Both the position numbers and the translations under genes were made by a program. The notes beneath the pieces were generated by a model. The model made no database searches, was not told where the DNA came from, and was given only the letters and a program-made list of their open reading frames with translations. Source: an uncultured Candidatus Saccharibacteria bacterium (GTDB taxonomy: Bacteria > Patescibacteriota > Minisyncoccia > Phycocordibacterales > PALSA-1337). From it: a stretch of DNA of 64,000 nucleotides. Below are positions 1 through 64,000 of this stretch, one piece after another. Each line of letters starts with the position of its first letter. Position 1 is the first letter of the stretch. Location: positions 895 to 64,894 of the forward strand of contig CAZHHB010000001.1 in NCBI GenBank assembly GCA_964532285.1, written 5' to 3'.

Positions 1-632
1 AAAAACTGCCTGCTTACAATAATAGCACTTTACTTAATACTTGTCAAAAGTGGACCTGGTGAGCCAAAGTTGCCTGTCCTGAGTTTCGAAGGAGAACTAA
101 CTATATCCTTGGATTTCTGAGAACTCTCTAGCAATTCTAGGAGTTAGTGAGCATAAAAAGAGGCTGAGTTTTGCTTGATAGACTACCCTGTTGGGGTCAC
201 AAGATGGGTCGAATATAGACAAAAAGCCCCACCGAAGCAGGGCTTCGAGTGGGACTACAAACAAACTAATGACACGAGTTGATGAAGGTGGCAACCCTGA
301 TGACAAACATATCCATCTCATAGATATCCAGTACATCTATGGACTCATCCGTACGGAATATTGCATCCCTGACTAAGGCCATCTGTGACTCAGACAATTC
401 TGCGCTTTCGTTAACTACACGCGCTATCTCGGCAGCAAGTATTAATCCACGCGATGACGTATTCAGGCTGCTTGTGGCACAACACGATTCGATGTTAAGA
501 AATTCTTTCGCATTCATACTTTCTAACTAAAACGTAAATCATTTCTGTTTATTTGTCAAGCTTTGTGGCGCCGCCTTGCAGGCGGCATCCTACAAAAATA
601 TAGTCACTCACTTTGTTCGTTCCTTATTTTTG

Positions 633-992
633 TGGAGATGGGCGGAATCGAACCGCCGTGCAATCAATGTTTGTCGAGCGAATCTACGACGATAGATTTC
701 TTTAAGTTTAGTGATCCCGTTCTAAAGAAAACAAAAAGCGTGATCACGATCTCTAGGTTTCAGATATTAGAGTGAGAAGCTCCAATACCCTACATCCAAG
801 TTATTATGCCAGCTCTATGGTTAGGATCCCCTTAGAGTGACACGCACTTATACAAGTGCGAATGCAAAGTCCTTTTGTCCGAAATACGGAGAAACGGTTG
901 ATTTAGCATTTAGATTTTCCATCAGATTTACGAGTTAATGGTGCTCGCGTCGCACGAACGAAAACGAAAGACTGTCGATGCCCTTCATCCCC
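633..992 (-). ncRNA. ssrA: tmRNA (ssrA), ~360 nt. The 5' end reads GGGGATGAAGGGCATCGACAGTC; the 3' tRNA-like end reads GGCGGTTCGATTCCGCCCATCTCCA, with CCA not encoded.
   Basis: The minus-strand 5' end matches the tmRNA consensus GGGGAUGUAGAGGUUUUGACAG closely. The 3' end has a canonical T-arm GGTTCGATTCC followed by an acceptor strand CATCTCC that pairs with the 5' GGGGATG. It lies 80 nt downstream of smpB on the same strand. A candidate tag frame (GCT-AAA-...-GAC-TTT-GCA-TTC-GCA-CTT-GTA-TAA) would end in DFAFALV. The tag assignment is uncertain. Confidence 0.8.
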
Positions 993-1072
993 TTTTACCT
1001 CGCCATAGCTCGCGATTAGCGAGCGAAGGCGGGACTGGTCGCCTTCGCTCTTCGAGCTACGGCGTACCGATG

Positions 1073-1519
1073 TCAACGAACCCCAAACTCTCTCCTCACA
1101 GTCCTGTCTGTTTCGCGTTTCTTCGTAACTTCGCGTTTATCAAACTTCTTCTTACCGCGAACTATTGCCACAGAGACCTTGATTCGATTATTCTTAGTAT
1201 AAACTGAAATTGGCACTATTGTCAAGCGCTTGCCCGCCTCTATGTCTGCCAATTTTCGTATCTCTTCCTTATTCAATAACAATTTCCTATTTCGTCTAGG
1301 TTCATAGTCCTTCGGCGTATTCTTTTCCTGATATGGCGGTATGAACATGTTCATAACATACGCTTCCCCACCACGAATTATCACGTATGAACCTTCCAGA
1401 GAACCCTGACTATTCTTCAAGGACTTAACTTCAAAGCCGACGAGTTCAATACCCGCCTCCAGCTTCTCCATGATTTCATAATTGAAATGCGCCTTTTTGT
1501 AATCAACTAAGGTTGGCAT
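1073..1519 (-). CDS. smpB: SsrA-binding protein SmpB
   Basis: 148 aa. Contains the SmpB-typical segments KKAHFNYEI...GIELVGFEVKS and GGEAYVMNMFIPPY, and a basic C-terminal tail. Adjacent to the tmRNA. Confidence 0.9.
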   Translation of the reverse strand: MPTLVDYKKAHFNYEIMEKLEAGIELVGFEVKSLKNSQGSLEGSYVIIRGGEAYVMNMFIPPYQEKNTPKDYEPRRNRKLLLNKEEIRKLADIEAGKRLTIVPISVYTKNNRIKVSVAIVRGKKKFDKREVTKKRETDRTVRREFGVR

Positions 1520-1637
1520 GCAGATATAGTAGCATGAGGTAAGAGATTAGAGGTAGGAGATAAGATTTTAATGCTTTTTTTCTTACCTCTTACCTCTTGG
1601 CTCATACCTCTCATCCCTACATGCTATAATCTCTTTC

Positions 1638-2726
1638 ATGTCCTCAAATACCTCATGGAAACTCTACGCGGAAAACGAACAAGTCTGGCTTGCCATATTA
1701 TCTGATTGTGCGAAAGCAAAAGAGAGTATCGTCCTGGAGCAATTCATATTCACTAATGACGACTTCAGTCAAAAATTTATCAAGGTCTGCGCTGAGAGAG
1801 CTGCCGCTGGTGTTAAGGTCAGATTTCTAGTTGATGCCGCCGGTAGTTTCACTTTCTTTGGTACCGACATAACGAAAGAGTTGAGAGAGAAGAACATAGA
1901 ACTTTTATTCTGGAAGACCCTCGTACCCGCTTATTACAAAGTACCGAACTATAGATCCTGGTATTTACGCAACCATCGCCGCACCCTGGTCATTGATAAT
2001 GAGATCGGCTACACCGGTAGCATCTGCATGAGTGATGCTATGAAGAACTGGCGTGATACCAATGTCCGCATAGAGGGACCTACAGCAGAAAATATGGGCA
2101 ATGCTTTTGAGCGCATGTGGGCCAGGGCCTGCAAAATGAAGAAGCTCCCTGAAAGAATCTTCAAAAACAATCCGGAATTCAGATATGTTACAAATTATCC
2201 CGCCCCAGGACAGCGTCACCTATATGCAGAGATAGTCCATGCCCTACGCAAGGCTAGACATTATGTATATATCACTACTCCATATTTCGTCCCAACTCAC
2301 CGTATCATCCGTCTGATGAAAAATGCCACCGATCGCGGTGTTGATGTCAGACTTATTATCCCAGAAAAGTCAGACCATTATGCCGTTGATCTCGGGGCGC
2401 GTTCATTCTTCAATACCCTACTCCAATCAGGCGTGAGGATATTCCTATACCCCAACAATGACGGCAAACTCATTCACAGCAAGACCATGGTCATCGACGG
2501 GACATGGGCAACCGTCGGCAGTATGAATTTGGACAGTGTAAGTCTCCTATATAATTTTGAAGCCAACATAATCACCACGAATACCATGTTCGCAGAGGAA
2601 TTGTCAGCCCACTTTGTCCGCGATATGAATGAATCAAAAGAAGTCTCCTTCGGTGAGTGGAAATCCCGCTTTTTCATAGAGAAAATACCCGAGATATTGA
2701 TCAGTTTAGTAAAGAAGTTTTTGTAG
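1638..2726 (+). CDS. Phospholipase D family protein, cardiolipin synthase-like (two HKD-type motifs)
   Basis: The second motif is a classic HKD (HSKTMVIDGTWATVGSMNLD). The first is degenerate (NHRRTLVIDNEIGYTGSICMSD). 362 aa. An extended -10 (TGcTATAAT, 1622-1630) ends 7 nt before the ATG, suggesting a leaderless mRNA. Confidence 0.75.
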   Translation: MSSNTSWKLYAENEQVWLAILSDCAKAKESIVLEQFIFTNDDFSQKFIKVCAERAAAGVKVRFLVDAAGSFTFFGTDITKELREKNIELLFWKTLVPAYYKVPNYRSWYLRNHRRTLVIDNEIGYTGSICMSDAMKNWRDTNVRIEGPTAENMGNAFERMWARACKMKKLPERIFKNNPEFRYVTNYPAPGQRHLYAEIVHALRKARHYVYITTPYFVPTHRIIRLMKNATDRGVDVRLIIPEKSDHYAVDLGARSFFNTLLQSGVRIFLYPNNDGKLIHSKTMVIDGTWATVGSMNLDSVSLLYNFEANIITTNTMFAEELSAHFVRDMNESKEVSFGEWKSRFFIEKIPEILISLVKKFL

Positions 2727-3296
2727 TTGCTCAAAAACCCCTTATATGCTATAAATATCTTTCGTAGTGTAATACATCGTCCATTGGCCATACGAGTCAA
2801 AATCAATCATCAAATCAAGGCTCCCGAGTTGAGAGTCGTAACTGCCGAAGGTGAAAACCTCGGTGTTATCACACTCACTGTTGCTTTGGCTGAGGCACAA
2901 AAGCGCGAGTTGGATCTCATAGAGATATCCCCCACCGCCGTACCGCCTGTAGCCAAGATAATGGATTATGGCAAGTATCTATACGACGAAAAGAAGAAGC
3001 AAAAGGTTGCCAAGTCCAAGACAGTGACAGCCGAATTGAAAATCGTTCAGGTCAAGATAGGTACAGGAGACCACGACCTAGAACTCAAAGCCAAGAATGT
3101 TTCTGAATGGCTAACCGAAGGAAACAGAGTCAAGATAGACCTATTCCTAGTCGGCCGTTCCAAATATATGGATTTGAACTTCCTCAAGGAACGCTTGGAG
3201 AGAATACTGAAACTAGTTACCGTGGAATATTCAGTAGCACAAGCTGTTACCAAAGGACCAAAAGGACTGACGATCATCATAGAGACGAAAAAATAA
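2727..3296 (+). CDS. infC: Translation initiation factor IF-3
   Basis: IF-3 N- and C-domain similarity (INHQIKAPELRVVTAEGENLGVIT ... ELKIVQVKIGTGDHDLELK). The ORF as drawn starts at TTG 2727, directly after the cls stop codon. The true start may instead be the in-frame ATA at 2790, since infC commonly uses rare start codons. The infC-rpmI-rplT order is canonical. Confidence 0.8.
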   Translation: MLKNPLYAINIFRSVIHRPLAIRVKINHQIKAPELRVVTAEGENLGVITLTVALAEAQKRELDLIEISPTAVPPVAKIMDYGKYLYDEKKKQKVAKSKTVTAELKIVQVKIGTGDHDLELKAKNVSEWLTEGNRVKIDLFLVGRSKYMDLNFLKERLERILKLVTVEYSVAQAVTKGPKGLTIIIETKK

Positions 3297-3343
3297 TCTT
3301 CCATAACATTCAATAAATAGAGAAAAATAAATTTATAAATACC

Positions 3344-3532
3344 ATGATAAAGACAAGCAAATCATACGCAAAACGCCTCAAAGTAACCCGTAACGGTAAG
3401 ATTTTGTCGCGCAAGCCAGGGCAAAACCATTTCAATGCCAAGGAACGCAGTCGTGTCAGTACCAACAAGCACCGCATGGTAACTGTCCACATGGACAACA
3501 AAGCCAAGAGTAGATTTTTAGTAAACCTATAA
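3344..3532 (+). CDS. rpmI: 50S ribosomal protein L35
   Basis: 62-aa basic protein (MIKTSKSYAKRLKVTRNGKI...) with an L35 signature. Located between infC and rplT. Confidence 0.85.
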   Translation: MIKTSKSYAKRLKVTRNGKILSRKPGQNHFNAKERSRVSTNKHRMVTVHMDNKAKSRFLVNL

Positions 3533-3541
3533 TTAACCAAC

Positions 3542-3892
3542 ATGACCCGAGTCAAAAAAGCCGTACACGCACTGAAGAACCGCCGAACCATCCTTCGCGC
3601 CGCAAAAGGATTCCGCTTCCGCCGTTCCAAGACCGAGCGCGCCGCAAATGATGCTTTGATGCATGCCGGTGCTTATGCCTTCGCTCATCGTCGCGACAAA
3701 AAGGGAGATTTCCGCCGTCTATGGAATGTCAAAATCAACGCCGCTCTCCGCCCTCTCGGCATGTCATATTCCAAGTTTATTGGAGACATCAAGAAGAAAG
3801 GCATAGAACTAGACCGCAAGACTCTAGCTCATCTAGCAGAATTCAAACCTGATACTTTCAAGAAGATTACGGATTTGGTAGCTATTAAATAA
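3542..3892 (+). CDS. rplT: 50S ribosomal protein L20
   Basis: 116 aa (MTRVKKAVHALKNRRTILRAAKGFRFRRSKTERAANDALMHAGAYAF...) with a classic L20 sequence. Confidence 0.9.
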   Translation: MTRVKKAVHALKNRRTILRAAKGFRFRRSKTERAANDALMHAGAYAFAHRRDKKGDFRRLWNVKINAALRPLGMSYSKFIGDIKKKGIELDRKTLAHLAEFKPDTFKKITDLVAIK

Positions 3893-4063
3893 GAAAGCAC
3901 AGCAAGATAATTTTCGGGTAACCTGCGGGACTCGCATCGTTAAATTGCAAGATTTTTATGCTCAGTGGGTCAAAGCCGTTATACAGAGCATAAAAATCTA
4001 GCAATTTATACTCAGCTCAGACAGGTCCTCGGCTACCCAAAAATTATCTTGCTGTGCTTTCTT
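3891..4063. repeat. Structured palindromic element E1. A 24-bp outer inverted repeat (AAGAAAGCACAGCAAGATAATTTT) encloses a 113-nt core (3922-4034) that contains its own 22-bp-stem hairpin. It exactly fills the gap between the convergent rplT and beta-CASP stop codons.
   Basis: Arms 3891-3914 and 4040-4063 are perfect reverse complements. The core is 100% identical to the reverse complement of 5748-5860. Confidence 0.85.
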
Positions 4064-4068
4064 GGCAA

Positions 4069-5433
4069 CTAAACCTCATACCCCTTATTCCTCTCCGGTA
4101 CTATCGCTTTCACACCCAACTCATCATTGATCCTCTGTGCCAGATGCATAGATGCTCCAGGTTCGCCCATCACCACAAATACTTTTTTCAATCTATCAGT
4201 ACCCGTACTCACAAATTCCAATAAATGATCTCCGTCCTTGTGTGCTGAATATCCATACAATGTTTCTATCCTTGCTCTGATCTTGATATGTTCCTTGTGA
4301 ATTCTAACCTTCTTTGCACCATCCGCCAGTTGCCTGCCAAGCGATCCCGCTGCTTGATAACCGACCAGTAGAATTGTGTTTTTCGAATCCGACAGATAAT
4401 GTTCTTCGTGACCCACGATTCTGCCGCCCACAGACATTCCAGAGCCAGCCAGGATAATCTTTGGTCCTTTTACATTTTCTATATCTCGCGATTCATTCGC
4501 ATTCATCGTATATTCCAAATGTGGAAATTTGAATATGTCGTCACCTCGTCCGATCTGTTCTCTCACCTTATCATTAAATAAATCTGTACTGCCACGATAC
4601 ACATCTGTAGCTCTTATAGCCATGGGAGAATCCACGAATACCGGTACCCTCGGTATTTTATTATACTCAACCATATTGTTGAGTTCATACAACAAGACCT
4701 GCGTACGATCTATAGCGAAAGCCGGTATCACCAATGTTCCACCGCGGGCAATCGTCTCCTTTATAACCTTTTCAAATTTGTTGGCGCGCCCTTCCCTGCT
4801 CTCGTGATTGCGATCACCATAGACGCTTTCCATTATCAAATAATCAACATCTTCAACATGCTCAGTATCTCGTAAAAGTGGCGCTGGAGAATTGCCCAAA
4901 TCGCCCGTAAATAAGACTTTCATTTCACCCGAGCGAATCTCAACCATCGCTGATCCCAATATGTGCCCAGCATCCTTGAAAAATATTGATATCCCCGGCG
5001 CAATCTCGGATTCTTCGTGATATTTGACTGTCTTCCAAAGTGGAAAGATGGCGGCTACTTCTTCTGCACCATACATCGGCTCTACCTCAACCTGTTTCGC
5101 TTCCATAGCCAATATCCTGACCGCATCTTCCAAAACTATCTGCGCCAACTCTCTAGTTTCTGGAGTTGAATATATCGGGCCCTTGTAACCATCTTTGACC
5201 AGTTTCGGAATACGGCCGACATGATCCAGGTGAGCGTGGGTGATGATGAGAGCATTTATGGAATTCAAATCATATTGAAATGAAGATTGGTTTTCTTCCA
5301 GAGCAAATCTCTCGCCCTGCACCATACCGCAATCTATGAGAATCTTCGCGCCCGATGGAGACTCAAACATAAAATTGGCACCCGTCACGGTACCTACTCC
5401 GGAAAAGAAAGTTATCTTGGGTTTGAGATCCAT
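4069..5433 (-). CDS. Beta-CASP metallo-beta-lactamase-fold ribonuclease (TTHA0252 / RNase J-like family)
   Basis: 454 aa. N-terminus ILIDCGMVQGERF...IITHAHLDHVGRIPKLVKDGYKGPIYSTPETRELAQIVLEDAV carries the HxHxDH motif. It also has beta-CASP motifs and a C-terminal SAHKDGDH segment. Very similar in pattern to the Thermus TTHA0252-type RNase. Confidence 0.8.
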   Translation of the reverse strand: MDLKPKITFFSGVGTVTGANFMFESPSGAKILIDCGMVQGERFALEENQSSFQYDLNSINALIITHAHLDHVGRIPKLVKDGYKGPIYSTPETRELAQIVLEDAVRILAMEAKQVEVEPMYGAEEVAAIFPLWKTVKYHEESEIAPGISIFFKDAGHILGSAMVEIRSGEMKVLFTGDLGNSPAPLLRDTEHVEDVDYLIMESVYGDRNHESREGRANKFEKVIKETIARGGTLVIPAFAIDRTQVLLYELNNMVEYNKIPRVPVFVDSPMAIRATDVYRGSTDLFNDKVREQIGRGDDIFKFPHLEYTMNANESRDIENVKGPKIILAGSGMSVGGRIVGHEEHYLSDSKNTILLVGYQAAGSLGRQLADGAKKVRIHKEHIKIRARIETLYGYSAHKDGDHLLEFVSTGTDRLKKVFVVMGEPGASMHLAQRINDELGVKAIVPERNKGYEV

Positions 5434-5725
5434 TGTCTTTTATTTAATTATACTGGAAACAACCATGAATAGAAAACGCCTCACTTTTAAGGCGAGGCGT
5501 TCACTATTGATTGCAAGAGTATAATACCTGTTAAAACAGGTGGAAGACCTCACCAATAACGCCAAGGCGCAATGGAATTTGAACAATGTTCATCGGTCTT
5601 CCGTAATATTTAATTTTGTAGCATTTTACTCCTGCAATCTACTACAATTTTATTCCTCTCAATTTTAAATACAAGTGCGTAGCGTAGTTCGGACACATCC
5701 TTGACATGTAAGGCAAATCAGACGA

Positions 5726-5884
5726 AACAGTAATGTGTGTTCGAGACAGCCGAGGACCTGTCTGAGCTGAGTATAAATTGCTAGATTTTTATGCTCTGTA
5801 TAACGGCTTTGACCCACTGAGCATAAAAATCTTGCAATTTAACGATGCGAGTCCCGCAGGCTGATGAGAGCACACATTACTGTT
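5726..5884. repeat. Structured palindromic element E2. It has the same 113-nt core as E1, inverted (5748-5860), enclosed by a different 17-bp outer inverted repeat (AACAGTAATGTGTGTTC / GAGCACACATTACTGTT, with one G-U-compatible mismatch). It sits immediately after the ndk stop codon.
   Basis: Direct comparison shows 113/113 identity to the reverse complement of E1. The outer arms differ in sequence from those of E1 but are again self-complementary. Confidence 0.85.
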
Positions 5885-5892
5885 TCACTTGA

Positions 5893-6498
5893 TTACTCCA
5901 AAATACCATCCAGATTCACATCATACAACATCGCTTCATTGATATTTCTGTAATTAAATATTTCTTCTGACCTGAACCAGTGCGTGATCTCATCTTCTGC
6001 CTCCTTCACCGTCCCTGAAGCATGAACCAGGTTGCGTACTGCCCTGCCGTCACCATCACTCATCCTATATGAATCAATCACGAAATCACCACGAATAGTA
6101 CCCATGAGTGAAGTTAGTGGTTCTGTACCACCCGTAATCTTGCGGACCAATTCTACAGCATGAGCGCCTTGCCAAACCATAGCGATCACTGGGCCACTCG
6201 TCATATATTTCATCAGATTTTTCAAGATGATAGCCGTAATCTTCAGGGGATCATCATGCGGCGGCTTTTGACCCTTATCCAAATAGCCCTTTATCGTCTT
6301 CATGCCAGTCTTCACCCTCCATTCTGGGTCAATAGTGTAATGTTTCTCTATCATCTCTGCCGTCGGTATCATCATCTTGATGCCGATGAGTTTCAAACCC
6401 ACACGTTCATATCTCTGTATTATCTCTCCTATAAGTGAACGCTGAATGCCGTCTGGTTTGATGATGACGAGAGTTCTTTCGTTTTTTGGATGATTCAT
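5893..6498 (-). CDS. ndk: Nucleoside diphosphate kinase (long form)
   Basis: ERTLVIIKPDGIQRSLIGEIIQRYE at the N-terminus, plus an NLVHASG active-site-region variant. 201 aa. Confidence 0.75.
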   Translation of the reverse strand: MNHPKNERTLVIIKPDGIQRSLIGEIIQRYERVGLKLIGIKMMIPTAEMIEKHYTIDPEWRVKTGMKTIKGYLDKGQKPPHDDPLKITAIILKNLMKYMTSGPVIAMVWQGAHAVELVRKITGGTEPLTSLMGTIRGDFVIDSYRMSDGDGRAVRNLVHASGTVKEAEDEITHWFRSEEIFNYRNINEAMLYDVNLDGILE

Positions 6499-6571
6499 AT
6501 TTTGTTCAATTTTTTATAAATAAAAGTCTCCTTATATTATCACAAAATTTCTACTTTATAACTTTATAACT

Positions 6572-7339
6572 TTATTGTGTGAGTATCTCCGCCCCGCCCT
6601 TCGTAATCACCACCGTGTGTTCGAAATGGGCACTCGGTTTGCCGTCGCGAGTACGATATGTATAACCATCCTTATCTAATTTTATTTCTTTCGTTCCCAG
6701 ATTGAACATCGGCTCAATAGCGATAACCATACCAGGACGGAGCAATTCACCCCCACCAGCTTCGCCGAAATTTGGCACAAAAGGATCTTCGTGTACAGCA
6801 TAACCTACCCCGTGACCAGCCAAATCTTCAACTATTCCATATCCATGGGGTATCGCTATTCTGGATATAACATTACCTATATCGCCAGTCTTTTTACCAC
6901 CCTTAGCCGCCCTGATCCCAGCATTGAGAGCTTCTTTCGTCACGTCAAGAAGTTTCCTTAATTCAATAGAAATCTCTCCTACAGGAACAGTTATAGCCGC
7001 GTCGGTGATGAGTTCTCTATGAGTAAGTCCCAGATCTATGCTCACAATATCTCCTTCTTTCAGAATCTTCTCATCTTCGTTGGGAATACCGTGGACGATT
7101 TCATCATTTACAGAAACGCAGATAGCCGCTGGATAAGGCCTCTTGGCTCCTCCAGGCGTATAGCCCAAAAAGGCTGACTTATCTCCACCCCCTGCTATCA
7201 GTTCTCGTGCGCGATTTTCCAATTCTATAGCATAAAGTCCTGGACGAACCATATTCGCCAACTCTTTCAAGATAAAGGCGTGGCGCTTGCCACCCTCTCG
7301 GAGAATCGCTATGTCTTCCTTTGTCTTTATGGCTATCAT
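6572..7339 (-). CDS. map: Methionine aminopeptidase type I
   Basis: 255 aa. Pita-bread fold motifs: DIVSIDLG, HGIGxxxHE-like (AGHGVGYAVHEDP), and EPM (IAIEPMF). Confidence 0.9.
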   Translation of the reverse strand: MIAIKTKEDIAILREGGKRHAFILKELANMVRPGLYAIELENRARELIAGGGDKSAFLGYTPGGAKRPYPAAICVSVNDEIVHGIPNEDEKILKEGDIVSIDLGLTHRELITDAAITVPVGEISIELRKLLDVTKEALNAGIRAAKGGKKTGDIGNVISRIAIPHGYGIVEDLAGHGVGYAVHEDPFVPNFGEAGGGELLRPGMVIAIEPMFNLGTKEIKLDKDGYTYRTRDGKPSAHFEHTVVITKGGAEILTQ

Positions 7340-7348
7340 ACTTGGATG

Positions 7349-7942
7349 CTAACCCAGACCAAGCTTTTTCACAATATCGGTATGGATTTCTTCTATTGAT
7401 CTTTCTCCGTCTATATCATGGAAATCGTAGAATGAATTGCCGCGATAAAAATCAATCGCAGGTGTAACTTCAGTATCAAACCAGTTCAAACGAGCCTCAA
7501 TATCCATCTTATTATCGTCAACCCTTTTTCTTGCGAGCATTCTATCTTCTGACCATTTCCTGGAGACATTCAAGAGGATGATTTGAGGTTTTTCTCTTCT
7601 ATAAAACTCAAAAGATGAGTGTAGAACCTTTGCTTCATGAAGTTTTCTCGGTGTACCGTCTATTATCAAGTGATGTTTTTCATTCATATTTTCCACGAAG
7701 AAATCTGACCACAGATGTACAGTCAAAAACTCTGGCTGCAGACCGCCAGCCTCATATATAACCCTAGATAATTCTTGGGTGTAAGTATTTCCTTTTATAA
7801 ATTCTCTGAATAACTTACCCGTCTCCAAATGTACGACGGGCATATCAGCATTTTTTTCTCTGAGAATCTTCTCCAATAATTGTGCTTGTGTACCCTTACC
7901 ACAGCCAGAACGACCGATGAAGATGAATGTTTGGGGTTGCAT
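7349..7942 (-). CDS. adk: Adenylate kinase (short form)
   Basis: P-loop GRSGCGKGTQAQLL. Classic position after secY. Confidence 0.75.
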   Translation of the reverse strand: MQPQTFIFIGRSGCGKGTQAQLLEKILREKNADMPVVHLETGKLFREFIKGNTYTQELSRVIYEAGGLQPEFLTVHLWSDFFVENMNEKHHLIIDGTPRKLHEAKVLHSSFEFYRREKPQIILLNVSRKWSEDRMLARKRVDDNKMDIEARLNWFDTEVTPAIDFYRGNSFYDFHDIDGERSIEEIHTDIVKKLGLG

Positions 7943-7968
7943 TCAAACATTATAAGGTAGAAAAGTAA

Positions 7969-8083
7969 AAGAAGGAAGGAGTACTTAGTTTTGAGGACAC
8001 TGCGAGCGCGACTGGCGCGAGCACTAGGAATTTTCCAGCAGGAAAATATCCGCGTCCTCAAAACTAAGTACTCCTTCCTTCTT
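7969..8083. repeat. Structured palindromic element E3. Perfect 28-bp inverted repeat (GAAGGAAGGAGTACTTAGTTTTGAGGAC, 7971-7998 / 8054-8081) around a 55-nt GC-rich insert. It ends 5 nt from the secY stop and lies 27 nt upstream of the adk start.
   Basis: Arms are exact reverse complements. Flanking A-runs and T-runs extend the symmetry to about 35 bp. Confidence 0.8.
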
Positions 8084-8085
8084 TT

Positions 8086-9360
8086 TTAGTATTCCCTCAT
8101 CGCCACTTGTGCGTCAACTTTCTTGAGTAGATCCAAAGCCACAGAAACTACGATGAGAAGTGCTGTACCACCTATAGCTAGACTTTGATTGGAGGTAAAT
8201 GCCTGCATTGCCAGAGGAAGCACCGCGATAATACCTAGGAATAAAGCACCCACCAATGTTATACGAGTGACGATATTGCCGATATGAGCTTGCGTATGTT
8301 CACCTGGACGAACACCTGGGATGAAAGCGCCAGAACGCTGGAGATTTTCGGAGATCATCTTTGGATCGAAAGTGATGGCTGTATAGAAATAAGTAAATAT
8401 AACCACCAAGACAAAGTATGCTGTGCCGTATACCCATTGATTATTGAAGAATGTCGTAAAGGATGAAGCTACACTAGCTATGGTTGGATAATTTGTGAGA
8501 TGTGATAGGAAATTGGAAATTATCTGAGGAAATAGAAGAATGGATAGAGCAAAGATTATTGGGATAACACCTGCTTGATTCAAGCGCAAAGGCAGATATG
8601 TCGAAGCTCCTCCGTAGACTTTGTTGCCACGAACTTGCTTGGCATAAGTCACAGGGACAGAACGCTCGGCTTCGGTCACATATACCACGCCCGCGATAAC
8701 TGCTAGAGCTACTACCAAAGCGCCGATGTACAAAGGTATGTTTTCTGGACTGTAACCAGCGATGAGCTGTGTGACTTTCGTAGGGAGACTAGAGACTATA
8801 CCGGCGAAGATGATGAGTGACACCCCATTTCCTATGCCAAATTCTGAGATGAGTTCACCGACCCACATGAGGAGGATTGAACCCGCAGTAACCACAATGA
8901 CTGCCGTTGTAAAATCAAAAGTGGAAAGACTAGGCAAGACATTTTGAGATTGGAGTAGTATCAAAAAACCTATAGCTTGAATCACAGCCAACGGCGCACC
9001 TATCAAACGAGAATATTGCGAGAGCTTCATGCGGCCAGCATCGCCTTCTTCGTGCATCAGATTCTTCCACTTTGGGAACATCATAGTCAAAAGCTGAATG
9101 ATGATGGAGGCTGTGATAAAGGGACCGACACCAAGCATCACGATAGATAGATTGGACAAGCCACCGCCAGAGAAAATATTCAAAAATCCAAAAAATTGAC
9201 TGGAGGAGAGGAGTTTCGCCAAACTTGCAGCATCAACTCCTGGTATAGGGATAGCAGCCAAGAGGCGGAAAACAACTAATGCAAGAACAGTGAAACCAAG
9301 CCTCTTTCTGAGGATTGGATCCCTAAGCGCCAGTTGTATTTTGGCCCACAGATTTTGCAT
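8086..9360 (-). CDS. secY: Preprotein translocase subunit SecY
   Basis: 424 aa, 10 TM helices, SecY signature segments. Confidence 0.92.
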   Translation of the reverse strand: MQNLWAKIQLALRDPILRKRLGFTVLALVVFRLLAAIPIPGVDAASLAKLLSSSQFFGFLNIFSGGGLSNLSIVMLGVGPFITASIIIQLLTMMFPKWKNLMHEEGDAGRMKLSQYSRLIGAPLAVIQAIGFLILLQSQNVLPSLSTFDFTTAVIVVTAGSILLMWVGELISEFGIGNGVSLIIFAGIVSSLPTKVTQLIAGYSPENIPLYIGALVVALAVIAGVVYVTEAERSVPVTYAKQVRGNKVYGGASTYLPLRLNQAGVIPIIFALSILLFPQIISNFLSHLTNYPTIASVASSFTTFFNNQWVYGTAYFVLVVIFTYFYTAITFDPKMISENLQRSGAFIPGVRPGEHTQAHIGNIVTRITLVGALFLGIIAVLPLAMQAFTSNQSLAIGGTALLIVVSVALDLLKKVDAQVAMREY

Positions 9361-9364
9361 ATTT

Positions 9365-10024
9365 TTATATATTACTCTTTGTCTCCTTCTTCGTCGAGGA
9401 TTTGGCTTCTTTTGGGACTTTTGCTTCTTTTACAGCTTTGACATCCTTGTTAACCGATTTCTCTTTGGAAAATTTCTTCTCTTTCACTGGAAGTGCCTCT
9501 TTTGCTTCAGCAGCCTTCTCTGTAGCAGGTTTCTTTACCTTTGGAACCTTCACAACAATCTTCTGTGTAGTTATAGGAACGACGATAGCGATAGTACCAC
9601 CAGCCTTTTCTATTTTATCCTTTGCTGAACCAGAGACGAAACAACCTGAGACCTTGAGAGCTTTCGTAATCTCACCATCACCCAAAATCTTCACCTTTGG
9701 AGTCTTGCCGGACTGAGTAGAGATAACACCGCTCTCAACCAAGATAGTTGGAGTTACAGAAGCACCAGCATCAAAAGATTTCTCTAAGATTGAAAGATTG
9801 ATAATAGCTGGTTTGGTCTGAATAGATTTGTTGGAATTTTTGCCACGACCGCGCAACTTTGGAAGTTTCTTGATGATATCCCTCCATTCTGGACGGCGTT
9901 TGTTACCAGCACGAGCTGATTGACCCTTGCCTCCACGACCAGCAGTCTTGCCGCGCTTACCACCACGTGCCACGATCATACGCTTCGTATTCGGATATTT
10001 TCTTTTCAGTTGATTGGTTTGCAT
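9365..10024 (-). CDS. rplO: 50S ribosomal protein L15 with a Lys/Ala-rich C-terminal extension
   Basis: N-terminus MQTNQLKRKYPNTKRMIVARGGKRGKTAGRGGKGQ is L15-like. The 219-aa length reflects a ~70-aa KxxKE-rich tail. Confidence 0.85.
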   Translation of the reverse strand: MQTNQLKRKYPNTKRMIVARGGKRGKTAGRGGKGQSARAGNKRRPEWRDIIKKLPKLRGRGKNSNKSIQTKPAIINLSILEKSFDAGASVTPTILVESGVISTQSGKTPKVKILGDGEITKALKVSGCFVSGSAKDKIEKAGGTIAIVVPITTQKIVVKVPKVKKPATEKAAEAKEALPVKEKKFSKEKSVNKDVKAVKEAKVPKEAKSSTKKETKSNI

Positions 10025-10066
10025 GATGTTAAGTTAAAAGTTGAAAGTAAAAAGTTAAAAGTAAGA

Positions 10067-10855
10067 TTATGCGGCTTTTTCTTTGTTAGCAGGATTCAGC
10101 ATCTTTCGAGACACCTTACTCAATTTTTTCAAAGCCTCAATAGTAGCCTTGGCATTGTTCAGACGGTTCTTGCTACCAGAAAGGAATTTGGCACAGACAT
10201 CCTTGATACCACAAAGCTCAATGACTGCTCTGGCGGAACTTCCAGCGACCACTCCGCGACCACGAGCTGGGAAGATCTTGATCATAGCACTGCCATATTT
10301 GCCTTCTACGGCATGAGGAATCACCATCTGAGGTGAGAGAGGAACTTTGATGAGATTCTTCTTGGCTTCACGAGTGGCCTTCTCTACTGAACCAGCAGTA
10401 TCTCCACCCTTGCCCAAGCCCACTCCGACGCGACCTTTGTGATCTCCAGCCACAACAGCGACACTGAAATTCATCCTTCTACCTCCAGAAGTCACACGGG
10501 TCACACGGCGAATATCTATAATCTTGGAATCAAACTCTGGTTTGACGCGTTCACGGTTATCACTGCGTCCACCTCTACTGCCACCCCTTCCCTGAGGGCC
10601 ACTGGCATTACCCTGACTTCGTCCGCCCCTCCTAGCTGGATCACCGCGCATCTTGCGTCCTGGTGTAAATTTGTTGGCACTAGGAGCCGTGGCTGGGATA
10701 ACAGTGTCCAAAGCTTCGACAACCACAGCGTCAGAGACACCATCAGAGATGATAGCTCCGACATCGACTCCCGTTGCGGGGATCTTCGTATCCAAAACAG
10801 CCTCACTGTTCAAGGTCTTGTCTTCGTTATTTGTTTTTATTTCTTTTGCATTCAT
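10067..10855 (-). CDS. rpsE: 30S ribosomal protein S5 with an N-terminal extension
   Basis: S5 core RVTRVTSGGRRMNFSVAVVAGDHKGRVGVGLGK. Only 42 bp separate it from rplO, so there is no room for the L30 gene. Confidence 0.88.
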   Translation of the reverse strand: MNAKEIKTNNEDKTLNSEAVLDTKIPATGVDVGAIISDGVSDAVVVEALDTVIPATAPSANKFTPGRKMRGDPARRGGRSQGNASGPQGRGGSRGGRSDNRERVKPEFDSKIIDIRRVTRVTSGGRRMNFSVAVVAGDHKGRVGVGLGKGGDTAGSVEKATREAKKNLIKVPLSPQMVIPHAVEGKYGSAMIKIFPARGRGVVAGSSARAVIELCGIKDVCAKFLSGSKNRLNNAKATIEALKKLSKVSRKMLNPANKEKAA

Positions 10856-10869
10856 ATTATAAAATTAAA

Positions 10870-11220
10870 TTAGAATTCCAAACCTCCTTCACGGGCGGCA
10901 TCAGCTACGACTTTGATCTTGCCTGTATACATATAACCTGCCCTATCAAAGACAACTTTCTTGATCTTAGCTTCTTTGGCTTTCTTTGCGATTTCCAAAC
11001 CAACCTCCTTGGCTCTATCCACTGGAGTCTTGCCTTTGGTTTTGCGGGAATCAGCTGAAACAAGAGTATGTGCCTTGTCATCGTTGATGATCTGAGCATA
11101 GATGAACTTGTGAGACTTGAAGATTGCAAGACGAGGTCTCTCTTCTGTTCCATGGATCTTGGCACGAACGCGAGCTTTGCGTCTGGCGAAGATTTTGTGT
11201 TGTATCTGTAATTTATTCAT
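10870..11220 (-). CDS. rplR: 50S ribosomal protein L18
   Basis: 116 aa. [33 protein letters not shown]. Confidence 0.9.
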
Positions 11221-11247
11221 TGTATTTGTATTGAATGTCCCAGAGGA

Positions 11248-11781
11248 TTATGCGGCCTTCTTACCTTGCTTCCTGCGGATGACTTCATCAGAATATCGGA
11301 CACCCTTGCCTAGATACGGCTCTGGTTTCTTCAAGGCTCGGACCTGTGCGGCGAATTGTCCAACCTTCTCGCAGTCAATACCTGAGATAGTAACTGTGTT
11401 TTTCTCTGAAGTAACCTTGAGATCGTCTGGTATAGGGACAGATATAGGGTGAGAGAATCCTAGAGCCAGGGCCAATTCCTTACCTTTTACATCAGCTTTG
11501 TAACCAATACCTTCAATGATCAATTTCTTTTCGTATGCCTTGTGAACTCCGGCAATCATATTTTTTATATGAGAAGCGTATGTTCCCCACAAAGCCTTGG
11601 TCTCTATACTCTCAAAAGCTGGGGTCAAAGTGATGGAGTCCTTTTCTATCAAAATATTGATATTTGGCTTAAAATATTTCGTCAAAGTACCAAGAGGGCC
11701 CTTGATAGTCATAATGCCTCCCGAATAACTGGCTTCGGTTTTGGCTGGGAGTACGATAGGTTTTTTTGCAATTCTTGACAT
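11248..11781 (-). CDS. rplF: 50S ribosomal protein L6
   Basis: 177 aa. MSRIAKKPIVLP...ITLTP, two L6 repeats. Confidence 0.9.
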   Translation of the reverse strand: MSRIAKKPIVLPAKTEASYSGGIMTIKGPLGTLTKYFKPNINILIEKDSITLTPAFESIETKALWGTYASHIKNMIAGVHKAYEKKLIIEGIGYKADVKGKELALALGFSHPISVPIPDDLKVTSEKNTVTISGIDCEKVGQFAAQVRALKKPEPYLGKGVRYSDEVIRRKQGKKAA

Positions 11782-11798
11782 AGTATTTATTTGAATGA

Positions 11799-12191
11799 TT
11801 ACCAGATTCTGAAAAGAACCTCGCCTCCGACCTTTAGTTTCTTTGCTTCGTGATCCACGAGCACACCCTTTGGTGTAGAAAGGAATGAATTACCAAAACC
11901 ACTCCTGAATGTACGAATGTCATTGTATTTCTGGTACATGCGTCGGGAAGGCTTGGAAATGCGCTCTGCCCCATGGATACGAGGCTCATTATCTAAATAA
12001 GAAAGACCAACCATAATCTCTGATACAAAAGACTTGCCTTTTTTCTCAACACTTGAGATAAAGCCAGCTTTCTTCAAAGCATACGCGACATCTTCGGCAA
12101 ACTTAGAATATCTGATAGAAACAATATCCTTGCCGGCATCACTGCCGTTTTTGAGTCTGATTATGAGGTCTGAAATAGGGTCAGTTAACAT
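11799..12191 (-). CDS. rpsH: 30S ribosomal protein S8
   Basis: MLTDPISDLIIRLKNG start. The track ORF extends upstream to 12275, overlapping rpsN, so the start is trimmed to the conserved Met. Confidence 0.88.
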   Translation of the reverse strand: MLTDPISDLIIRLKNGSDAGKDIVSIRYSKFAEDVAYALKKAGFISSVEKKGKSFVSEIMVGLSYLDNEPRIHGAERISKPSRRMYQKYNDIRTFRSGFGNSFLSTPKGVLVDHEAKKLKVGGEVLFRIW

Positions 12192-12205
12192 GGAATTGAA
12201 ATATA

Positions 12206-12391
12206 TTACCAGGATGATTTCTTGATGCCTGGGATAGCGCCTTCGTTTGCGAACTCTCTGAAACAGATACGGCAAAGGTCAAAATCTCTCATGTAGCCAT
12301 GCTTGCGTCCACAACGGAAGCAACGCCTAACGACGCGCGACTTGAATTTCGGCTTCTTCTGTGACCTAGCTATAACGGATGTTTTTGCCAT
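12206..12391 (-). CDS. rpsN: 30S ribosomal protein S14 type Z (zinc-binding)
   Basis: 61 aa. CxxC...CxxC ([24 protein letters not shown]). Confidence 0.9.
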
Positions 12392-12510
12392 ATTGCGATT
12401 TTCTTCAAAGAAAAGTGGATTGGTTAGCTTGTTCTCTGGGTTTTATCCCGAAGGACCGTGCTTCCAATCGCTATTCTCTTGCTATTCCCTTACTTTTTAA
12501 GGTATTTAAG

Positions 12511-12539
12511 ATGATAGCAGATAGGGGTGAGGGAGTCAA
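12511..12539 (-). promoter_or_regulatory. Sigma70-like promoter TTGACT-N17-TATCAT driving the rpsN-to-map fragment
   Basis: Read on the minus strand, the -35 is TTGACT (complement of 12534-12539), followed by a 17-nt spacer and the -10 TATCAT (complement of 12511-12516). It lies about 120 nt upstream of the rpsN start. Confidence 0.4.
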
Positions 12540-12662
12540 CCAATCAAGATAGCGGCTAGATTACCACTCGAATGTATCAATAATGTTTTGTTTTGTATTA
12601 CATTTCTAATACGATCAATAATCCCCTGTCGTTCCAATATCCTTGGTGCTTTGGGAAGTATG

Positions 12663-13811
12663 TTATTTATCCTCGAATAGATTTACATATTCACGATGAA
12701 TATAAAGCGACGGTTTTACGCCTTCGCCCTTTCGAAGCAACTTGAGGACACCTACTTCTATCAGTTTATCAATCAATTTTATAGTCCCCTGTCTAGTATA
12801 TCCCGTCCATTCTTCAATATGTGCCGTTGATGCGACAGGACTCTTGTATAGATTCTGTAACACACGAGCTGCTGTATCTGTGGGGTTAGTAGCTATTCTA
12901 GAAATTTTTTCGAGATCTTTATCACGAAGTTTTGTGATCTTCTTGGAGACCTCAATGGCTTGCTGTGCGGTATCAATAACCGCATCTAGGAAGAAATCTA
13001 CCCATGGCAAAATATCCCCGATATGATATCCGGCAAGTCTCTGATAATATATTTTCTGGTGTCTTTTAAAATACGATGAAAGAAACAGGGTCGGAAGCTC
13101 CAAGAATTTATAGTGAATAAGATAAAATGTAATCAGTAGACGACCAGTACGTCCATTACCATCAAGAAACGGGTGCACTGTCTCAAATTGAGCATGGAGA
13201 AGTCCCGCGTCAATAATCGGATGAATATATGGTGAGTGAATAAATCCCTCGACATCGTTTAGTGCTTCTGGCAATTCTTCATATGTTGGCAGGACAAAGC
13301 TTGCATTACTAGGAGCTGTTCCTCCAATATAATTCTGGCTCTTTCTAAATTCGCCAGGATCTGAAAAATGCGTAGCACGAGCCCCCTTCATAAGTTCTTT
13401 ATGGAGTTCACGAATAAAGCGTAAAGAAAAAGGAAAATTATCCTCTTTTAATCTCTTTAATCCATAATGTAACGCCGCAATATAGTGTGAGATATCATCC
13501 GCATCAGTATCACTTGGGTTTGCGGGGTCAGCAACATATTCAAAGGCTTCAACCATTGTTGCTTTTGTACCTTCGATCTGTGAAGAGGATGTTGCATCTT
13601 TTGTAATATATGAGGATATAAAATAATCTACATCCGGCAATAAAAGTGTGATGCCAGAAAGTTTCCCCAAGAGAAATTGAGCTTCATTTGCCTTTTGAAG
13701 CATCTTCTTATCCCCTTCAATCAAAGTCCTTATTTTTGCAGGAAAAGGAAGCAGTGACAGATATTCATAACCGTTTACATGTTTCCTTGTTATTCCTATT
13801 TGTATTTTCAT
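12663..13811 (-). CDS. Fic family protein (AMPylation/filamentation domain)
   Basis: Canonical Fic motif HPFLDGNGRTGRLL. 382 aa with an N-terminal helical region and a C-terminal winged-helix-like tail. Inserted in the spc cluster. Confidence 0.85.
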   Translation of the reverse strand: MKIQIGITRKHVNGYEYLSLLPFPAKIRTLIEGDKKMLQKANEAQFLLGKLSGITLLLPDVDYFISSYITKDATSSSQIEGTKATMVEAFEYVADPANPSDTDADDISHYIAALHYGLKRLKEDNFPFSLRFIRELHKELMKGARATHFSDPGEFRKSQNYIGGTAPSNASFVLPTYEELPEALNDVEGFIHSPYIHPIIDAGLLHAQFETVHPFLDGNGRTGRLLITFYLIHYKFLELPTLFLSSYFKRHQKIYYQRLAGYHIGDILPWVDFFLDAVIDTAQQAIEVSKKITKLRDKDLEKISRIATNPTDTAARVLQNLYKSPVASTAHIEEWTGYTRQGTIKLIDKLIEVGVLKLLRKGEGVKPSLYIHREYVNLFEDK

Positions 13812-14144
13812 GCATCTGTGGTGTTTATACTATTTTCATAGTTTAAACCATTATATACTTTTAGTTTAAGGTAGTCAACTAGCTTAAACTAAGCCTAAAA
13901 CGGCTTATTTATCTTTAATCCCTCGCAAAACTCAGATATTTTGAGCTGCAACACAACCTCATTTTCTTTAATTCATTGAGTTTCTCCGATACTACCAGAT
14001 GTTGACTACGCCCCACAATTCTGATTCTAGAGCCTTTTTTCTTCTTCAGACGTGTAGCACTCCCGTTCTGGTAATGATTCCATCATATCCTAAAGCTTTC
14101 TGATTTATAGGATGAACTGATGACCGCTAGAAAGCAAAATTTCT

Positions 14145-15248
14145 CTATTCTTCTAACTTGACGAATTTGCCATCTTTGAAAATTTTTACATCACTTATCA
14201 GCGTTCTTGATCCCGTCTCGTCGAAAGTTATTTCGCCCGATATCCCTTTGAGGGAGAAGTTCTTGCTTTCAAGTACACTCTTCCATTCTGATTTATTCTT
14301 TTTTGCAAGCACTCTCGAAATAATCTGGATCGAATCGTAACCATAGACACCGAGGAAATTTGGTTCTATTCCATAAAGCTGTTTGTATCGCTCAACATAG
14401 TTTTTTTCGGTCGTGTCGGCAATCATAGTTGAGATGCAATTATTGAACACAGTTTTATCGGCAACCTTTTTCAGAAAATCTCCGATGGTAAGTTCAATAT
14501 TTCCGTCGCATATCATCTGTGGTCTCTTGGATCCGCCCTGTTTGGCAATTTCATTAATAAGTTTACTTCCCTGTTCAATCGGCAAAAATACCGTATATGC
14601 ACTCACTCCTTCATGGAGCATTTTTGTTACCTCTGTCCTCATATCTGAATTCGGAGCAATTGGGACTTCAATGTAGTCTTTATTACCTAATCCTGCTATA
14701 AACTGTGCCTTGTTTGGTGCCGCCAACGCCCAATCGTTTGCATATACAATCGCTATTTTGCCATACCTTCCTGAGACAGCCTTACCTAGATCTTTGAATA
14801 AAGCGGTAGCCCATGGAATTACTTCGAAGATATTATCTTTCTCGATCGAAGCTTCATTTCCAATCGCTAACATCAATTCATCAGTCTTATTTATTATAGG
14901 CTTAATTGCCTCAAGCGTAGGACTGTCGAGTCCGATAACAATATCAACATCATCAAATGTCTGCAGTTTATTATATGCGGACAAGACTTTTGCGGTATCA
15001 AATCCTCCATCCTCATATATAATCTCAATGTTCTTGTCTTCCAAATCATTGAAGCTCATCTGTATTGAGTTCTTTACAGCCTCTCCAAATGCGGCTCCAT
15101 ATTCTCCAGAAAGAGGTAATATTACCCCAACCCTGATCTTCCCATTTGATTCAGCCTCATTTCTATCGCCCTTAACGGCAAGACCAATTACAACAACCAC
15201 AACCAAGACAGCCACTGTCAACCAAAGTATTTTTGTGTTTTTATTCAT
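14145..15248 (-). CDS. Membrane-anchored periplasmic-binding-protein type I (Leu/Ile/Val-binding-protein-like ABC substrate-binding protein)
   Basis: N-terminal TM/signal anchor. PBP1 fold pattern (GVILPLSG...IVIG...YANDWA...GYDS). No cognate permease nearby. Confidence 0.6.
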   Translation of the reverse strand: MNKNTKILWLTVAVLVVVVVIGLAVKGDRNEAESNGKIRVGVILPLSGEYGAAFGEAVKNSIQMSFNDLEDKNIEIIYEDGGFDTAKVLSAYNKLQTFDDVDIVIGLDSPTLEAIKPIINKTDELMLAIGNEASIEKDNIFEVIPWATALFKDLGKAVSGRYGKIAIVYANDWALAAPNKAQFIAGLGNKDYIEVPIAPNSDMRTEVTKMLHEGVSAYTVFLPIEQGSKLINEIAKQGGSKRPQMICDGNIELTIGDFLKKVADKTVFNNCISTMIADTTEKNYVERYKQLYGIEPNFLGVYGYDSIQIISRVLAKKNKSEWKSVLESKNFSLKGISGEITFDETGSRTLISDVKIFKDGKFVKLEE

Positions 15249-15371
15249 ATACTTTTACTTTTATGTTTAATGCCGTCATTATAGAACATAATTGTAATAA
15301 TATGAAAAAAATGTTTATTTACTTCCTCTTTTAAATTACCCCCTTATTTACAAGACTTATTTCGCATTTAC

Positions 15372-15400
15372 TTGACTAATTTTTCGACAAAATATAGTAT
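15372..15400 (+). promoter_or_regulatory. Promoter TTGACT-N17-TAGTAT giving a leaderless transcript for the TrmB-like gene
   Basis: The -10 ends 7 nt before the ATG at 15408. The upstream TTG used by the ORF track is itself the -35 hexamer. Confidence 0.45.
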
Positions 15401-15407
15401 CATTAAA

Positions 15408-16235
15408 ATGAATATTACCAAGAAGTCCTCTGTTATCATCGGACTGCGAAAGAACGAAGTGGCTGTTTTGAAAGCGTTATCATCAGATGAATTGGTGATA
15501 TCTGACATAGCAATCTCAACACGGATTCCTCGCACTTCCCTTTATTATATGTTACCGAAATTGGAGAAGCGTGGTTTTGTGAAAAGAGTTAAGCGGAATA
15601 AGAAAGTCTTATGGAAAAAAGCAGATGATAAAGACATATATGCTATCCACGAAAGTGTACTGAGAGGATTCAAAAGCAAGGAAAAAGACAGCGTAACCAA
15701 AGAAGTCTCGGACTCAACACAGGTCACTTTTCATTATGGAAACAAAAATGTATTAGCTGTTTTTGATGAAATATCCGATATGTTACCTGAGAGTCGGGTG
15801 TATGGTATCCAACCAGAATTATCTATCGTGGGAGGAGTTGAAAGAAATCCACTTGATGCGATTATTAATTTCAATAAAAAGATTAAATCCAAAAAGATCA
15901 TCGTGGAGGGTATAATTCACGAAAAAGGAACCGACTCGATGGCACAAACTCTCTCGAAAGAAGAAAAAATAAAATTACTAGATAGTTTTAATGATCGCTC
16001 GGCAGATACCACCAAGTTACCTGAAAAGATACTCGAGAAGACAAAAGCGGAAATTTATCTCTATGAAGACAAGGTGGCAATCGTCAACTGGTATGAGGAA
16101 TTCGCAGTGATCATTAAAAATAAAGATGTGTTCGAATTGATAAAAGAAATGTTTAACTCAACCAAGTATTTGTCGGAAAGATATGACCAAAATAGAAAGA
16201 TCTCAATGAGACTTAGGGATTTCGAAGGTAAATAG
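15408..16235 (+). CDS. TrmB-like winged-helix transcriptional regulator with a C-terminal domain of unknown function
   Basis: N-terminal wHTH pattern (LKALSSDELVISDIAISTRIPRTSLYYMLPKLEKRGFVKRV). Start taken as ATG 15408 (MNITKK). Confidence 0.5.
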   Translation: MNITKKSSVIIGLRKNEVAVLKALSSDELVISDIAISTRIPRTSLYYMLPKLEKRGFVKRVKRNKKVLWKKADDKDIYAIHESVLRGFKSKEKDSVTKEVSDSTQVTFHYGNKNVLAVFDEISDMLPESRVYGIQPELSIVGGVERNPLDAIINFNKKIKSKKIIVEGIIHEKGTDSMAQTLSKEEKIKLLDSFNDRSADTTKLPEKILEKTKAEIYLYEDKVAIVNWYEEFAVIIKNKDVFELIKEMFNSTKYLSERYDQNRKISMRLRDFEGK

Positions 16236-16269
16236 ATTATCTTTCCTACTTTCTTTGCCCTCCGTAGCT

Positions 16270-16830
16270 TTAGCGAAGGAGGGTACCTTCCACTCTCTTG
16301 AGCGGCATTCCTATATGTTCCAAAAATGCTAGTGTAGCTTCCTTTGTCCTAGAAGTCGTAACCATAGTGATAGCGAAACCGAAAACATCTTTCAAATCTT
16401 CGTCAGAAGTTTCTGCGAAGATAGTGTGTTCCTTGATACCCATAGTGTAATTACCCATAGCATCCACAGAATCACGAGATAGACCGCGAAAGTCTTTCGT
16501 ACGAGGGAGAGCAATGTGGATCAGACGATCCATAAATTCAAACATTCTCTTACCACGAAGCGTTATCTGGTATCCCAATGGATCATTCAAACGAGTCTTG
16601 AAGGTTGCAACGGCTTTCTTAGCAACACGCACAGCCGGCTTTTGACCAGTGATCTTCGCCAATCTGTCAGCGATAAGTTCAATTTTCTTTTTGTCTTTTA
16701 CGGAACCGAAACCATTAGAAATAACAACCTTCACAAGCTTAGGTGCTTGCATAGGATTCTTCAGACCAAGTTTATCTTTTAAAACCTTGAATGAATCTTT
16801 ATTGAGTTCTGATACTGTTTTGTAAGTCAT
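16270..16830 (-). CDS. rplE: 50S ribosomal protein L5
   Basis: 186 aa. KLVKVVISNGFG...GYQITLRG. The stop codon lies inside the conserved hairpin element 16258-16283. Confidence 0.9.
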   Translation of the reverse strand: MTYKTVSELNKDSFKVLKDKLGLKNPMQAPKLVKVVISNGFGSVKDKKKIELIADRLAKITGQKPAVRVAKKAVATFKTRLNDPLGYQITLRGKRMFEFMDRLIHIALPRTKDFRGLSRDSVDAMGNYTMGIKEHTIFAETSDEDLKDVFGFAITMVTTSRTKEATLAFLEHIGMPLKRVEGTLLR

Positions 16831-16878
16831 GTTATTGTTACCCTTCGAAGCTCTGAGCTTGCGAAGAGCGTAGTAGGG

Positions 16879-17097
16879 TTATGCTTTTTTTGCTACCTTG
16901 GAAACATATATCGGCATCGCTATTTCTACGATCTGACCTTTTTGTCCCTCCTTGCGAGCTCTTTCATGTTTCTTTACGATATTCACACCTTCTACCAAGA
17001 CCATATCTCGTGCAGGAAAAGCTTTGACAACCTTGGCAACCTTGCCTTTGTCATCCCCAGAAAGTATTACGACTGTATCTCCTTTTTTGATATTCAT
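16879..17097 (-). CDS. rplX: 50S ribosomal protein L24
   Basis: MNIKKGDTVVILSGDDKGKVAKV (KOW motif). The track ORF over-extends into rplN, so the start is trimmed. Confidence 0.88.
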   Translation of the reverse strand: MNIKKGDTVVILSGDDKGKVAKVVKAFPARDMVLVEGVNIVKKHERARKEGQKGQIVEIAMPIYVSKVAKKA

Positions 17098-17107
17098 GGT
17101 ATTTATC

Positions 17108-17479
17108 TTAAACGATTTCGGCGGCTTTGGAAGCAATGGTTTTGAAACCAGCTTCACCAACCTCTCTAGGGATCGGACCGAATATACGACCTGCAATCGG
17201 CTCTTTCTTGTCCTTTTCTATGATAACGACGGCATTCTCATCAAAACGAATGTATGAGCCATCTTTTCTTCGGACAGGCTTGGTCTGGCGAACTACGACA
17301 GCATGCAGAACATCTTTCTTTTTGACCGCCTTCCTTGGTTCAGCCTTTTGTACTGAAAGCACAACAATCTCACCTATCTCAGCGTAACGCTTGTGTGTAG
17401 CTCCAAGCACTTTGAATATGCGTCCGATCTTGGCTCCGGAATTGTCTGCAATATTCACTATGGTGCGTGGTTGTATCAT
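17108..17479 (-). CDS. rplN: 50S ribosomal protein L14
   Basis: MIQPRTIVNIADNSGAK. 123 aa. Confidence 0.92.
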   Translation of the reverse strand: MIQPRTIVNIADNSGAKIGRIFKVLGATHKRYAEIGEIVVLSVQKAEPRKAVKKKDVLHAVVVRQTKPVRRKDGSYIRFDENAVVIIEKDKKEPIAGRIFGPIPREVGEAGFKTIASKAAEIV

Positions 17480-17488
17480 GTTTTTGTA

Positions 17489-17746
17489 TTAAGCGATCAC
17501 TTTGAAAGACTTATTCTTTGACATCGGTCTGCAAGACTCTATCGTAGCCTTGTCCCCTATCTTCTTCGTATTACCTGGATTGTGCGCCATCAATCTTGTC
17601 TTCTTGTTTTGAAACTTATGATATTTCTCATTCTTGATGTAGCTCTTTATCTCTACGATGATCGTATCCTTCATCTTGTCAGAAACAACAACACCGGAAA
17701 ATGTCTGGCGTTTTGGCTGATTTTCAGTTTTTTGGGAAATTGTCAT
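17489..17746 (-). CDS. rpsQ: 30S ribosomal protein S17
   Basis: 85 aa. FSGVVVSDKMKDTIIV...KYHKFQNKKTRLMAH. Confidence 0.88.
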   Translation of the reverse strand: MTISQKTENQPKRQTFSGVVVSDKMKDTIIVEIKSYIKNEKYHKFQNKKTRLMAHNPGNTKKIGDKATIESCRPMSKNKSFKVIA

Positions 17747-17782
17747 GTGAGTGATGATACTACTTGAAATATGATGAAATGT

Positions 17783-18001
17783 CTATTTTTCCTCGCCCGC
17801 CGTAGCTTTAGCGGAGGCTGGGTTGGAACTTAGTGCTGTCATTATCCTAGCGATGTCTTTCCTTATGGAATACCCTTCTTTGACATTCTTGGTCTTGGCA
17901 CCGGCCGCCCCAAACCTAAAAACTCTCAAAGCTTCTCGTTTATCATTGAGCATTTTTGCCAAATCGGCGGCTGTTTCATTTTTGATTTTGAATTTTTTCA
18001 T
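17783..18001 (-). CDS. rpmC: 50S ribosomal protein L29
   Basis: 72 aa. ELRVFRFGAAGAKTKNVKEG. The C-terminal codons overlap a copy of the GTAGCTTTAGCG hairpin motif. Confidence 0.85.
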   Translation of the reverse strand: MKKFKIKNETAADLAKMLNDKREALRVFRFGAAGAKTKNVKEGYSIRKDIARIMTALSSNPASAKATAGEEK

Positions 18002-18051
18002 TTTTTTGAATGTCTTTTGTTGCCCACACTTTCCACTTTTGACTTTCTACT

Positions 18052-18477
18052 TTAAACTCTGCTAACTACCTTCGTCTTGACCGGCAACTTCGTCCCCGCC
18101 TTACGAAGTGCTTCGGCTGCAACCTCTGGTTCTACCCCGTCTATCTCAAACATGATACGGCCAGGTTTGACCTCGGCAATGAATCCCACTGGATCACCCT
18201 TACCTTTTCCCATTTTCACTTCGGCTGGCTTCTGTGTAAATGGATGATCTGGGAATATTCTAATCCAAACTTTTCCGGACTTCGTAGCGTAACGAGCCAT
18301 AACCTTGCGGGCAGCTTCTATCTGATTTGAAGTGATGCGGGCGTACTTCATGGCCTTCAATCCATATGAACCGAAAGCGATGTTTATGCCACGAGTATCA
18401 GCATGAGCCATCTCCTTGTCAGGATGAGTGCGCATTGTGAACCACTTACGATGTTTTACTTTTTTTGGGAATAACAT
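18052..18477 (-). CDS. rplP: 50S ribosomal protein L16
   Basis: 141 aa. MLFPKKVKHRKW... Confidence 0.92.
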   Translation of the reverse strand: MLFPKKVKHRKWFTMRTHPDKEMAHADTRGINIAFGSYGLKAMKYARITSNQIEAARKVMARYATKSGKVWIRIFPDHPFTQKPAEVKMGKGKGDPVGFIAEVKPGRIMFEIDGVEPEVAAEALRKAGTKLPVKTKVVSRV

Positions 18478-18486
18478 GATGGTTTA

Positions 18487-19161
18487 TTAGGCGGTCTTTT
18501 GGTCTTTCTTGAAAATTTCACCCTTGTATATCCAAACCTTGATTCCGATATTGCCATATGTCATATGAGCTTCTTCTCTGGCAAAATCGATATCGGCTCG
18601 CAAGGTCTGTAGAGGAATCCTGCCTTTCTTGAGTTCCTCAGAACGAGCGATCTCTGCTCCACCCAGACGACCACCTAGACGAATACGAATACCCTGAACT
18701 TCTTTGTTGGCCATAACCTTCTCTATGGTCTGTTTCATAACACGACGGAATGGAAGTCTCTTTTCGAGTGCTTCGGCTACCATCATAGCGGCAATCGGAG
18801 CATTTGACTCTGGATTACGAACTTCTTCTATATCCATTTTGAGTTCAATCCCCTTGATCTCAGCCTTTTTCTTGTGCAGAAGTTTGAGGACTTTTTCGCG
18901 TAATTTGACGACACCATCACCAGCCTTACCTATAAGCATACCTGGACGAGAAGTTTTGATGATGACACGGAGTATTTTCTGATTGCGTTCTATGTCTATA
19001 CCACCGAGATAATTGGCGCGGAGTTCTTTGCGTAGAAATTCACGGATCAAAAGATCACCCTTCAAAGAAGTGCGGTAAGTCTTGTCTGTTGAAAACCAAC
19101 GACTCCTCCAATCGCGGATGATTCCTAGTCTATGTGAATATGGGTGTACGGTATGTGACAT
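18487..19161 (-). CDS. rpsC: 30S ribosomal protein S3
   Basis: 224 aa. KH-domain and S3 C-terminal domain pattern. Confidence 0.92.
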   Translation of the reverse strand: MSHTVHPYSHRLGIIRDWRSRWFSTDKTYRTSLKGDLLIREFLRKELRANYLGGIDIERNQKILRVIIKTSRPGMLIGKAGDGVVKLREKVLKLLHKKKAEIKGIELKMDIEEVRNPESNAPIAAMMVAEALEKRLPFRRVMKQTIEKVMANKEVQGIRIRLGGRLGGAEIARSEELKKGRIPLQTLRADIDFAREEAHMTYGNIGIKVWIYKGEIFKKDQKTA

Positions 19162-19162
19162 G

Positions 19163-19552
19163 TTATTTATTTTTAATCTTCTTCACAACCTTCTCTTTGG
19201 CCTCTTTGACGACCTTCTTGGCTTCTATCGGTGCAAGCATGATACTGATATGACTCATTCTGTGTTTGATCGGGTGTGCTGAACCTCTAGAGACGGGCTT
19301 GTGACGCTTCATTACGAAACCAGCATCAACACGGATCTCTTTTACGAAAAGGACATCTTTCTCTATCTTATGATTGTGTGAAGCGTTGGCAATAGCAGAA
19401 TCCAAAAGGACTCCCAATGGATTGCCAGCTTTCTTGATCACTGTATCCAAGATATTTTTTGCCTGGAGAACCCCCTTCCCGCGGATCATATCAGCGACCA
19501 AACGGACTTTTCGTGGAGAGATGCGGTAATTTTTGAGTGAGGCGGTAATCAT
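19163..19552 (-). CDS. rplV: 50S ribosomal protein L22
   Basis: 129 aa. ISPRKVRLVADMIRGK. Confidence 0.92.
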   Translation of the reverse strand: MITASLKNYRISPRKVRLVADMIRGKGVLQAKNILDTVIKKAGNPLGVLLDSAIANASHNHKIEKDVLFVKEIRVDAGFVMKRHKPVSRGSAHPIKHRMSHISIMLAPIEAKKVVKEAKEKVVKKIKNK

Positions 19553-19561
19553 GGTGGTGTA

Positions 19562-19912
19562 TTATTTCTTTGTAGATGCTGTCGTGGCAGCTTCTTTGGC
19601 GGATTTTGCAGCAGCCATCTCAGCTTCCTTGGCCTTCATCTCTATCTCCTTTTGCATCTTACCTCCATGTCTGACGAATTTCTTCGTAGGCGAAAATTCA
19701 CCGAGGCGGTGTCCAACCATATCCTCGGTAACCAATACATCTATATGTGCCTTGCCATTGTGTACGCCAAAGGTAAAACCGAGCATCTCTGGTGAAATCT
19801 GAGATCGGCGTGACCACGTCTTTATAGAAGCCGTATCTGCCGGCTTTTTTCCGAGAATCTTCCTGAGAAGTCTCTCTTCAACATATGGACCTTTTTTAAG
19901 CGATCGTGACAT
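19562..19912 (-). CDS. rpsS: 30S ribosomal protein S19 with a Lys/Ala/Glu-rich C-terminal tail
   Basis: [16 protein letters not shown]...[26 protein letters not shown]. Confidence 0.9.
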
Positions 19913-20001
19913 TTTTGGATGTATAAATTAAATAAAAATGGAAGATATCATCTTCCTTTCTTGAAAAGACGATAAAAATTAGCCCTGAAGAGCTTGGTTG
20001 C

Positions 20002-20030
20002 ATGTTAACAGAGCCGTAGATTGAAGTCAA
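20002..20030 (-). promoter_or_regulatory. Promoter TTGACT-N17-TAACAT upstream of rpsS, part of a ~60-nt module also found upstream of rplD
   Basis: Read on the minus strand: TTGACTTCAATCTACGGCTCTGTTAACAT. A nearly identical TTGACTTCAATCTCTGCCTCTGTTAGTAT occurs at 25056-25084. Confidence 0.5.
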
Positions 20031-20048
20031 GGCGAAGTGCTATAATAT
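20021..20048 (+). promoter_or_regulatory. Divergent promoter for the pseudopilin operon. The -35 TTGAAG overlaps the minus-strand -35, and the -10 TATAAT is at 20041-20046. The leader is 9 nt or less.
   Basis: TTGAAGTCAA is palindromic, so it supplies a -35 on both strands. The ATG is at 20056. Confidence 0.4.
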
Positions 20049-20055
20049 ATAACAA

Positions 20056-20538
20056 ATGAAACCACTGACTAGTTCCACACTTTTTCATCGTGGCATGACT
20101 CTCGTAGAAATAATATCTGTAATAGCTATTTTTATTATAATCTTCGGCATCGGTTCATACGTATTCATAAACGCACGCAGATCAAGTGAACTCAGGGGAT
20201 TAACAGATACCATTGCATTGACACTTGAACAAGCCAAATCGAACGCTCTTATAGGTAAGGGTGGCTTAGATTTCGGCCTTAGGTTTGCTGCCGATTCATA
20301 TACTTATTTCAGTGGCAGTTCATATGTCCCATCCGATACTTCAAATCAGGTTCATGGTTTAAGTACAGGCTATCAAATAGCAAACACCTTCGCTTCTACC
20401 AGTGGAGTAGTGGTGTTCAGACACTTAACGGGTCTGCCTCAGGCTACTGGCACGGTCACTATCACTGCCCTTTCAGATCCATCAGATCCACAGACCATCA
20501 TCATAGGGAGCCAAGGAGAAATCACTGTGATAAAATAA
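20056..20538 (+). CDS. Type IV pilin-like protein / pseudopilin (GspH/FimT-like)
   Basis: Prepilin N-terminus: cleavage/methylation-type motif G-MTLVEI followed by a hydrophobic helix (RGMTLVEIISVIAIFIII). Confidence 0.7.
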   Translation: MKPLTSSTLFHRGMTLVEIISVIAIFIIIFGIGSYVFINARRSSELRGLTDTIALTLEQAKSNALIGKGGLDFGLRFAADSYTYFSGSSYVPSDTSNQVHGLSTGYQIANTFASTSGVVVFRHLTGLPQATGTVTITALSDPSDPQTIIIGSQGEITVIK

Positions 20539-20545
20539 ATAATGA

Positions 20546-21028
20546 ATGAATAAGAATACCGGCTTTAGTATTATAGAAATAGTTATTGCTGCGGCAATAA
20601 TCGTCACACTCGTGACAGCGGCGGCTGGAGCCTGGCAGTTGTATTTCAAAGTTTCCAGAACAAGTAACCAGAATACTCAAGCAGCCCTATTGACTGGAGA
20701 AGCCGCGGAGGCACTTAATCTCCTTAGGGATTCTGGTTGGACCGCAAATATATCCCCTCTTTCCCTGGGTACCACATACTACTTGTATTGGAATGGTGAT
20801 ACATATGCAACTTCGACCACCCCAATTCTCATAGATAATTCCCCATATAGTATAAGTTTTGTATTTTCTGAGATCAGGCGCGACACCACAAGCGACAACA
20901 TCGTCAGTTCCGGTGGAGCCGTCGACATTCACACACGTAGCGTGGTCATCTCCATAATGTCGTCCTCCAGTCCCCCGATGACAGTAATGCAATCTTCACT
21001 TTTACTTCATGATGTATACAAAAACTAA
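20546..21028 (+). CDS. Type IV pilin-like protein / pseudopilin
   Basis: N-terminus NTGFSIIEIVIAAAIIV (G-F-x-x-x-E prepilin signature). Confidence 0.7.
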   Translation: MNKNTGFSIIEIVIAAAIIVTLVTAAAGAWQLYFKVSRTSNQNTQAALLTGEAAEALNLLRDSGWTANISPLSLGTTYYLYWNGDTYATSTTPILIDNSPYSISFVFSEIRRDTTSDNIVSSGGAVDIHTRSVVISIMSSSSPPMTVMQSSLLLHDVYKN

Positions 21029-21530
21029 ACAAAAAGGCTTCACATTGGTTGAGACTCTCATATATATTGCAGGGGCTGTAATCGTCATAGGTATGATAGT
21101 AAGCATGCTCTATTACGCATATTCATGGTATGGGAGAGTATCAGAGCCCTCTCGTGTGGATCAGATAGGTTCTGCTTTGGTTAATAAACTTCTAGGAGAC
21201 ATTCGCGGTGGTCAGAGTATTGATCTCCCACAGAGTTCATTCGCCACGAACAATGGTACGCTAACCATAGACACCTTAACACCTTCACTGACAAATGTAA
21301 TCAAACATTATGCGTTACAAAATGGGCGTATCATATACCAAGAAAACAGCGGAGACATACAATACCTAACCCCTAGCGATATTACTGTATCGCAATTCTA
21401 CTTGAATCAAGCAACCACAACAGTTTCAAGTGCCATAAGGTTCTCTGTAAATATTGATTACCTAACCAAAACAGGCACCAGTACGAATACATATTCTGGT
21501 ATGGCTATCCTGAGAAATTCATATCAATAA
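21009..21530 (+). CDS. Type IV pilin-like protein / pseudopilin
   Basis: N-terminus KGFTLVETLIYIAGAVIVIG, a classic class III signal. Confidence 0.75.
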   Translation: MMYTKTKQKGFTLVETLIYIAGAVIVIGMIVSMLYYAYSWYGRVSEPSRVDQIGSALVNKLLGDIRGGQSIDLPQSSFATNNGTLTIDTLTPSLTNVIKHYALQNGRIIYQENSGDIQYLTPSDITVSQFYLNQATTTVSSAIRFSVNIDYLTKTGTSTNTYSGMAILRNSYQ

Positions 21531-21531
21531 A

Positions 21532-22821
21532 ATGATGTACAAACATAAACAAGGTGGATATATAGTTATTTTGAATACGCTTCTCTTTATTTCCATAATG
21601 GCGGTTATGCTTGTTGCTCTTTCTAACATAGTAGTCATTCGTTATTCATCTTCCCAAGGATATTCTTCCTCTAAACAATCATATCTTCTGGCTCATAGCG
21701 CGGCAGAAGAAGCTTTGTATCGTTTGAAAAATGGCTTGGATATACCCGCAAGCGGTTCCATCACCCTCTCGTCAGGTTCGGCCACAATAAATGTAACCGA
21801 TACACCCAACGGCAAAGAGATCACCGTCAATAGTGATTCTGGAGGATACAATCACAATATAAAGATTGGCCTGAGTCTCGGGACCGGGATCTCCTTCCAT
21901 TACGGCATCCAATCTGGCATGGGGGGCTTTGTTCTGCAGAATAGTTCGTCAGTAACCGGGAACATATATTCTGGAGGAACAGTCGTGGGTTCCGGCAATT
22001 ATATATATGGCGATGTTATCTCATCTGGATCAGGCGGACTTGTACACGGTATACATGCGACGGGGACAGTCTATGCTCATACAATCGGCAGTGTTTCGCG
22101 AGCTACTACTATAGACAAAGATGCTTATTATACAACCAAGGTCGGAACCGTCAGTGTTGGTGGTACACAATATTCAGGAAGCGATGATCAACCTGCTGTA
22201 GATTTGCCAATTTCCGACGAGCAGATTGCTTTATGGGAAGATGAGGCAGATAATTTTATAAGCAGTGGGTGTTCAGAAGGTATGTACAAGATAACATCAG
22301 ATATTCCTCTCGGCCCAATCAAAATACCTTGTAATCTAGAGATTAGTGGAAGCCCAACTATCACAATAGCTGGTCCGGTATGGGTAACTGGAAATATAAC
22401 TACAAAAAATTCTCCTACAATCAAAATATCCTCAACACTCGGCAATCAAAATGTCGCCATAATTGCAGACAATCCGGCCAACAGAAGTGGTAGTGGCGTT
22501 GTAGAGATAGCCAATAGTACAAACTTCCAAAATTCAGGAGTGGCTGGCTCTTTCGTCTTTATGATCTCGCAAAACAATAGTGCAGAGATGGGTGGAAGTG
22601 TGGAAGCAATACAAATAGACAACAGTGCGACTGCCCTAGTCGTCTATGCACCACACGGTCTTATAGCAATAGCTAATACCGCCGCCCTAAAAGAAGCCAC
22701 GGCTTACAGAATCACCTTGAAAAATTCTGCCAATGTAACCTATGATAAGGGTTTGGCCAACGCAATCTTCAAGGCTGGACCTAGTGGTGGGTACAGTTTA
22801 CTTAATTGGTCGGAAATCTAA
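21532..22821 (+). CDS. Putative minor pilin / pilus tip-associated protein (PilX/GspK-like), Gly/Ser-rich beta-rich body
   Basis: N-terminal hydrophobic helix (GGYIVILNTLLFISIMAVMLVAL) without Glu5. Last gene of the pilin operon. 429 aa. Confidence 0.45.
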   Translation: MMYKHKQGGYIVILNTLLFISIMAVMLVALSNIVVIRYSSSQGYSSSKQSYLLAHSAAEEALYRLKNGLDIPASGSITLSSGSATINVTDTPNGKEITVNSDSGGYNHNIKIGLSLGTGISFHYGIQSGMGGFVLQNSSSVTGNIYSGGTVVGSGNYIYGDVISSGSGGLVHGIHATGTVYAHTIGSVSRATTIDKDAYYTTKVGTVSVGGTQYSGSDDQPAVDLPISDEQIALWEDEADNFISSGCSEGMYKITSDIPLGPIKIPCNLEISGSPTITIAGPVWVTGNITTKNSPTIKISSTLGNQNVAIIADNPANRSGSGVVEIANSTNFQNSGVAGSFVFMISQNNSAEMGGSVEAIQIDNSATALVVYAPHGLIAIANTAALKEATAYRITLKNSANVTYDKGLANAIFKAGPSGGYSLLNWSEI

Positions 22822-22966
22822 CATACTCATATGCAATGCGTGGTCGTTATCATAGACAAAATCGTACTTACAGACAGCCAACAATAATTACCTGTGTACG
22901 ATCATCCACAAGATTTTTTCAAAAACTTTTTTAGTTGTATTGACTACGAAATTGAACATCTGGAGA

Positions 22967-23821
22967 CTAGACCCTACTAGTCATATTTTTTCCTGGCTGA
23001 CGGCGAGAGACAACGAAAACGTTGGAATATTTCTTGGAGCGACGAGTCTTCTGGCCCTTACCTGCTGGCTTGCCCCAACGAGTCTTGAGACGACGTAGAC
23101 CGCGACCAGACTTCTGTTCTCCACCACCGTATGGGTGATCTACTGGGTTCTGAGCGGAACCACGGACTGTAGGACGGATACCCATCCAGCGTGATCTTCC
23201 GGCCTTGCCAATATTGACCAAACGAGACTCTTCGTTGGAAACAGCTCCGATAGAAGCCCATGAACTCTCGTGAATCTTGCGGATTTCTGTAGACGGCATC
23301 TTGATATGTGTATAACCAGCATCGTTGGCGACTACCTGGGCAAATGAACCGGCAGAACGAACGAGCTTTGCTCCACTACCAGGCTTGACTTCTATATTGA
23401 AAATAAATGTTCCTACTGGGATTTTCTTCAGGGGAAGACGGTTACCAGTCTCAATCGGTGCGTTTTCTGATACCAAGAATGAATTGCCAACTTTCATGGT
23501 CTTTGGCAAAAGCACATATCTCTTAGCACCATCAGTATAGTTGACCAAACCGATATAACCTGTACGGAAAGGATCGTATTCAACAGTCTTCACTGTTGCA
23601 CGGACATCTTTCTTGTCATACATGAAATCAATCTCTCGAAAGAGCTTCTTGTGTCCTCCTCCTTTGTGACGAACCGTGATGCGACCAAAGGCGTTGCGTC
23701 CCATGTCTCTCTTCCATCCATGAGTGAGGGCCTTGTGTGGTTCACTTGTCGTCACATATTCTTTGAACGGCAAAACCGTCATGTGGCGTCTAGATTTACT
23801 TGTTGGTCTGAATGTTTTCAT
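22967..23821 (-). CDS. rplB: 50S ribosomal protein L2
   Basis: 284 aa. GRNAFGRITVRHKGGGHKK...MGIRPTVRGSAQNPVDHPYGGGEQ. Confidence 0.92.
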   Translation of the reverse strand: MKTFRPTSKSRRHMTVLPFKEYVTTSEPHKALTHGWKRDMGRNAFGRITVRHKGGGHKKLFREIDFMYDKKDVRATVKTVEYDPFRTGYIGLVNYTDGAKRYVLLPKTMKVGNSFLVSENAPIETGNRLPLKKIPVGTFIFNIEVKPGSGAKLVRSAGSFAQVVANDAGYTHIKMPSTEIRKIHESSWASIGAVSNEESRLVNIGKAGRSRWMGIRPTVRGSAQNPVDHPYGGGEQKSGRGLRRLKTRWGKPAGKGQKTRRSKKYSNVFVVSRRQPGKNMTSRV

Positions 23822-23829
23822 GATTTTTA

Positions 23830-24294
23830 TTATACAAAATCAATCTTATCCCCTTTCTTCAAAGTCACCATGGCTTTCCTGATACCAGAGACTGTGCCTC
23901 TGCGATTTTTTACAAACACATTCCTCATAGGTGTATTGATCATTGCTACTCTTACCGGAGAGACTTTGTATAGAACCTTGATGGCTCTTGCAACCATGGC
24001 CTTGTTGGCATTGGAAGAAACTTCAAATGTGTAAACACCTCCCTGCGATAAAATGCCGGACTTCTCTGTGATGCGTGGGCGTAGAATGACTGAGGCAGAA
24101 CTTGATTCTACACCCCCATGCAAAACCGGAACAACCATCTTGTTGTGATCAGGCTTCTTGGCGTCTGTAATAGCGGCGGTCTTGGTGGACTTTATCTTGG
24201 ATTTTACGGCCTTTTTGTCAGACACGACTTTTGCCGTCTGAGCTCCCTGCTCTAGTTTCTCATCTTTTCTTTTTTTGAATCCGAAGATAGCCAT
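23830..24294 (-). CDS. rplW: 50S ribosomal protein L23 with an N-terminal Lys-rich extension
   Basis: C-terminal L23 core VILRPRITEKSGILSQGGVYTFEV...AMINT. Confidence 0.8.
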   Translation of the reverse strand: MAIFGFKKRKDEKLEQGAQTAKVVSDKKAVKSKIKSTKTAAITDAKKPDHNKMVVPVLHGGVESSSASVILRPRITEKSGILSQGGVYTFEVSSNANKAMVARAIKVLYKVSPVRVAMINTPMRNVFVKNRRGTVSGIRKAMVTLKKGDKIDFV

Positions 24295-24311
24295 GGTAGT
24301 TAGTTATAAAG

Positions 24312-24995
24312 TTAGGCGGACTGCTTGGTTTTATCTGTTAATTGAGCTACAAACATCTTCAATGACTCTTCTGGGTTGGAAACTATCAAAAACTTGTGAT
24401 TCAAAACTGATACTGGATTGATATTGCGGAATTCTTCTATGGAAATGTTACCGAAATTGTTGAAACTCTTGGAAATAGCGTTGGTCTTCTTGTCCAAAGT
24501 AATGATGGCAGCGTTTAATTTCTTTGTGCCCAACCTCTCATAACCTTTGATGGTAGAAAGTGAAGAAATGATGGTCTTTGCATCCTTGGACTTTGGTGCG
24601 GAGATATTCATACTATCAATAAATAGAATTTCTCCCTCCTTATATTTCTTTGAAAGTATTGAAAATAGAGCTTTGATTCTGGCCTTTTTATTTATCTTCC
24701 TGGAATAATTCTGATCATTCCTAGGACCATGAGTGACTCCACCACCAACCCAGATAGGTGAACGGGATGATCCGTGGCGTGCGCGTCCTGTACCCTTTTG
24801 TTTCCATGGTTTCTTACCTCCACCACGAACCTCTCCGCGAGTCTTGGCGTGAGCGATATTGGTGCGTGAATTTGAATTCATCAAACGGACTACTTCGTGA
24901 ACCAAGTCAGCATTCCATGGAGCACCGAAAATCGCCTCTGGAAGTTTGATCTTGCCTGAAGATTTGCCTTGCTGATTGTAGATTGTGGCTTCCAT
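24312..24995 (-). CDS. rplD: 50S ribosomal protein L4
   Basis: 227 aa. [24 protein letters not shown]. Confidence 0.9.
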
Positions 24996-25055
24996 GGTTA
25001 ATTAAATAAAATGTTGAAAAATAGAAAACAAAAAGCCCCTAAGAGCGTGCTGTGC

Positions 25056-25084
25056 ATACTAACAGAGGCAGAGATTGAAGTCAA
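25056..25084 (-). promoter_or_regulatory. Promoter TTGACT-N17-TAGTAT upstream of rplD, paralogous to the rpsS promoter module
   Basis: About 70% identity over 60 nt with 19975-20045, including the -35/-10 and the downstream GCTCTTAGGGGC segment. Confidence 0.5.
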
Positions 25085-25189
25085 ATATTATGCTGTCATT
25101 ACTCAATTATATTGCCATTGCCAAATACAAACCTTATATGTATACTATTATTGTCTATCGGTTTTTCATAACTGATAGGGTATAACATC

Positions 25190-25852
25190 CTAGAGCAGTC
25201 CTCCTCGCGGAGGGCTGCTTTTGTTACTTTTCAAGTCTTCCCTGCGTTTTAATTCTCTACCCCAAATATCTGCCCCGATCTTTAGTACATCAGTATATCC
25301 GTCAGCCCCAGTTCTCAATTCTTGAGAAACATTATTTCTTGATGAAAAGATATAGATCTTCTTCCCATGTTTTTTCAAGTAATTAACTAGAGCCAAAAAA
25401 TCTGAGTCACCAGAAAATAATATTGCCGTATTATACTTTTCGGAAAGATATACCGCGTCTATCGTCATTTCAACATCCATGTTTCCTTTTTCTTGAATAA
25501 CCTCTCCATGTTCGTCAATAATACTTATTCTCTTCAGTTTCTTCTTTATAACTTCAAATCTAAGACCTTTTTTAAGGAAAGTATAAAATTTATGTTTACC
25601 GTCAATACTATATGTTCTAGTTCCTGTCGCTGGATAAGCTGTGTAGTAATAGACTTTTATAGAAGTCCCCAAATATAAACTTTTTATGTAATCAATAGTT
25701 TTTTGATAATCGAGAAAACGCCCCTTGGCTTTTTGAGCTTGCCACAGATTTGACGCGTCTATGAATACATAGATTGTGTTTGAAATTGTAATCTTGTCTA
25801 ACATACCGCCGAATATTAACACAAAAGATGTGTCTAAGGCGTATGTACCCAT
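25190..25852 (-). CDS. NYN/LabA-like domain protein (PIN-like nuclease fold)
   Basis: VFIDASNL...GNMDVEM...FSGDSDF motifs of the NYN/LabA family. Confidence 0.6.
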   Translation of the reverse strand: MGTYALDTSFVLIFGGMLDKITISNTIYVFIDASNLWQAQKAKGRFLDYQKTIDYIKSLYLGTSIKVYYYTAYPATGTRTYSIDGKHKFYTFLKKGLRFEVIKKKLKRISIIDEHGEVIQEKGNMDVEMTIDAVYLSEKYNTAILFSGDSDFLALVNYLKKHGKKIYIFSSRNNVSQELRTGADGYTDVLKIGADIWGRELKRREDLKSNKSSPPRGGLL

Positions 25853-25937
25853 ACATTACTACTAACAGAAAAAGTTTAAGGTAAATTTTATCCAACTTCC
25901 AATCCTTAATAGCTCTTCTGCCACCAGACCCCAAGTC

Positions 25938-25967
25938 GACCATTTTAGTCAACTGACTAAAATGGTC
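25938..25967. repeat. Hairpin repeat H1 of the CCATTTT...AAAATGG family (GACCATTTTAGTCA-act-GACTAAAATGGTC)
   Basis: Perfect 13-bp stem. The flanks (CCAGACCC) are shared with copy H2. Confidence 0.7.
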
Positions 25968-26011
25968 ACTAACTATTTGACCCCTATGTAGAACTGCTTT
26001 TGCTGTTAGAT

Positions 26012-27307
26012 TTACGGATTATGTCCAGTATCATCAGGTACTTTTGGGATTTTTTCATCTAGTATATCTTTTTCTATTTGTTCTGGGTCGCCATCCATCA
26101 CAACACCTTGCTCAAAAACATGGAATGCATCTCTGGCATATTTACCTTTTATAACTTTGAATGAGATAGGATCAGTAACAGGAACTCGTTTACCTTCGTA
26201 AAAGAAATTTTTCCAATCCCAAGCATATCCAGTAGCGATACATTGAAATCCTTCGAAAAAACTAAATACAAAGTTGTCGGGATTTGCTCCGATAGAATTT
26301 CCGTGATAATAGACAGTATTCCCATCTGTCCAATACCTATCAGATCCACAGGACCCAGCATCATAAGTGGGTTGACCTATGATTACCTGGAAGGATTGAT
26401 AATAGAGTTCGTCAGCGATTTTTTTGTATTCGAAATAGATATGTTTATTACTGGCAAAGTACCCCTCTCCCAAACTTACAAAATCTGTTGTCGATGCATC
26501 AGTAAGTGAAATTTTATTAAAAAACACCGTATCTTTGTCTGCCCAATAGTCTCCAACTCCAAGTTTGTGAAAAGTTAGCGGATCGGCGTTTATGACTTCA
26601 ATGGCACGATTTCTTTCTGATTCGATTGGGGAATATCGGCAAAAAGAAAACACTTTTTCTAAATTTATGAAATATAAACAACCTTTTAGATCATCACTTT
26701 TATATATTTTTTTGATATCTAGTGATAATTGATAAATTTCTGATAAGGACGGATTGTTTATATCGTAAAAATACGCTCTGTTATTGCTTGTAATTATATT
26801 ATTAGAAATATAATTGAAATCATTATTGGCTAGACCACTCACTCTTACCGAAGATCTGACCTCACCACCATAAGCATCTTTTTGTCGTATAAAGGCAATT
26901 CCTATTAGTCCATATTTGTCTTTGGCAAGATCAGTATCATTAGAAATAACCGAGAAGCTTGCTATGTCTACTGGCGGATTAAGTTGGACAATGGTTGGTG
27001 GATTACAACCAGTAAAATTGGTATTCCATATGGTATTTTTGTCACCGAAATAGTTTTCATTATAGACATGAATAGAGGCGTAGTCGATCGGTATTTCGAT
27101 ATAATCATCCCGATAAGAACAGTTGTACCTAAAATAAACATGATCCCCCATAACCCAAATATTTTTATTTATGAGCTGGGGCTTTGAGGATGGTGCGAAT
27201 TCTTTAATCTGAGACTTATTAGAAATGAAATATATAACACCCACGATTACAGTGGCCGTGAGGATGTAGTATAGTGGAAGACTTATTTTATACGATCCGA
27301 TTTTCAT
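26012..27307 (-). CDS. Membrane-anchored protein with DKNYY-family repeats
   Basis: N-terminal TM helix. Repeated DKNxVYY / DGNTVYYHG / YAxDxKNxFYEGKR segments typical of the DKNYY family. Confidence 0.5.
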   Translation of the reverse strand: MKIGSYKISLPLYYILTATVIVGVIYFISNKSQIKEFAPSSKPQLINKNIWVMGDHVYFRYNCSYRDDYIEIPIDYASIHVYNENYFGDKNTIWNTNFTGCNPPTIVQLNPPVDIASFSVISNDTDLAKDKYGLIGIAFIRQKDAYGGEVRSSVRVSGLANNDFNYISNNIITSNNRAYFYDINNPSLSEIYQLSLDIKKIYKSDDLKGCLYFINLEKVFSFCRYSPIESERNRAIEVINADPLTFHKLGVGDYWADKDTVFFNKISLTDASTTDFVSLGEGYFASNKHIYFEYKKIADELYYQSFQVIIGQPTYDAGSCGSDRYWTDGNTVYYHGNSIGANPDNFVFSFFEGFQCIATGYAWDWKNFFYEGKRVPVTDPISFKVIKGKYARDAFHVFEQGVVMDGDPEQIEKDILDEKIPKVPDDTGHNP

Positions 27308-27391
27308 GTTAATAAGACAATAACATCAAGTATTACTTATTACAATTGTTACGACCAACATTGATACTATTCAGGGTACAAAATCCGATAC

Positions 27392-28264
27392 CTATGTAAT
27401 CACCGCCAAGATAATCGCAGAGGTCAAGGCGATCACGAGACCGATCTTCTGATGTCGTTGGAGCTTTTCGTGACTTATAGCGAGACCTAGAATGACAGCG
27501 ACTATTATAGAACTCTCAGAAAGACCGGTAGCTATCGCTATCGGCACCAAACTCATAGCAAAAGCGTAAGCAATCCACGCAACATTATCAGCTATAGACA
27601 TCACTAGCATCAAGCTTCGGTTAGCCATAATGTCGCGGAACATTCTACCGAATTTTTTCTGGCTCAAAATAAAGACACTAGAAATGGTGACCATAACTAG
27701 ATTTAATATGAAATTTGCAAGAAGTGGATTTGTAATGCGCGAACCCCAGCCTAATAGAAAATCACCAAATCCCATAACTATCGCTCCTACAAAAAATATA
27801 ATCACCCCTTTTTCCAAGAAAAAGCTCTTGGTAAACTTTTTTTCCCTGAAAGAAACCATAAAAAGACCCACCATTAGAATGACAATCACAAAAATCTGTA
27901 ACCAACTAATCCTGTCTCCTAATACAAAAAAGGCAAGAAGGGAAGCCGCTGGTATTTCAAATGCGAGTAATGGTTCCAATACAGCGATCTTGCCTCTTTT
28001 GTAACCTTCAAATATTAGTAACGAGGCACAAGTAAGAAAGATTCCGGATGAAATCAAGACCATCAAACCATCACCAGATTCAACAAACAACTTCGGCAAA
28101 TCCCTGTAAACAAAAGGTAACAATACGACTGTCCCGAAGGAAGTAATAACGAAGAGCGTTTCCCAATCTCCCAACTTTCGTGTCGATTTTTGTATAGAAA
28201 AATCACCAAAACCCCAACAGAGCATGGCTATGAAGGCAAACCCTATTCCTAAACTTATAATCAT
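27392..28264 (-). CDS. EamA/DMT-superfamily transporter (10 TM)
   Basis: Two EamA-like halves, 290 aa, hydrophobic throughout. Confidence 0.65.
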   Translation of the reverse strand: MIISLGIGFAFIAMLCWGFGDFSIQKSTRKLGDWETLFVITSFGTVVLLPFVYRDLPKLFVESGDGLMVLISSGIFLTCASLLIFEGYKRGKIAVLEPLLAFEIPAASLLAFFVLGDRISWLQIFVIVILMVGLFMVSFREKKFTKSFFLEKGVIIFFVGAIVMGFGDFLLGWGSRITNPLLANFILNLVMVTISSVFILSQKKFGRMFRDIMANRSLMLVMSIADNVAWIAYAFAMSLVPIAIATGLSESSIIVAVILGLAISHEKLQRHQKIGLVIALTSAIILAVIT

Positions 28265-28313
28265 ACTTGGAACATTATAACAAACTCCATATATTTAGAA
28301 GCCCACACCTATC

Positions 28314-28351
28314 CAAGATCCGATCTAGGTATACCGAGATCCGATCTTGGA
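28314..28351. repeat. Tandem pair of the CCAAGATCCGATCTTGG-type palindrome, followed by GATAAT
   Basis: CCAAGATCCGATCTAGG (28314-28330) and CCGAGATCCGATCTTGG (28335-28351). The same palindrome occurs at 44965-44981, 45996-46013 and 46018-46034. Confidence 0.7.
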
Positions 28352-28359
28352 TAATTTTT

Positions 28360-28415
28360 ACTCATACCTCAGTGCCTCTATCGGACTCTTCTTGGACGCT
28401 TGGCTGGCAGGATAA
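28360..28415. repeat. 56-bp perfect direct-repeat copy of the 3' end (last 18 codons plus stop) of the MacB-like permease gene. It is the left boundary of the purD cassette.
   Basis: Identical to 29981-30036, which encodes ...GGYPASQASKKSPIEALRYE-stop of the permease. Confidence 0.9.
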
Positions 28416-28441
28416 CTTCCCTACTACCAGACCCTAGATCA

Positions 28442-28471
28442 ACCATTTTCGTCAACTGGCGAAAATGGTTA
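28442..28471. repeat. Hairpin repeat H2 (AACCATTTTCGTCA-actg-GCGAAAATGGTT). It shows compensatory substitutions relative to H1.
   Basis: An A-T pair in H1 is replaced by a C-G pair at the same stem position. The flanks are conserved. Confidence 0.7.
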
Positions 28472-28526
28472 CTATTATAAAATCCTCACCACGATAAACA
28501 TGGTGAGGATTGGGGAGTTAAAAAAC

Positions 28527-29834
28527 TTACTGTTGACCAGAAATATGCTTGATTGCCTTATCGCCAATATCGAGTCGCATATGTTTACCGTTGAAATGAA
28601 TCTCGTGAGCTGCCTTATAGGCTCTTTCCTTGGCAACCAACAAATTTTCACCCCACGCAGTGACACCGAGTACTCGTCCTCCGTTAGTTCCAAACATATT
28701 TCCCATCATTTTCGTACCGGCATGGAAGACTTTGACATTCTCCATTTTGGCAACACGGTCAAGACCCCAGATCATCTGATCATTGCTTTGCCCCTTAGGA
28801 TACCCCTTTGAGGAAAGCGCTACGCAGACAGAAGCCTCCGCACCTTTCCGCCAATCCAATCTAACATGTTCGAAGTCGCTAGCCGACGAACAGGCGTGGA
28901 GTATCTCGAACAGATCAGATTCAAGTCTAACCATGTATGCCTGGGCTTCAGGATCACCGAAACGAGCGTTGAATTCCAAAACCTTCAAGCCATCGTCTGT
29001 AAGCATGATGCCAGGATAGAGCATGCCACTATAATCAATACCTTCAGCCACACAGCCATCATGCCAACGAGCAATGATTTCTTCATTGATTTTCCCAAGC
29101 AGTTCACTAGTGATAAATGATGTGGGACAACATACACCCATGCCACCAGTCATCGGACCACGATCATTATCAAGTAAGTGCTTGTGATCTTGCGAAGTAG
29201 GAAATGGGTACACATTCCTCTTGTTGCAAAGTAGATGTAACGAGATTTCGGTACCAACAAGTCTTTCTTGGATAAGGATAGGCAAATTCGGATGTTCTTT
29301 GAATTTCGCATCAATAATTTCAAAAGCGTATTCTGGAAGATCAGAAATGTTCACACCTTTTCCTCTACACAGGCCATCAGATTTTATAACACAATACCCA
29401 CGGAGCTTACCTGCATACAACTTTGCTTGTTCTGGATCCGTGAAGATCTCCCCACGAGGTGACGGGATGTTCCAACGCTTCATGAAGTTATGCGAATAAA
29501 CTTTCGAAGACTCAATCTTGGCAGCTTTTTGCGTAGGAGCAAAGATCGCAAACTTATTATGGATGAACATGTCTGCAATACCCATAGCAAGCGGTTCATC
29601 AGGACCAACGATCGTAAGAGTCGGCTTATTTGAATTAGCAAAACCCAAGAGCCTAGTGCAATCAGTGGCCTTAATACTCACACACTGAACAAGCGTTCCA
29701 TTCCTCAACCTTTCTTGTGCGATACCTGGATTTCCAGGGGCACACCACAATTCCGTAATATCTGGCGAGCGTGCCAAGGACCATACAAGGGCATGTTCCC
29801 TACCACCTCCACCAACAACAAGGACAGTACTCAT
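28527..29834 (-). CDS. purD: Phosphoribosylamine--glycine ligase (GAR synthetase)
   Basis: [18 protein letters not shown]-terminus. ATP-grasp architecture. 435 aa. Confidence 0.88.
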
Positions 29835-29979
29835 ATATTTTCCTTTCGATGAGCATTTTACTAGTTTCTATTATGACTATACTGATTTCTGACACTTTGT
29901 CCAAGGTCCGACCTAGCTATCTCTAAAACATCATTTTTTACACACTGGATTCCCGCCTTCGCGGGAATGACAATTTTCC

Positions 29980-31215
29980 CTACTCATACCTCAGTGCCTC
30001 TATCGGACTCTTCTTGGACGCTTGGCTGGCAGGATAGCCACCAAAGATGAGGCCTATGAGGGCCGATACGGAGAAACCGAGCAGTGCCCCGCCCCAAGGG
30101 AAGATGAACTGCCAATTGACGCCTAACCCCTTGGAAAGTCCTAGAGCAATAACAAATGACAACAATGATCCCAAGACAATACCGATGATACCACCCATGG
30201 CTGTAAGCAAGACAGCCTCAAGCAAGAACTGACGTAAAATATCCCTATCAGTTGCACCTAGAGCTTTGCGCAAGCCGATCTCACGCGTGCGCTCTGTGAC
30301 CGCCACAAGCATTATGTTCATGATCCCAACACCACCGACAAAAAGAGCGATCGATGCCATTGCCACGAGGAAATAAGTAAGCGTATCTGTAATGGTACCA
30401 AGACGATTCGCCAAGTCCTGCTGGGTTTGAACAGTAAAGTCATCCTTGGTTGGATCCGTAATACCGTGTGTCTCGCGTAAAGTTATTTTGATATCATCAG
30501 CCGTAACAGCTACATCCTGATCAGTTTCAGCCTGGATTATAAAACGACTGAAGTATTTCTGACCTAAAATATAATCTTGCGCTGTTGTATAAGGAACGAG
30601 CACCATATCATCAAAATTAAATAATGAACCGCCGCCAGTCTCCGGCAACACACCTATCACTTTGAAATTTCTACCTTTTATTTTGACTTTCTGTCCCAAG
30701 GCTTCATCACCATCAAAGAGATGTGTTTTCACTTTTGAACCTAGAATTGCCACATCACCTCGAGATAAAACATCATCACTAGTGAAGAATTCACCCTTAG
30801 GGTGTAGATCAAACACTTCAGCCATAAGTTGTGTCGCTCCAAAGATAGAGACCTGGTAGGTATTGGAATCATGAACAGCAGAACCTGCCCCGAAGACGGT
30901 CGGCATGATGGTCTTCAATTTCGGAACATTCGCCTTATTGCGTAAAGCGACAATATCTTTTTCTTTTAATGAATCACTGAACAAAGAAGTCACATCTGAT
31001 GGTCCAGTTGGTTCCCTGCCAGGAATAACCGCTATCATATTTGTCCCGAGGCCTTGTACTTGCCCGAGTATCAAAGCTTGTGCACCTGCACCCAGAGAGA
31101 CCACGAGCATGATAGCCGTAATACCTATCACAATACCGAGAATAGTAAGGGAGGTTCTTGACCTATTCGTAGTCAATCCAGTCAATGCGGTTTTTAAGAG
31201 GTGTTTCCAGGTCAT
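29980..31215 (-). CDS. ABC transporter permease, MacB/FtsX family
   Basis: 411 aa. Large periplasmic domain between TM1 and TM2, plus a C-terminal FtsX 4-TM bundle ending in ...PIEALRYE. Confidence 0.85.
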   Translation of the reverse strand: MTWKHLLKTALTGLTTNRSRTSLTILGIVIGITAIMLVVSLGAGAQALILGQVQGLGTNMIAVIPGREPTGPSDVTSLFSDSLKEKDIVALRNKANVPKLKTIMPTVFGAGSAVHDSNTYQVSIFGATQLMAEVFDLHPKGEFFTSDDVLSRGDVAILGSKVKTHLFDGDEALGQKVKIKGRNFKVIGVLPETGGGSLFNFDDMVLVPYTTAQDYILGQKYFSRFIIQAETDQDVAVTADDIKITLRETHGITDPTKDDFTVQTQQDLANRLGTITDTLTYFLVAMASIALFVGGVGIMNIMLVAVTERTREIGLRKALGATDRDILRQFLLEAVLLTAMGGIIGIVLGSLLSFVIALGLSKGLGVNWQFIFPWGGALLGFSVSALIGLIFGGYPASQASKKSPIEALRYE

Positions 31216-31216
31216 G

Positions 31217-31933
31217 TTATTTTACAAATTCATCCTCGGCCGTTAGACGATGCTTCACTTTCCTATCACTATCTATCTCACCATCCATGAGATGGATGAT
31301 GCGTTCTGCGTGTTCAGCTGTAGAAGTCTCGTGGGTGATGAGTATGATAGTTTTCCCTTGTTTTTCATTCAAATGTTGAATGATAGACATGACATTCTTA
31401 CCTGATTTGGAATCGAGGTTGCCAGTAGGTTCATCTGCAAATATTACTTCTGGATCAGTCACGAGGGCTCTAGCTATAGCTACGCGTTGTTTCTCACCAC
31501 CAGAAAGCTCCGACGACTGATGATACATCCTGTGTTCCAAACCGACATCCTTGACGGCTTTCTGTGCCCTTTCTTCCCATTCACTTTCTGGAACATCTGA
31601 ATAATAAAGCGGCAGTTTTACATTGTTCAAAACCGAGGTACGGGCCAATAAATTGAACATCTGAAAAACGAATCCTATCTTGTAATTGCGTAGCTTTGCC
31701 GCTTCATCACCGGAATAAGATGAAATATTTTTCCCATCGAAGAGATATTGTCCACTCGTAGGGGTATCCAAAAGACCCAAGAGATGCAGGAGTGTTGACT
31801 TACCACTTCCAGACGGACCCATGATAGCCAGGAATTCACCTTTACGAACACTGAAAGTCACCCCATTCAGGGCATAAGTATCAGTCCCATCATGATAAGA
31901 CTTCTTTAGGTTTTTGACTTCAATGATATTCAT
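31217..31933 (-). CDS. ABC transporter ATP-binding protein (MacB/LolD-type)
   Basis: Walker [10 protein letters not shown]. Signature [15 protein letters not shown]. Walker [13 protein letters not shown]. Confidence 0.9.
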
Positions 31934-33459
31934 TACTTCACATATGTCACAACCTTCTCTCCTTCCGAAACACCGGAGATTATCTCTATCATACCATCAG
32001 ATCCTTTTAGACCCGTCTCAACGGGAATAATTGTGAAATTTTTACCATCAGCCTTCAGAACTCTTATAGTTTTTGAACCTTGTGAGTCAATTATTGCACG
32101 AGACGGCACGACAAGAACACCGGAGCGCTGTTTGGTTAGAATTTCTAGATTGGCAGTCATACCAGAACGAATACGCGAGTCTTTGTTATTGAAATAAAGG
32201 ACCACCTTATAAGTAGGCACTCCTTCAAGTACTGTCTCGGCTGGATCAATAGAAGTTACAACTGCAGGAAAATCGACATACTGACCATAAGCATCTAATG
32301 TTGTAGATGCTTGGTTTCCAATAACAATCCTTGCTATATCAGACTCGGCGACAAAAGCTTCTATTTTGTAGATCCCATCACTCTGAATACTGAAAACTAC
32401 ATTGCCAGGAGATACAAATTCACCAACACTTGGCTCTACTTTTGTTATCAAACCATCAACAGGAGCTACAATGCGGCTCTTTTCCAATTCGGCTTTATAA
32501 GAAGCGACTGTAGCACTTTGAGCGTTTATGGATTGCTGTGATGAACCGGCGTTTTTCAGGATAAAATTATTATTAGCTTGCTCATAGGAAGCAATTGCAT
32601 TTTCCAAGTTTGTTTTTGCACCAGTGACAGAAGTTATGGCTTGATTCTCTGCGGATAAACCGGAATTCATAGAAGACACGAGTGCATCAATAGCAGTCTG
32701 AGACATACCCGAACTGACAGGGCTGAGATTATTCACAATCGTAGACAAATCACCCGTGAAAGATTTTATTATACTTAGATAATCACCGGCCCTAGAAATG
32801 AGGACGGCGATATTATTGGTAGAGTTAGCGGAATCAACTAGATCTTTCCAGACCTTCAAAGTATCACTAACCACTAAGCGTTTGTTATTGATAGAATATT
32901 GCAACGCCTGTGACTGGGTGGAAATATTTATGGTAGGATTGACACTTTGTGGATTGTCAAAAAATACATCTAGATAATTATTGACTGCACCCTGAACCTG
33001 AACATAACCAGAACGAACAGCATTCAAGGCATCCTGTTTCGCATTTTCTAGGGCAATACTAGCAGAATCAACTTTGGATTTCTCAACACCCAGCTCTTCT
33101 GGCCTCAGACCTCTCACCAAATCATCCAACTTGGCTTGGGCAGACGCCAAAGAGGCTACTTCGCCGGCATTCTCGAGAGAAGCTATAACTTTCCCCTTAC
33201 TTATACGATCACCGACTTTGACATTTATCTTTGCAATAACACCACTTTTCTCAAAAGCCAGATCTGCCTTTTCTACAGGTAATATTTTACCAGTCACACT
33301 GACCCTTTCGACAATATTCCCCATTTTCACTTCAGTAGACTCAACAATGGGGCTCTTACCGCTACGTAAAAAACCAAAATACACAACCATCACTAAAATG
33401 ATTGCGCTTATCACTGTGTATTTATTTATGATGTACTTCTTTACAAAAGACTTCTTCAT
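31933..33459 (-). CDS. HlyD/MacA-like periplasmic adaptor (membrane fusion protein)
   Basis: N-terminal TM. Long coiled-coil, lipoyl/beta-barrel segments. Forms an operon with the ABC ATPase and permease. Confidence 0.8.
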   Translation of the reverse strand: MKKSFVKKYIINKYTVISAIILVMVVYFGFLRSGKSPIVESTEVKMGNIVERVSVTGKILPVEKADLAFEKSGVIAKINVKVGDRISKGKVIASLENAGEVASLASAQAKLDDLVRGLRPEELGVEKSKVDSASIALENAKQDALNAVRSGYVQVQGAVNNYLDVFFDNPQSVNPTINISTQSQALQYSINNKRLVVSDTLKVWKDLVDSANSTNNIAVLISRAGDYLSIIKSFTGDLSTIVNNLSPVSSGMSQTAIDALVSSMNSGLSAENQAITSVTGAKTNLENAIASYEQANNNFILKNAGSSQQSINAQSATVASYKAELEKSRIVAPVDGLITKVEPSVGEFVSPGNVVFSIQSDGIYKIEAFVAESDIARIVIGNQASTTLDAYGQYVDFPAVVTSIDPAETVLEGVPTYKVVLYFNNKDSRIRSGMTANLEILTKQRSGVLVVPSRAIIDSQGSKTIRVLKADGKNFTIIPVETGLKGSDGMIEIISGVSEGEKVVTYVK

Positions 33460-33481
33460 TCGTTACATTATAACAGAAATT

Positions 33482-34087
33482 TTATCCGACAATTTCAACA
33501 AGCGTCCCCCTCCTTCCCGGAACAGCACCCGATACATAGATAATGTTTTCTTGTTCATCAATATGAGAAATCTTCAGATTCTTGACAGTAACACGGTCTC
33601 CACCCATTCTTCCCGCCATGCGCATACCTACTGGAACATGTGTGCGTAGACCACCTCCGATAGAGCCTGGCTCGCGCTCGGAATGCTTCTGACCATGAGT
33701 CCTAGGACCGCCATGGAAACCGTGACGTTTGACCACGCCTTGGAAACCCTTACCCTTGGAGATAGCACTTACCATAACAGTGTCTCCCACTTTGAACTGA
33801 GATAACTCTATCTTATCGCCAACTTTCGCGGTTGGAGCATCGACACGAAATTCGTGTACCGAAGAGAAAGAACCCAACTCCTTGAATTGTCCTTTCTGTG
33901 CCTTGTTAATCCTATTTGGATTACGAGCACCTTCCCCCACTTGCACGGCCTCATAACCATCGACTTCTTTGTTGCGAACCTGAGTGACGACATTGCCGCG
34001 TACAGCAACAGTCGTAACCGGTACCGCTTGGCCGTCGGCGTTATAGATCTGTGTCATATTCAGCTTTCTTCCAAGGATAAATTTCAT
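33482..34087 (-). CDS. rplC: 50S ribosomal protein L3
   Basis: 201 aa. ILGRKLNMTQIY...GKGFQGVVKRHGFHGGPRTHG. Confidence 0.92.
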   Translation of the reverse strand: MKFILGRKLNMTQIYNADGQAVPVTTVAVRGNVVTQVRNKEVDGYEAVQVGEGARNPNRINKAQKGQFKELGSFSSVHEFRVDAPTAKVGDKIELSQFKVGDTVMVSAISKGKGFQGVVKRHGFHGGPRTHGQKHSEREPGSIGGGLRTHVPVGMRMAGRMGGDRVTVKNLKISHIDEQENIIYVSGAVPGRRGTLVEIVG

Positions 34088-34088
34088 A

Positions 34089-34466
34089 TTACATCATCTT
34101 TACATCAATGTTTACCCCCGATGGTAAACTCAAATTGGTCAATGCTTCGATTACTTTCGGATTCGGATTAATAATATCAATCAGACGCTTATGAACTCTC
34201 ATCTCAAACTGTTCACGGGAATTCTTGTCAATAAACGAGGCTCTGTTGACTGTGTACTTCTTGATCTCTGTTGGCAACGGGACCGGACCATGGATCTCGG
34301 CGTCATAACGAGCCGCTGTATCCATGATTTGTTTCAAAGAAGCATCCAGTATCTTGTGTTCATAAGCTCTAACCCTGATCCTCAACTGCGAAACTTGATC
34401 CGGATTCTTGGCCTTGAGCACGCGCTTTGGTCTTGCTACTTTTTTAGTTGTTTCTTTTGTTGACAT
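34089..34466 (-). CDS. rpsJ: 30S ribosomal protein S10 with an N-terminal extension
   Basis: LRIRVRAYEHKILDASLKQIMDTAARYDAEIHGPVPLPT. Confidence 0.9.
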   Translation of the reverse strand: MSTKETTKKVARPKRVLKAKNPDQVSQLRIRVRAYEHKILDASLKQIMDTAARYDAEIHGPVPLPTEIKKYTVNRASFIDKNSREQFEMRVHKRLIDIINPNPKVIEALTNLSLPSGVNIDVKMM

Positions 34467-34517
34467 TTTATTTTCTTGCCCTTCGAAGCTCCGAGCTCAT
34501 CGAGGAGCGAAGTAGGG

Positions 34518-35705
34518 CTACTTAACGATCTTGGTGACGACTCCTGCACCTACTGTCTTACCACCCTCACGGACGGCGAAGTGCATTTTCTCTTCCAGAG
34601 CAACTGGAGCGACAAGCTTAACTTTGAAGGTAACGGTATCACCCGGCATAACCATCTCTACTTTCTCAGGAAGAGTTACTTCACCAGTAACATCTGTCGT
34701 ACGGATATAGAACTGAGGCTTGTATCCTGTGAAGAAAGGAGTGTGACGACCGCCCTCTTCTTTCTTCAAAACATAGATCTCAGACTCAAATTCTGTATGA
34801 GGTTTGACTGAGCCAGTCTTGGCCAATACTTGTCCGCGAGATACATCATCCTTGGCTGTACCACGGAGGAGTAATCCAGCATTATCACCAGCCATTCCCT
34901 CTTTGAGAGACTTATTGAACATTTCAATACCAGTAATAGTAGTCTTGGTTGTGTCTTTGAAGCCGACAATCTCAACTTCGTCACCAACCTTGATTATTCC
35001 GCGCTCAATACGGCCGGTAACAACAGTTCCACGACCTTCAATAGAGAAGATGTCTTCTATTGGCATAAGGAATGGCTTGTCGGTCTCACGAACTGGTGTT
35101 GGAATATAAGCATCCAAAGCGGCGAGGAGTTCGTCAATCTTCTTTGACCACTCTGCATCACCGTTCAAAGCATTTGAAGCTGAGCCACGAATAACTGGAA
35201 CATTCTTGCCGTCAAATTGATTCTTGGTCAAGAGTTCACGCACTTCCTCTTCAACAAGATCAATAAGATCAGTCTCTGGTACGAGATCACACTTGTTCAA
35301 GAAGATAACTATCTTTGGAACACCTACCTGGCGAGCCAAGAGTACATGCTCGCGAGTCTGTGGCATAACACCATCAGTAGCGGAGACGACAAGGATAGCT
35401 CCGTCCATCTGGGCGGCACCGGTGATCATGTTTTTGATGAAGTCGGCGTGTCCTGGACAGTCAATGTGAGCGTAGTGACGAGTCGGAGACTCATATTCTA
35501 CGTGTGCTAGAGAAATAGTAACTGTTTTCGTTGCATCACGAACAGTTCCTCCCTTTGTAATGTCTGCGTAAGCCTTGATATTGGCCAAGCCTTTCTTGGA
35601 CTGAACAGCCAAGATAGCGGCGGTCAATGTGGACTTCCCGTGGTCAATGTGGCCGATTGTACCGACATTAACATGCGGCTTTGTACGATTGAATTCTGCT
35701 GCCAT
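34518..35705 (-). CDS. tuf: Elongation factor Tu
   Basis: 395 aa. [20 protein letters not shown]. Confidence 0.97.
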
Positions 35706-35981
35706 ATGATTATTGATTTAGTGCCCCGAGCTTTGAGAACATTTTCACTTGGGTGAGTACGTGTGACGCCCAAATGACAATGCTCAAAGCGAGGGGATAA
35801 ATTATTAATAGTTTATAAAACGCCTCTTAGGCGCGTACCGGTTAGGGTAACATAATGTGGAAACAGAAGTCAAATTTCGTTCAATATCCCCTATTTTTTA
35901 CGATGGACATCCATGGGGGGGTGTTATGATGATGTTTAATGTAATTTGGTAATTATCATTATTATTTCTAATTAAAATTAA

Positions 35982-38900
35982 ATGAAAAAGTATATTGTCT
36001 CATTCGCAATTCCATTTATCATATTCGCAGCTGTCGCTGTTCTCGCACAGCCTACGACTACCCAAGCGGCCTCAATCAGAGAACTTATAAATCTATTGAT
36101 TGGTCGTGGTGTCATCTCTTCAGATAAGGTAGAACAGGCTACCAAGATAGCAACAGAGTTGGATACAGTACCACCACAGAGCGGCGAGAGTGGACCCTGT
36201 TATGTATTCAGCACCAATCTTGTTGTGGGCAGTGAAGGACCAGATGTTGTTGCGTTACAGACTTTTTTGATAAGCAATGGCTATAACATTCCAGCTATTT
36301 CCTCTGGGCGGCAAGCAAAGGGTTATTTTGGCGGACAGACAAAGATGGCTGTTATGAATTATCAAGCGGCGAATAATCTTATCAGTACTGGTTTTGTCGA
36401 TGTATTAACCAGAACCAGCCTAAACAGAGCATCATGCGGACTAGAATACACCAATCAATCCGGCATCACTATCCTGGCTCCAAAAGGAGACGTGCAGGTT
36501 GGTTTTCAATATAAACTCATATGGAAAGATACCCGTCTAACTCTAGGAAAAGGGGTGTCACCTATATATGTTATAGGTATAGCTGGAAGTAATGGGAAGG
36601 ATATGATTTCTGAAAGCGTCCCGGCATCAACATATTGTCAGAGTGATACTTGTTATTCTGGTTGGATTCCAACAACTGTTTCAACAAACAACCAAATCAC
36701 AATCTACGATGTTGCAAATGATCCAAACGGGAACATTGTCGGAAGAAGTTACTACTTCAACATTGTAGCTTCAACCACCACCACCAAACCATCCATCACT
36801 GTTACAAGTCCGAATGGCGGGGAATCTTTATCAGAAGGCCAGAACTACAGAATCTCATGGGAATCAATGAATCTTAGTGGTTTAAATATAAGTCTCGATT
36901 TGGTTGACTACTCTGGCAGAGTTATCAGAAACATTGCGAATAACATAACGAACACAGGTTCTTACAACTGGTCTGTTCCTCAGGATTTGGTTTCCGAAAC
37001 AGCTGGTACATTCAAAATTCTAGTTTCTTCATTTGACAAAGGTCCTTCAGCACAAGATTACAGTGATTCATACTTTAGAATTAGTTCTTCAGGTGGTACC
37101 CCGCCCTCTTCCGGTGCCTCTGTCACTGCTTCACTAGTCTTTGCGGGTGAAGATAAGGTTGGTTTGTGGAATAATTTCGGTCCAGGAGTTGGTAATGGCA
37201 ATAGGAACCCAAATGATTGGAACTGGTCGGCTGTCTTGAATCTCTCATCAGAAAAGACGATCTCAAGAATAAGCATAATTCATCCTACTGCTGGAGAAGC
37301 ATGGTCAACCGGATATTCAAGATACACAAATGATGGAACTGACTTATTGGGTCGTGTAGAACATCCGTATCCGCTTGTAGTAAGACTGCCAGATGGAGAC
37401 AAAGACATAACTGCTTATGATCAACTCGCAGTGAGATATCCTGCTGGAAGATATGAGATCAAACTCTACGGTCAACCTGAAACAACCAGGTTCTACGGAG
37501 GTAAAATTATCGTTGAATTTAGTGACGGAACTTCTGCTACGGGTGTTATTCCAGCATCAAGTGTCACACAGTCAGGTAGCACCATCGTAACTCCTCCGAC
37601 AATCACCACACCTTCTATTACAGTCACAAGTCCAAATGGAGGTGAGAGATACACGGCTGGACAACAAATACGAATAAATTGGTCATCAAATAATATACCA
37701 AGTTCTAATTATATGAGTGTTACAGTGCGTGGTTTTGGATCATTTACAAATATCGGAGAAGACGGATTGCAACATCAAGTAAGTTATAAGGATTTTTCTG
37801 TAGGAGGAGATGTCCTTAATACTGGTAGTACCGTAATAACTCTTCCGGTAACTATTCCAGCAGAGGCTTCATATACTTTACAGATTAAGACAGTAGTAAA
37901 TGGTACTATTTTGGACGATTGGTCGAATCGCTATTTCACCATCACCTCTTCCCAAACCGTCATCAATCCAACCGTCACCGTCTTGAGTCCAAATGGAGGT
38001 GAGGTATGGCAAACTGGCAATACACAAACAATCCGTTGGTCATCGGGTGGATTTGATGGAAATGTATTTGTAAGTATATATAATACTAACGGCGTTGCCT
38101 GCAATATTGGAACTGTTCCAGCATCAACTGGACAATATTCTTTTGTATTATCAAGTAAAGTTAATACCTGCACAATAATTCCAGGTCAATATAAGATTGT
38201 CATAAATAGACAGTCTAATACTGGCTTTGATTTTGGTGTTGAAGACTTCAGTAATTCTTACTTCACCATCTCCTCTCCTCAAACCACCCCTTCCCCAACT
38301 CCTACCCCAACTCCTTCAGTACAAACAATCACAATCCTAAAACCAAATGGTGGTGAAAGTGTTGTCTCTGGTCAAACAATGAATATTGCGTGGTCAGCCT
38401 CTCTCCCATCTGCCACAACTATTGATAACATCTCTCTTTCATTGATTTCTAGTAGTGGTGCGACTTACCCACTCACAGTAGAGAAAAGTTCAATGTTCAC
38501 TTCTGGATTCAATGGTAATTACAGCAACGAAGGCAGGACTACCATCCTGGCAATGACCATTCCATCATCAATTCCTGCTGGGCAATACAGACTGAGTGTG
38601 AAATGTAATTCCTACTGCGGTACCAATGACATCAGTGACTCATATTTCAATGTCCTTGCCCCCGCCGCCAAACCAACGCTTCAAGTCTCAACATCAATCA
38701 ATGGTCAAACATTCTCAGTTGGTCAGAATATAAATGTTACATGGACTAGTGCAAATCTGTCAGCAACTGAACCGATCACGATCTCCTTCTCAAATGCAGA
38801 CAATCAGACTATAGCCTACAACATCAGCACAACCAACAGTGGTTTCTATAACTGGACTATTCCTTCGGGCGTAGTACCAGGTAAATATAGGGTCCAGGTG

Positions 38901-39026
38901 AGTTGCAAGAATTGTTACTCTACCACAGGATCAGCCGTCTACTCATGGGGTGACACATTCACCATCACAGCCGCTTCCGGACAGACATCCAATGCTTGGG
39001 AAGCTTTCATGAAGATGTTTAGGTAA
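35982..39026 (+). CDS. Large secreted cell-surface protein: signal peptide, a peptidoglycan-binding-like domain, then five or more ~100-aa repeats each starting (I/V)T(V/I)xSPNGGE...W
   Basis: Signal peptide MKKYIVSFAIPFIIFAAVAVLAQPTTTQA. PG-binding-like GPDVVALQTFLISNGY. Repeats at about aa 270, 540, 660, 780 and 900. Inserted between tuf and fusA on the opposite strand. Confidence 0.7.
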   Translation: MKKYIVSFAIPFIIFAAVAVLAQPTTTQAASIRELINLLIGRGVISSDKVEQATKIATELDTVPPQSGESGPCYVFSTNLVVGSEGPDVVALQTFLISNGYNIPAISSGRQAKGYFGGQTKMAVMNYQAANNLISTGFVDVLTRTSLNRASCGLEYTNQSGITILAPKGDVQVGFQYKLIWKDTRLTLGKGVSPIYVIGIAGSNGKDMISESVPASTYCQSDTCYSGWIPTTVSTNNQITIYDVANDPNGNIVGRSYYFNIVASTTTTKPSITVTSPNGGESLSEGQNYRISWESMNLSGLNISLDLVDYSGRVIRNIANNITNTGSYNWSVPQDLVSETAGTFKILVSSFDKGPSAQDYSDSYFRISSSGGTPPSSGASVTASLVFAGEDKVGLWNNFGPGVGNGNRNPNDWNWSAVLNLSSEKTISRISIIHPTAGEAWSTGYSRYTNDGTDLLGRVEHPYPLVVRLPDGDKDITAYDQLAVRYPAGRYEIKLYGQPETTRFYGGKIIVEFSDGTSATGVIPASSVTQSGSTIVTPPTITTPSITVTSPNGGERYTAGQQIRINWSSNNIPSSNYMSVTVRGFGSFTNIGEDGLQHQVSYKDFSVGGDVLNTGSTVITLPVTIPAEASYTLQIKTVVNGTILDDWSNRYFTITSSQTVINPTVTVLSPNGGEVWQTGNTQTIRWSSGGFDGNVFVSIYNTNGVACNIGTVPASTGQYSFVLSSKVNTCTIIPGQYKIVINRQSNTGFDFGVEDFSNSYFTISSPQTTPSPTPTPTPSVQTITILKPNGGESVVSGQTMNIAWSASLPSATTIDNISLSLISSSGATYPLTVEKSSMFTSGFNGNYSNEGRTTILAMTIPSSIPAGQYRLSVKCNSYCGTNDISDSYFNVLAPAAKPTLQVSTSINGQTFSVGQNINVTWTSANLSATEPITISFSNADNQTIAYNISTTNSGFYNWTIPSGVVPGKYRVQVSCKNCYSTTGSAVYSWGDTFTITAASGQTSNAWEAFMKMFR

Positions 39027-39060
39027 CCAGCTAAGTCCGACCTAGATACCGTAAAGACGA

Positions 39061-39095
39061 AAAAACCCTGAAACTGTATCAGGGCTTTTTCGTGG
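39061..39095 (+). terminator. Intrinsic terminator of the surface-protein gene. It is effectively bidirectional: CCCTGAAACTGTATCAGGG flanked by an A-run and a T-run.
   Basis: A 6-bp stem (CCCTGA/TCAGGG) with loop AACTGTA, preceded by AAAAA and followed by CTTTTT. Confidence 0.6.
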
Positions 39096-39105
39096 CTTAT
39101 TTGCG

Positions 39106-39185
39106 TCATTTTACTGATACCAGTAAAATGGTCTCCCATGAAACCAAAACTAATTTGATCATTTTGCCGATATCGGCAAAATGAT
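39106..39185. repeat. Tandem hairpin repeats H3 (CATTTTACTG-atac-CAGTAAAATG) and H4 (ATCATTTTGCCGA-ta-TCGGCAAAATGAT) of the CATTTT...AAAATG family, located between the convergent surface-protein and fusA 3' ends
   Basis: H3 at 39106-39132 and H4 at 39158-39185. The stem base is conserved and the stem tops are variable and compensated. Confidence 0.7.
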
Positions 39186-39186
39186 A

Positions 39187-41331
39187 TTACTTCCTCTTTT
39201 CTTTAATTTCTTCCGCTACACTCGCTGGCACTACTTCATAGTGATCAAATTCCATCATGGCACTTCCCTGACCTGATGTCATGGAACGCAACTGTGTGGT
39301 ATAACCGAACATTTCTGACAACGGAACTTTCGCAATAATAGAAACATTCTGACCTTTTGGATTACTGCCTTCTATGAGACCGCGCTTGGAAGCGATGGAG
39401 CCATTGATATCACCGATATATTTTTCAGGACAAACCACCTCTAGTTTCATTATAGGTTCCAGAATAACTGGCTTGGCACGCTTAGCGGCATCCTGGAAAG
39501 CTTGTGAAGCAGCGATCTTGTAGGCGATTTCCGAAGAGTCCACATCGTGATATGAACCGAATGTAAGCTCGCAGGAAATATTGACCATCTTGTATCCAGC
39601 GAGAATACCTCGATCCATCGCCTCATGTACACCCTTTTCAACAGCTGGGATGAATTCATTTGGAATAACACCTCCCTTGATAGAGTTTATGAATTCAAAA
39701 TCATCATAACGCTTGGTAGTTTTTGGAATCTTTTCCCCTTCTGGCCATGGTTCCATAGGTTTCAAAGTCAGACGGACGTGACCGTATTGACCCTTACCTC
39801 CTGTCTGCTTGATGTATTTATTTTCTGCTTCAGCTGTACCCTTGATTGTCTCTCTGTACGCTACTTGTGGTTCACCGACATTTGCCTCCACACTGAATTC
39901 TCGCTTCATGCGATCAACCATGATCTCTAGGTGCAATTCACCCATTCCGGAGATGATAGTTTCGCCCGTCTCTTGATTGGAAGAGATGCGGAAGGTAGGA
40001 TCTTCATTACCGAGTTTGCGGAGGGCCATACCCATCTTCTCCTGGTCAGCCTTGGTCTTTGGTTCAATACGCAACGAAACCACTGGCTCCATGAATTTGA
40101 TGACTTCTAACACTATAGGATTCTCTTCGTCGCAGAATGTATTTGAAGTCAGTGCATCCTTGAGTCCGACAGCTGCGGCGATCTCTCCAGCGAAGACTTT
40201 CTTCACTTCTTCGCGTTTGTCTGCTTGCAGACGAACGATACGGCCCAAGCGCTCCTTCTTACCTGTACTTGAGTTGTATATATAAGTACCAGCTTCTATA
40301 GAACCTGAATAGACTCGGAAGAATGTTAATTGACCGACGAATGGATCATTTTGAAGTTTGAAAGCGAGAGCGGCAAAAGGTTCCTCGTCGGAAGAATGAC
40401 GAAGTACTTCTTCACCAGTGTTCGGATTGATACCTTTGACTGGCGGTATGTCTAATGGGGATGGTAGATAGTCCACAACAGCATCCAACACCAACTGCAC
40501 GCCGATATTCTTCAGAGCTGAACCAGTGAAAACTGGGAACATGGCGTTTGTTAGAACCGCCTTGCGGATAATGACCTTGAGCTCACTGACGGGGATCTCC
40601 TTGCCTTCCAGATAACGGGCCATAGCACCGTCATCATGCTCAACGATTTTCTCTATCAATTCTGCATGATATTTCTTGGCATCTTCGAGGAGTTCTGCAG
40701 GGATTTCTTTCTCAATTATCTTATTACCCATTTCCCCTTCGAAATAGTAAGCCTTCATCTTCAATAGATCTACAACACCGATATGATCACCTTCGGTACC
40801 GATAGGCATCTGGAAACGGACAGCGTTTTTGTTCAAACGCTCCAAAATAGATTTGTATGACTTCTCAAAAGAGGCGCCCATGCGGTCCATCTTGTTGATG
40901 AAACACAAGCGTGGAACCTTACCATCATCGGCATAACGCCAGTTGGTCTCTGACTGTGGCTCTACCCCGGCCACACCATCAAACACCACAACAGCTCCAT
41001 CCAAAACACGCAGAGAACGCTTCACCTCTACAGTGAAGTCTATGTGTCCTGGTGTATCGATAATATTGAAACGCACCATTTTCGACTTGTCCGTCGGAGG
41101 TAAATAAGTCGGATTCCAAAAACAAGTGATAGCGGCGGCGGTGATAGTGATGCCACGCTCCCTCTCCTGCTCCATCCAATCGGTTACTGTATCACCTTCA
41201 TGCACCTCACCGATCTTGTGAGTCATGCCCGTGTAATACAAGATACGCTCGGATGTTGTAGTTTTTCCAGCGTCAATGTGAGCGATAATTCCGAAGTTAC
41301 GAACTAGATCTAATGGGTAGTCCCGTTTCAT
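39187..41331 (-). CDS. fusA: Elongation factor G
   Basis: 714 aa. AHIDAGKTT, DTPGHIDF, EF-G domains II to V. Confidence 0.97.
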   Translation of the reverse strand: MKRDYPLDLVRNFGIIAHIDAGKTTTSERILYYTGMTHKIGEVHEGDTVTDWMEQERERGITITAAAITCFWNPTYLPPTDKSKMVRFNIIDTPGHIDFTVEVKRSLRVLDGAVVVFDGVAGVEPQSETNWRYADDGKVPRLCFINKMDRMGASFEKSYKSILERLNKNAVRFQMPIGTEGDHIGVVDLLKMKAYYFEGEMGNKIIEKEIPAELLEDAKKYHAELIEKIVEHDDGAMARYLEGKEIPVSELKVIIRKAVLTNAMFPVFTGSALKNIGVQLVLDAVVDYLPSPLDIPPVKGINPNTGEEVLRHSSDEEPFAALAFKLQNDPFVGQLTFFRVYSGSIEAGTYIYNSSTGKKERLGRIVRLQADKREEVKKVFAGEIAAAVGLKDALTSNTFCDEENPIVLEVIKFMEPVVSLRIEPKTKADQEKMGMALRKLGNEDPTFRISSNQETGETIISGMGELHLEIMVDRMKREFSVEANVGEPQVAYRETIKGTAEAENKYIKQTGGKGQYGHVRLTLKPMEPWPEGEKIPKTTKRYDDFEFINSIKGGVIPNEFIPAVEKGVHEAMDRGILAGYKMVNISCELTFGSYHDVDSSEIAYKIAASQAFQDAAKRAKPVILEPIMKLEVVCPEKYIGDINGSIASKRGLIEGSNPKGQNVSIIAKVPLSEMFGYTTQLRSMTSGQGSAMMEFDHYEVVPASVAEEIKEKRK

Positions 41332-41453
41332 AAATAAATTAAATTGTTAATTATTAAATAAATTATAGAACCAAAATTTACTAAGATACATATCCCTCGA
41401 CTCGTTCCTCGCCAAAGCTCGGAACTCGCTCGGGATAATTTCGCAAAGCGAAA

Positions 41454-41924
41454 TTACCAAGCAAAGTGTGCGAAGGCTTTGTTTGCTTCTGCCATCTTGT
41501 GGACATTCTCACGCTTTTTGACTGCTTCACCTTCATTCTTGGAAGCGGCAATGATCTCATCTGCAAGCTTCATGTGTATAGGAGCCCCCTTCTTGGAACG
41601 AGCGGCGTCTATGATCCATTTCATAGATAGAGCCTGTTTGCGTTCTGGGCGGACTTCACGAGGAACTTGATAGTTGGCACCACCAACGCGTCGTGAACGA
41701 ACTTCCATAGCTGGAGTGGTATTCTTGAGAGCGGTTTCGAAAACTTCTAGAGGATTCTCTACCTTTGCCTTTTCTTTGATAGCATTCATACAATCAGCCA
41801 CGATAGAACGCGCGACATTTTTCTTGCCTGATTCCATTATGTAATTTGTGAATTTCGAAAGCTTCAATGAATCATAGTTCACATCTGGCTTCAATTCTCT
41901 TTTTATGTTTAATTTTCTTCGCAT
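41454..41924 (-). CDS. rpsG: 30S ribosomal protein S7
   Basis: 156 aa. S7 signature segments. Confidence 0.92.
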
Positions 41925-41961
41925 GTTTTTATAGTGAGGTTTTCACCGAACTATTAGTTTA

Positions 41962-42381
41962 TTAGACAGTTGCCGCCTTCGGCCTCTTGTTACCATATTG
42001 GCTACGACCTTTCCTGCGAGCTTCTACACCGGCACAGTCCAATACTCCACGAACTATGGAATAACGGAGGCCTACATCTTTGACACGACCACCTCTAAGC
42101 AAAACAACTGAGTGTTCCTGCAGATTATGCCCCATCCCTGGAACATATGCGGTGACTTCAACACCGTTGGTCAAACGAACACGGGCGATCTTTCTGATGG
42201 CGGAGTTTGGTTTCTTGGGAGTTTTGGTCGTGACCTTTACGCATACACCGCGTTTGAATGGTGCCGGAAAGAAGATCGGCCTATTCTTAATAGAATTGAA
42301 AGTACGCGTCAAGGCGATTGACTTTGACTTGCTCTTGAAACGCTTCCTGTGGGTTTTTGTAAGCTGATTTATTGTTGGCAT
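41962..42381 (-). CDS. rpsL: 30S ribosomal protein S12 with an N-terminal basic extension
   Basis: ...[28 protein letters not shown]...[19 protein letters not shown]. Confidence 0.92.
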
Positions 42382-42758
42382 AATCCTTTGGTAATTGGTT
42401 ATTAGTTGTTAGTTGTTGGTAAAAACCAATAACTAACAACTAATAACTATTTGGGGCAATTCTGAATTATTCACCGCTTTCGACTTGAGTTGTGTCTGAG
42501 CGATTACTCATTCTTGCCTGATAAACGAACACTTATCCCCCGTAGAGGACAGTGAGGGTACCTTATCACAGAGGGCTCCTTTACGCAAATCTGACTAAAT
42601 TAGGTATTTCAAACAATAAAAAGAGCGCCCGATCGAGGAAATGATCGTGACGCCCTGTTCGAGCACCCAAAGAGCGATTTTATAATTAAATGCTCGGGAA
42701 CACCTGCACCCGTAGTTATATTAAATCTATAAGGATATTGCTGTCAATATCTGAGAGA

Positions 42759-43094
42759 TTAAAACAGTTTTCCTCCAATGATCGGATTGTCCTTATCGGG
42801 TGTAATTAAAACAACCTTCCCCTCACTATCGGGGACTCCTAGTGTCAAAACCTCCGATTCAAACGGACCAATCTTTCGTGGAGGAAAGTTCACAACTCCC
42901 AAGACAAGTTTTCCAACGAGCTCTTCCTTTTGGTAAAGAGCTACAATCTGTACTGAAGAATTTTTAATCCCGATTTCTGATCCAAAATCAATTTTCAATT
43001 TATATGCAGGTTTTTTGGCTTCAGGAAAATCACTTACTTCAAGTATCTTTCCTACTCGTATGTCTAATTTCTGGAAGTCTTCAATTGTTGCCAT
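42759..43094 (-). CDS. tRNA-binding protein (CsaA/Trbp111-like, EMAP/OB fold)
   Basis: 111 aa. DIRVGKILEVSDFPEAKKPAYKLKIDFGSE. Confidence 0.75.
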   Translation of the reverse strand: MATIEDFQKLDIRVGKILEVSDFPEAKKPAYKLKIDFGSEIGIKNSSVQIVALYQKEELVGKLVLGVVNFPPRKIGPFESEVLTLGVPDSEGKVVLITPDKDNPIIGGKLF

Positions 43095-43110
43095 GTAAAT
43101 AATTTTTAGG

Positions 43111-43461
43111 TTAATAAACTACTTCTTTCCATACAATCTCAATGGTATTGAAATACTTTTTGGTGAATAGCACAATATCATCAACAGAATATGCCCTACA
43201 ACTGTAGATATCGACAGTGAACAGAGGTGGATTCGTCGGGTAACTATAAAAGTGACACCCTGATGATGTCCAATTTATGTACGCAGCCGAACCCATTTCA
43301 TGCTCTGTGAAAGTGACAGGGGTTCCTGCTATTTTCATCTTGGCCACATCAGCAAGCGCCAATAGGTATGATTTCATCAATTCTTGATCGACAAGCTTCT
43401 CTGTTGTTCCTTCAATAATCAGTCGTTGTCTCAGAATTTTAGGTGCTAGATTTTTCCACAT
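43111..43461 (-). CDS. S-adenosylmethionine-decarboxylase-like protein (SpeH/AdoMetDC class 1b fold). The processing site is altered.
   Basis: The segment GSAAYINWTSSGCHFYSYP...VDIYSC aligns with the AdoMetDC ...ISESHISIHTWPE...VDVFTCG. The proenzyme ES-H cleavage motif reads SSGCH, so function is uncertain. Confidence 0.45.
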   Translation of the reverse strand: MWKNLAPKILRQRLIIEGTTEKLVDQELMKSYLLALADVAKMKIAGTPVTFTEHEMGSAAYINWTSSGCHFYSYPTNPPLFTVDIYSCRAYSVDDIVLFTKKYFNTIEIVWKEVVY

Positions 43462-43582
43462 AAAATAAGTATATCAAAGGTCTCTATTCTATCAAAAGTA
43501 ATGAATCGCCTTATAAAAAACCCGCCAAACGAATGACGAGTTACCAATGTTCAAGTGAAGGTAATTAGTTAAAACATTAGGA

Positions 43583-43990
43583 TCAAATAAGCCGGAAGTA
43601 TCGCAGTTTCATCCGAACTTTATCGTGATCTGCGCCACATAGTTCAATTCTCTTACTTGAAATCAAATCTTCTTCCTTGTGTTCAACAAAATAAGTTTCT
43701 CCTACTTCACCTCGAGTTTCAACCATCCCCTTTTTGACGAGATGATCCATATGAACATAGAATGCGACCGAAGAAATCTGCATGCCTTTTTCTACCAACC
43801 TACGCCTTATTTCTCTGCCACGCATCCACTCTCGTCCAAGGATGTTAGGAAGTTGATTACATATATGCTCTTGAATTCTTTTGAAACGAATGGCCGAGAC
43901 CAAAAGAACAATAAAACTTACAAATAGCAAAACTACTAATATTTCCATATTCTTACTCCTTACTTTTATTGAATTTTGTACTGGCTTCAA
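43583..43990 (-). CDS. Membrane-tethered winged-helix protein (N-terminal TM helix plus cytoplasmic wHTH)
   Basis: Hydrophobic segment ILVVLLFVSFIVLLVSAI, then a wHTH-like stretch REIRRRLVEKGMQISSVAFYVHMDHLVKKGMVE. The start is probably the internal Met (MEIL). Confidence 0.4.
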   Translation of the reverse strand: MKPVQNSIKVRSKNMEILVVLLFVSFIVLLVSAIRFKRIQEHICNQLPNILGREWMRGREIRRRLVEKGMQISSVAFYVHMDHLVKKGMVETRGEVGETYFVEHKEEDLISSKRIELCGADHDKVRMKLRYFRLI

Positions 43991-44067
43991 ACCAGCGTGT
44001 ACTGTTTAGTTCAATGTAAACATGAACATACAATTTCGTCAAATTTTACGGTAGATCCAAGACTAAA

Positions 44068-44670
44068 TCAAATCCCCGTAAACCACCCAAACACTACCGG
44101 CACTATAGGCATTACGATCTGCCAGAGAAAGAAGACTACTAGGACAACGAAGATTGGACCAAATCGCTCCATAGTAAAACGGAGTTTCCCATATTGATTC
44201 GGCAAGAATGCTAGTAGAAGTTTGGAACCATCCAATGGTGGCAATGGTATTAGATTGAAAACCGCCAATATTATATTGATAATTACAATATAAGAAGTTA
44301 TCTCAATGAAAGGCGTCATCACATGAGTTCCTGCTGAAGCGAAACGAATAATCGTTCCGAAGATCAAAGCGATAACTAGATTGGAAAGAGGGCCAGCAGC
44401 AGCAATCAAGAATTCACCCTGGCGCCTATTTTTCAAATTGTAAGGATTGTATTCAACTGGTTTTGCCCAACCGAAAGTAAAACCTGCCAGAGATGTAATA
44501 AGTGGCACAATGATTGACCCCACAGGATCGAGATGTCTAGCAGGATTCAGTGTAAGCCTCCCCTGCAATCTGGGAGTAGGGTCGCCCAAGCGATCAGCCA
44601 TGTAGCCATGAGAGACTTCATGGATGATCACAGACATTATGAGGATAATGATTGAAAGGATGGTAAGCAT
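44068..44670 (-). CDS. Site-2 protease (M50 family intramembrane zinc metalloprotease)
   Basis: HEVSHG (HExxH) in TM1 and the LDG motif (PLPPLDGSKLL). 200 aa. Confidence 0.8.
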   Translation of the reverse strand: MLTILSIIILIMSVIIHEVSHGYMADRLGDPTPRLQGRLTLNPARHLDPVGSIIVPLITSLAGFTFGWAKPVEYNPYNLKNRRQGEFLIAAAGPLSNLVIALIFGTIIRFASAGTHVMTPFIEITSYIVIINIILAVFNLIPLPPLDGSKLLLAFLPNQYGKLRFTMERFGPIFVVLVVFFLWQIVMPIVPVVFGWFTGI

Positions 44671-44719
44671 GTTGCAAATCGGTCATTATATGTTACCATA
44701 TCTTACTCAATACATTTTT

Positions 44720-44962
44720 ATGGCAAAAGTCTGTGCAATAACAAAAAGAGGTTCAGTTATGGGAGGTCGTTACTCCAACCGTACTCGTGCAACACAATTC
44801 AATCCTTGTGGGACTATTCGCCGTTACCCAAATCTCCAGAAAAAGAGTATCTATGTTCCTGAATTAAAGAAATCTATTATTTTGAATATCTCTACTCGCG
44901 CTCTCAGAACCATACAGAAAAATGGCGCTTACAAGACTCTGAAGAAAGCTGGGGTTATTTAA
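44720..44962 (+). CDS. rpmB: 50S ribosomal protein L28
   Basis: MAKVCAITKRGSVMGGRYSNRTRATQFNPCG... is an L28 signature. The track ORF over-extends upstream. Confidence 0.8.
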   Translation: MAKVCAITKRGSVMGGRYSNRTRATQFNPCGTIRRYPNLQKKSIYVPELKKSIILNISTRALRTIQKNGAYKTLKKAGVI

Positions 44963-44986
44963 TACCGAGATCCGATCTTGGTAATA

Positions 44987-45928
44987 TCACGGACTACCAA
45001 TTATAATCTTCGTCCCATCCAAAGTGACCTTGAGGGTCCCTTTTTCTTTTATGTTGAATCTACTATCCTTACCTATTGATTTGAGAGGACCTTCAATGAT
45101 TTTCTTTTTCGGATCAACACTTGAAGATGGTTTGCTTGGTTGTTTGCCGGACTGTTTACTTGGCGTCTGCGAGTAAACCAAGTATTTTGGTTGTAACTTA
45201 CCAATGAATTCACTTGAAATATTTGCTGGTAAAGCACTATGCGACACGATTAGAATATCGGTTTTGCCAAGTTTTGAATCTGTAGAAGTGGCTCCGGCTA
45301 GATATTTCTGAACTTTATTAGAAGCATTACCTGCAAACACGACCGATGTCTTCCCTATTGAAATAGTAAACAGTAATTCGGGCGCACTAGCTTTGGAATA
45401 AGTGAATTGATTAGCCAATACCGGAAAAACCACCTTCAATGAAGTTTTATCATCCAGAGAAATAATTTGACCAGCGACGACTTCATGCTTCGGGATCTTT
45501 TTGCGACTAAGTGAATTGAGAAATGTATCGTATATCTGATCAGTAGGCTCTGCCAATCCCAACGACTGCAAGGTTAATCCCGGAATATAAGCATCACTTA
45601 TGTCGTATCTATCTATAACATCTATAAGTCCAGACACATTCTTCCCTTCTGAGTTTGTGGCGATGATTGTGTCAATTCGTCTGGAATAAAAAGGTAAAAT
45701 CTCGGTCAATTCACGGATAACGCTAGAATTAGCACCACCATCAATAAGTATTCTTCTGTCTTCGGGTGTCCGAATGAACATGGAACGCCCACTTGATAAA
45801 GAAAAGACATATATTTCCAAGACAGGCGGACGGTTTTCTTGCTTCCAAGCATAGACACCCATACCTGTGGCTGTGGTGGCCACCGTTGCAGCTATTATGA
45901 ATGGCTTTGATATAACTTTCATCGTCAT
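44987..45928 (-). CDS. Stand-alone ComEC-type metallo-beta-lactamase domain protein with degenerate metal-binding motifs and an N-terminal TM helix
   Basis: ILIDGGAN, then IIATNSEGKNVSG where HxHxDH is expected. The C-terminal region ILIVSHSALPANISSEFIGKLQPKYLVYS aligns with the ComEC C-terminal region ...VLKVPHHGSKTSSSPEFL..V.PKYAIIS. Start taken at MTMKVISK. Confidence 0.55.
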   Translation of the reverse strand: MTMKVISKPFIIAATVATTATGMGVYAWKQENRPPVLEIYVFSLSSGRSMFIRTPEDRRILIDGGANSSVIRELTEILPFYSRRIDTIIATNSEGKNVSGLIDVIDRYDISDAYIPGLTLQSLGLAEPTDQIYDTFLNSLSRKKIPKHEVVAGQIISLDDKTSLKVVFPVLANQFTYSKASAPELLFTISIGKTSVVFAGNASNKVQKYLAGATSTDSKLGKTDILIVSHSALPANISSEFIGKLQPKYLVYSQTPSKQSGKQPSKPSSSVDPKKKIIEGPLKSIGKDSRFNIKEKGTLKVTLDGTKIIIGSP

Positions 45929-45949
45929 ATCACCATCATACTCACCAAA

Positions 45950-45988
45950 GATAAATTCCTGATAAAAAAGAGATAAATTCCTGATAAA
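45950..45988. repeat. Four direct GATAAA repeats at exact 11-bp phasing (GATAAAttcctGATAAAaaagaGATAAAttcctGATAAA), upstream of the MBL-domain gene
   Basis: GATAAA at 45950, 45961, 45972 and 45983. The same arrangement occurs at 48124-48162. Confidence 0.8.
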
Positions 45989-45995
45989 ATATAAA

Positions 45996-46042
45996 CCCAA
46001 GATCCGATCTTGGTATACCTAGATCCGATCTTGGGGTATAAT
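45996..46042. promoter_or_regulatory. Two CCAAGATCCGATCTTGG-type palindromes immediately followed by TATAAT (46037-46042). This is a putative operator plus promoter for the leaderless SOD-like gene.
   Basis: Palindromes at 45996-46013 and 46018-46034. The -10 ends 8 nt before the ATG at 46051. Confidence 0.5.
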
Positions 46043-46050
46043 TTACCCAT

Positions 46051-46644
46051 ATGCAAACATTCACCACACAAAAATTCAATATTCCAACATTAAAAGGTAT
46101 CTCAGCGAAGAGTGTAGAGGAGCATTTGAAGCTCTACGCTGGCTATGTGAAGAATGCTAACCTTATATTGGAAAAGGTTGCTGAATTGAAACAGGACGCG
46201 GAAAAGAATGCTTATTTACTAGGAGAGATCAACCGTCGCTTCGGTTTCGAATATAACGGTATGCGTAATCACGAAGTCTATTTTCGTTCATTAGAAGGCG
46301 GCGCGAAGTTATTTAATGGAGAAGGTGCCCTAAAAAAACTAATTACTGAAACATGGGGGTCATTCGACGCCTGGCTTGCTGAATTCAAGGCCATTGCCCT
46401 TACTCGCGGTATCGGCTGGGCCATGCTCTATTATGACCGCAAAGATGGTCGCCTATTAAACGCTTGGGTAGATGAACAGCATCTGGGCCAACTTCAGGAT
46501 TGTGCCCTCATACTCGGACTAGATATGTGGGAACATTCTTTTGTACTAGACTACCTCCCTTCCGGCAAGAAGAACTATGTTGAAGATTTCTTTGTTAATT
46601 TGAATTGGGAGGTAACAGAAAAGAACTTGGAAGAAGCGGGGTAA
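46051..46644 (+). CDS. Fe/Mn superoxide dismutase-like protein. The first metal-ligand His is replaced.
   Basis: C-terminal DMWEHSF (D and H ligands) and the NHEVYF His are present. The N-terminal motif reads VEEHLKLYAGY instead of HHxKHHxxY. Confidence 0.6.
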   Translation: MQTFTTQKFNIPTLKGISAKSVEEHLKLYAGYVKNANLILEKVAELKQDAEKNAYLLGEINRRFGFEYNGMRNHEVYFRSLEGGAKLFNGEGALKKLITETWGSFDAWLAEFKAIALTRGIGWAMLYYDRKDGRLLNAWVDEQHLGQLQDCALILGLDMWEHSFVLDYLPSGKKNYVEDFFVNLNWEVTEKNLEEAG

Positions 46645-46672
46645 GATTGAGACTATCTTCAAATAAATAATC

Positions 46673-48103
46673 TCAAAGTTCTTGAGGTATTTTTTGTTTG
46701 AGGCCTACCCTTCGTAGGCCTACCCTCCAATAAACCCCCGCAAACACCACATAAAACCCGACCACCCACCAGATAGAGAAAGCTGGAAGATGTGCAGAGG
46801 CAAATGGTAATCGTGCGAATTTCTCTACCATTAGAAGTTCGTACGAGAGTAGCAGGTGCGAGATCCAAGCCAAAAATTGGGCCAGTGGCAAATAGATCAT
46901 ACCAACTGCGCCTGTCAGGAAAACAAAGAGCATGGTGAGTGGAATGAATGGTAAAACCAAGATGTTCACGACCATGCCGATGATGGAGATCTGCCCCATC
47001 ATGTAGAGGATGTATGGCGAAATAAATATCTGTGTCGCTATGGTTGAAGCCACTATTCCACGCATACCAAATCTCTCTGGGATGAATTTCAAATGCTTCT
47101 CCACTGGACTAGCGAGTAGAATCAAACCCAGTGTAGCCAAAAATGAAAGTTGGAATGATGGATCGTGAAGCAAGATCATTGGATTCTGAATGAGCATAAT
47201 CAAAGCAGCAAAGATCAAAGCGCGAACCACATTGTAATCTCTCCTTATGAGACTGGCAGAAAGAGCGATACCCGCCATGAAGCATGAACGCACGACTGTC
47301 GCGCCTCCGCCAACCAATACTCCAAATAACATTATCCCAGAGCCACCCAAGCCAATACCCCAAACACGCGGTAGAGATGAAAGCATCCTGCGTATAGCGT
47401 CACCGACAATAGTGATGTTATATCCAGACAAAACAATGATGTGTATGAGGCCAACAGTCCTAAAGTCATTCAGTAAATCCTTACCTAAAGCCGCTTTCTC
47501 TCCTACCACAAGTCCTGCCGCCAATGCCGCATGTGGTTCACCAAGTGTCTTTTCCAGATTACCGACGAATTTCCCTTTCAACGAGAACAACCAGGAAGAA
47601 ATTTTTATAGATATCTGACCGATCCGCCCCCCAACATCTTGCGTCGAGTGACTCACGCCAGAACTTTCAATAATATTATCTGAGAGACTTCCCTTAACTA
47701 CCGCGCTTTTCATTTCATAGAAAACATCGTCTTTCGCTAGATATCCACGATAATCAAATTCTCTATCGTCACCGCTACTGAAATTTACTGGTCGAAGTAG
47801 TTTCCCTTTGAAGCTCACATGATCACTGAAATCAAATTCTGGATATAATTTTGTCTTCAAGCGAAGATTGAATCCTCCGTTACACGATTTTGAAGTACTG
47901 GCGACTTGAAGTTCTCCTACTGACACAACAAAAACTTGACCGGATTCCTTGCGTTCGGGTTCATTTGTGATAATACCAACACCCTCCACAATCTCTTTCA
48001 AACAATTACCAGTATTGGGTATGACCATGCCGAAAGACTGCCACAACCGGAATGATGCGGCCGTCACAAATAAGCTCCAGAATATAAAAACACCCCTTTT
48101 CAT
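46673..48103 (-). CDS. comEC: ComEC/Rec2-like DNA internalization channel protein (N-terminal OB/DUF4131 plus competence domain). It lacks the C-terminal MBL domain.
   Basis: 476 aa. Polytopic competence domain with IHIIVLSGYNITIVG (ComEC HxxxSGxH-type region). Ends after the membrane domain. Confidence 0.7.
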   Translation of the reverse strand: MKRGVFIFWSLFVTAASFRLWQSFGMVIPNTGNCLKEIVEGVGIITNEPERKESGQVFVVSVGELQVASTSKSCNGGFNLRLKTKLYPEFDFSDHVSFKGKLLRPVNFSSGDDREFDYRGYLAKDDVFYEMKSAVVKGSLSDNIIESSGVSHSTQDVGGRIGQISIKISSWLFSLKGKFVGNLEKTLGEPHAALAAGLVVGEKAALGKDLLNDFRTVGLIHIIVLSGYNITIVGDAIRRMLSSLPRVWGIGLGGSGIMLFGVLVGGGATVVRSCFMAGIALSASLIRRDYNVVRALIFAALIMLIQNPMILLHDPSFQLSFLATLGLILLASPVEKHLKFIPERFGMRGIVASTIATQIFISPYILYMMGQISIIGMVVNILVLPFIPLTMLFVFLTGAVGMIYLPLAQFLAWISHLLLSYELLMVEKFARLPFASAHLPAFSIWWVVGFYVVFAGVYWRVGLRRVGLKQKIPQEL

Positions 48104-48123
48104 AGGGATATCTTACTCGCACA

Positions 48124-48162
48124 AGATAAATTCTAGATAAAAAAGAGATAAATTCTAGATAA
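48124..48162. repeat. Second copy of the four-fold GATAAA repeat at 11-bp phasing (TTCTA spacers), immediately upstream of the comEC start
   Basis: GATAAA at 48124, 48135, 48146 and 48157. Confidence 0.8.
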
Positions 48163-48883
48163 ACTCTTTCTTAATCGCTTCCTCATCCTCCCTACTTACC
48201 GCCTTTTTATATCTCGCACCTTTCGTCCCCTTCACGCGTCTCTCACAATCAGGCCAAGAATGATGGATCTGAATCACGCCGCCTACAGAACTCACATATG
48301 AATATGCTTTCGCTCTAGAATGAGATGACGAAGATTTCTTCGTAGCTTCTTTTTCCTCATCTACAGATATATTCATAATATTTGGCAAACTATAGTCAAC
48401 AAGCAACCCTTCATATAACTTCACATCACCACCATCGGCGAAAGCCGTAGCTATCTCATCACACCTCTCGTTACCGATAATCCCCGCATGACCACTGATC
48501 CTCTTCCAGACAATCTTGCGGCCTTCTGTGGCATCCATCAACTCTAACCACAAGTCCTTGTTTAACACATCTTCTTTGGCTTTTGTGATCCAACCATTGC
48601 GTTTCCAACCATGCACCCACTTCGTAATACCGTTTATAACATAGGCAGAATCAGTGAAAACTGTTATTTCCTGATCTTCGACAGAACCATTTACAGATTC
48701 CAAAGAGTTAAATGCCTGCACAACAGCCGTTAGTTCCATTCTATTATTGGTAGTATTTTTCTCACCGCCACCCAACTCCGTCACGCTGATTCCGTTTACA
48801 TTCATACCGTCCAAGATAATTGTCCCCCAACCACCAGGACCAGGATTGCCTCTAGAAGAACCGTCTGTAAATATTGTAATCAC
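48155..48883 (-). CDS. rnhA: Ribonuclease HI with a C-terminal hybrid-binding-domain (HBD)-like module
   Basis: N-terminal RNase H: IFTDGSSRGNPGPGGWG...TNNRMEL...DSAYV. C-terminal KAYSYVSSVGGVIQIHHSWPDCERRVKGTKGARYKKAVSREDEEAIKKEF matches the HBD consensus (xYAVxxGxxxGIYxxWxEC...VxGxxGAxYKKF). Confidence 0.75.
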   Translation of the reverse strand: MITIFTDGSSRGNPGPGGWGTIILDGMNVNGISVTELGGGEKNTTNNRMELTAVVQAFNSLESVNGSVEDQEITVFTDSAYVINGITKWVHGWKRNGWITKAKEDVLNKDLWLELMDATEGRKIVWKRISGHAGIIGNERCDEIATAFADGGDVKLYEGLLVDYSLPNIMNISVDEEKEATKKSSSSHSRAKAYSYVSSVGGVIQIHHSWPDCERRVKGTKGARYKKAVSREDEEAIKKEFI

Positions 48884-48930
48884 GCTATTTGATATTAAAC
48901 TGATATTAAATTGCTATTATATTTATTGTC

Positions 48931-50676
48931 CTAAGAATATACCACATCCTCTATCCTCAGTCGTAATTCGGCTCTACCACGATACATGGATTTTTCCAGA
49001 GATGCGATGAGATCTATAGGTTTGCCTGCCCGAATCTCTTTTGCCCACTTACTAGATTCGCCGAAAAATGAAATTGCCGAAACCTTATCTCCATTTGATT
49101 TATTGAATATCAGCTCCACATGATTATTGGTTTTACCGAATTTCCTAAATGTCTTTGGAATAATTTGCTTAAAGAGAAATATTGGCTTCGGATTGCCCGT
49201 ACCGAATGGCGCCAATTTATTTATCTCTTCATGAAGACGGCCGCTAATAGCATCTATTGTAAGCTCTGAATCAATAAAATCCTCCACCTTGTCCGAGGTC
49301 GGCTTGCCCTCTGTGTTATTGGTAGACAAGAGGCTCTGAATAGATTCACAAGCTTTATTCAATGACTCTTCCAAAAAGTGAATCTTCTCATTTGAAACCG
49401 CAAAACCACCTGAGTGATGATGGCCACCAAATTGAATCAATCCTCCGACTGGTAAAGCCCGCATCAATTCGACAACATTGGACTCACCCTCCGACCTACA
49501 AGATCCTTTGATTATATTATCGCCATCCCTACCCCACAGAAAAACTGGACGATCAAATTCCTCGGCACACGAGTTTGCCGCCAACCCAAGTAGTGATGGC
49601 CTCCAATCAGGATTGCCTAGAACCAAAACGGATGGCATGGAAGACCCGTATCTATCATGAACTTTTCTCTTTACCTCTTTTACCAAAGAGGCTACGACCC
49701 CCTTTCTCTCATCATTTATCTTATTTAAGTGTTCGGCTGAAGTGTACGCATCATTATCATTGTCCGCCGCAAGGAGATCAAAAGCATCCCTAGGAACACC
49801 CATACGCGAAGCGGCATTGATCCTAGGTGTAATCATGAAAGCGATATCATCTTCGGTTAGGAATTTCTGATTGATTTTCAATTTACGGAGAAGTTGGACC
49901 AACCCTTTACGCGGACTTTTGCGCAAAACCGCTAGACCATAGTGAGCAAAGACGCGATTCTCCCCGACCAAAGGCACCATGTCTGACATCGTAGCGATGC
50001 CCACCAAATCAAGTAGCCACTTTTCCATACCTTCTTTGAGACCGAAACGATCCTTTTTTAATATAGCCTGAACAAGTTTGTACGCCACACCAGAACCACA
50101 GAGATTCTTGTCGGGATATTTACAATCAACTTGTTTATGATCAATGATAGCAAAAGCTGGAGGCAACTCTGGTGGTGGTTCGTGGTGATCTGTCACAATA
50201 ACATCCATACCCATCTTTTTGGCATGAGCTATAGGGCCAACATCTGTAATACCGCAATCCAAAGTGATCAAAAGTTTCACCCCTTCCCCTACTAGTTGAA
50301 TCACCGCTTCTTCATTCACACCGAACCCCTCATCGTGTCTGTGTGGAATATATACGGAATAATTTGCGAAACCAATCCTCTTGAAGAAATCACTAAACAT
50401 CGCAGCTCCAGGGATACCGTCTGCATCATAGTCAGCATAGATAGCGATCCTCTCATTATTTTTTATTGATTGAATGATACGGTCAGCGGATTTTTCTGCG
50501 TCTTTCAAGAGAAATGGATCATGTATGTCGCGATCATAGTCTGGGGAGATGAATCCTTGGGCAGACTTTTCACTATCAAAACCGCGATGGAACAAGAGGT
50601 GCGCGGTCAGATCTGGGAGTGAATTCAGATTCAAACGTTCTTTATGAGTCAATGCTCGGCGGATATTATAAGACAT
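48931..50676 (-). CDS. recJ: Single-stranded-DNA-specific exonuclease RecJ
   Basis: DHH motifs ([28 protein letters not shown]), a DHHA1 domain and a C-terminal OB-like region. Confidence 0.85.
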
Positions 50677-50739
50677 GGGTGGAGTATAACATGCGTCTCG
50701 AGGCTAGGCCTCGGAGGCCTCACCTTGTATAATACCCCC

Positions 50740-51099
50740 ATGCCCGACTGTATCTTCTGCAAAATAATTAAAAAAGAAATCCCTACACACATCGTCTACG
50801 AAGATGACGATTTTCTCGCATTCTTAGATATTCACCCCCAATCACCAGGACACACACAGGTCATACCAAAGAAACATTATCGCTGGGTCTGGGATGTTCC
50901 TAATACTGGCAAATATTTTGAAGTTGTTACCAAGATCGCTCGCGCACAACAAAAAGCCTTTAATACCGATTGGGTTTTGAGTAAAATAGTTGGCGATGAA
51001 GTTACTCACGCACATATTTGGGTGTTCCCAAACAGAGAGATAGTGGGTGACAAAAATAACTTTGAAGAAAACGTCAAGAAGATTACTGAAAAATTGTAG
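50740..51099 (+). CDS. HIT family (histidine triad) nucleotide hydrolase
   Basis: CIFCKII...HxHxW-type triad THAHIWVFP. Start trimmed to MPDCIFC. Confidence 0.75.
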
Positions 51100-51199
51100 A
51101 TCTAAGATAAGGAGTATTCATATCTTACTTGTGTTGAAATAAAAAAGCGCAGTATTATCTGCGCTGTGTTCGAACAAATCTTATGTGAGTCTTGGATAA

Positions 51200-51556
51200 C
51201 TATTGAGACGAGCCCCTACTGAGCACCTTCACATCCACCTCAAAACTGGTGAGGCGGCTACGCATGTGTTCCCCAAAAGCCACGCAGACATACTTAATCT
51301 TGCAAGCTTTCTTGAGTGCAGAACGCACACACCTTGTTGTGTGACCGTTTACCCCATTGTCAACAATGTGTCCCCTGGACCAATGTGTGAGGAGAGTTCT
51401 GTTTTCAACCTCAATCTTATCTTCTGCGTTTATCTTGACCTGATCGGAAACGGGAATCCTGAGCTTATCAAGTCTTTTCCTCTCCTTGATGGCGAGCTCC
51501 AAGTCCTTTATGGCCCTCTGAATATCCGCAGGGACCTTTGATCCATTCTTACTCAT
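51200..51556 (-). CDS. Hypothetical Cys/His-containing protein (possible Zn-binding), GC-richer than its neighbours
   Basis: 118-aa ORF. It contains a THWSRGH...CVRS...CKIKYVC pattern. No confident family. Confidence 0.3.
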   Translation of the reverse strand: MSKNGSKVPADIQRAIKDLELAIKERKRLDKLRIPVSDQVKINAEDKIEVENRTLLTHWSRGHIVDNGVNGHTTRCVRSALKKACKIKYVCVAFGEHMRSRLTSFEVDVKVLSRGSSQ

Positions 51557-51691
51557 AAACTGAATCCTCCGTGGTTAAGGTTGCATTATTTACTACCTGC
51601 AGAAAGCATATATGTAATCCCATTGAAAATCAACAGGACCAACTTTACTTGTCCTCCGTAGCTTTAGCGAAGGAGGATAACTTTCAACTTT

Positions 51692-52813
51692 CTACTTAAG
51701 TGCTTCAATCCCCGGCAAACTACCATTTGCTAGGAAATCTAACATCGCCCCTCCGCCAGTAGAAATAAAAGTAAATTTGTCACCAATACCTAGAGTATCG
51801 ATGGCCGCCAAGGTATCTCCTCCACCCACAACCGTCTCCACGCCACGACCAGTTGCTTCGCTTACCATCTTTGCGAGATTCAATGTCGCACCCTTATAAC
51901 CATCTTCATATACACCCAAAGGACCATTCCATAGAATAAACGACGCTTTACTTATCTCCTCATGCAAGATTTCTTCTGTTTTCGGACCAGAATCCATGAT
52001 CTTATCTGTCTTCAAGACCCCATTTGCAGACCTCACCTCATTTGATTCATTCAAGATATCAATAGGTATGATGATCTTGGGATTGTTAACTAGCCCATCC
52101 AGACCTATATCTCCTTTTGACAAGAGAGATCTCCCGACTTCATAACCCTTCTTTTTGAAGAAATCATTTGCCAAGGCACCACCGATGAAAATCTTATCTG
52201 CGGAATTTATAAATTTATGAACAAGCGGCATCTTCGTTTCAAATTTCGCCCCACCTAACATAAACAGGAATGGGTGTTTGGGATTGAATGATTTGGAAAG
52301 ATGTTCAACTTCACTTTCGAGCCGTAATCCTGCATAACTTGGTAATAATTTCGGCAGGCCCACAACTGAAGCATGCTTGCGGTGACAGACCGGAAACGCA
52401 TCATTGACATAAATATCTGCCATGGAAGCTAGTCCTTTTGCAAAATTTGCATCATTTGTCTTCTCACCCTCATTGAAGCGCAGGTTTTCCAAAAGAACAC
52501 AGTCACCATCTTTCACGTGTGCTTCAATAAATTCGTGAGCTCCACGCATACTCTGTATAAACAATACCGGCACACCGAGAGTGTTCAAGTTTTCAGCGAC
52601 AGGCTTTAAAGATCCATTACCTCCATCAATAGACTCCAAATGACTCATCAATATAATTTTGGCACCCTTGCTACGCAAATATTCTATAGTAGGCAAAGTC
52701 GCTCTGATACGGAAATCATCAACGACCTTGCCATTTATCACAGATACATTGAAATCAGCGCGTACCAGCACCTTTACTCCCTCTAGAAATTCAATATCTT
52801 TAATAGTCTTCAT
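51692..52813 (-). CDS. pgk: Phosphoglycerate kinase
   Basis: 373 aa. VRADFNV...GGGA motifs. Confidence 0.92.
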   Translation of the reverse strand: MKTIKDIEFLEGVKVLVRADFNVSVINGKVVDDFRIRATLPTIEYLRSKGAKIILMSHLESIDGGNGSLKPVAENLNTLGVPVLFIQSMRGAHEFIEAHVKDGDCVLLENLRFNEGEKTNDANFAKGLASMADIYVNDAFPVCHRKHASVVGLPKLLPSYAGLRLESEVEHLSKSFNPKHPFLFMLGGAKFETKMPLVHKFINSADKIFIGGALANDFFKKKGYEVGRSLLSKGDIGLDGLVNNPKIIIPIDILNESNEVRSANGVLKTDKIMDSGPKTEEILHEEISKASFILWNGPLGVYEDGYKGATLNLAKMVSEATGRGVETVVGGGDTLAAIDTLGIGDKFTFISTGGGAMLDFLANGSLPGIEALK

Positions 52814-52839
52814 GCCGGATTAGATGGTTATGTATTATT

Positions 52840-53610
52840 TTATTGCGAGACAAGATCAACTGCTTTCAAAAGCTCGACAAAACCTGGAATATTGATACTC
52901 TCACGTCCCACCAGAAGTCCATCTACCTGTCCGGTCTTGATAATATCCGAAGCGTTACGGAAATTCACCGAACCGCCATACAAGACCATGATCTTCATCG
53001 CTGATTCTGGACTATATACATCAGCGAATACTTTCTTAACAAACAATGACATCTCATATATCTGCTCTGGATTCATAGCTTCTTTTGCACCAATAGCCCA
53101 AACTGGTTCATAAGCCAGTATGATCTCCTTCGAATACTTTTTCGGAACGAGAGCGAAGGTGTTCTTTATCTGTTCTTTCAAGAAATCGAAATGTGAACCA
53201 TTTTCATTGTCACGAGTATTTTCCCCGACACAGACAATCGCCCTGAGTCCAGCCTCCAAAACAGCCTTTACCCTCTTTGAAACATCCGAGTCTGTATCGC
53301 CCGCCCTCCTCTCTTCAGAGTGACCGACTATCACATAATCTACACCTGTATTCTTCAACATTGTAGCCCCCACTTCTCCGGTATGAGGGCCCTCGTCCTC
53401 GAAAGAAGATGACTGAGCGCCTATGTAGAAATTCTTGACCTGTTTTCTCGGAACACAAACACTAATAAAAGGATGTGGCGGACAAATAACAACCTCCGTG
53501 TGTGCCAATTTTGAAGCCACGACACGAGTCTTTAGTGCGATGCGTTTGGCTTCTTCTGTCGTATTCGGATTCATCTTCCAGTTACCGACGATAAGTCTAG
53601 TGTTTGTCAT
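52840..53610 (-). CDS. tpiA: Triosephosphate isomerase
   Basis: IVGNWKMN, GHSERR, YGGS. Confidence 0.92.
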   Translation of the reverse strand: MTNTRLIVGNWKMNPNTTEEAKRIALKTRVVASKLAHTEVVICPPHPFISVCVPRKQVKNFYIGAQSSSFEDEGPHTGEVGATMLKNTGVDYVIVGHSEERRAGDTDSDVSKRVKAVLEAGLRAIVCVGENTRDNENGSHFDFLKEQIKNTFALVPKKYSKEIILAYEPVWAIGAKEAMNPEQIYEMSLFVKKVFADVYSPESAMKIMVLYGGSVNFRNASDIIKTGQVDGLLVGRESINIPGFVELLKAVDLVSQ

Positions 53611-53678
53611 AGAGAGTATTGTACCCTAAAAGAGACCTTTTTCCGAGACCAGAAAAGGCTTTGTATCGTATCAGAATA

Positions 53679-54899
53679 CTAGATTGCATTTACCAATGAA
53701 TACATAGGGGATATCATGGAAATAGCAAAGAAGCCTACAGCGGCACCAATAATGATCATCAGGAATGGCTCTATGACAGTAGACATATCTTTTGTTCTTT
53801 GCTCCACATCATCTTCATAATATCGTGCAACCCCCAAAAGCATCTCTCCTGTTTTCCCGGTCTCTTCACCAACACTCATCATCTCTGCGAAAAATACAGG
53901 GTATAATTTGCCGTATTCCGCAAAGACTTTCGACACCAGATCACCCTTTTTTATAGATTCCGCGGCTTTCTCCAGAACTGCTCTGAAATGAACATTCTGC
54001 ACGACAGTACCAGTGATCGTCACCGCTTCAACAACACCAACCCCAGAACCTAGAAGAGAGGCGAGGGTACGCGCCGTTCGAGCAGTATTGACCTCTTGCA
54101 ACAAAGTGCCGACGACTGGAATTTTCAAGACCAAACTGTGAACGAACCTCTTGCCTGCCGGCTTTCGCGATAACCACCAGAAAATACCAAATAATATCAT
54201 CAGGCCCAGAACCAAAAGCAATCCATAATGTTGAACCAAATTGCTAGTCTCCAAGACTACGCGTGTGGTAAAAGGCAATTTTACATTCAATTCCGTGAAT
54301 GTTTTGAGTAGTGTCGGAATGACAAAAATAAACATTAGGACTGCAATCAGGATCATAGCTCCCACAATAACAGACGGATACATCATGGCTCCACGAACAC
54401 GCCTCTCCAGTGAATGAGCGCTATCTAACTGAGTAGCTACGACCTTCAGTGACTCAGCCAATGTCCCGGATTGTTCACCGGCATGAACCATGGCAATGAA
54501 TACTGGTGGAAATGTTTTGCCATGTTTAGCCAAAGAATCTCCAAACGTAGAACCCTTGCTGATATCCGTAATGAGTCCAGAGAGAATCTTCTTGAAAGAC
54601 TTGTTCTTTGTCTGGCGTTCCAAGACCGACAACGCTCTAGACAGAGCCAATCCCGCTTCCAACATTGAACCCAAATTTCTGGCAAAGTTTATCTTTTCTA
54701 TGGTCTTTATTTTTTTAGATAAAAAATTGAATGAAATGTTCAAATGAAACCCCTTACCAGACTTTTTCTCTTGTACAGAAATCAGCTCATCTCCGCCTTC
54801 GCGGATTATTCTATACAATTCGTAACGATCGTCTACATCCTTCTGATCAGAATATATTTCACCTGAAGGCTTTTTTGCTTTGAAAATAAAGTGTGACAT
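53679..54899 (-). CDS. pilC: Type IV pilus / T2SS inner-membrane platform protein PilC/GspF
   Basis: 406 aa. Two GspF repeats. Confidence 0.85.
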   Translation of the reverse strand: MSHFIFKAKKPSGEIYSDQKDVDDRYELYRIIREGGDELISVQEKKSGKGFHLNISFNFLSKKIKTIEKINFARNLGSMLEAGLALSRALSVLERQTKNKSFKKILSGLITDISKGSTFGDSLAKHGKTFPPVFIAMVHAGEQSGTLAESLKVVATQLDSAHSLERRVRGAMMYPSVIVGAMILIAVLMFIFVIPTLLKTFTELNVKLPFTTRVVLETSNLVQHYGLLLVLGLMILFGIFWWLSRKPAGKRFVHSLVLKIPVVGTLLQEVNTARTARTLASLLGSGVGVVEAVTITGTVVQNVHFRAVLEKAAESIKKGDLVSKVFAEYGKLYPVFFAEMMSVGEETGKTGEMLLGVARYYEDDVEQRTKDMSTVIEPFLMIIIGAAVGFFAISMISPMYSLVNAI

Positions 54900-54943
54900 G
54901 TTTCAATATTAAATCTCAAAAGTTAAACCGGGGAAACAATGAT

Positions 54944-56692
54944 CTACTCGGATACGACACGTAAGACTTCCTCTATGGTTGTCAAACCGGAAACGCATTT
55001 GAATATGCCGTCTTCTATCATAGTGAGCATCCCCTCTTTTTTGGCTTGAGCCTCTATATCACCCGAGGTAGACTCTTTCATGACCAACTCTCTGATAGTC
55101 GGGGACATTCTCAAAACTTCGTGTATACCTACTCTACCCTTGAAACCATCATCATCACCAGCAGGAACTGCCCTCCAAAAAGGAATCTTGTCCCAATCAT
55201 CACCTGGTTTTACTATCTTCTCCGCCCTCAAAGCTTCCAGGACATGGTTCATATCAACCACTTTTTCCAATTGAGAAAACTCAGCTTTTGAAAGCTTGTA
55301 CGACTCTTTGCTGTCAGTCAGACGACGGACGAGGCGCTGGCCAATGACAATATTCAATGTAGAAACAAGTAAAAACGGCTCCACTTTCATATCCATGAGA
55401 CGAGGAATGGCACCTGCGGCGGAGTTGGTGTGTAGAGTAGACAGGACCAAGTGGCCAGTCAGGGCCGCATTTACGGCCAAGGCGGCGGATTCATTGTCTC
55501 GGATCTCACCAACCATGATCACATCTGGGTCTTGACGAACAAGGGTGCGTATTCCCTGAGCAAAAGTAAACCCTATCTCTGGTCGAACCTGTGTCTGATT
55601 GATACGAGCAACTTGATATTCAATAGGATCTTCAATTGTAGAGATGTTGACATCTGGAGCATTTAAAATATCCAACATTGTATATAAGCTTGTGGTTTTA
55701 CCGGAACCAGTTGGACCTGTCGTGAGGATCATGCCCGTGGTCTGCTTGAGAGCTGTGTGAATACGTTCCAAACTCTCCCCATGGAATGTTAGATACTCCA
55801 GGGTGTATCCGGATATACTCTCGCGTAGAAGACGCATAACAATCTTCTCTCCATAATAAGTCGGTAATATTGACACACGAAAAGAAACTCTCTCATCGCT
55901 CATATCCACTTTAAATCTCCCATCCTGGGGCAATCGTTTTTCGTCCAACTTAAGACTAGAGAGAACCTTGATACGGGCTGAGATGGAAGGTCCTGCTTGT
56001 TTCGGTAGAACCATGGCATCATGGAGAAGTCCGTCAATACGGTACCTCACCAAGACTTGATCATCCATAGGTTCTATGTGTATATCAGAAGCATTTTGAA
56101 TAACGGCGTGCTTTATCAGTGTATCCACAATACGGACGACCGGCAAATCTTCTGCGATCTTTTTCAGATCAGTCTCTGATAAGGTCTCACCTTTATCTTC
56201 GGAGATCATCTTCAGGGAAGCCGTCTCTTTTTGGATAATGTCTCCAAATTCAGCCTTTAGACTCTTTTGGTATTGGACCAGGACATCTTTGACGGATTCT
56301 GTATCAGTTAAGCGGGGTAATATCTTCAGATTGACCTTCTTTCTTATGAAGTCAATAGCCGAAAGATCATTCACATCCAACATTGCAACTTCCAAAGCGA
56401 CATCAGTTTTCTTGTAAGCGACAATATTGTGTCCACGGGCAATAGGTTCTGGAATAAGAGAAAGTGTCTCAAATGGGATCTTCTTGTTCTTGAGGTCAAC
56501 AAACGGTATGCCCAAGACATAGGCTTGCATGCGATGGAGGTTGTCAGCCGTGATCTTGCCGGCAGTGACTAGAATATCACCGAGACGACTATTATTTTTC
56601 TCGCTCTGTTTCTTGGCATCTTCCAGGTCAATCTTGGAAACAAGTCCCGAGTCTAAAATGAACTTATAAAGCTGGGCATCTTCGACGAACAT
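54944..56692 (-). CDS. pilB: Type IV pilus assembly ATPase PilB/GspE
   Basis: N-terminal GSPII_E_N domain. Walker A GPTGSGKTT. Asp box and His box. Confidence 0.9.
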   Translation of the reverse strand: MFVEDAQLYKFILDSGLVSKIDLEDAKKQSEKNNSRLGDILVTAGKITADNLHRMQAYVLGIPFVDLKNKKIPFETLSLIPEPIARGHNIVAYKKTDVALEVAMLDVNDLSAIDFIRKKVNLKILPRLTDTESVKDVLVQYQKSLKAEFGDIIQKETASLKMISEDKGETLSETDLKKIAEDLPVVRIVDTLIKHAVIQNASDIHIEPMDDQVLVRYRIDGLLHDAMVLPKQAGPSISARIKVLSSLKLDEKRLPQDGRFKVDMSDERVSFRVSILPTYYGEKIVMRLLRESISGYTLEYLTFHGESLERIHTALKQTTGMILTTGPTGSGKTTSLYTMLDILNAPDVNISTIEDPIEYQVARINQTQVRPEIGFTFAQGIRTLVRQDPDVIMVGEIRDNESAALAVNAALTGHLVLSTLHTNSAAGAIPRLMDMKVEPFLLVSTLNIVIGQRLVRRLTDSKESYKLSKAEFSQLEKVVDMNHVLEALRAEKIVKPGDDWDKIPFWRAVPAGDDDGFKGRVGIHEVLRMSPTIRELVMKESTSGDIEAQAKKEGMLTMIEDGIFKCVSGLTTIEEVLRVVSE

Positions 56693-56858
56693 ATTGGGTT
56701 AATTGTAGCATATTTAATTATCCTAGTTTTTATAAAACATCCACAACACCTGTTAAATACAAAAACTGTCTTGACAACCGATACCCATAGGTAGAATATA
56801 GTCTTAAACATGTTCTCTCCGTTAGAAACGGGGATTTAAAAAGGAAAGATAAATAATT

Positions 56859-57455
56859 ATGGATACCGATAGAGAAAATGGGCGGTCTGTTATACCGACA
56901 GTCTGCCCTCATTGTCAAAAGCCAATTCTACTGGTTATGGATTCATGGCATGCCGAACTATCCAATGGCGAGTTGATGAAAAAAGACTACCTGAAAGACC
57001 TATCTCCCGAACAGCTGAAGCTGTTGGAGTACGCCCAAAGAACCAACCTCGTGGAAAGTTTTCGAAAATGTGTGGCCTTTGCCAGGGCGGAACAGATACC
57101 CAAAAGTATTGAAAGGTTCTTTATCACCATTATGCGAACGGCTGTCCCGAAGGCTGTACCGAGGTTTGCCCTAGAGAGATTCATGACCCTGTGTGGCCTG
57201 GGTGTTCATGTGGAATTCTACACTTCCCAAGGGATTGGGATTGTGGTTGGGGGTGGACAGATTCGCGCTTTTGTTCCGACCGAATTAGTCCTGGGGAAAA
57301 AACTTGACTTCCAAGGAGCTGTTCATCTGCGACCGCGGGCCACAGAAGCCGACCTGGATGACTGGCTTACAAAAGAAGATCATTTACTCACTCTGGGGCA
57401 ACGGCTAAATTTCGGAACGAGTCGCGTGACAGCACGGGGTGGTGGTCTGGTATAA
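56859..57455 (+). CDS. Hypothetical protein with an N-terminal CPHC zinc-ribbon-like motif. GC-rich relative to its surroundings.
   Basis: 198-aa ORF. No recognisable family. Confidence 0.35.
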   Translation: MDTDRENGRSVIPTVCPHCQKPILLVMDSWHAELSNGELMKKDYLKDLSPEQLKLLEYAQRTNLVESFRKCVAFARAEQIPKSIERFFITIMRTAVPKAVPRFALERFMTLCGLGVHVEFYTSQGIGIVVGGGQIRAFVPTELVLGKKLDFQGAVHLRPRATEADLDDWLTKEDHLLTLGQRLNFGTSRVTARGGGLV

Positions 57456-57520
57456 ACAAGCAGGTCTCTATAATCCTAATTTAAATGCACCAACCGGGTT
57501 CTGCTCAAGAAGCCGGTTTT

Positions 57521-57781
57521 TTATTCATAAAGCTGACTGTGCGTCCCAAAAGTGATCAAAAGGTAGTTCTGCGCGTCAATTCTTTTATAAACAAGCCTGA
57601 TATCACCTGAAATATTTATACTTCTACAGTCTGCATATTCTCCGTGTAATTCATGGTTATTTAATATAGGCGCAAACTCATCTGACACAAGCAAATTTAA
57701 ACGAGCTACAATTTTATCTTGTAACTTTTTTGGTGATGCCAAAAAACGCTTTCGGAATTCCGATGAACGATAGAGAAACAT
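57521..57781 (-). CDS. Type II toxin, YafQ/RelE family mRNA interferase
   Basis: ...HELHGEYADCRSINISGDIRLVYKRIDAQNYLLITFGTHSQLY matches the YafQ core (HxLxG....R..Hi.pDwlLiYk......l.RtGtHs.Lf). Confidence 0.75.
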   Translation of the reverse strand: MFLYRSSEFRKRFLASPKKLQDKIVARLNLLVSDEFAPILNNHELHGEYADCRSINISGDIRLVYKRIDAQNYLLITFGTHSQLYE

Positions 57782-57793
57782 GACTAAAGGATA

Positions 57794-58075
57794 CTACGAA
57801 CGCATCTCCTTAACAAGATTTTCAACAGAAGTAGACTTCGGTAATTTCCCCTCTTTGTATTCCCTTTCTGCTTCAGCAATAGCTCTCATCAAATGTGGTG
57901 TTGGTTTATGCGAAACAGAGAAACTTACCTCCTTATTACGGACAAATTGCCTTAGGAAACTATTTATAAGTGTCCCCAAAGATATACCGATCTCTTCGGC
58001 AACTTCTTGGGCCGCCTTTTTCAAAGTTTTATCGGTCTTTACTGTTATTAAAGTTTTTGTATTAATTGTCGTCAT
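57794..58075 (-). CDS. Type II antitoxin, DinJ/RelB family (RHH)
   Basis: TVKTDKTLKKAAQEVAEEIGISLGTLINSFLRQF (ribbon-helix-helix). Immediately upstream of the toxin. Confidence 0.7.
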   Translation of the reverse strand: MTTINTKTLITVKTDKTLKKAAQEVAEEIGISLGTLINSFLRQFVRNKEVSFSVSHKPTPHLMRAIAEAEREYKEGKLPKSTSVENLVKEMRS

Positions 58076-58186
58076 ATACCAAAGTATATACTTTGGTATA
58101 TTAATGTCAATAACTTACGAGTAAAAAGTTGACACACCACCTTCATCAGGTATATTTAAGTTAAAAGCACAAACAAAAGGTAAAAA

Positions 58187-58666
58187 ATGAAAAAAATAAT
58201 ACTTGTTAGGCATGGCTATTACAATCGTGGTGACGGTAGTCTGGATAAAATCGGTCAACTTCAGATAAGGGCGATTGGGGAATCCATTAAGTCCAAACTT
58301 AATGAGGGAGAAAGCGTGCAGATCATGTCATCCACAGCCAGACGAGCCGAGCAAAGCGCCGAGATCTTGACCGAAATACTTGGGGTCAATTTCGAAAGAC
58401 AACCGCGTCTCTGGACTGGATCGGACAAACCCCGCAATATCACAACTTCTTGTGAGATGGTCGGCGATCTTATCATGGATTCCAAGGCGGACATCTTAAT
58501 TTTAGTCTTGCATCTCGAATATAGCGATTGGCTTCCCCGGTTTATACAAGACCACATCATCAGTGGCGGATCAAAATTTCCATCCAAAGAGACCGAAAAA
58601 GGTCAGGCATGGCTTATTGATTGCAAGGCGAAGACTTGCACCCTAATGACATCAAGGTTCTGTTAA
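58187..58666 (+). CDS. Histidine phosphatase family protein (SixA-like)
   Basis: LVRHG (RHG motif) at the N-terminus. 159 aa. Confidence 0.6.
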   Translation: MKKIILVRHGYYNRGDGSLDKIGQLQIRAIGESIKSKLNEGESVQIMSSTARRAEQSAEILTEILGVNFERQPRLWTGSDKPRNITTSCEMVGDLIMDSKADILILVLHLEYSDWLPRFIQDHIISGGSKFPSKETEKGQAWLIDCKAKTCTLMTSRFC

Positions 58667-58829
58667 TTTGATCTTCTGCTATATAAGTACCAAATTCCAC
58701 CTAGTAGGAAAACTGACTAGGTGGATTTTTACAACTCCTTGCATTTTCCACCAAATATGCTATATTGCACCCATTACTAGTTCGCCCACCGGCGAACTTG
58801 TTTGTTAAAAATCAATAACAATTAAATAT

Positions 58830-60026
58830 ATGTTTGACCTAAAAGTAATAAATTCAGTAGTACAACAGTTAGAAGAAGAGCGTGGTATCCCAAGAGAAAA
58901 GACTCTGGAAGCCATCGCCATGTCCCTAGCAACCGCCTACAAGAAAGAGTATGGCAAGAAAGGCCAGATTATCCGTGCTTCATTTGATCAAAACAGTGGA
59001 GCTGTAGAGTTTTGGCAGGTGAAGATCGTCGTAGATCGTGAACAAGTCATCATGGAAGGTGACGAGGAAGCCGAACACGAGGAACTCAAGAATACCAATG
59101 TTGATGACATCAAGATTCGTTTCAATCCAGAACAACACATGCTTATTGAAGATGCTAGGAAGATCAAGCGCGGCGCTGTCGTCGGCGATGAACTAGTATT
59201 CCCTCTTGAGATGAAGGCCGACTTCGGACGCATTGCCGCTCAGACTGCAAAGCAGATCATCATTCAGAAGATCCGTGAAGCCGAGAAGGTCTCAGTCATG
59301 AGTGAATACGGAGAAAAAGAAGGTCAAATCGTTGCCGGTATCGTAGAGAGAGTAGAGAGGGGTATTGTATACATAGATATGGGTAGAGCTATCGGTGTGA
59401 TCCCTTACGAAGAGCAAATCCCTAGTGAACGCTGGAAGACGGGTGATCGTATCCGTGCTTACTTATTTGCTGTAGAAGAGACTCCTAAAGGCATCGTCTT
59501 GAAACTTTCACGCGCTCATCCGAAATTCCTAGCCAAACTCTTTGAGACAGAAACTCCGGAGATTGCTTCTGGAACTGTAGAGATAAAAGCTATTTCTCGA
59601 GAAGCTGGTTCTCGTTCCAAGGTAGCTGTCATCTCTCATGATCCACATATTGATCCTATAGGTTCTATGGTTGGACAGAGAGGAGTGCGTGTCTCTACTG
59701 TTACAAGCGAGCTTTCTGGTGAGAAAATAGATATCGTAGAATGGAATGAAGATCCTGCTCTGTTTATTGAAGAGTCTCTGTCACCTGCCGAGGTTGTTTC
59801 TCTAGAACTAGATGAGAGAGAGCATCGTGCCATTGTGACTGTGACAGAAGATGAACAATCTCTAGCTATCGGTAAGGGTGGTCAAAATGTCCGTCTTGCT
59901 GCAAAACTAACTGGTTGGAAGATAGATATCAAATCTGCGAATACTAATGCAGAATCAGAAGAGGATGAGGTTGAAAGTGAAGTGAAGGAATCTGCTGAAG
60001 TTGTAGAAACTAAAGATAGTAAGTAA
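58830..60026 (+). CDS. nusA: Transcription termination/antitermination factor NusA
   Basis: N-terminal domain, S1, two KH domains, acidic C-terminus. Confidence 0.9.
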   Translation: MFDLKVINSVVQQLEEERGIPREKTLEAIAMSLATAYKKEYGKKGQIIRASFDQNSGAVEFWQVKIVVDREQVIMEGDEEAEHEELKNTNVDDIKIRFNPEQHMLIEDARKIKRGAVVGDELVFPLEMKADFGRIAAQTAKQIIIQKIREAEKVSVMSEYGEKEGQIVAGIVERVERGIVYIDMGRAIGVIPYEEQIPSERWKTGDRIRAYLFAVEETPKGIVLKLSRAHPKFLAKLFETETPEIASGTVEIKAISREAGSRSKVAVISHDPHIDPIGSMVGQRGVRVSTVTSELSGEKIDIVEWNEDPALFIEESLSPAEVVSLELDEREHRAIVTVTEDEQSLAIGKGGQNVRLAAKLTGWKIDIKSANTNAESEEDEVESEVKESAEVVETKDSK

Positions 60027-60027
60027 A

Positions 60028-60154
60028 GCAAGGCAAAATACTTCCTTCTCGGGACACGGGGAAAACTCTGCAGAGTTTTCCCCTAGTTTCGCTCCTCGGC
60101 TTGCTAGCCTCGGAGCTGCAAATGTCCCGCGAAAGAAGTATTTTGCCTTGCTTC
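60028..60154. repeat. Structured palindromic element E4. Outer ~30-bp inverted repeat (AGCAAGGCAAAATACTTCCTTCTCGGGACA / TGTCCCGCGAAAGAAGTATTTTGCCTTGCT) enclosing a perfect 26-nt palindrome GGGGAAAACTCTGCAGAGTTTTCCCC and a second small hairpin. It fills the gap between the convergent nusA and C39-like stop codons.
   Basis: Arms match at 28 of 30 positions. The central 26-mer is its own reverse complement. Confidence 0.8.
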
Positions 60155-60156
60155 AA

Positions 60157-60771
60157 TTATCGTACTTTCAAAAGTGTCATGGAGAAATCAGGCTTGTTGG
60201 TGCTATATGTAGCATCGGCGAGCCTTTTTTCTGTATAAGAAGTAATTCCACGGTCAGGGTCAATTAGAGTCACCCCGCTCTCATTGAAACCAGCAACAAC
60301 GACCATATGAGCTCCGTATCCCCCACCACCGTATAGGATGTTTTGATTTACAGAAAGTAAAATAAAATATTTTCTCTTTGAGAAAAACTTGATGTCTTCT
60401 ACACCATAACGCCTATTTTGCAGAATAATATTCTTATTATGAACCAATAGTTTTGCATCTTTTTGTTCACTTACCAAATCTGAAAACTGATCCTGCACTT
60501 TGAAGGTATCAGCATCCCAGATCTCCTCCAAATATTTCTTGCCACCTTTCGCAAACGCTCTGTAATCCAGATTCTCTACATGGATAATATCAAATCTATT
60601 TGATAGCCATAGTAAATATCTACTCATCCAAGTAAACATCCCATCTTTGTGTCTAGCAATTTTATCCAACTTTCCAATAGACAATACAGGCATGCCGAAA
60701 TAGTGAAGCAGTGTCTGCAAACATGCCTGTACGCAATGTGTATCAGAATTTTTGAAATGTTTGTATTCCAT
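60157..60771 (-). CDS. Stand-alone papain-like cysteine peptidase, C39-like (Peptidase_C39_2-type)
   Basis: Catalytic Cys context HCVQACLQT. Catalytic His in the GAHMVVVAGF context. 204 aa, with no ABC transporter fused. Confidence 0.5.
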   Translation of the reverse strand: MEYKHFKNSDTHCVQACLQTLLHYFGMPVLSIGKLDKIARHKDGMFTWMSRYLLWLSNRFDIIHVENLDYRAFAKGGKKYLEEIWDADTFKVQDQFSDLVSEQKDAKLLVHNKNIILQNRRYGVEDIKFFSKRKYFILLSVNQNILYGGGGYGAHMVVVAGFNESGVTLIDPDRGITSYTEKRLADATYSTNKPDFSMTLLKVR

Positions 60772-60780
60772 ATTTGTATA

Positions 60781-60810
60781 AAAAATGGGGCGACACCGAA
60801 GTGCCGCCCC
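60781..60810 (-). terminator. Strong intrinsic terminator (GGGGCGGCAC-UUCG-GUGUCGCCCC followed by AUUUUU) between mini-ORF 1 and the C39-like gene
   Basis: 10-bp GC-rich stem, UUCG tetraloop, and a U-run on the minus strand. Confidence 0.7.
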
Positions 60811-60855
60811 GATGTTGGATGACTCGACTCAGACCAAGGGCCTGTGGCTGGACAA

Positions 60856-60948
60856 TCAGCGACCACCGTTACCGCCCTGGCCGTGGGTACCGCTCGAGCT
60901 TGTATTGGTCGAGCCACCGTTACCAGAATTGAGAATGATTGAGATCAT
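60856..60948 (-). CDS. Mini-ORF 1 (30 aa): MISIILNSGNGGSTNTSSSGTHGQGGNGGR. Candidate Gly/Ser/Asn-rich precursor peptide.
   Basis: SD GGAGAA 5 nt upstream of the ATG. Not in the ORF track because it is under 60 aa. GC-rich, Gly codons. The first ~35 nt are paralogous to mini-ORF 2. Confidence 0.4.
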   Translation of the reverse strand: MISIILNSGNGGSTNTSSSGTHGQGGNGGR

Positions 60949-61020
60949 AATTCTCCTTTCATATTATGGTTTCGTTGTTTTGCTATGCCGCCTTTGATTA
61001 AAGCGGAAAGTCTGTGCCCC

Positions 61021-61131
61021 CTAGTTGGGCATGCGATCATCGAAATCATCAATCCCCTCACGCTTTATGGGCGTATCTCGAGGATCGACGATGATTCGAG
61101 GCATCGGATCTCTGACAACTATTGAAGTCAT
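61021..61131 (-). CDS. Mini-ORF 2 (36 aa): MTSIVVRDPMPRIIVDPRDTPIKREGIDDFDDRMPN. Paralogous in its 5' end to mini-ORF 1.
   Basis: Upstream GGGATAATTATGACTTCAAT compares with GGAGAATTATGATCTCAAT for mini-ORF 1. DNA-level similarity continues with frame differences. Confidence 0.35.
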   Translation of the reverse strand: MTSIVVRDPMPRIIVDPRDTPIKREGIDDFDDRMPN

Positions 61132-61193
61132 AATTATCCCTTTTGGTTAAGGTTAATGTGCTGTGCTAATTTTGATTAGCGCTATCTATGAGT

Positions 61194-61221
61194 AGCATAG
61201 CAAAGGAGAAAAGTTTGTCAA
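61194..61221 (-). promoter_or_regulatory. Candidate promoter TTGACA-N16-TATGCT for the mini-ORF and C39 unit
   Basis: Minus-strand -35 TTGACA (complement of 61216-61221) and -10 TATGCT (complement of 61194-61199). Confidence 0.3.
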
Positions 61222-61246
61222 TAGGGGTAGTTGATAATTAATGACC

Positions 61247-61275
61247 AATAAAAAAGGCCGAGATCTCTCTCGACC
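61247..61275 (-). terminator. Intrinsic terminator after the M16 peptidase gene (GGUCGAGA-GAGA-UCUCGGCC followed by UUUUUUAUU)
   Basis: 8-bp stem plus a U-run on the minus strand, 20 nt after the M16 stop. Confidence 0.55.
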
Positions 61276-61295
61276 AGTTAATGGTACCGACGATA

Positions 61296-62570
61296 TTAAC
61301 ACACAGACTTGGACCCCGTTCCTTTAAACACCACCGCATGTGCTTTGTCTGGTGATAGTTGATTCAACTGTGCTTCCACCTGATCACGCTCTATTTCATT
61401 CATGATTTGTTCGTAATGAGAATCATTCACAATACGATTAGCACCCAAATATCGCTGTAAGGCTATGTCTCTGAAAGCTTCAGGATCAATCGGCCTCATA
61501 TTGAATAAATGTTTGGTTCCTTGTTTTATTTCTTCCAACCTTGCACTGCTCCTTACCTGCGGATCATTGACGACATCACGGAACGCAGTCAGAACTGCAT
61601 CAATATTTTCCATTTTCGTCTCAGCGCAAAAACCGAAGTAATTGCGGGCAGGAGTGCCTTTACCAACACAAAATGTCTTGTACACAAGCTTGCGTTCTTC
61701 TCGAGCTATCCTATACAGCGGCGAACTTAGTCCGCCGAACTGGAAGAGTGCCGAAAAGATATCAGTAGTGAGAAAGGTATTCACGGTGTCTTTCTTCCGA
61801 AGCGGAAACAACATGAACACTAGTGATGAAACGAACTCAGTTTCAACAGTGGTAGTTTTTCCAGACTTCCACTCTGGAAGAAAACCACGGTTAGCAGGTA
61901 CTCTGCGTTCTGATAATCCGTTAGCTGGCAAAACTTCTGCCAGATTCGCCAGCTTTTGCTGTATTTCATCGATTGGAATATTACCGACGATGATAAGCAT
62001 GGCGCGTGAACGATCATAGCCGGCTTTATAGGCATGGCACAAAGTTGAGACGTCCATGGTATCGAGCGTCTCTTCTGTCCCGAGGACGCGATGTCCGAAT
62101 GGGTGTCCTCCATAGAGAATTTCTGATAGCTTAGTAAAGGCCGAGTAATCGGCCTTCCCCAAACTTCCAGCTATTTCTTGACGGATGATTTCCCTCTCAG
62201 CCGCCACATCATCTTCCCTGATGAGGGGCCTTCCGAACAAATCGGTAATCACCGACAGTGCTTCATCCCACACTTCCAAGGGCACACTACTCTCATATAC
62301 GGTGTATTGCATACCAGTGCGCGCATTGATATGCCCAGCATATTTAGTAGCCCATCCTTTGGTCGCGGCATAACCACCGGGATACTTGGCAGTACCACGG
62401 AACGGCACATGCTCGAACCAGTGATACAATCCAGGCTTACCAACTGATTCATCATCAGCTGCCCCCGTAAAGATTACCCAGGACATAGCGACTGACTTAA
62501 CCATTTCAGGCATCCGCTGATAAAGTATCGGGATACCAAAAGGTCCAGTGAACTGTTGTATTTCTATCAT
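61296..62570 (-). CDS. M16 family zinc metallopeptidase (inverzincin HxxEH)
   Basis: HWFEHVPFRG near the N-terminus (HxxEH), with a downstream Glu-containing region. 424 aa. Confidence 0.7.
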   Translation of the reverse strand: MIEIQQFTGPFGIPILYQRMPEMVKSVAMSWVIFTGAADDESVGKPGLYHWFEHVPFRGTAKYPGGYAATKGWATKYAGHINARTGMQYTVYESSVPLEVWDEALSVITDLFGRPLIREDDVAAEREIIRQEIAGSLGKADYSAFTKLSEILYGGHPFGHRVLGTEETLDTMDVSTLCHAYKAGYDRSRAMLIIVGNIPIDEIQQKLANLAEVLPANGLSERRVPANRGFLPEWKSGKTTTVETEFVSSLVFMLFPLRKKDTVNTFLTTDIFSALFQFGGLSSPLYRIAREERKLVYKTFCVGKGTPARNYFGFCAETKMENIDAVLTAFRDVVNDPQVRSSARLEEIKQGTKHLFNMRPIDPEAFRDIALQRYLGANRIVNDSHYEQIMNEIERDQVEAQLNQLSPDKAHAVVFKGTGSKSVC

Positions 62571-62778
62571 ATTATTATCTCCCGCCGTTGAGGTTTAACT
62601 TTCAAAAAACACTTCTGAAGATACTACAACAACTTAAGGAGCTTGTAAATACTACCAAACCCCTTATTTTCTGCTAGAATCTCGCATATCGTATACTTTG
62701 TAACAATTATCAATTAGACAGAGGTTTCGCAGCGCTTAATTTGCGCCTTGCGGACTTTTAACTTTAAACTTAATTTCT

Positions 62779-64000
62779 ATGAGTTCCTACATCTGGTTCG
62801 CCCTTATTACATCCGTGATCGCTATCGCTTACGGAGCTTTTCTTATTTCTTCAATATTGAAGAAGCCAACTGGCAACGACAAAATGCGCGAGATCGCCGC
62901 TGCCATCCAAGCCGGAGCAAAAGCATATCTCAATCGCCAATACCGTACTATCACTATGATAGCGGTTGTGCTTTTCATAATTCTTTGGTTGGGACTGGGG
63001 ATCGAGATTGCTCTAGGCTTCATCGTCGGAGCCGTCCTATCAGCATTGACTGGATATATCGGCATGAATGTCTCTGTAAGATCAAATATTCGCACCGCTG
63101 AAGCCGCTAGAAATGGTCTAGGAGCAGCACTCTCTCTCGCTTTCCGAGGAGGTGCAGTCACGGGACTTCTAGTAGTAGGTTTGGCACTGCTTGGTGTCAC
63201 TGGATTCTACGCTATTACTGGGAGTGTAGATTCTCTCATTGGTCTAGCTTTCGGAGCCAGCTTGATCTCTGTATTCGCTCGTTTGGGTGGAGGAATATTC
63301 ACCAAAGCCGCTGACGTAGGAACTGATCTCGTAGGCAAGGTTGAAGCAGGTATTCCAGAAGATGATCCACGAAATCCTGGAGTTATCGCTGACAATGTCG
63401 GTGACAATGTCGGTGACTGTGCAGGTATGGCGGCTGACTTATTCGAAACATACGCTGTTACGACCATAGCCGCTATGATGCTCGGCGCTACCATATTCCA
63501 GGGCTTTGATGGCGCTCTCATATACCCATTGGTTCTCGGAGGCATCGCTATCATCGCTTCTATCATCGGCACATGGTTCGTTAGACTCGGTAAGTCCCAA
63601 AATATCATGGGGGCTATGTACAAAGGTCTCGCTGTAGCTGGTGTCTTGGCTGCTATCGCCTTCTACCCTGTTACAAACCTGATCATGAAAGACAATGGAA
63701 CTTACAGTGTGCTCAATCTATTCGGATGTACGATCGTAGGATTACTCGTTACAGCTTTCCTCGTTATCATCACTGAATATTACACTTCTACGAAATATAA
63801 ACCGGTAAAATCAATCGCTCTAGCTTCAGTTTCCGGTCATGGAACAAATATCATTCAGGGTCTAGCTATCTCAATGAAAGCTACGGCATGGCCACTTGTC
63901 ACCATCGTCGCCGGTATATTGGCCGCTTATTACTTCGCTGGACTATACGGTATAGCAGTAGCCGCTATGAGCATGCTTTCTATGGCCGGTATCATCGTTG
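62779..64000 (+). CDS. hppA: K+-insensitive-type membrane-bound H+-translocating pyrophosphatase (partial, runs off the window end)
   Basis: Frame translation gives ...[56 protein letters not shown]..., which matches canonical H+-PPase motifs. It is absent from the ORF track because there is no stop within the window. Confidence 0.9.

Follow-up and report, generated by a model that had tools for sequence, protein, structure and literature searches.

A phased hexamer array as candidate operator of a Patescibacteria competence regulon, with a predicted non-catalytic ComEC partner encoded apart from the channel

In the 64-kb stretch of DNA analysed here (the window), from a tiny 'candidate phyla radiation' bacterium, comEC and the gene of a stand-alone MBL-like protein are each preceded by four hexamers at 11-bp phasing, and arrays of the same geometry precede competence genes elsewhere. 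Our best reading of the sequences is that the array is a competence cis-element conserved in Paceibacteria and related Patescibacteria, and a candidate operator. We consider it rather probable that the arrays serve as operator for a competence regulon of Patescibacteria under an OmpR/PhoB-family two-component system, where they would replace the -35, and that the MBL-like protein is a non-nuclease partner of ComEC. The finding points to a natural-competence switch of which we found no earlier description in the literature. The features concerned are:

44987..45928, minus strand: stand-alone ComEC-type MBL-fold protein, 313 aa, with an N-terminal transmembrane helix (residues 7-31) and degenerate metal-ligand motifs
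45935..45940, minus strand: -10-like hexamer TATGAT of the MBL-like gene promoter, 9 nt past the last TTTATC and 6 nt 5' of the ATG (45928-45926)
45950..45988, minus strand: candidate operator array in the promoter of the MBL-like gene, read along the gene as four TTTATC separated by aggaa, tcttt and aggaa
46051..46644, plus strand: SOD-like gene (Sod_Fe_C, weak Sod_Fe_N), between comEC and the MBL-like gene
46673..48103, minus strand: comEC, channel-only form, 476 aa, OB fold (DUF4131) plus Competence transmembrane domain
48110..48115, minus strand: -10-like hexamer TAAGAT of the comEC promoter, 9 nt 3' of the last TTTATC and 6 nt 5' of the ATG (48103-48101)
48125..48163, minus strand: candidate operator array in front of comEC, read along the gene as four TTTATC separated by tagaa, tcttt and tagaa
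48155..48883, minus strand: rnhA, RNase H plus C-terminal Cauli_VI-like domain, directly 5' of the comEC promoter, its 3' end overlapping the array
48931..50676, minus strand: recJ (DHH, DHHA1, RecJ_OB), syntenic neighbour upstream of rnhA

A preliminary description of this DNA had reported both fourfold GATAAA arrays, each 5' of its minus-strand gene. The array at 45950-45988 is present as described, with its 11-bp phasing; the other is real as well, although its interval, given as 48124-48162, was one base off. Read in the GATAAA orientation, the spacers are TTCCT / AAAGA / TTCCT at the former and TTCTA / AAAGA / TTCTA at the latter, in agreement with the homogenisation noted earlier for TTCCT versus TTCTA, and within each locus a 22-bp unit is exactly duplicated. 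The likeness between the two loci runs 15 nt further geneward, to a total of 54 nt at 85% identity (family D5). At the comEC locus rnhA ends within the array: its final two sense codons form the distal hexamer, and the TAG that follows is its stop. GATAAA-N5-GATAAA has six overlapping matches on the plus strand of the window, all inside the two arrays, compared with 0.01 in shuffled sequence, where six were reached in 0 of 100 shuffles; the 39-nt fourfold form, with up to three mismatches tolerated, likewise matches in the window at the two arrays only. A PWM built from the arrays of other genomes scored 52.9 bits at the MBL-like array and 41.4 bits at the comEC array, with no further site above 8 bits in the window. 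The arrays are thus not random, and with about 42% G+C the window is not especially AT-rich, contrary to what had been assumed. Short tandem repeats of 7-14 bp also occur in other intergenic regions of the window, and its main pilB/pilC pair carries no array.

In gene orientation both loci have the same layout: four TTTATC hexamers at one per helical turn are followed after 9 nt by a -10-like hexamer, which lies 6 nt from the ATG. No sigma-70 -35/-10 pair was found 5' of comEC or the MBL-like gene, and the -10 elements are weak; both promoters look activator-dependent, without a -35. Among window genes with an upstream gap of at least 40 nt, a -10-like hexamer lies 5-9 nt before the start codon in 19 of 44, and an SD-like motif was seen in only 4 of 44. 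The two transcripts are probably leaderless, starting at the ATG (the MBL-like gene has an additional ATG at 45922), and provided that they do, the arrays span about -60 to -22. Sites overlapping the -35 position could equally be those of a repressor.

The comEC product ends after the competence domain, as the preliminary description had it: Pfam finds PF03772 (E 6.7e-47) and PF13567 (E 8.1e-9), the TIGR00361 match covers positions 98-384, and a Lactamase_B or MBL domain is absent by Pfam. The stand-alone protein, in turn, is well supported by profile and structure model as a membrane-anchored, ComEC-type MBL domain. A Pfam search with its 313 aa gave no match whatever. The profile of its family, when compared with all PDB sequences, matches ComEC MBL domains (E 5e-15 and 9e-14) and nothing else at E<=1, and the AF2 model (pLDDT 91.5) has as its best structural match 9ic4, the ComEC beta-lactamase-like domain (E 3.6e-18), with the next fold at 1.9e-11. 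In the alignment with ComEC, IIATNSEGKNVSG stands opposite HPDADH, SSGRS opposite GQGD and VSHSAL opposite VPHHGS, so that one His is retained; HxHxDH has become N-S-E-G-K-N, and GQGD has become SSGR. The ligand substitutions suspected earlier are therefore borne out, and the HxHxDH ligands are missing throughout the family of about 300 stand-alone Paceibacterota proteins. Nuclease activity would accordingly appear to be lost, and the protein probably serves the ComEC channel as a partner without catalytic function.

The order of comEC and the MBL-like gene is conserved in 5 of 5 relatives examined. The SOD-like gene keeps its place between them in all of these, on the opposite strand. With a promoter of its own (TATAAT at 46037-46042) but lacking an array, it counts as context rather than a regulon member. 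rnhA, a syntenic neighbour of comEC, and recJ lie upstream, also as described before. ComECs of the 'DC' type, with DUF4131 and Competence only, are common (14 of 51 known competent strains; PMC6299819), and the MBL domain of S. pneumoniae ComEC has no catalytic ligands, the non-transported strand being degraded by a separate nuclease, EndA (PMC12455585). The window comEC resembles the former and the MBL-like protein the latter. Unlike in either, the dead MBL domain here has its own gene and membrane anchor, is conserved as a family in fixed order two genes from comEC, and is apparently co-regulated with it; in the literature on ComEC variants, including PMC6299819, we found no description of a separately encoded dead MBL domain.

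Two collection scans, with a search pattern derived from the window, returned at least about 40 distinct arrays. Every one of them lies in a Patescibacteria-type context and has the same geometry, with a fixed 9-10 nt between the last hexamer and the -10. The genes downstream of them included:

comEC (L002, L162)
MBL-like gene (L002, L138)
T2SSE ATPase, short and PilB/ComGA-like (L026, L136; E 3.7e-110)
RecA (L023; E 5.7e-127)
ComM/ChlI (L139)
pilins (L165, L167)
histidine kinases (L135, L147, L099)

In UBA5187, whose MBL protein is 60% identical, arrays precede both comEC and the MBL-like gene. These neighbours agree with the co-regulation of the two ComEC parts, possibly as a competence regulon, that had been proposed. 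About half of the array-linked genes among the matches listed, a tally biased by the window-derived pattern with which the arrays were found, are not classical competence genes, so the regulon may exceed competence; they comprise three PemK-like toxins, a PBECR1 nuclease-like protein, 138-140-aa proteins (54% identical between L150 and L072), large secreted proteins and small tRNA-like RNAs, and a 123-aa coiled-coil protein is array-linked in L123. At L176, L178 and L180 the hexamers have diverged, yet they keep the 11-bp phasing, and the last still stands 9 nt short of the -10. Identity among arrays is 83% within a genome versus 58% between genomes, and among the spacers alone 78% versus 36%; part of this within-genome likeness, which extends to the spacers, may come from a promoter module having been copied rather than from a regulator's selection.

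The candidate for such a regulator comes from the relatives. An OmpR-family response regulator gene ends directly 5' of an array at L135, L125, L147, L140, L099/L172 and L152, the array sitting between it and its histidine kinase gene, and when regulator homologues were picked independently of the motif (L175, L177, L181) an array followed the stop codon in 3 of 3. The OmpR-like regulator that the preliminary description had suggested looking for thus adjoins the array in relatives; the window has no response regulator or histidine kinase homologue, and the link to the regulator therefore rests on other genomes. The same geometry between regulator and kinase genes also favours the response-regulator type of array proposed earlier; the iteron type offered beside it was not supported. 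No equivalog model claims the regulator, which scores 178 bits against the PhoB equivalog (cut-off 296), and at the loci examined neither the arrays nor the regulator had pst or pho genes beside them.

From these elements a mechanism can be sketched. One regulator, most likely the OmpR/PhoB-family protein, would govern both comEC, encoding OB fold and channel, and the separately encoded, catalytically dead, membrane-anchored MBL domain. With the regulator gene ending at the array and the cognate kinase gene following, the system would be autoregulated, which is the common case for two-component operons. Once phosphorylated in response to a presumed signal, the regulator might bind as at least two head-to-tail dimers, perhaps one dimer per hexamer pair, and contact RNA polymerase in place of the missing -35, a mode of action shared by PhoB, CiaR and the PhoP of Streptomyces. 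The most probable place of the MBL-like protein is at the outer face of the membrane, next to the ComEC channel, where it would have a structural, strand-guiding role rather than act as a nuclease.

Known competence systems likewise use one cis-element for comEC, pilus, recA and related genes, such as ComK K-boxes, the ComX/SigX cin-box, Sxy/CRP-S sites and ComE (LytTR) repeats. No cin-box (TACGAATA) or CRP-S palindrome, by their consensus sequences, was seen by eye. In ComDE, too, a two-component regulator binds direct repeats, but ComE is a LytTR protein with 9-bp repeats about 21 bp apart, in contrast to the winged-helix OmpR-family candidate and 11-bp period here. Pho boxes are bound by tandem dimers of an OmpR-family regulator and take the place of the -35; they include those of E. 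coli PhoB and, in B. subtilis, a PhoP core binding region of four TT(A/T/C)ACA repeats. The arrays would be bound in the same manner, as 11-nt direct repeats replacing the -35, although their hexamer differs, the regulator falls under the PhoB cut-off and pst/pho genes do not adjoin. Streptomyces PhoP binds two to six direct repeats of 11 nt (PMC3479208). The CiaR box of Streptococcus (CiaRH), TTTAAG-N5-TTTAAG, lies 10 nt 5' of the -10 without a -35, and CiaR, an OmpR-family protein linked to competence control, drives both small-RNA and protein genes (PMC3091779). TTTATC-N5-TTTATC is similarly placed, 9-10 nt 5' of the -10, and some arrays drive the tRNA-like RNAs. Unlike in CiaR boxes, however, the last base of the hexamer is C (or A) where the reported critical base of CiaR is G, four to six repeats replace two, the host group is Patescibacteria, and the genes targeted here encode uptake machinery proper (comEC, pilins, recA), whereas CiaR has an indirect effect on competence.

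It is unlikely, in our view, that the array is instead a repressor operator for the OmpR-family regulator or another protein, covering -35 to -60 and keeping competence genes off until a signal arrives. The array does occupy the place of the would-be -35, and many array promoters have TG or GAG just 5' of the -10, which would make them extended -10-like and able to fire without -35 or activator; in Streptomyces, the same 11-nt repeats serve PhoP for activation and repression alike (PMC3479208). But the weak -10s and missing -35 in the window speak against this, and a repressor needs no strict register with the -10, whereas the fixed gap to the last hexamer matches PhoB- and CiaR-type activation. 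That the array is bound by another transcription factor, for example a small DNA-binding protein that belongs to the regulon and has escaped recognition, with the two-component system merely a target, seems quite unlikely. The OmpR-family regulator is assigned by association, the window lacks it, and conserved array-linked proteins without assigned function exist (the 138-140-aa and 123-aa proteins); no DNA-binding domain is recognisable in these, however, while hexamer-N5-hexamer direct repeats at one per helical turn are the OmpR/PhoB winged-helix signature, and in all lineages examined the array comes next after the regulator gene, at the motif-independent loci as well, as common autoregulation would have it.

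We think it very unlikely that the 50-nt module has no dedicated regulator and is a self-propagating or duplicated promoter cassette, its phased T/A-rich repeats forming bent, UP-element-like DNA. Arrays near-identical within a genome down to spacers and some flanks, the duplicated 22-bp unit and the tandem repeats in other intergenic regions would all suit a cassette. Between genomes, though, it is hexamer positions and not general A/T content that the PWM information shows to be conserved, and on unrelated contigs the downstream genes are strongly biased to DNA uptake and recombination. In an 876-kb genome, moreover, the comEC, MBL-like and kinase promoters share a diverged array (..TTCATC-N5-TTGAGC-N5-TTGAGC-N5-TTTATC) in which several hexamers have become G/C-containing, and this fits co-evolution with a protein better than bending. 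Scarcely credible to us is that the 313-aa protein is an unrelated MBL-superfamily enzyme near comEC by accident, such as a Pce-like phosphodiesterase. Pneumococcal phosphorylcholine esterase Pce does take Foldseek ranks 2-4 (E 1.9e-11 and weaker) and Pfam is silent, but the ComEC MBL domain is itself reported to have Pce as its nearest neighbour in structure (NAR 2025, PMC12455585), and 9ic4 leads by seven orders of magnitude. An unrelated MBL family with intact ligands is no better fit: ComEC remains the best match by profile, an esterase role is unlikely with the metal ligands lost family-wide, and relatives keep both the arrangement with comEC and the shared operator.

In the window, comEC and the gene for a stand-alone MBL-like protein are each preceded by an array of four hexamers, TTTATC in gene orientation and GATAAA on the plus strand, which are exactly 11 bp apart and are direct rather than inverted repeats:

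45950-45988, plus-strand pattern: four GATAAA with 5-nt spacers, upstream of the minus-strand gene for the MBL-like protein (44987-45928)
48125-48163, plus-strand pattern: four GATAAA with 5-nt spacers, upstream of the minus-strand channel gene comEC (46673-48103)

The first interval is that of the preliminary description, and the second lies one base further on than the 48124-48162 reported there. All six matches to GATAAA-N5-GATAAA in the window fall within the two arrays, compared with 0.01 in shuffled sequence, and the 39-nt four-hexamer form, with up to three mismatches allowed, returns these two sites and no other. A position weight matrix built from the arrays of other genomes only gives 52.9 and 41.4 bits at the two loci and at most 8 bits in the rest of the window. 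The shuffles and the matrix scan rule out a chance or low-complexity origin, and the window, at about 42% G+C, is not markedly AT-rich, as the genome had been taken to be. One locus has the spacers TTCCT/AAAGA/TTCCT, the other TTCTA/AAAGA/TTCTA; each locus therefore holds an exact repeat of a 22-bp unit, locus-specific spacer included, for which slippage or conversion between neighbouring units is the best explanation, in support of the earlier remark on homogenised spacers. The likeness of the two loci extends 15 nt geneward, giving 54 nt at 85% identity, and the distal hexamer of the comEC array and the TAG after it are at the same time the final two codons and the stop of rnhA.

In gene orientation, both loci read as four TTTATC, 9 nt, a -10-like hexamer (TAAGAT before comEC, TATGAT before the MBL-like gene), 6 nt and the ATG; with a transcription start at the ATG, which we infer, the hexamers would lie at about -60 to -22. 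The fixed distances to the -10 and ATG tie the arrays to promoters, in keeping with the original claim. The leaderless layout is common in the source genome: among the 44 window genes with an upstream gap of at least 40 nt, a -10-like hexamer stands 5-9 nt ahead of the start codon in 19, and an SD-like motif is present in only 4. A consensus scan found no -35/-10 pair before comEC or the MBL-like gene while canonical TTGACA-17-TATAAT promoters are present elsewhere in the window, and both promoters thus look activator-dependent.

The preliminary description had left the choice between a response-regulator array and iterons. Iterons of a replication origin would form a single cluster beside a rep or dnaA gene and an AT-rich unwinding region. 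This reading is rejected, as the repeats lie in two clusters, both at a set distance from a -10 and a start codon, and the same module stands before many unlinked genes of other genomes; the response-regulator half of that suggestion agrees with what we find, namely OmpR/PhoB-like direct repeats at 11 bp abutting the -10. The consensus sequences of the ComK K-box, the ComX cin-box and CRP-S were compared with the two upstream regions by eye, and this comparison showed neither a cin-box nor a CRP-S palindrome before the two genes. A/T runs 5 nt apart inside the array, such as AAAAAAGAGATAAATT (plus strand, 45965-45980), make a K-box-like half-site possible by sequence. We read the arrays as four direct TTTATC repeats because it is the hexamers that are conserved across genomes.

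The channel gene encodes 476 aa comprising DUF4131 (an OB fold) and the Competence domain (PF03772, E 6.7e-47, residues 198-459). As first described, it ends soon after the latter, 17 residues beyond, and the Lactamase_B nuclease domain of full-length, DCL-type ComEC is absent from it. This is the known 'DC' variant of ComEC, a common architecture that is found in 14 of 51 known competent strains (PMC6299819). The 313-aa MBL-like protein has no Pfam match even at E 10, and it had to be tied to ComEC by comparing sequence, profile and fold with the PDB. Run against the whole PDB, a profile built on 64 members of the family matches only ComEC chains (5e-15 and 9e-14), with nothing else at E of 1 or below. 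In the AF2 model (pLDDT 91.5), an N-terminal transmembrane helix (residues 7-31) leads into an MBL fold, for which the top Foldseek match is the ComEC domain 9ic4 (E 3.6e-18, TM 0.79) and the next fold, Pce, comes seven orders of magnitude behind; Pce is also the nearest neighbour of the ComEC MBL domain according to the authors of the ComEC structure (PMC12455585). On TIGR00361, the ComEC/Rec2 model, the channel gene corresponds to positions 98-384 and the MBL-like protein to 434-631. These matches speak against an unrelated MBL family with intact ligands, and the ligand loss noticed at first sight is also found on alignment: N-S-E-G-K-N replaces the ComEC catalytic motif H-x-D-x-D-H (PMC12455585), GQGD has become SSGR, and one His of HHGS is kept. 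The 64 members have the consensus T-N-[TS]-[DE]-G-K-N-V-S-G, with His at the two outer motif positions in only 2 and 6 sequences, and about 20 other positions are invariant among them. Since this consensus is common to the 64, the loss of ligands is a property of the family and not the decay of one genome, and the protein, missing the H-x-[HD]-x-D-H ligands, is not classed as an active ComEC nuclease. Searches detect 307 members of the family; each of the best 120 of the 307 is a stand-alone protein of 285-367 aa, and those of the 120 that are named come from Paceibacterota, Taylorbacteria or Patescibacteria. In the window, too, the domain is not part of the channel polypeptide; it has its own gene and its own transmembrane helix, and a SOD-like gene lies in between. 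From sequence and model, we read the protein as a putative conserved, non-catalytic, membrane-anchored MBL subunit of ComEC. By the positive-inside rule the domain probably faces outward; in Gram-positives, the MBL domain of ComEC is likewise placed on the outer side (PMC8579336).

The order recJ, rnhA, comEC, SOD-like (reverse), MBL-like, L28 (reverse), M50 protease and S12, sometimes with a small extra gene inserted, is kept in every relative examined (UBA5187, P0003 contigs, the 876-kb Paceibacteria genome ERZ25039590 contig_40023, and the related contigs L178, L179 and L180), the MBL proteins being 45-60% identical to that of the window. Because this order recurs in all of them, the SOD-like gene is a fixed neighbour, with a promoter of its own and without an array. 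In UBA5187, TTTATC-N5-TTTAAC-N5-TTTATC-N5-TTTATC stands before each of the two genes, comEC and MBL-like, at unchanged distances from the -10 and ATG. In remoter genomes the hexamers become TTGAAC, TTAGAT, TTCATC, TTCATA or TTGAGC, and these diverged arrays are still phased at 11 bp, with 9 nt separating the last hexamer from the -10, which in turn stands 6-8 nt before the ATG; L179 (47% protein identity) has periodic repeats only, of other sequence. In the 876-kb genome, the promoters of comEC, the MBL-like gene and a histidine kinase gene carry the same diverged array, ..TTCATC-gtttc-TTGAGC-ctttc-TTGAGC-gtttc-TTTATC. Arrays are 83% identical within genomes against 58% between them, and the spacers alone 78% against 36%, a pattern that fits an operator co-evolving with a genome-specific regulator.

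A first scan with TTTAWC(N5)x4, one genome per species, gave at least 120 stretches, mostly simple 11-bp tandem repeats in Bacteroidales and others; among the matches listed, every Patescibacteria array fits a stricter form with NRRAW in the proximal spacer, which selected these arrays alone. The stricter pattern was then run on a metagenome collection, where about a third of the matches were simple tandem repeats and were filtered out. At least about 40 distinct arrays of one geometry remained, with four to six repeats, many having the fifth and sixth upstream, and in all promoters compared the last hexamer lies 9-10 nt before a TAnnnT hexamer.

Genes following arrays in related loci (L-numbers)
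comEC: L002, L162
MBL-like gene: L002, L138
short 383-aa T2SSE ATPase (E 3.7e-110): L026, L044/L136
RecA (E 5.7e-127): L023/L126
ComM/ChlI: L139
type IV pilins: L165 and L167, the latter inside a pilus gene cluster
histidine kinases: L135, L147, L125, L099/L172
PBECR1 nuclease-like protein: L127
PemK/MazF-like toxins (E 1e-12 to 1e-7), three independent arrays: L128, L133, L153

Classical DNA-uptake and recombination genes follow roughly one-third of the arrays, compared with a few percent of the genes of such genomes, an estimate that is rough because the scans are biased by the search pattern and the regulon list is partial. Other array-linked genes encode a conserved 138-140-aa protein of no assigned function, two large secreted proteins and small tRNA-like RNAs. 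The main pilus gene pair of the window (53679-56692) has no array, and the regulon is therefore selective:

53679-54899: pilC (T2SSF), no array
54944-56692: pilB (T2SSE and MshEN, 582 aa), no array

The short array-linked ATPases suggest a separate, ComG-like pilus for DNA uptake. The PemK/MazF-like toxins are an unexpected class of genes for a competence regulon. The RNAs driven by some arrays in relatives are about 72 nt long (L044 4172-4244, L163 6868-6940, L164 482-553, L136 5153-5225). Their match to the Rfam tmRNA model is confined to its two ends, that is the tRNA-like domain, and scores 23-30 bits, short of the gathering threshold; in two cases ARAGORN predicts an odd tRNA whose anticodon stands at position 31. 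The window has none of these RNAs, which may be small tRNA-like members of the same regulon.

What, then, would a presumably dead MBL subunit be kept for? The MBL domain of full-length ComEC degrades the strand that is not transported, with one of its loops at the duplex separation point; S. pneumoniae ComEC, whose MBL domain is inactive, relies on the separate nuclease EndA (PMC12455585). By analogy, the Paceibacteria subunit probably keeps a structural, strand-guiding role, any cutting of the strand being left to another enzyme. The conservation of a separate dead subunit would suggest that in ComEC a structural role, in strand separation or guidance, can outlast nuclease activity. The ComECs of L162 (642 aa) and L178 (607 aa) end in homologous extensions of about 130 aa (L162 1674-2159, L178 4670-5080; 35% identical, E 7e-28) with a weak likeness to PBECR2, of Barnase/EndoU/RelE type (E 2-3e-4, under the Pfam cut-off), and the array-linked PBECR1 gene of L127 is matched at E 1.9e-12. 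It is possible, judging from these similarities, that such extensions and genes substitute for the lost ComEC nuclease.

As to what might bind the arrays, a gene for an OmpR-family response regulator (receiver and winged helix) in L135 is followed by 40 nt, an array and then a histidine kinase gene, an arrangement repeated in L125, L147, L140, L099/L172 and L152; in all, at least eight related loci have a Response_reg plus Trans_reg_C gene ending at the array with a kinase gene after it. When we started instead, independently of the motif, from regulator homologues on long contigs (L175, L177, L181), the array began at or just past the regulator stop codon in three of three, with a kinase gene beyond it in L175 and L181 and not in L177. 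The search for an OmpR-like regulator proposed at the outset thus gave a candidate in relatives, and the 64-kb window itself has no response regulator or kinase homologue; we infer the regulator by its association with arrays in other genomes. No NCBIfam equivalog describes it, its scores being under the cut-offs for PhoB, CopR and others. An inverted repeat, GGTTATGAGTCGACATAACC, is conserved after the array in L135 (about 2431-2450), L175, L177, L181 (4736-4756), L147, L125 and L140, some 5-8 nt past the -10 of the regulator-linked array and ahead of the histidine kinase gene (L177 having no kinase gene). It does not occur in the window; possible readings are a hairpin in the 5' leader, a small RNA or another operator.

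Paired direct hexamers spaced by one helical turn and abutting the -10 in place of a -35 are a hallmark of OmpR/PhoB-family activators. The same construction is found in the E. coli pho box and in the four TT(A/T/C)ACA repeats to which B. subtilis PhoP binds. The CiaR site, TTTAAG-N5-TTTAAG at 10 nt upstream of the -10 (PMC3091779), has the same type of layout as the window arrays, and the two to six 11-nt direct repeat units of Streptomyces PhoP (PMC3479208) resemble their 11-bp repeats. A Pho regulon as such is rejected, there being no pst/pho genes near the arrays or the regulator and the regulator scoring under the PhoB cut-offs; it is kept as an architectural analogy only. Because the array has the layout of OmpR/PhoB-family activators, we propose that the phosphorylated regulator would bind it head-to-tail as two or more dimers, nucleated at the best conserved, proximal pair TTTATC-aGGAt-TTTATC, and would recruit RNA polymerase to the leaderless promoters of comEC, of the MBL-like gene and of the other regulon members; on the kinase gene it would exert positive feedback. 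The main rival is repression through the same array sites; the activator-dependent look of the two promoters argues for activation. Taking activation as the preferred reading, we suspect, tentatively and with a little less than even confidence in the whole, that in Patescibacteria (at least in Paceibacteria, possibly in a Saccharibacteria-labelled MAG) a dedicated, autoregulated OmpR-type two-component system switches on DNA uptake via a four- to six-fold TTnAnC operator co-evolving with the regulator in each genome. Its regulon would comprise the two-gene ComEC, that is the channel and a catalytically dead, purely strand-guiding MBL subunit, a ComG-like pilus, ComM and RecA. Unexpected further members would be PemK-type toxins, Barnase/EndoU-like nucleases as possible stand-ins for the ComEC nuclease that was lost, and an RNA of 72 nt similar to the tRNA-like part of tmRNA.

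Natural competence works in cultivated Saccharibacteria and is the basis of their genetics (PMC10633639); the word stem 'regulat' does not occur in that paper, and we found no account in the literature searched of the control of DNA uptake in Patescibacteria. ComEC proteins that lack an MBL domain, inactive MBL domains and repeat operators of the OmpR type have all been described before; in the literature searched we found no account of a separately encoded, conserved dead MBL subunit, of the operator, or of the link to a two-component system in Patescibacteria. A conserved operator with a candidate kinase and regulator would make the control of uptake directly testable: the regulon could be predicted across thousands of MAGs, the signal that triggers uptake could be sought, and competence might be inducible on demand in organisms that are hard to manipulate.

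The window has further repeats. A 17-bp palindrome, CCAAGATC-C-GATCTTGG, occurs in five copies against 0.6 expected:

45997-46013 and 46018-46034: copies 1 and 2, 21 bp apart, abutting the -10 of the SOD-like gene and 9 bp from the MBL array
28313-28329 and 28334-28350: copies 3 and 4, between purD and an EamA transporter gene
44965-44981: copy 5, between the convergent L28 and MBL-like genes

The matching region of UBA5187 lacks the palindrome, which could be an operator of a dimeric regulator, a terminator-like hairpin or a small repeat element. Beside the second pair, an intergenic stretch of 56 nt (28359-28414) is duplicated exactly at 29981-30036, in the 3' end of an FtsX/MacB-like gene (29980-31215). 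A 48-nt intergenic element with the hairpin CCTCCGTAGCTTTAGCGAAGGAGG, possibly a terminator or REP-like, is found at 16245-16292, 17783-17830 and 51639-51686. Many other intergenic regions of the window have short tandem repeats of period 7-14 bp just upstream of genes, each different, among them TGATATTAAAC x2.7 before rnhA and AAGTTAA x4.6 before the gene at 9365-10024:

48890-48919: tandem-repeat region
1536-1611: tandem-repeat region
6553-6575: tandem-repeat region
10031-10062: tandem-repeat region
17974-18053: tandem-repeat region
42398-42449: tandem-repeat region

The RNase H gene (48155-48883, with a GTG start in the ORF as listed) has a Cauli_VI/hybrid-binding-like domain at its C-terminal end (residues 200-228), in contrast to the N-terminus implied by the Pfam name 'Ribonuclease H1 N-terminal domain'. 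A standard tmRNA gene lies at 632-992, with the tag peptide AKSTVSPYFGQKDFAFALV.

What the first reader, a model, noticed from the sequence alone, without database searches (positions are those of the whole stretch)
60157..62570. Candidate RiPP/bacteriocin-like locus: M16 peptidase, terminator, promoter, two paralogous SD-equipped mini-ORFs, strong attenuating terminator, C39-like peptidase
On the minus strand an M16 zinc peptidase (HWFEH) ends in a terminator. A TTGACA-N16-TATGCT promoter follows. Then come two tiny ORFs missed by the ORF track: 36 aa MTSIVVRDPMPRIIVDPRDTPIKREGIDDFDDRMPN and 30 aa MISIILNSGNGGSTNTSSSGTHGQGGNGGR. Each sits 5 nt after a strong SD (GGGATAA / GGAGAA), and their first ~35 nt are paralogous (GG[AG][GT]AATTATGA[CT][CT]TCAAT). 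Further DNA-level homology is out of frame, as in rapidly diversifying precursor or toxin genes. A textbook terminator (10-bp GC stem, UUCG loop, U6) separates them from a stand-alone papain-like C39-type peptidase. That is the arrangement used to keep precursor levels above processing-enzyme levels. The block is GC-rich (Gly GGT/GGC codons). M16 (PqqF-like) and C39 peptidases are both recurrent leader-peptide proteases of RiPP and class II bacteriocin systems. The Gly/Ser/Asn-rich 30-mer resembles core or Gly-rich bacteriocin-like peptides, although its GG is only 12 residues from the N-terminus, which is atypical for a leader.
Basis: partly seen in the sequence, partly recalled or inferred. 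Interest (0 to 1): 0.7.

Follow-up and report, generated by a model that had tools for sequence, protein, structure and literature searches.

The report
Conserved mini-peptides paired with stand-alone peptidases
Two unannotated mini-genes in this Patescibacteria (CPR) window encode real, conserved peptides; the glycine-rich one sits next to a free-standing C39-type cysteine peptidase in about 16 other metagenomic loci, so this looks like an undescribed peptide-maturation module whose product and role are unknown.

Summary
On the minus strand: an M16 peptidase, a terminator, a promoter, 36-aa ORF A, 30-aa ORF B, a strong terminator, and a 204-aa C39-like protein.

Comparative data show this is not chance:
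- **ORF B.** It carries an invariant GNGG motif and lies next to homologues of the C39-like gene in about 16 distinct loci whose peptidases are only 35-59% identical. It is usually upstream with a terminator between, and once downstream. Its synonymous sites are saturated (pS 0.62) while pN is 0.09.
- **ORF A and a third family, "C-type".** Both are also conserved as peptides.
- **M16 genes.** They lie next to the C39-like gene in five different arrangements.

Best reading: B is the dedicated substrate of the peptidase, cut at GNGG, and M16 is an accessory peptidase.

The module has no modification enzyme, transporter or immunity gene, and the leader is non-canonical (0-16 aa). "RiPP/bacteriocin" is therefore only partly supported. 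No Pfam, NCBIfam, Rfam or literature record was found.

The parts
61296..62570 (-). M16 zinc metallopeptidase, 424 aa. It has HWFEH (HxxEH) and a downstream EREIIRQEI motif, and no signal peptide. It is its own transcription unit.
   Evidence: PF00675 at 6.8e-15, PF05193 at 3.9e-12. It is the only M16 in the 64-kb window. M16 genes are also adjacent to the module in L005, L003/7/10, L018 and L025.
61246..61275 (-). Intrinsic terminator after M16: 8-bp stem GGTCGAGA/TCTCGGCC followed by a T-run.
   Evidence: sequence.
61194..61221 (-). Sigma-70-type promoter of the peptide operon: TTGACA-N16-(TG)TATGCT.
   Evidence: The same promoter is aligned in L004, L016, L032, L027 and L038.
61177..61189 (-). 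Conserved 13-nt element ATAGATAGCGCTA at the predicted transcript start. It may be an operator or a 5'-terminal stem-loop.
   Evidence: Unique in the window. Identical or off by 1 nt in L004, L016, L032, L038 and L027, and by 3 nt in L039.
61021..61131 (-). Peptide A, 36 aa, with DPMP...IDDFDDR(M/I)PN-COOH. SD GGGATAA lies just upstream.
   Evidence: Homologues in L004 and L003/L007. Window vs L004: pS 0.59, pN 0.13.
60988..61006 (-). Small hairpin between ORFs A and B (CCGCUUUAAUCAAAGGCGG). Other loci have a different hairpin at the same place.
   Evidence: MFE and centroid structures. Sequences of L004, L016, L032 and L038.
60856..60948 (-). Peptide B, 30 aa, MISIILNSGNGGSTNTSSSGTHGQGGNGGR, with invariant GNGG and H-G. 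SD GGAGAA at 60951-60956. Proposed substrate of the C39-like peptidase.
   Evidence: Pooled pS 0.62 vs pN 0.09 over 9 loci.
60778..60810 (-). Strong intrinsic terminator: 10-bp stem, UUCG loop, U6. It lies directly before the C39-like ATG. Every homologous locus has a different-sequence hairpin here.
60157..60771 (-). Stand-alone C39-clan cysteine peptidase, 204 aa. Candidate triad Cys13, His155, Asp171. It carries a ~70-aa helical insert with ENLDYxxFxxxGxxYL and has no SD and no signal peptide.

Best explanation
This is a small-peptide maturation module of Patescibacteria.

How it is proposed to work:
- A dedicated promoter drives a short, structured mRNA that encodes two SD-equipped peptides. 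In this window they are A (DPMP...IDDFDDRMPN) and B (..SGNGG-S/N/T/G/H-rich tail).
- A strong terminator ends most transcripts. Only read-through reaches the next gene, whose ATG follows the hairpin without an SD. That gene encodes a cytoplasmic, stand-alone C39-clan cysteine peptidase.
- Peptide B is the cognate substrate of this peptidase. Cleavage is most likely at the invariant G-N-G-G motif (Gly-Gly at P2-P1, as in double-glycine processing). This would release an ~18-residue hydrophilic Gly/Ser/Asn/Thr/His peptide.
- The adjacent M16 metallopeptidase is an accessory peptide-processing or clearing enzyme, possibly acting on peptide A. It lies immediately upstream of an A-type peptide gene in both loci where the A context is known.

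Shown: coding status of the peptides, their linkage to the peptidase family, fold and triad, operon architecture.

Inferred: the enzyme-substrate relation, the cleavage site, the M16 role. The biological role of the product (signal, toxin or intracellular effector) is unknown.
For: 1. B-type peptides lie next to homologues of the C39-like gene in about 16 distinct loci. The peptidases are only 35-59% identical to the window's. The loci are the window/L001/L002, L003/7/10, L004, L006, L011, L012, L014, L015, L016, L018, L022, L023/24, L032-36, L038, L039 and L040.
2. In L040 the order is reversed (C39-like, then B, then terminator). The link therefore does not depend on B being an upstream leader.
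3. Peptide flavour follows peptidase clade. SGNGGSNNT..SSGTHG goes with HCVQAC enzymes. MSGNGGNHNGGG.. goes with HCFQAC enzymes.
4. Purifying selection acts at the amino-acid level while synonymous sites are saturated, and Ser switches between TCN and AGY codons.
5. Strong SDs precede the peptides.
7. The HMM alignment places Cys13 and the His155...Asp171-Pro motif on the PCAT1 C-G-A-A-C and H-F-V-V...D-P motifs.
8. The Cys is retained in all full-length sequences among the 153 homologues retrieved (P0002-P0154).
9. M16 genes flank the module in the window, L005, L003, L018 and L025 in five arrangements. The window has only one M16.
10. C39 and M16 enzymes are established leader peptidases (PMC10885120).
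Against: - No cleavage has been observed.
- The N-terminal part is 0-16 residues long and lacks the -4/-7/-12 hydrophobic pattern that C39 domains use (PMC10885120). In the type-2 peptides GNGG starts at residue 3.
- About 8 related C39-like loci have no B peptide nearby: L005, L008, L009, L013, L017/19, L021, L025, L026.
- L027-31 keep B but have an unrelated 112-aa gene in place of the peptidase.
- There is no exporter, immunity gene or modification enzyme in the window.
- M16 proteins of different loci are only 22-28% identical.
- Papain-fold relatives include transferases and isopeptidases such as PeiR, CtaG, CcbD and phytochelatin synthase. Hydrolysis is therefore not certain.
Confidence: 0.55

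Rival explanations
1. The peptides are the active agents, for example a two-peptide toxin, bacteriocin or signal (A+B or C+B). The adjacent cytoplasmic peptidases (C39-like, M16) are not maturases. They would be self-protection or turnover enzymes that destroy or limit the peptides inside the producer, or B would act as a pseudo-substrate regulator of the peptidase.
For: - Peptide pairs are conserved as units: A+B in the window and L004; C+B in L003, L016, L032 and L038; A+B' in L003.
- B and C persist without an adjacent peptidase in L027-31.
- The conserved part is the putative core rather than a leader.
- There is no exporter fused to the peptidase, and both peptidases lack signal peptides.
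- Small XRE or TrmB regulators sit next to the operon in relatives.
Against: - The invariant GNGG motif and the closest fold match to double-glycine processing domains point to site-specific cleavage rather than bulk degradation.
- The enzyme is set up for low expression relative to the peptides, which is an odd design for an immunity factor.
- The peptides are very hydrophilic and unlike membrane-active two-peptide bacteriocins.
Confidence: 0.25
2. ORFs A and B are cis-regulatory leader peptides (upstream ORFs). Ribosome stalling at Gly/Ser/Asn codons would control read-through of the terminator and hence peptidase expression, as in classical transcription attenuation.
For: - A short SD-equipped ORF rich in a few amino acids, with runs of up to 6 Gly in type-2 peptides, is followed by an intrinsic terminator directly before a gene in nearly all loci.
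- The transcript is more structured than shuffled controls (z -3.9).
Against: - In L040 B lies downstream of the peptidase gene and is itself followed by the terminator.
- In L027-31 B and its terminator persist although the downstream gene is unrelated.
- No alternative (antiterminator) pairing with either terminator arm appears in the MFE structures of 14 loci.
- The order of non-Gly residues (SNNTSSSGTHG) is conserved, not just the composition.
Confidence: 0.05
3. The C39-like protein is a transferase or ligase of the BtrH / CtaG / phytochelatin-synthase type. It would use B as an acyl donor or acceptor, for example for cyclisation or conjugation through a Gly-Gly acyl-enzyme, rather than simply hydrolysing it.
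For: - GG or G-x-G motifs occur near both ends of B.
- RimK/MvdD-like ATP-grasp ligases lie 2-3 kb away in L015 and L023.
Against: - The best structural and sequence matches are hydrolytic double-glycine peptidase domains.
- The C-terminal motif of B is not invariant: it ends in GNGGR, GNGNK, GNGK, GNGGH or GNGGHGN.
- ATP-grasp genes are absent from the window and from most loci.
Confidence: 0.1

Closest known systems
Double-glycine leader peptides processed by the C39 peptidase domains of PCAT/AMS ABC transporters (PCAT1/CtA, ComA/ComC, LahT, CvaB/colicin V)
   Same: - Cys in the N-terminal helix plus a His...Asp-Pro motif.
- The substrate-like peptide gene is adjacent and carries an invariant Gly-Gly.
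- The peptide gene is separated from the enzyme gene by a leaky terminator.
   Different: - The enzyme is a free-standing 204-aa cytoplasmic protein with no transmembrane or ATPase domains.
- It carries a ~70-aa helical insert holding the family's most conserved motif (ENLDYxxFxxxGxxYL).
- The Pfam score is borderline and covers only the C-terminal part.
- The peptide N-terminus is 0-16 aa with Gly at -4, lacking the -4/-7/-12 hydrophobic pattern.
- The segment after GG is conserved rather than hypervariable.
M16-dependent peptide natural-product maturation (PttP1/PttP2 in class III lanthipeptides; PqqF/G in PQQ and AlbE/AlbF in subtilosin, the last two from my own knowledge)
   Same: An M16 metallopeptidase with HxxEH is encoded next to small precursor-like peptide genes. 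M16 enzymes are documented leader peptidases (PMC10885120).
   Different: - There is no modifying enzyme (radical SAM, LanKC) in the window.
- It is a single M16 gene, not a heteromeric pair.
- The M16 genes in different loci are only 22-28% identical, so they seem independently recruited.
Stand-alone C39-like families in Pfam (Peptidase_C39_2 PF13529, DUF3335 PF11814, Guanylate_cyc_2 PF09778; structure 3ERV)
   Different: The window protein is below the cut-off for all of them. The present family has about 600 50%-identity clusters by HMM search. It has its own insert and, uniquely as far as I found, a cognate GNGG peptide gene.
Leader-peptide transcription attenuators (thrL, hisL type)
   Same: A short translated ORF rich in a few amino acids is followed by an intrinsic terminator in front of a gene.
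   Different: - The peptide can lie downstream of the gene (L040).
- It persists when the gene is replaced (L027).
- No antiterminator is predicted.
- The residue order is conserved.
CPR graspetide loci (Makarova et al. 2022, PMC8939145)
   Same: These are small unannotated precursor genes in Patescibacteria with nearby peptidases. ATP-grasp ligases lie 2-3 kb from the module in L015 and L023.
   Different: There is no ATP-grasp in the window or in most loci. B has no Thr/Ser-Asp/Glu cross-link signature. The module described here is not in that paper.

Membership tests
Peptidase C39 clan (papain-like double-glycine peptidases) | Sequence match to the family model above the curated threshold | tested here: inconclusive
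   PF03412 scores 23.3 bits against a cut-off of 22, and only residues 143-185 match. PF13529 is below its cut-off. The profile against PDB gives PCAT1 at E 0.004.
Peptidase C39 clan (papain-like double-glycine peptidases) | Papain-like fold closest to C39 domains | tested here: met
   [not shown]
Peptidase C39 clan (papain-like double-glycine peptidases) | Catalytic Cys at the start of the N-terminal helix, plus His and Asp | tested here: met
   Cys13 sits in HCVQAC. H155, D171 and P172 are invariant. They align with the PCAT1 CGAAC and HFVV...DP motifs. The Cys is kept in every full-length sequence among 153 retrieved homologues. Catalysis itself was not tested.
PCAT / AMS bifunctional transporters | C39 domain fused to an ABC transporter (transmembrane and nucleotide-binding domains) | tested here: not met
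   The ORF is 204 aa and ends at 60157. The neighbours are nusA and the peptide operon. Relatives are also about 200-220 aa.
Double-glycine (GG) leader peptides | Gly-Gly (or GA/GS) at the end of an N-terminal leader | tested here: met
   G-N-G-G is invariant in all aligned B peptides and in the type-2 peptides. Cleavage there is an inference.
Double-glycine (GG) leader peptides | Leader of about 15-25 aa with hydrophobic residues at -4, -7 and -12 | tested here: not met
   The residues before GG are S-G-N, so -4 is Gly. The N-terminal extension is 0-16 aa, and the type-2 peptides begin MSGNGG. Criteria are from PMC10885120.
RiPP biosynthetic gene cluster | Precursor peptide gene conserved as coding sequence | tested here: met
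   pS 0.62 vs pN 0.09 for B, 0.59 vs 0.13 for A, and 0.41 vs 0.06 for C-type.
RiPP biosynthetic gene cluster | Post-translational modification enzyme encoded in the cluster | tested here: not met
   The window neighbours are H+-PPase, M16, C39-like, nusA, a phosphatase-like gene and RelB/YafQ. ATP-grasp genes occur only in L015 and L023. A methyltransferase plus a CxxCxxC protein occur only in L008, which lacks B.
RiPP biosynthetic gene cluster | Conserved leader with variable core | tested here: not met
   The pattern is reversed. The N-terminus varies in sequence and length, while the segment after GNGG (S-N-N-T-S-S-S-G-T-H-G) is conserved.
Class II bacteriocin locus | Dedicated exporter and immunity gene next to the peptide genes | tested here: not met
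   None is present in the window or in the longer related loci.
Peptidase M16 (pitrilysin/insulinase family) | HxxEH zinc motif with a downstream Glu, plus an inactive M16_C domain | tested here: met
   HWFEH and EREIIRQEI are in the translation. PF00675 scores 55.7 bits and PF05193 46.8 bits. No specific NCBIfam equivalog is reached: PqqF 47.6 vs 320, YfmH 50.9 vs 250.
Leader-peptide transcription attenuator | Leader ORF upstream of the regulated gene, with mutually exclusive terminator and antiterminator structures | tested here: not met
   L040 has B downstream of the gene. No competing helix involves the terminator arms in 14 loci.
Known RNA families (Rfam 15) | Covariance-model match in the 520-nt intergenic region | tested here: not met
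   Nothing appears at the gathering threshold, and only chance-level hits at E<=1.

The most novel reading that the evidence does not exclude
The GNGG peptides and their free-standing, insert-bearing C39-clan enzymes form a previously unrecognised, transporter-independent ribosomal-peptide system. It appears specific to Patescibacteria (CPR). The enzyme would recognise a minimal S-G-N-G-G tag rather than a helical leader. It would generate, possibly together with M16 and companion peptides A or C, a small conserved hydrophilic peptide. That peptide could act as an intracellular effector or as an episymbiont-host signal.
Probability: 0.35. Interest if true: 0.75.

Novelty: new variant of a known kind. 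Interest (0 to 1): 0.6.

Why it matters
- **Biology of CPR bacteria.** Patescibacteria are ultra-small, mostly uncultured episymbionts, and the molecules they use to interact with hosts or each other are almost unknown. This is a conserved, strongly expressed-looking pair of mini-genes wired to dedicated peptidases, and it gives a concrete, synthesisable candidate (an 18-30 aa peptide plus a 204-aa enzyme).
- **Enzymology.** A C39 enzyme that works without an ABC transporter and recognises a five-residue GNGG tag would widen the known substrate logic of double-glycine peptidases. It could also be a useful minimal-tag protease.
- **Annotation.** None of the three peptide families (A, B, C-type) has a Pfam or NCBIfam model. 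GenBank names a homologue of the peptidase (MEK7609740.1) only 'hypothetical protein'.

Tried and rejected
- **Known RNA gene in the 520-nt gap.** Rfam at the gathering and E<=1 thresholds and ARAGORN found nothing there. The only tmRNA is at 630-992.
- **Attenuator model.** Folding of 14 loci showed no antiterminator. L040 (B downstream) and L027 (peptidase replaced) argue against it.
- **Graspetide link.** ATP-grasp genes occur only in L015 and L023, none in the window. The CPR graspetide paper does not describe this module.
- **Phage origin.** No relative was found in viral contigs.
- **Peptide family look-ups.** Pfam and NCBIfam at E<=10 returned nothing for A, B, B' or C-type.
- **Literature.** Searches for the motifs (SGNGG, SSGTHG etc.) and for stand-alone C39 peptidases returned only irrelevant papers.
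- **A-type peptide search.** The protein database search found only the window and L004 copies.
- **A/B nucleotide paralogy.** BLASTN found only 8/8 nt around the start codon.
- **XRE or TrmB regulator in the window.** None was found.
- **AFDB fold search.** The library was unavailable.
Full report
**Observation**

- An M16 ORF lies at 61296-62570 (424 aa, HWFEH). Pfam gives M16 and M16_C at E 7e-15 and 4e-12.
- A hairpin with a T-run follows at 61275-61256.
- A TG-extended promoter, TTGACA-N16-TATGCT, lies at 61221-61194.
- ORF A is at 61021-61131 (36 aa) behind GGGATAA. ORF B is at 60856-60948 (30 aa) behind GGAGAA.
- A 10-bp terminator with a UUCG loop and U6 lies at 60810-60787.
- A 204-aa ORF at 60157-60771 reaches Pfam Peptidase_C39 only marginally: 23.3 bits against a cut-off of 22, C-terminal part only.
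- GC rises to about 0.51 over the B region.
- No Rfam family and no tRNA or tmRNA explains the 520-nt gap.
- The claimed A/B nucleotide paralogy shrinks to an 8/8 match at the start codon plus a shared M-[TI]-S-I-[VI]-[VL] N-terminus. No out-of-frame homology was found.

**Origin and genomic slot**

The same protein occurs on two Logan contigs identical to the window. Relatives come from 'Patescibacteria group' and 'Candidatus Paceibacterota' MAGs and from metagenomes, including Hainich-labelled (Hain_H51/H43) ENA contigs. The locus lies between the H+-pyrophosphatase gene and convergent nusA. That slot is shared with L016, L027-L036 and L039, but its content varies.

**The mini-ORFs are real genes**

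Six-frame scans of all fetched loci found B-type peptides next to the C39-like gene in many places. These are the window, L003/7/10, L004, L006, L011, L012, L014, L015, L016, L018, L022, L023/24, L032-36, L038, L039 and L040. Their peptidases are only 35-59% identical to the window protein.

B comes in two flavours:
- Type 1 is x(5-16)-[ST]GNGG-S-N-N-T-S-S-S-G-T-H-G...G-N-G-x-[KRH].
- Type 2 is M-S-G-N-G-G-N-H-N-G-G-G...G-rich...K.

G-N-G-G is invariant. Over the 16-codon core of nine loci, pooled pS is 0.62 (saturated) and pN is 0.09, and Ser switches between TCN and AGY codons.

Peptide A recurs in L004 and in L003/L007. Window vs L004 gives pS 0.59 and pN 0.13.

A third family, which I call C-type (MPEG[ST]CDGDGQG...IPPEPPFP...), takes A's place in L003, L016, L032, L027 and L038. 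L016 vs L032 gives pS 0.41 and pN 0.06.

L003 even carries two peptide pairs around a C39-M16 gene pair: C+B upstream and A+B' downstream.

Strong SDs precede the peptides in most loci. The antisense 70-aa ORF that a gene caller picked in L002 is not conserved. None of the peptides matches Pfam or NCBIfam. The two B-type entries found in the protein database are labelled 'hypothetical protein'.

**The peptidase**

A five-sequence alignment gave a confident AF2 model (pLDDT 93.8, pTM 0.90).
- A profile-to-PDB alignment puts Cys13 (HCVQAC) on the PCAT1 CGAAC motif. It puts His155...Asp171-Pro on HFVV...DP.
- H155, D171 and P172 are invariant. Every full-length sequence among the 153 retrieved homologues keeps the Cys.
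- About 72 residues do not align to C39 domains. These are four helices at roughly residues 66-125, and they carry the family's most conserved motif (E66-N-L-D-Y..F...G..Y-L).
- An exhaustive HMM search finds about 600 50%-identity clusters, nearly all ~200-220 aa and stand-alone.
- GenBank calls one member 'hypothetical protein'.
- There is no signal peptide and no fused transporter.

**Architecture**

In every type-1 locus the B ORF is followed by a GC-rich hairpin of unrelated sequence plus a U-tract. The peptidase ATG lies 4-15 nt (about 60 nt in L004) after the hairpin, with no SD. Peptide output should therefore far exceed enzyme output.

The promoter and a 13-nt element, ATAGATAGCGCTA, just after the -10 box are conserved across loci whose synonymous sites are saturated. 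A 73-aa XRE regulator lies upstream in L016 and L027-34. TrmB regulators accompany type-2 loci.

**M16**

M16 genes lie next to the C39-like gene in five arrangements:
- Upstream on the same strand in the window.
- Convergent downstream in L005, at 43% identity to the window M16.
- Directly downstream in L003/7/10.
- Directly downstream in L025.
- 1.3 kb upstream in L018.

Another M16 lies 3.3 kb away in L040. The window has only this one M16 in 64 kb. Apart from L005, these M16 proteins are only 22-28% identical to the window's. That suggests repeated recruitment rather than one co-evolving partner. In both loci where the upstream context of an A-type peptide is known (the window and L003), its gene immediately follows an M16 gene.

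**Discriminating the models**

The attenuator (leader-peptide) rival fails on three points:
- In L040 the type-2 peptide MSGNGGNHNGGGLGGGGGGKDGKGK lies 67 nt downstream of the peptidase gene, with its own GGAGG and terminator.
- In L027-31 B and C-type persist in front of an unrelated 112-aa gene.
- MFE structures of 14 loci show no helix competing with the terminator.

Linkage that survives gene-order changes, together with co-variation of peptide flavour with peptidase clade, points to a protein-level partnership. The invariant Gly-Gly and the double-glycine-peptidase fold make 'substrate cut at GNGG' the simplest reading.

It is not a canonical system:
- The 'leader' is 0-16 aa and lacks the -4/-7/-12 hydrophobics (criteria in PMC10885120).
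- The conserved part is the putative core.
- No modification enzyme, exporter or immunity gene is present.
- About eight related peptidase loci lack B.

A role of the peptidases in turnover or immunity, or transferase chemistry, remains possible. PeiR, CtaG, CcbD and phytochelatin synthase are also structural neighbours.

**Novelty**

I found no description in Pfam, NCBIfam, Rfam or the searchable literature. I file it as a new variant of the double-glycine peptide / C39 peptidase theme. It is stand-alone, transporter-less and uses a minimal tag, and it comes with two further unannotated companion peptide families in Patescibacteria.

**Verdict**

The RiPP/bacteriocin interpretation is partly supported. 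The best model has confidence of about 0.55, and interest is 0.6.

Noticed in passing
window 60020-60159: A 37-nt inverted repeat (arms 60020-60056 and 60123-60159, 89% complementary, 66 nt apart) encloses a perfect 13-bp palindrome (60058-60083). It spans the gap between convergent nusA (stop 60026) and the C39-like gene (stop 60157) and overlaps both 3' ends. It is not seen at the same place in L004.
   Followed up: partly
window 60895-60918 (inside ORF B) and the same codons in L004, L012, L016, L027, L032: A conserved mRNA hairpin, GGCUCGA-N9-UCGAGC, is formed by the G-S...S-S codons. The stem codons (GGC, TCG, TCG, AGC) are nearly invariant although other synonymous sites are saturated. 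This suggests an RNA-level constraint on top of the coding one.
   Followed up: partly
window 61177-61189; L004, L016, L027, L032, L038, L039: The 13-nt element ATAGATAGCGCTA directly after the -10 box is conserved across divergent loci and contains the palindrome TAGCGCTA. It can pair with a downstream UAG(G)CGC to form a 5'-terminal stem-loop. A 73-aa XRE-type HTH gene lies just upstream in several relatives but not in the window.
   Followed up: partly
L003 5646-5729, L016 4675-4791, L032 5835-5951, L038 97-180, L027 5844-5921: A third unannotated peptide family ('C-type': MPEG[ST]CDGDGQG..VV.RILIPPEPPFPQPLPL..) has an acidic Cys-containing head and a proline-rich tail. It replaces peptide A upstream of B. 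The L027 and L038 versions diverge after about 11 residues, possibly through a frameshift.
   Followed up: partly
L003 8204-8305 (also L007 8240-8335): An acidic, Cys-rich B-like peptide, MITVVECGDGEGECDHCGGACDGGDTSGPSGGD, follows an A-type peptide downstream of the M16 gene. One genome therefore carries two different peptide pairs around one C39-M16 gene pair.
   Followed up: no
L015 4974-6325; L018 2653-4010; L013 2454-3812: Peptidases occur in tandem. Two paralogous C39-like genes follow the type-2 B peptide in L015 and L018. In L013 a canonical PF13529/PF03412 C39 protein (E 6e-12 and 2e-11) follows the family member.
   Followed up: partly
L015 7862-8821 and 8888-10510; L023 1997-2917; L026 6053-8089: RimK/MvdD-like ATP-grasp ligases lie within a few kb of some type-2 or related loci: L015 (with an S9 peptidase next to it) and L023. 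A 678-aa ORF resembling prolyl oligopeptidase (not profile-checked) follows the peptidase in L026. None of these is in the window.
   Followed up: partly
L008 3826-5759: In a Paceibacterota MAG the C39-like gene keeps the upstream UUCG hairpin but has no B ORF and no canonical start codon. It sits after a methyltransferase and a 368-aa CxxCxxC protein with no Pfam hit.
   Followed up: no
window 630-992 (-): A tmRNA gene with tag peptide AKSTVSPYFGQKDFAFALV (Rfam 108.6 bits).
   Followed up: no
window 57521-58075 (-): A RelB-like antitoxin (93 aa) and a YafQ-like toxin (86 aa) form a pair two genes beyond nusA. Together with the variable content between hppA and nusA in relatives, and Bro-N genes in L032/L033, this suggests a plastic region.
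   Followed up: no
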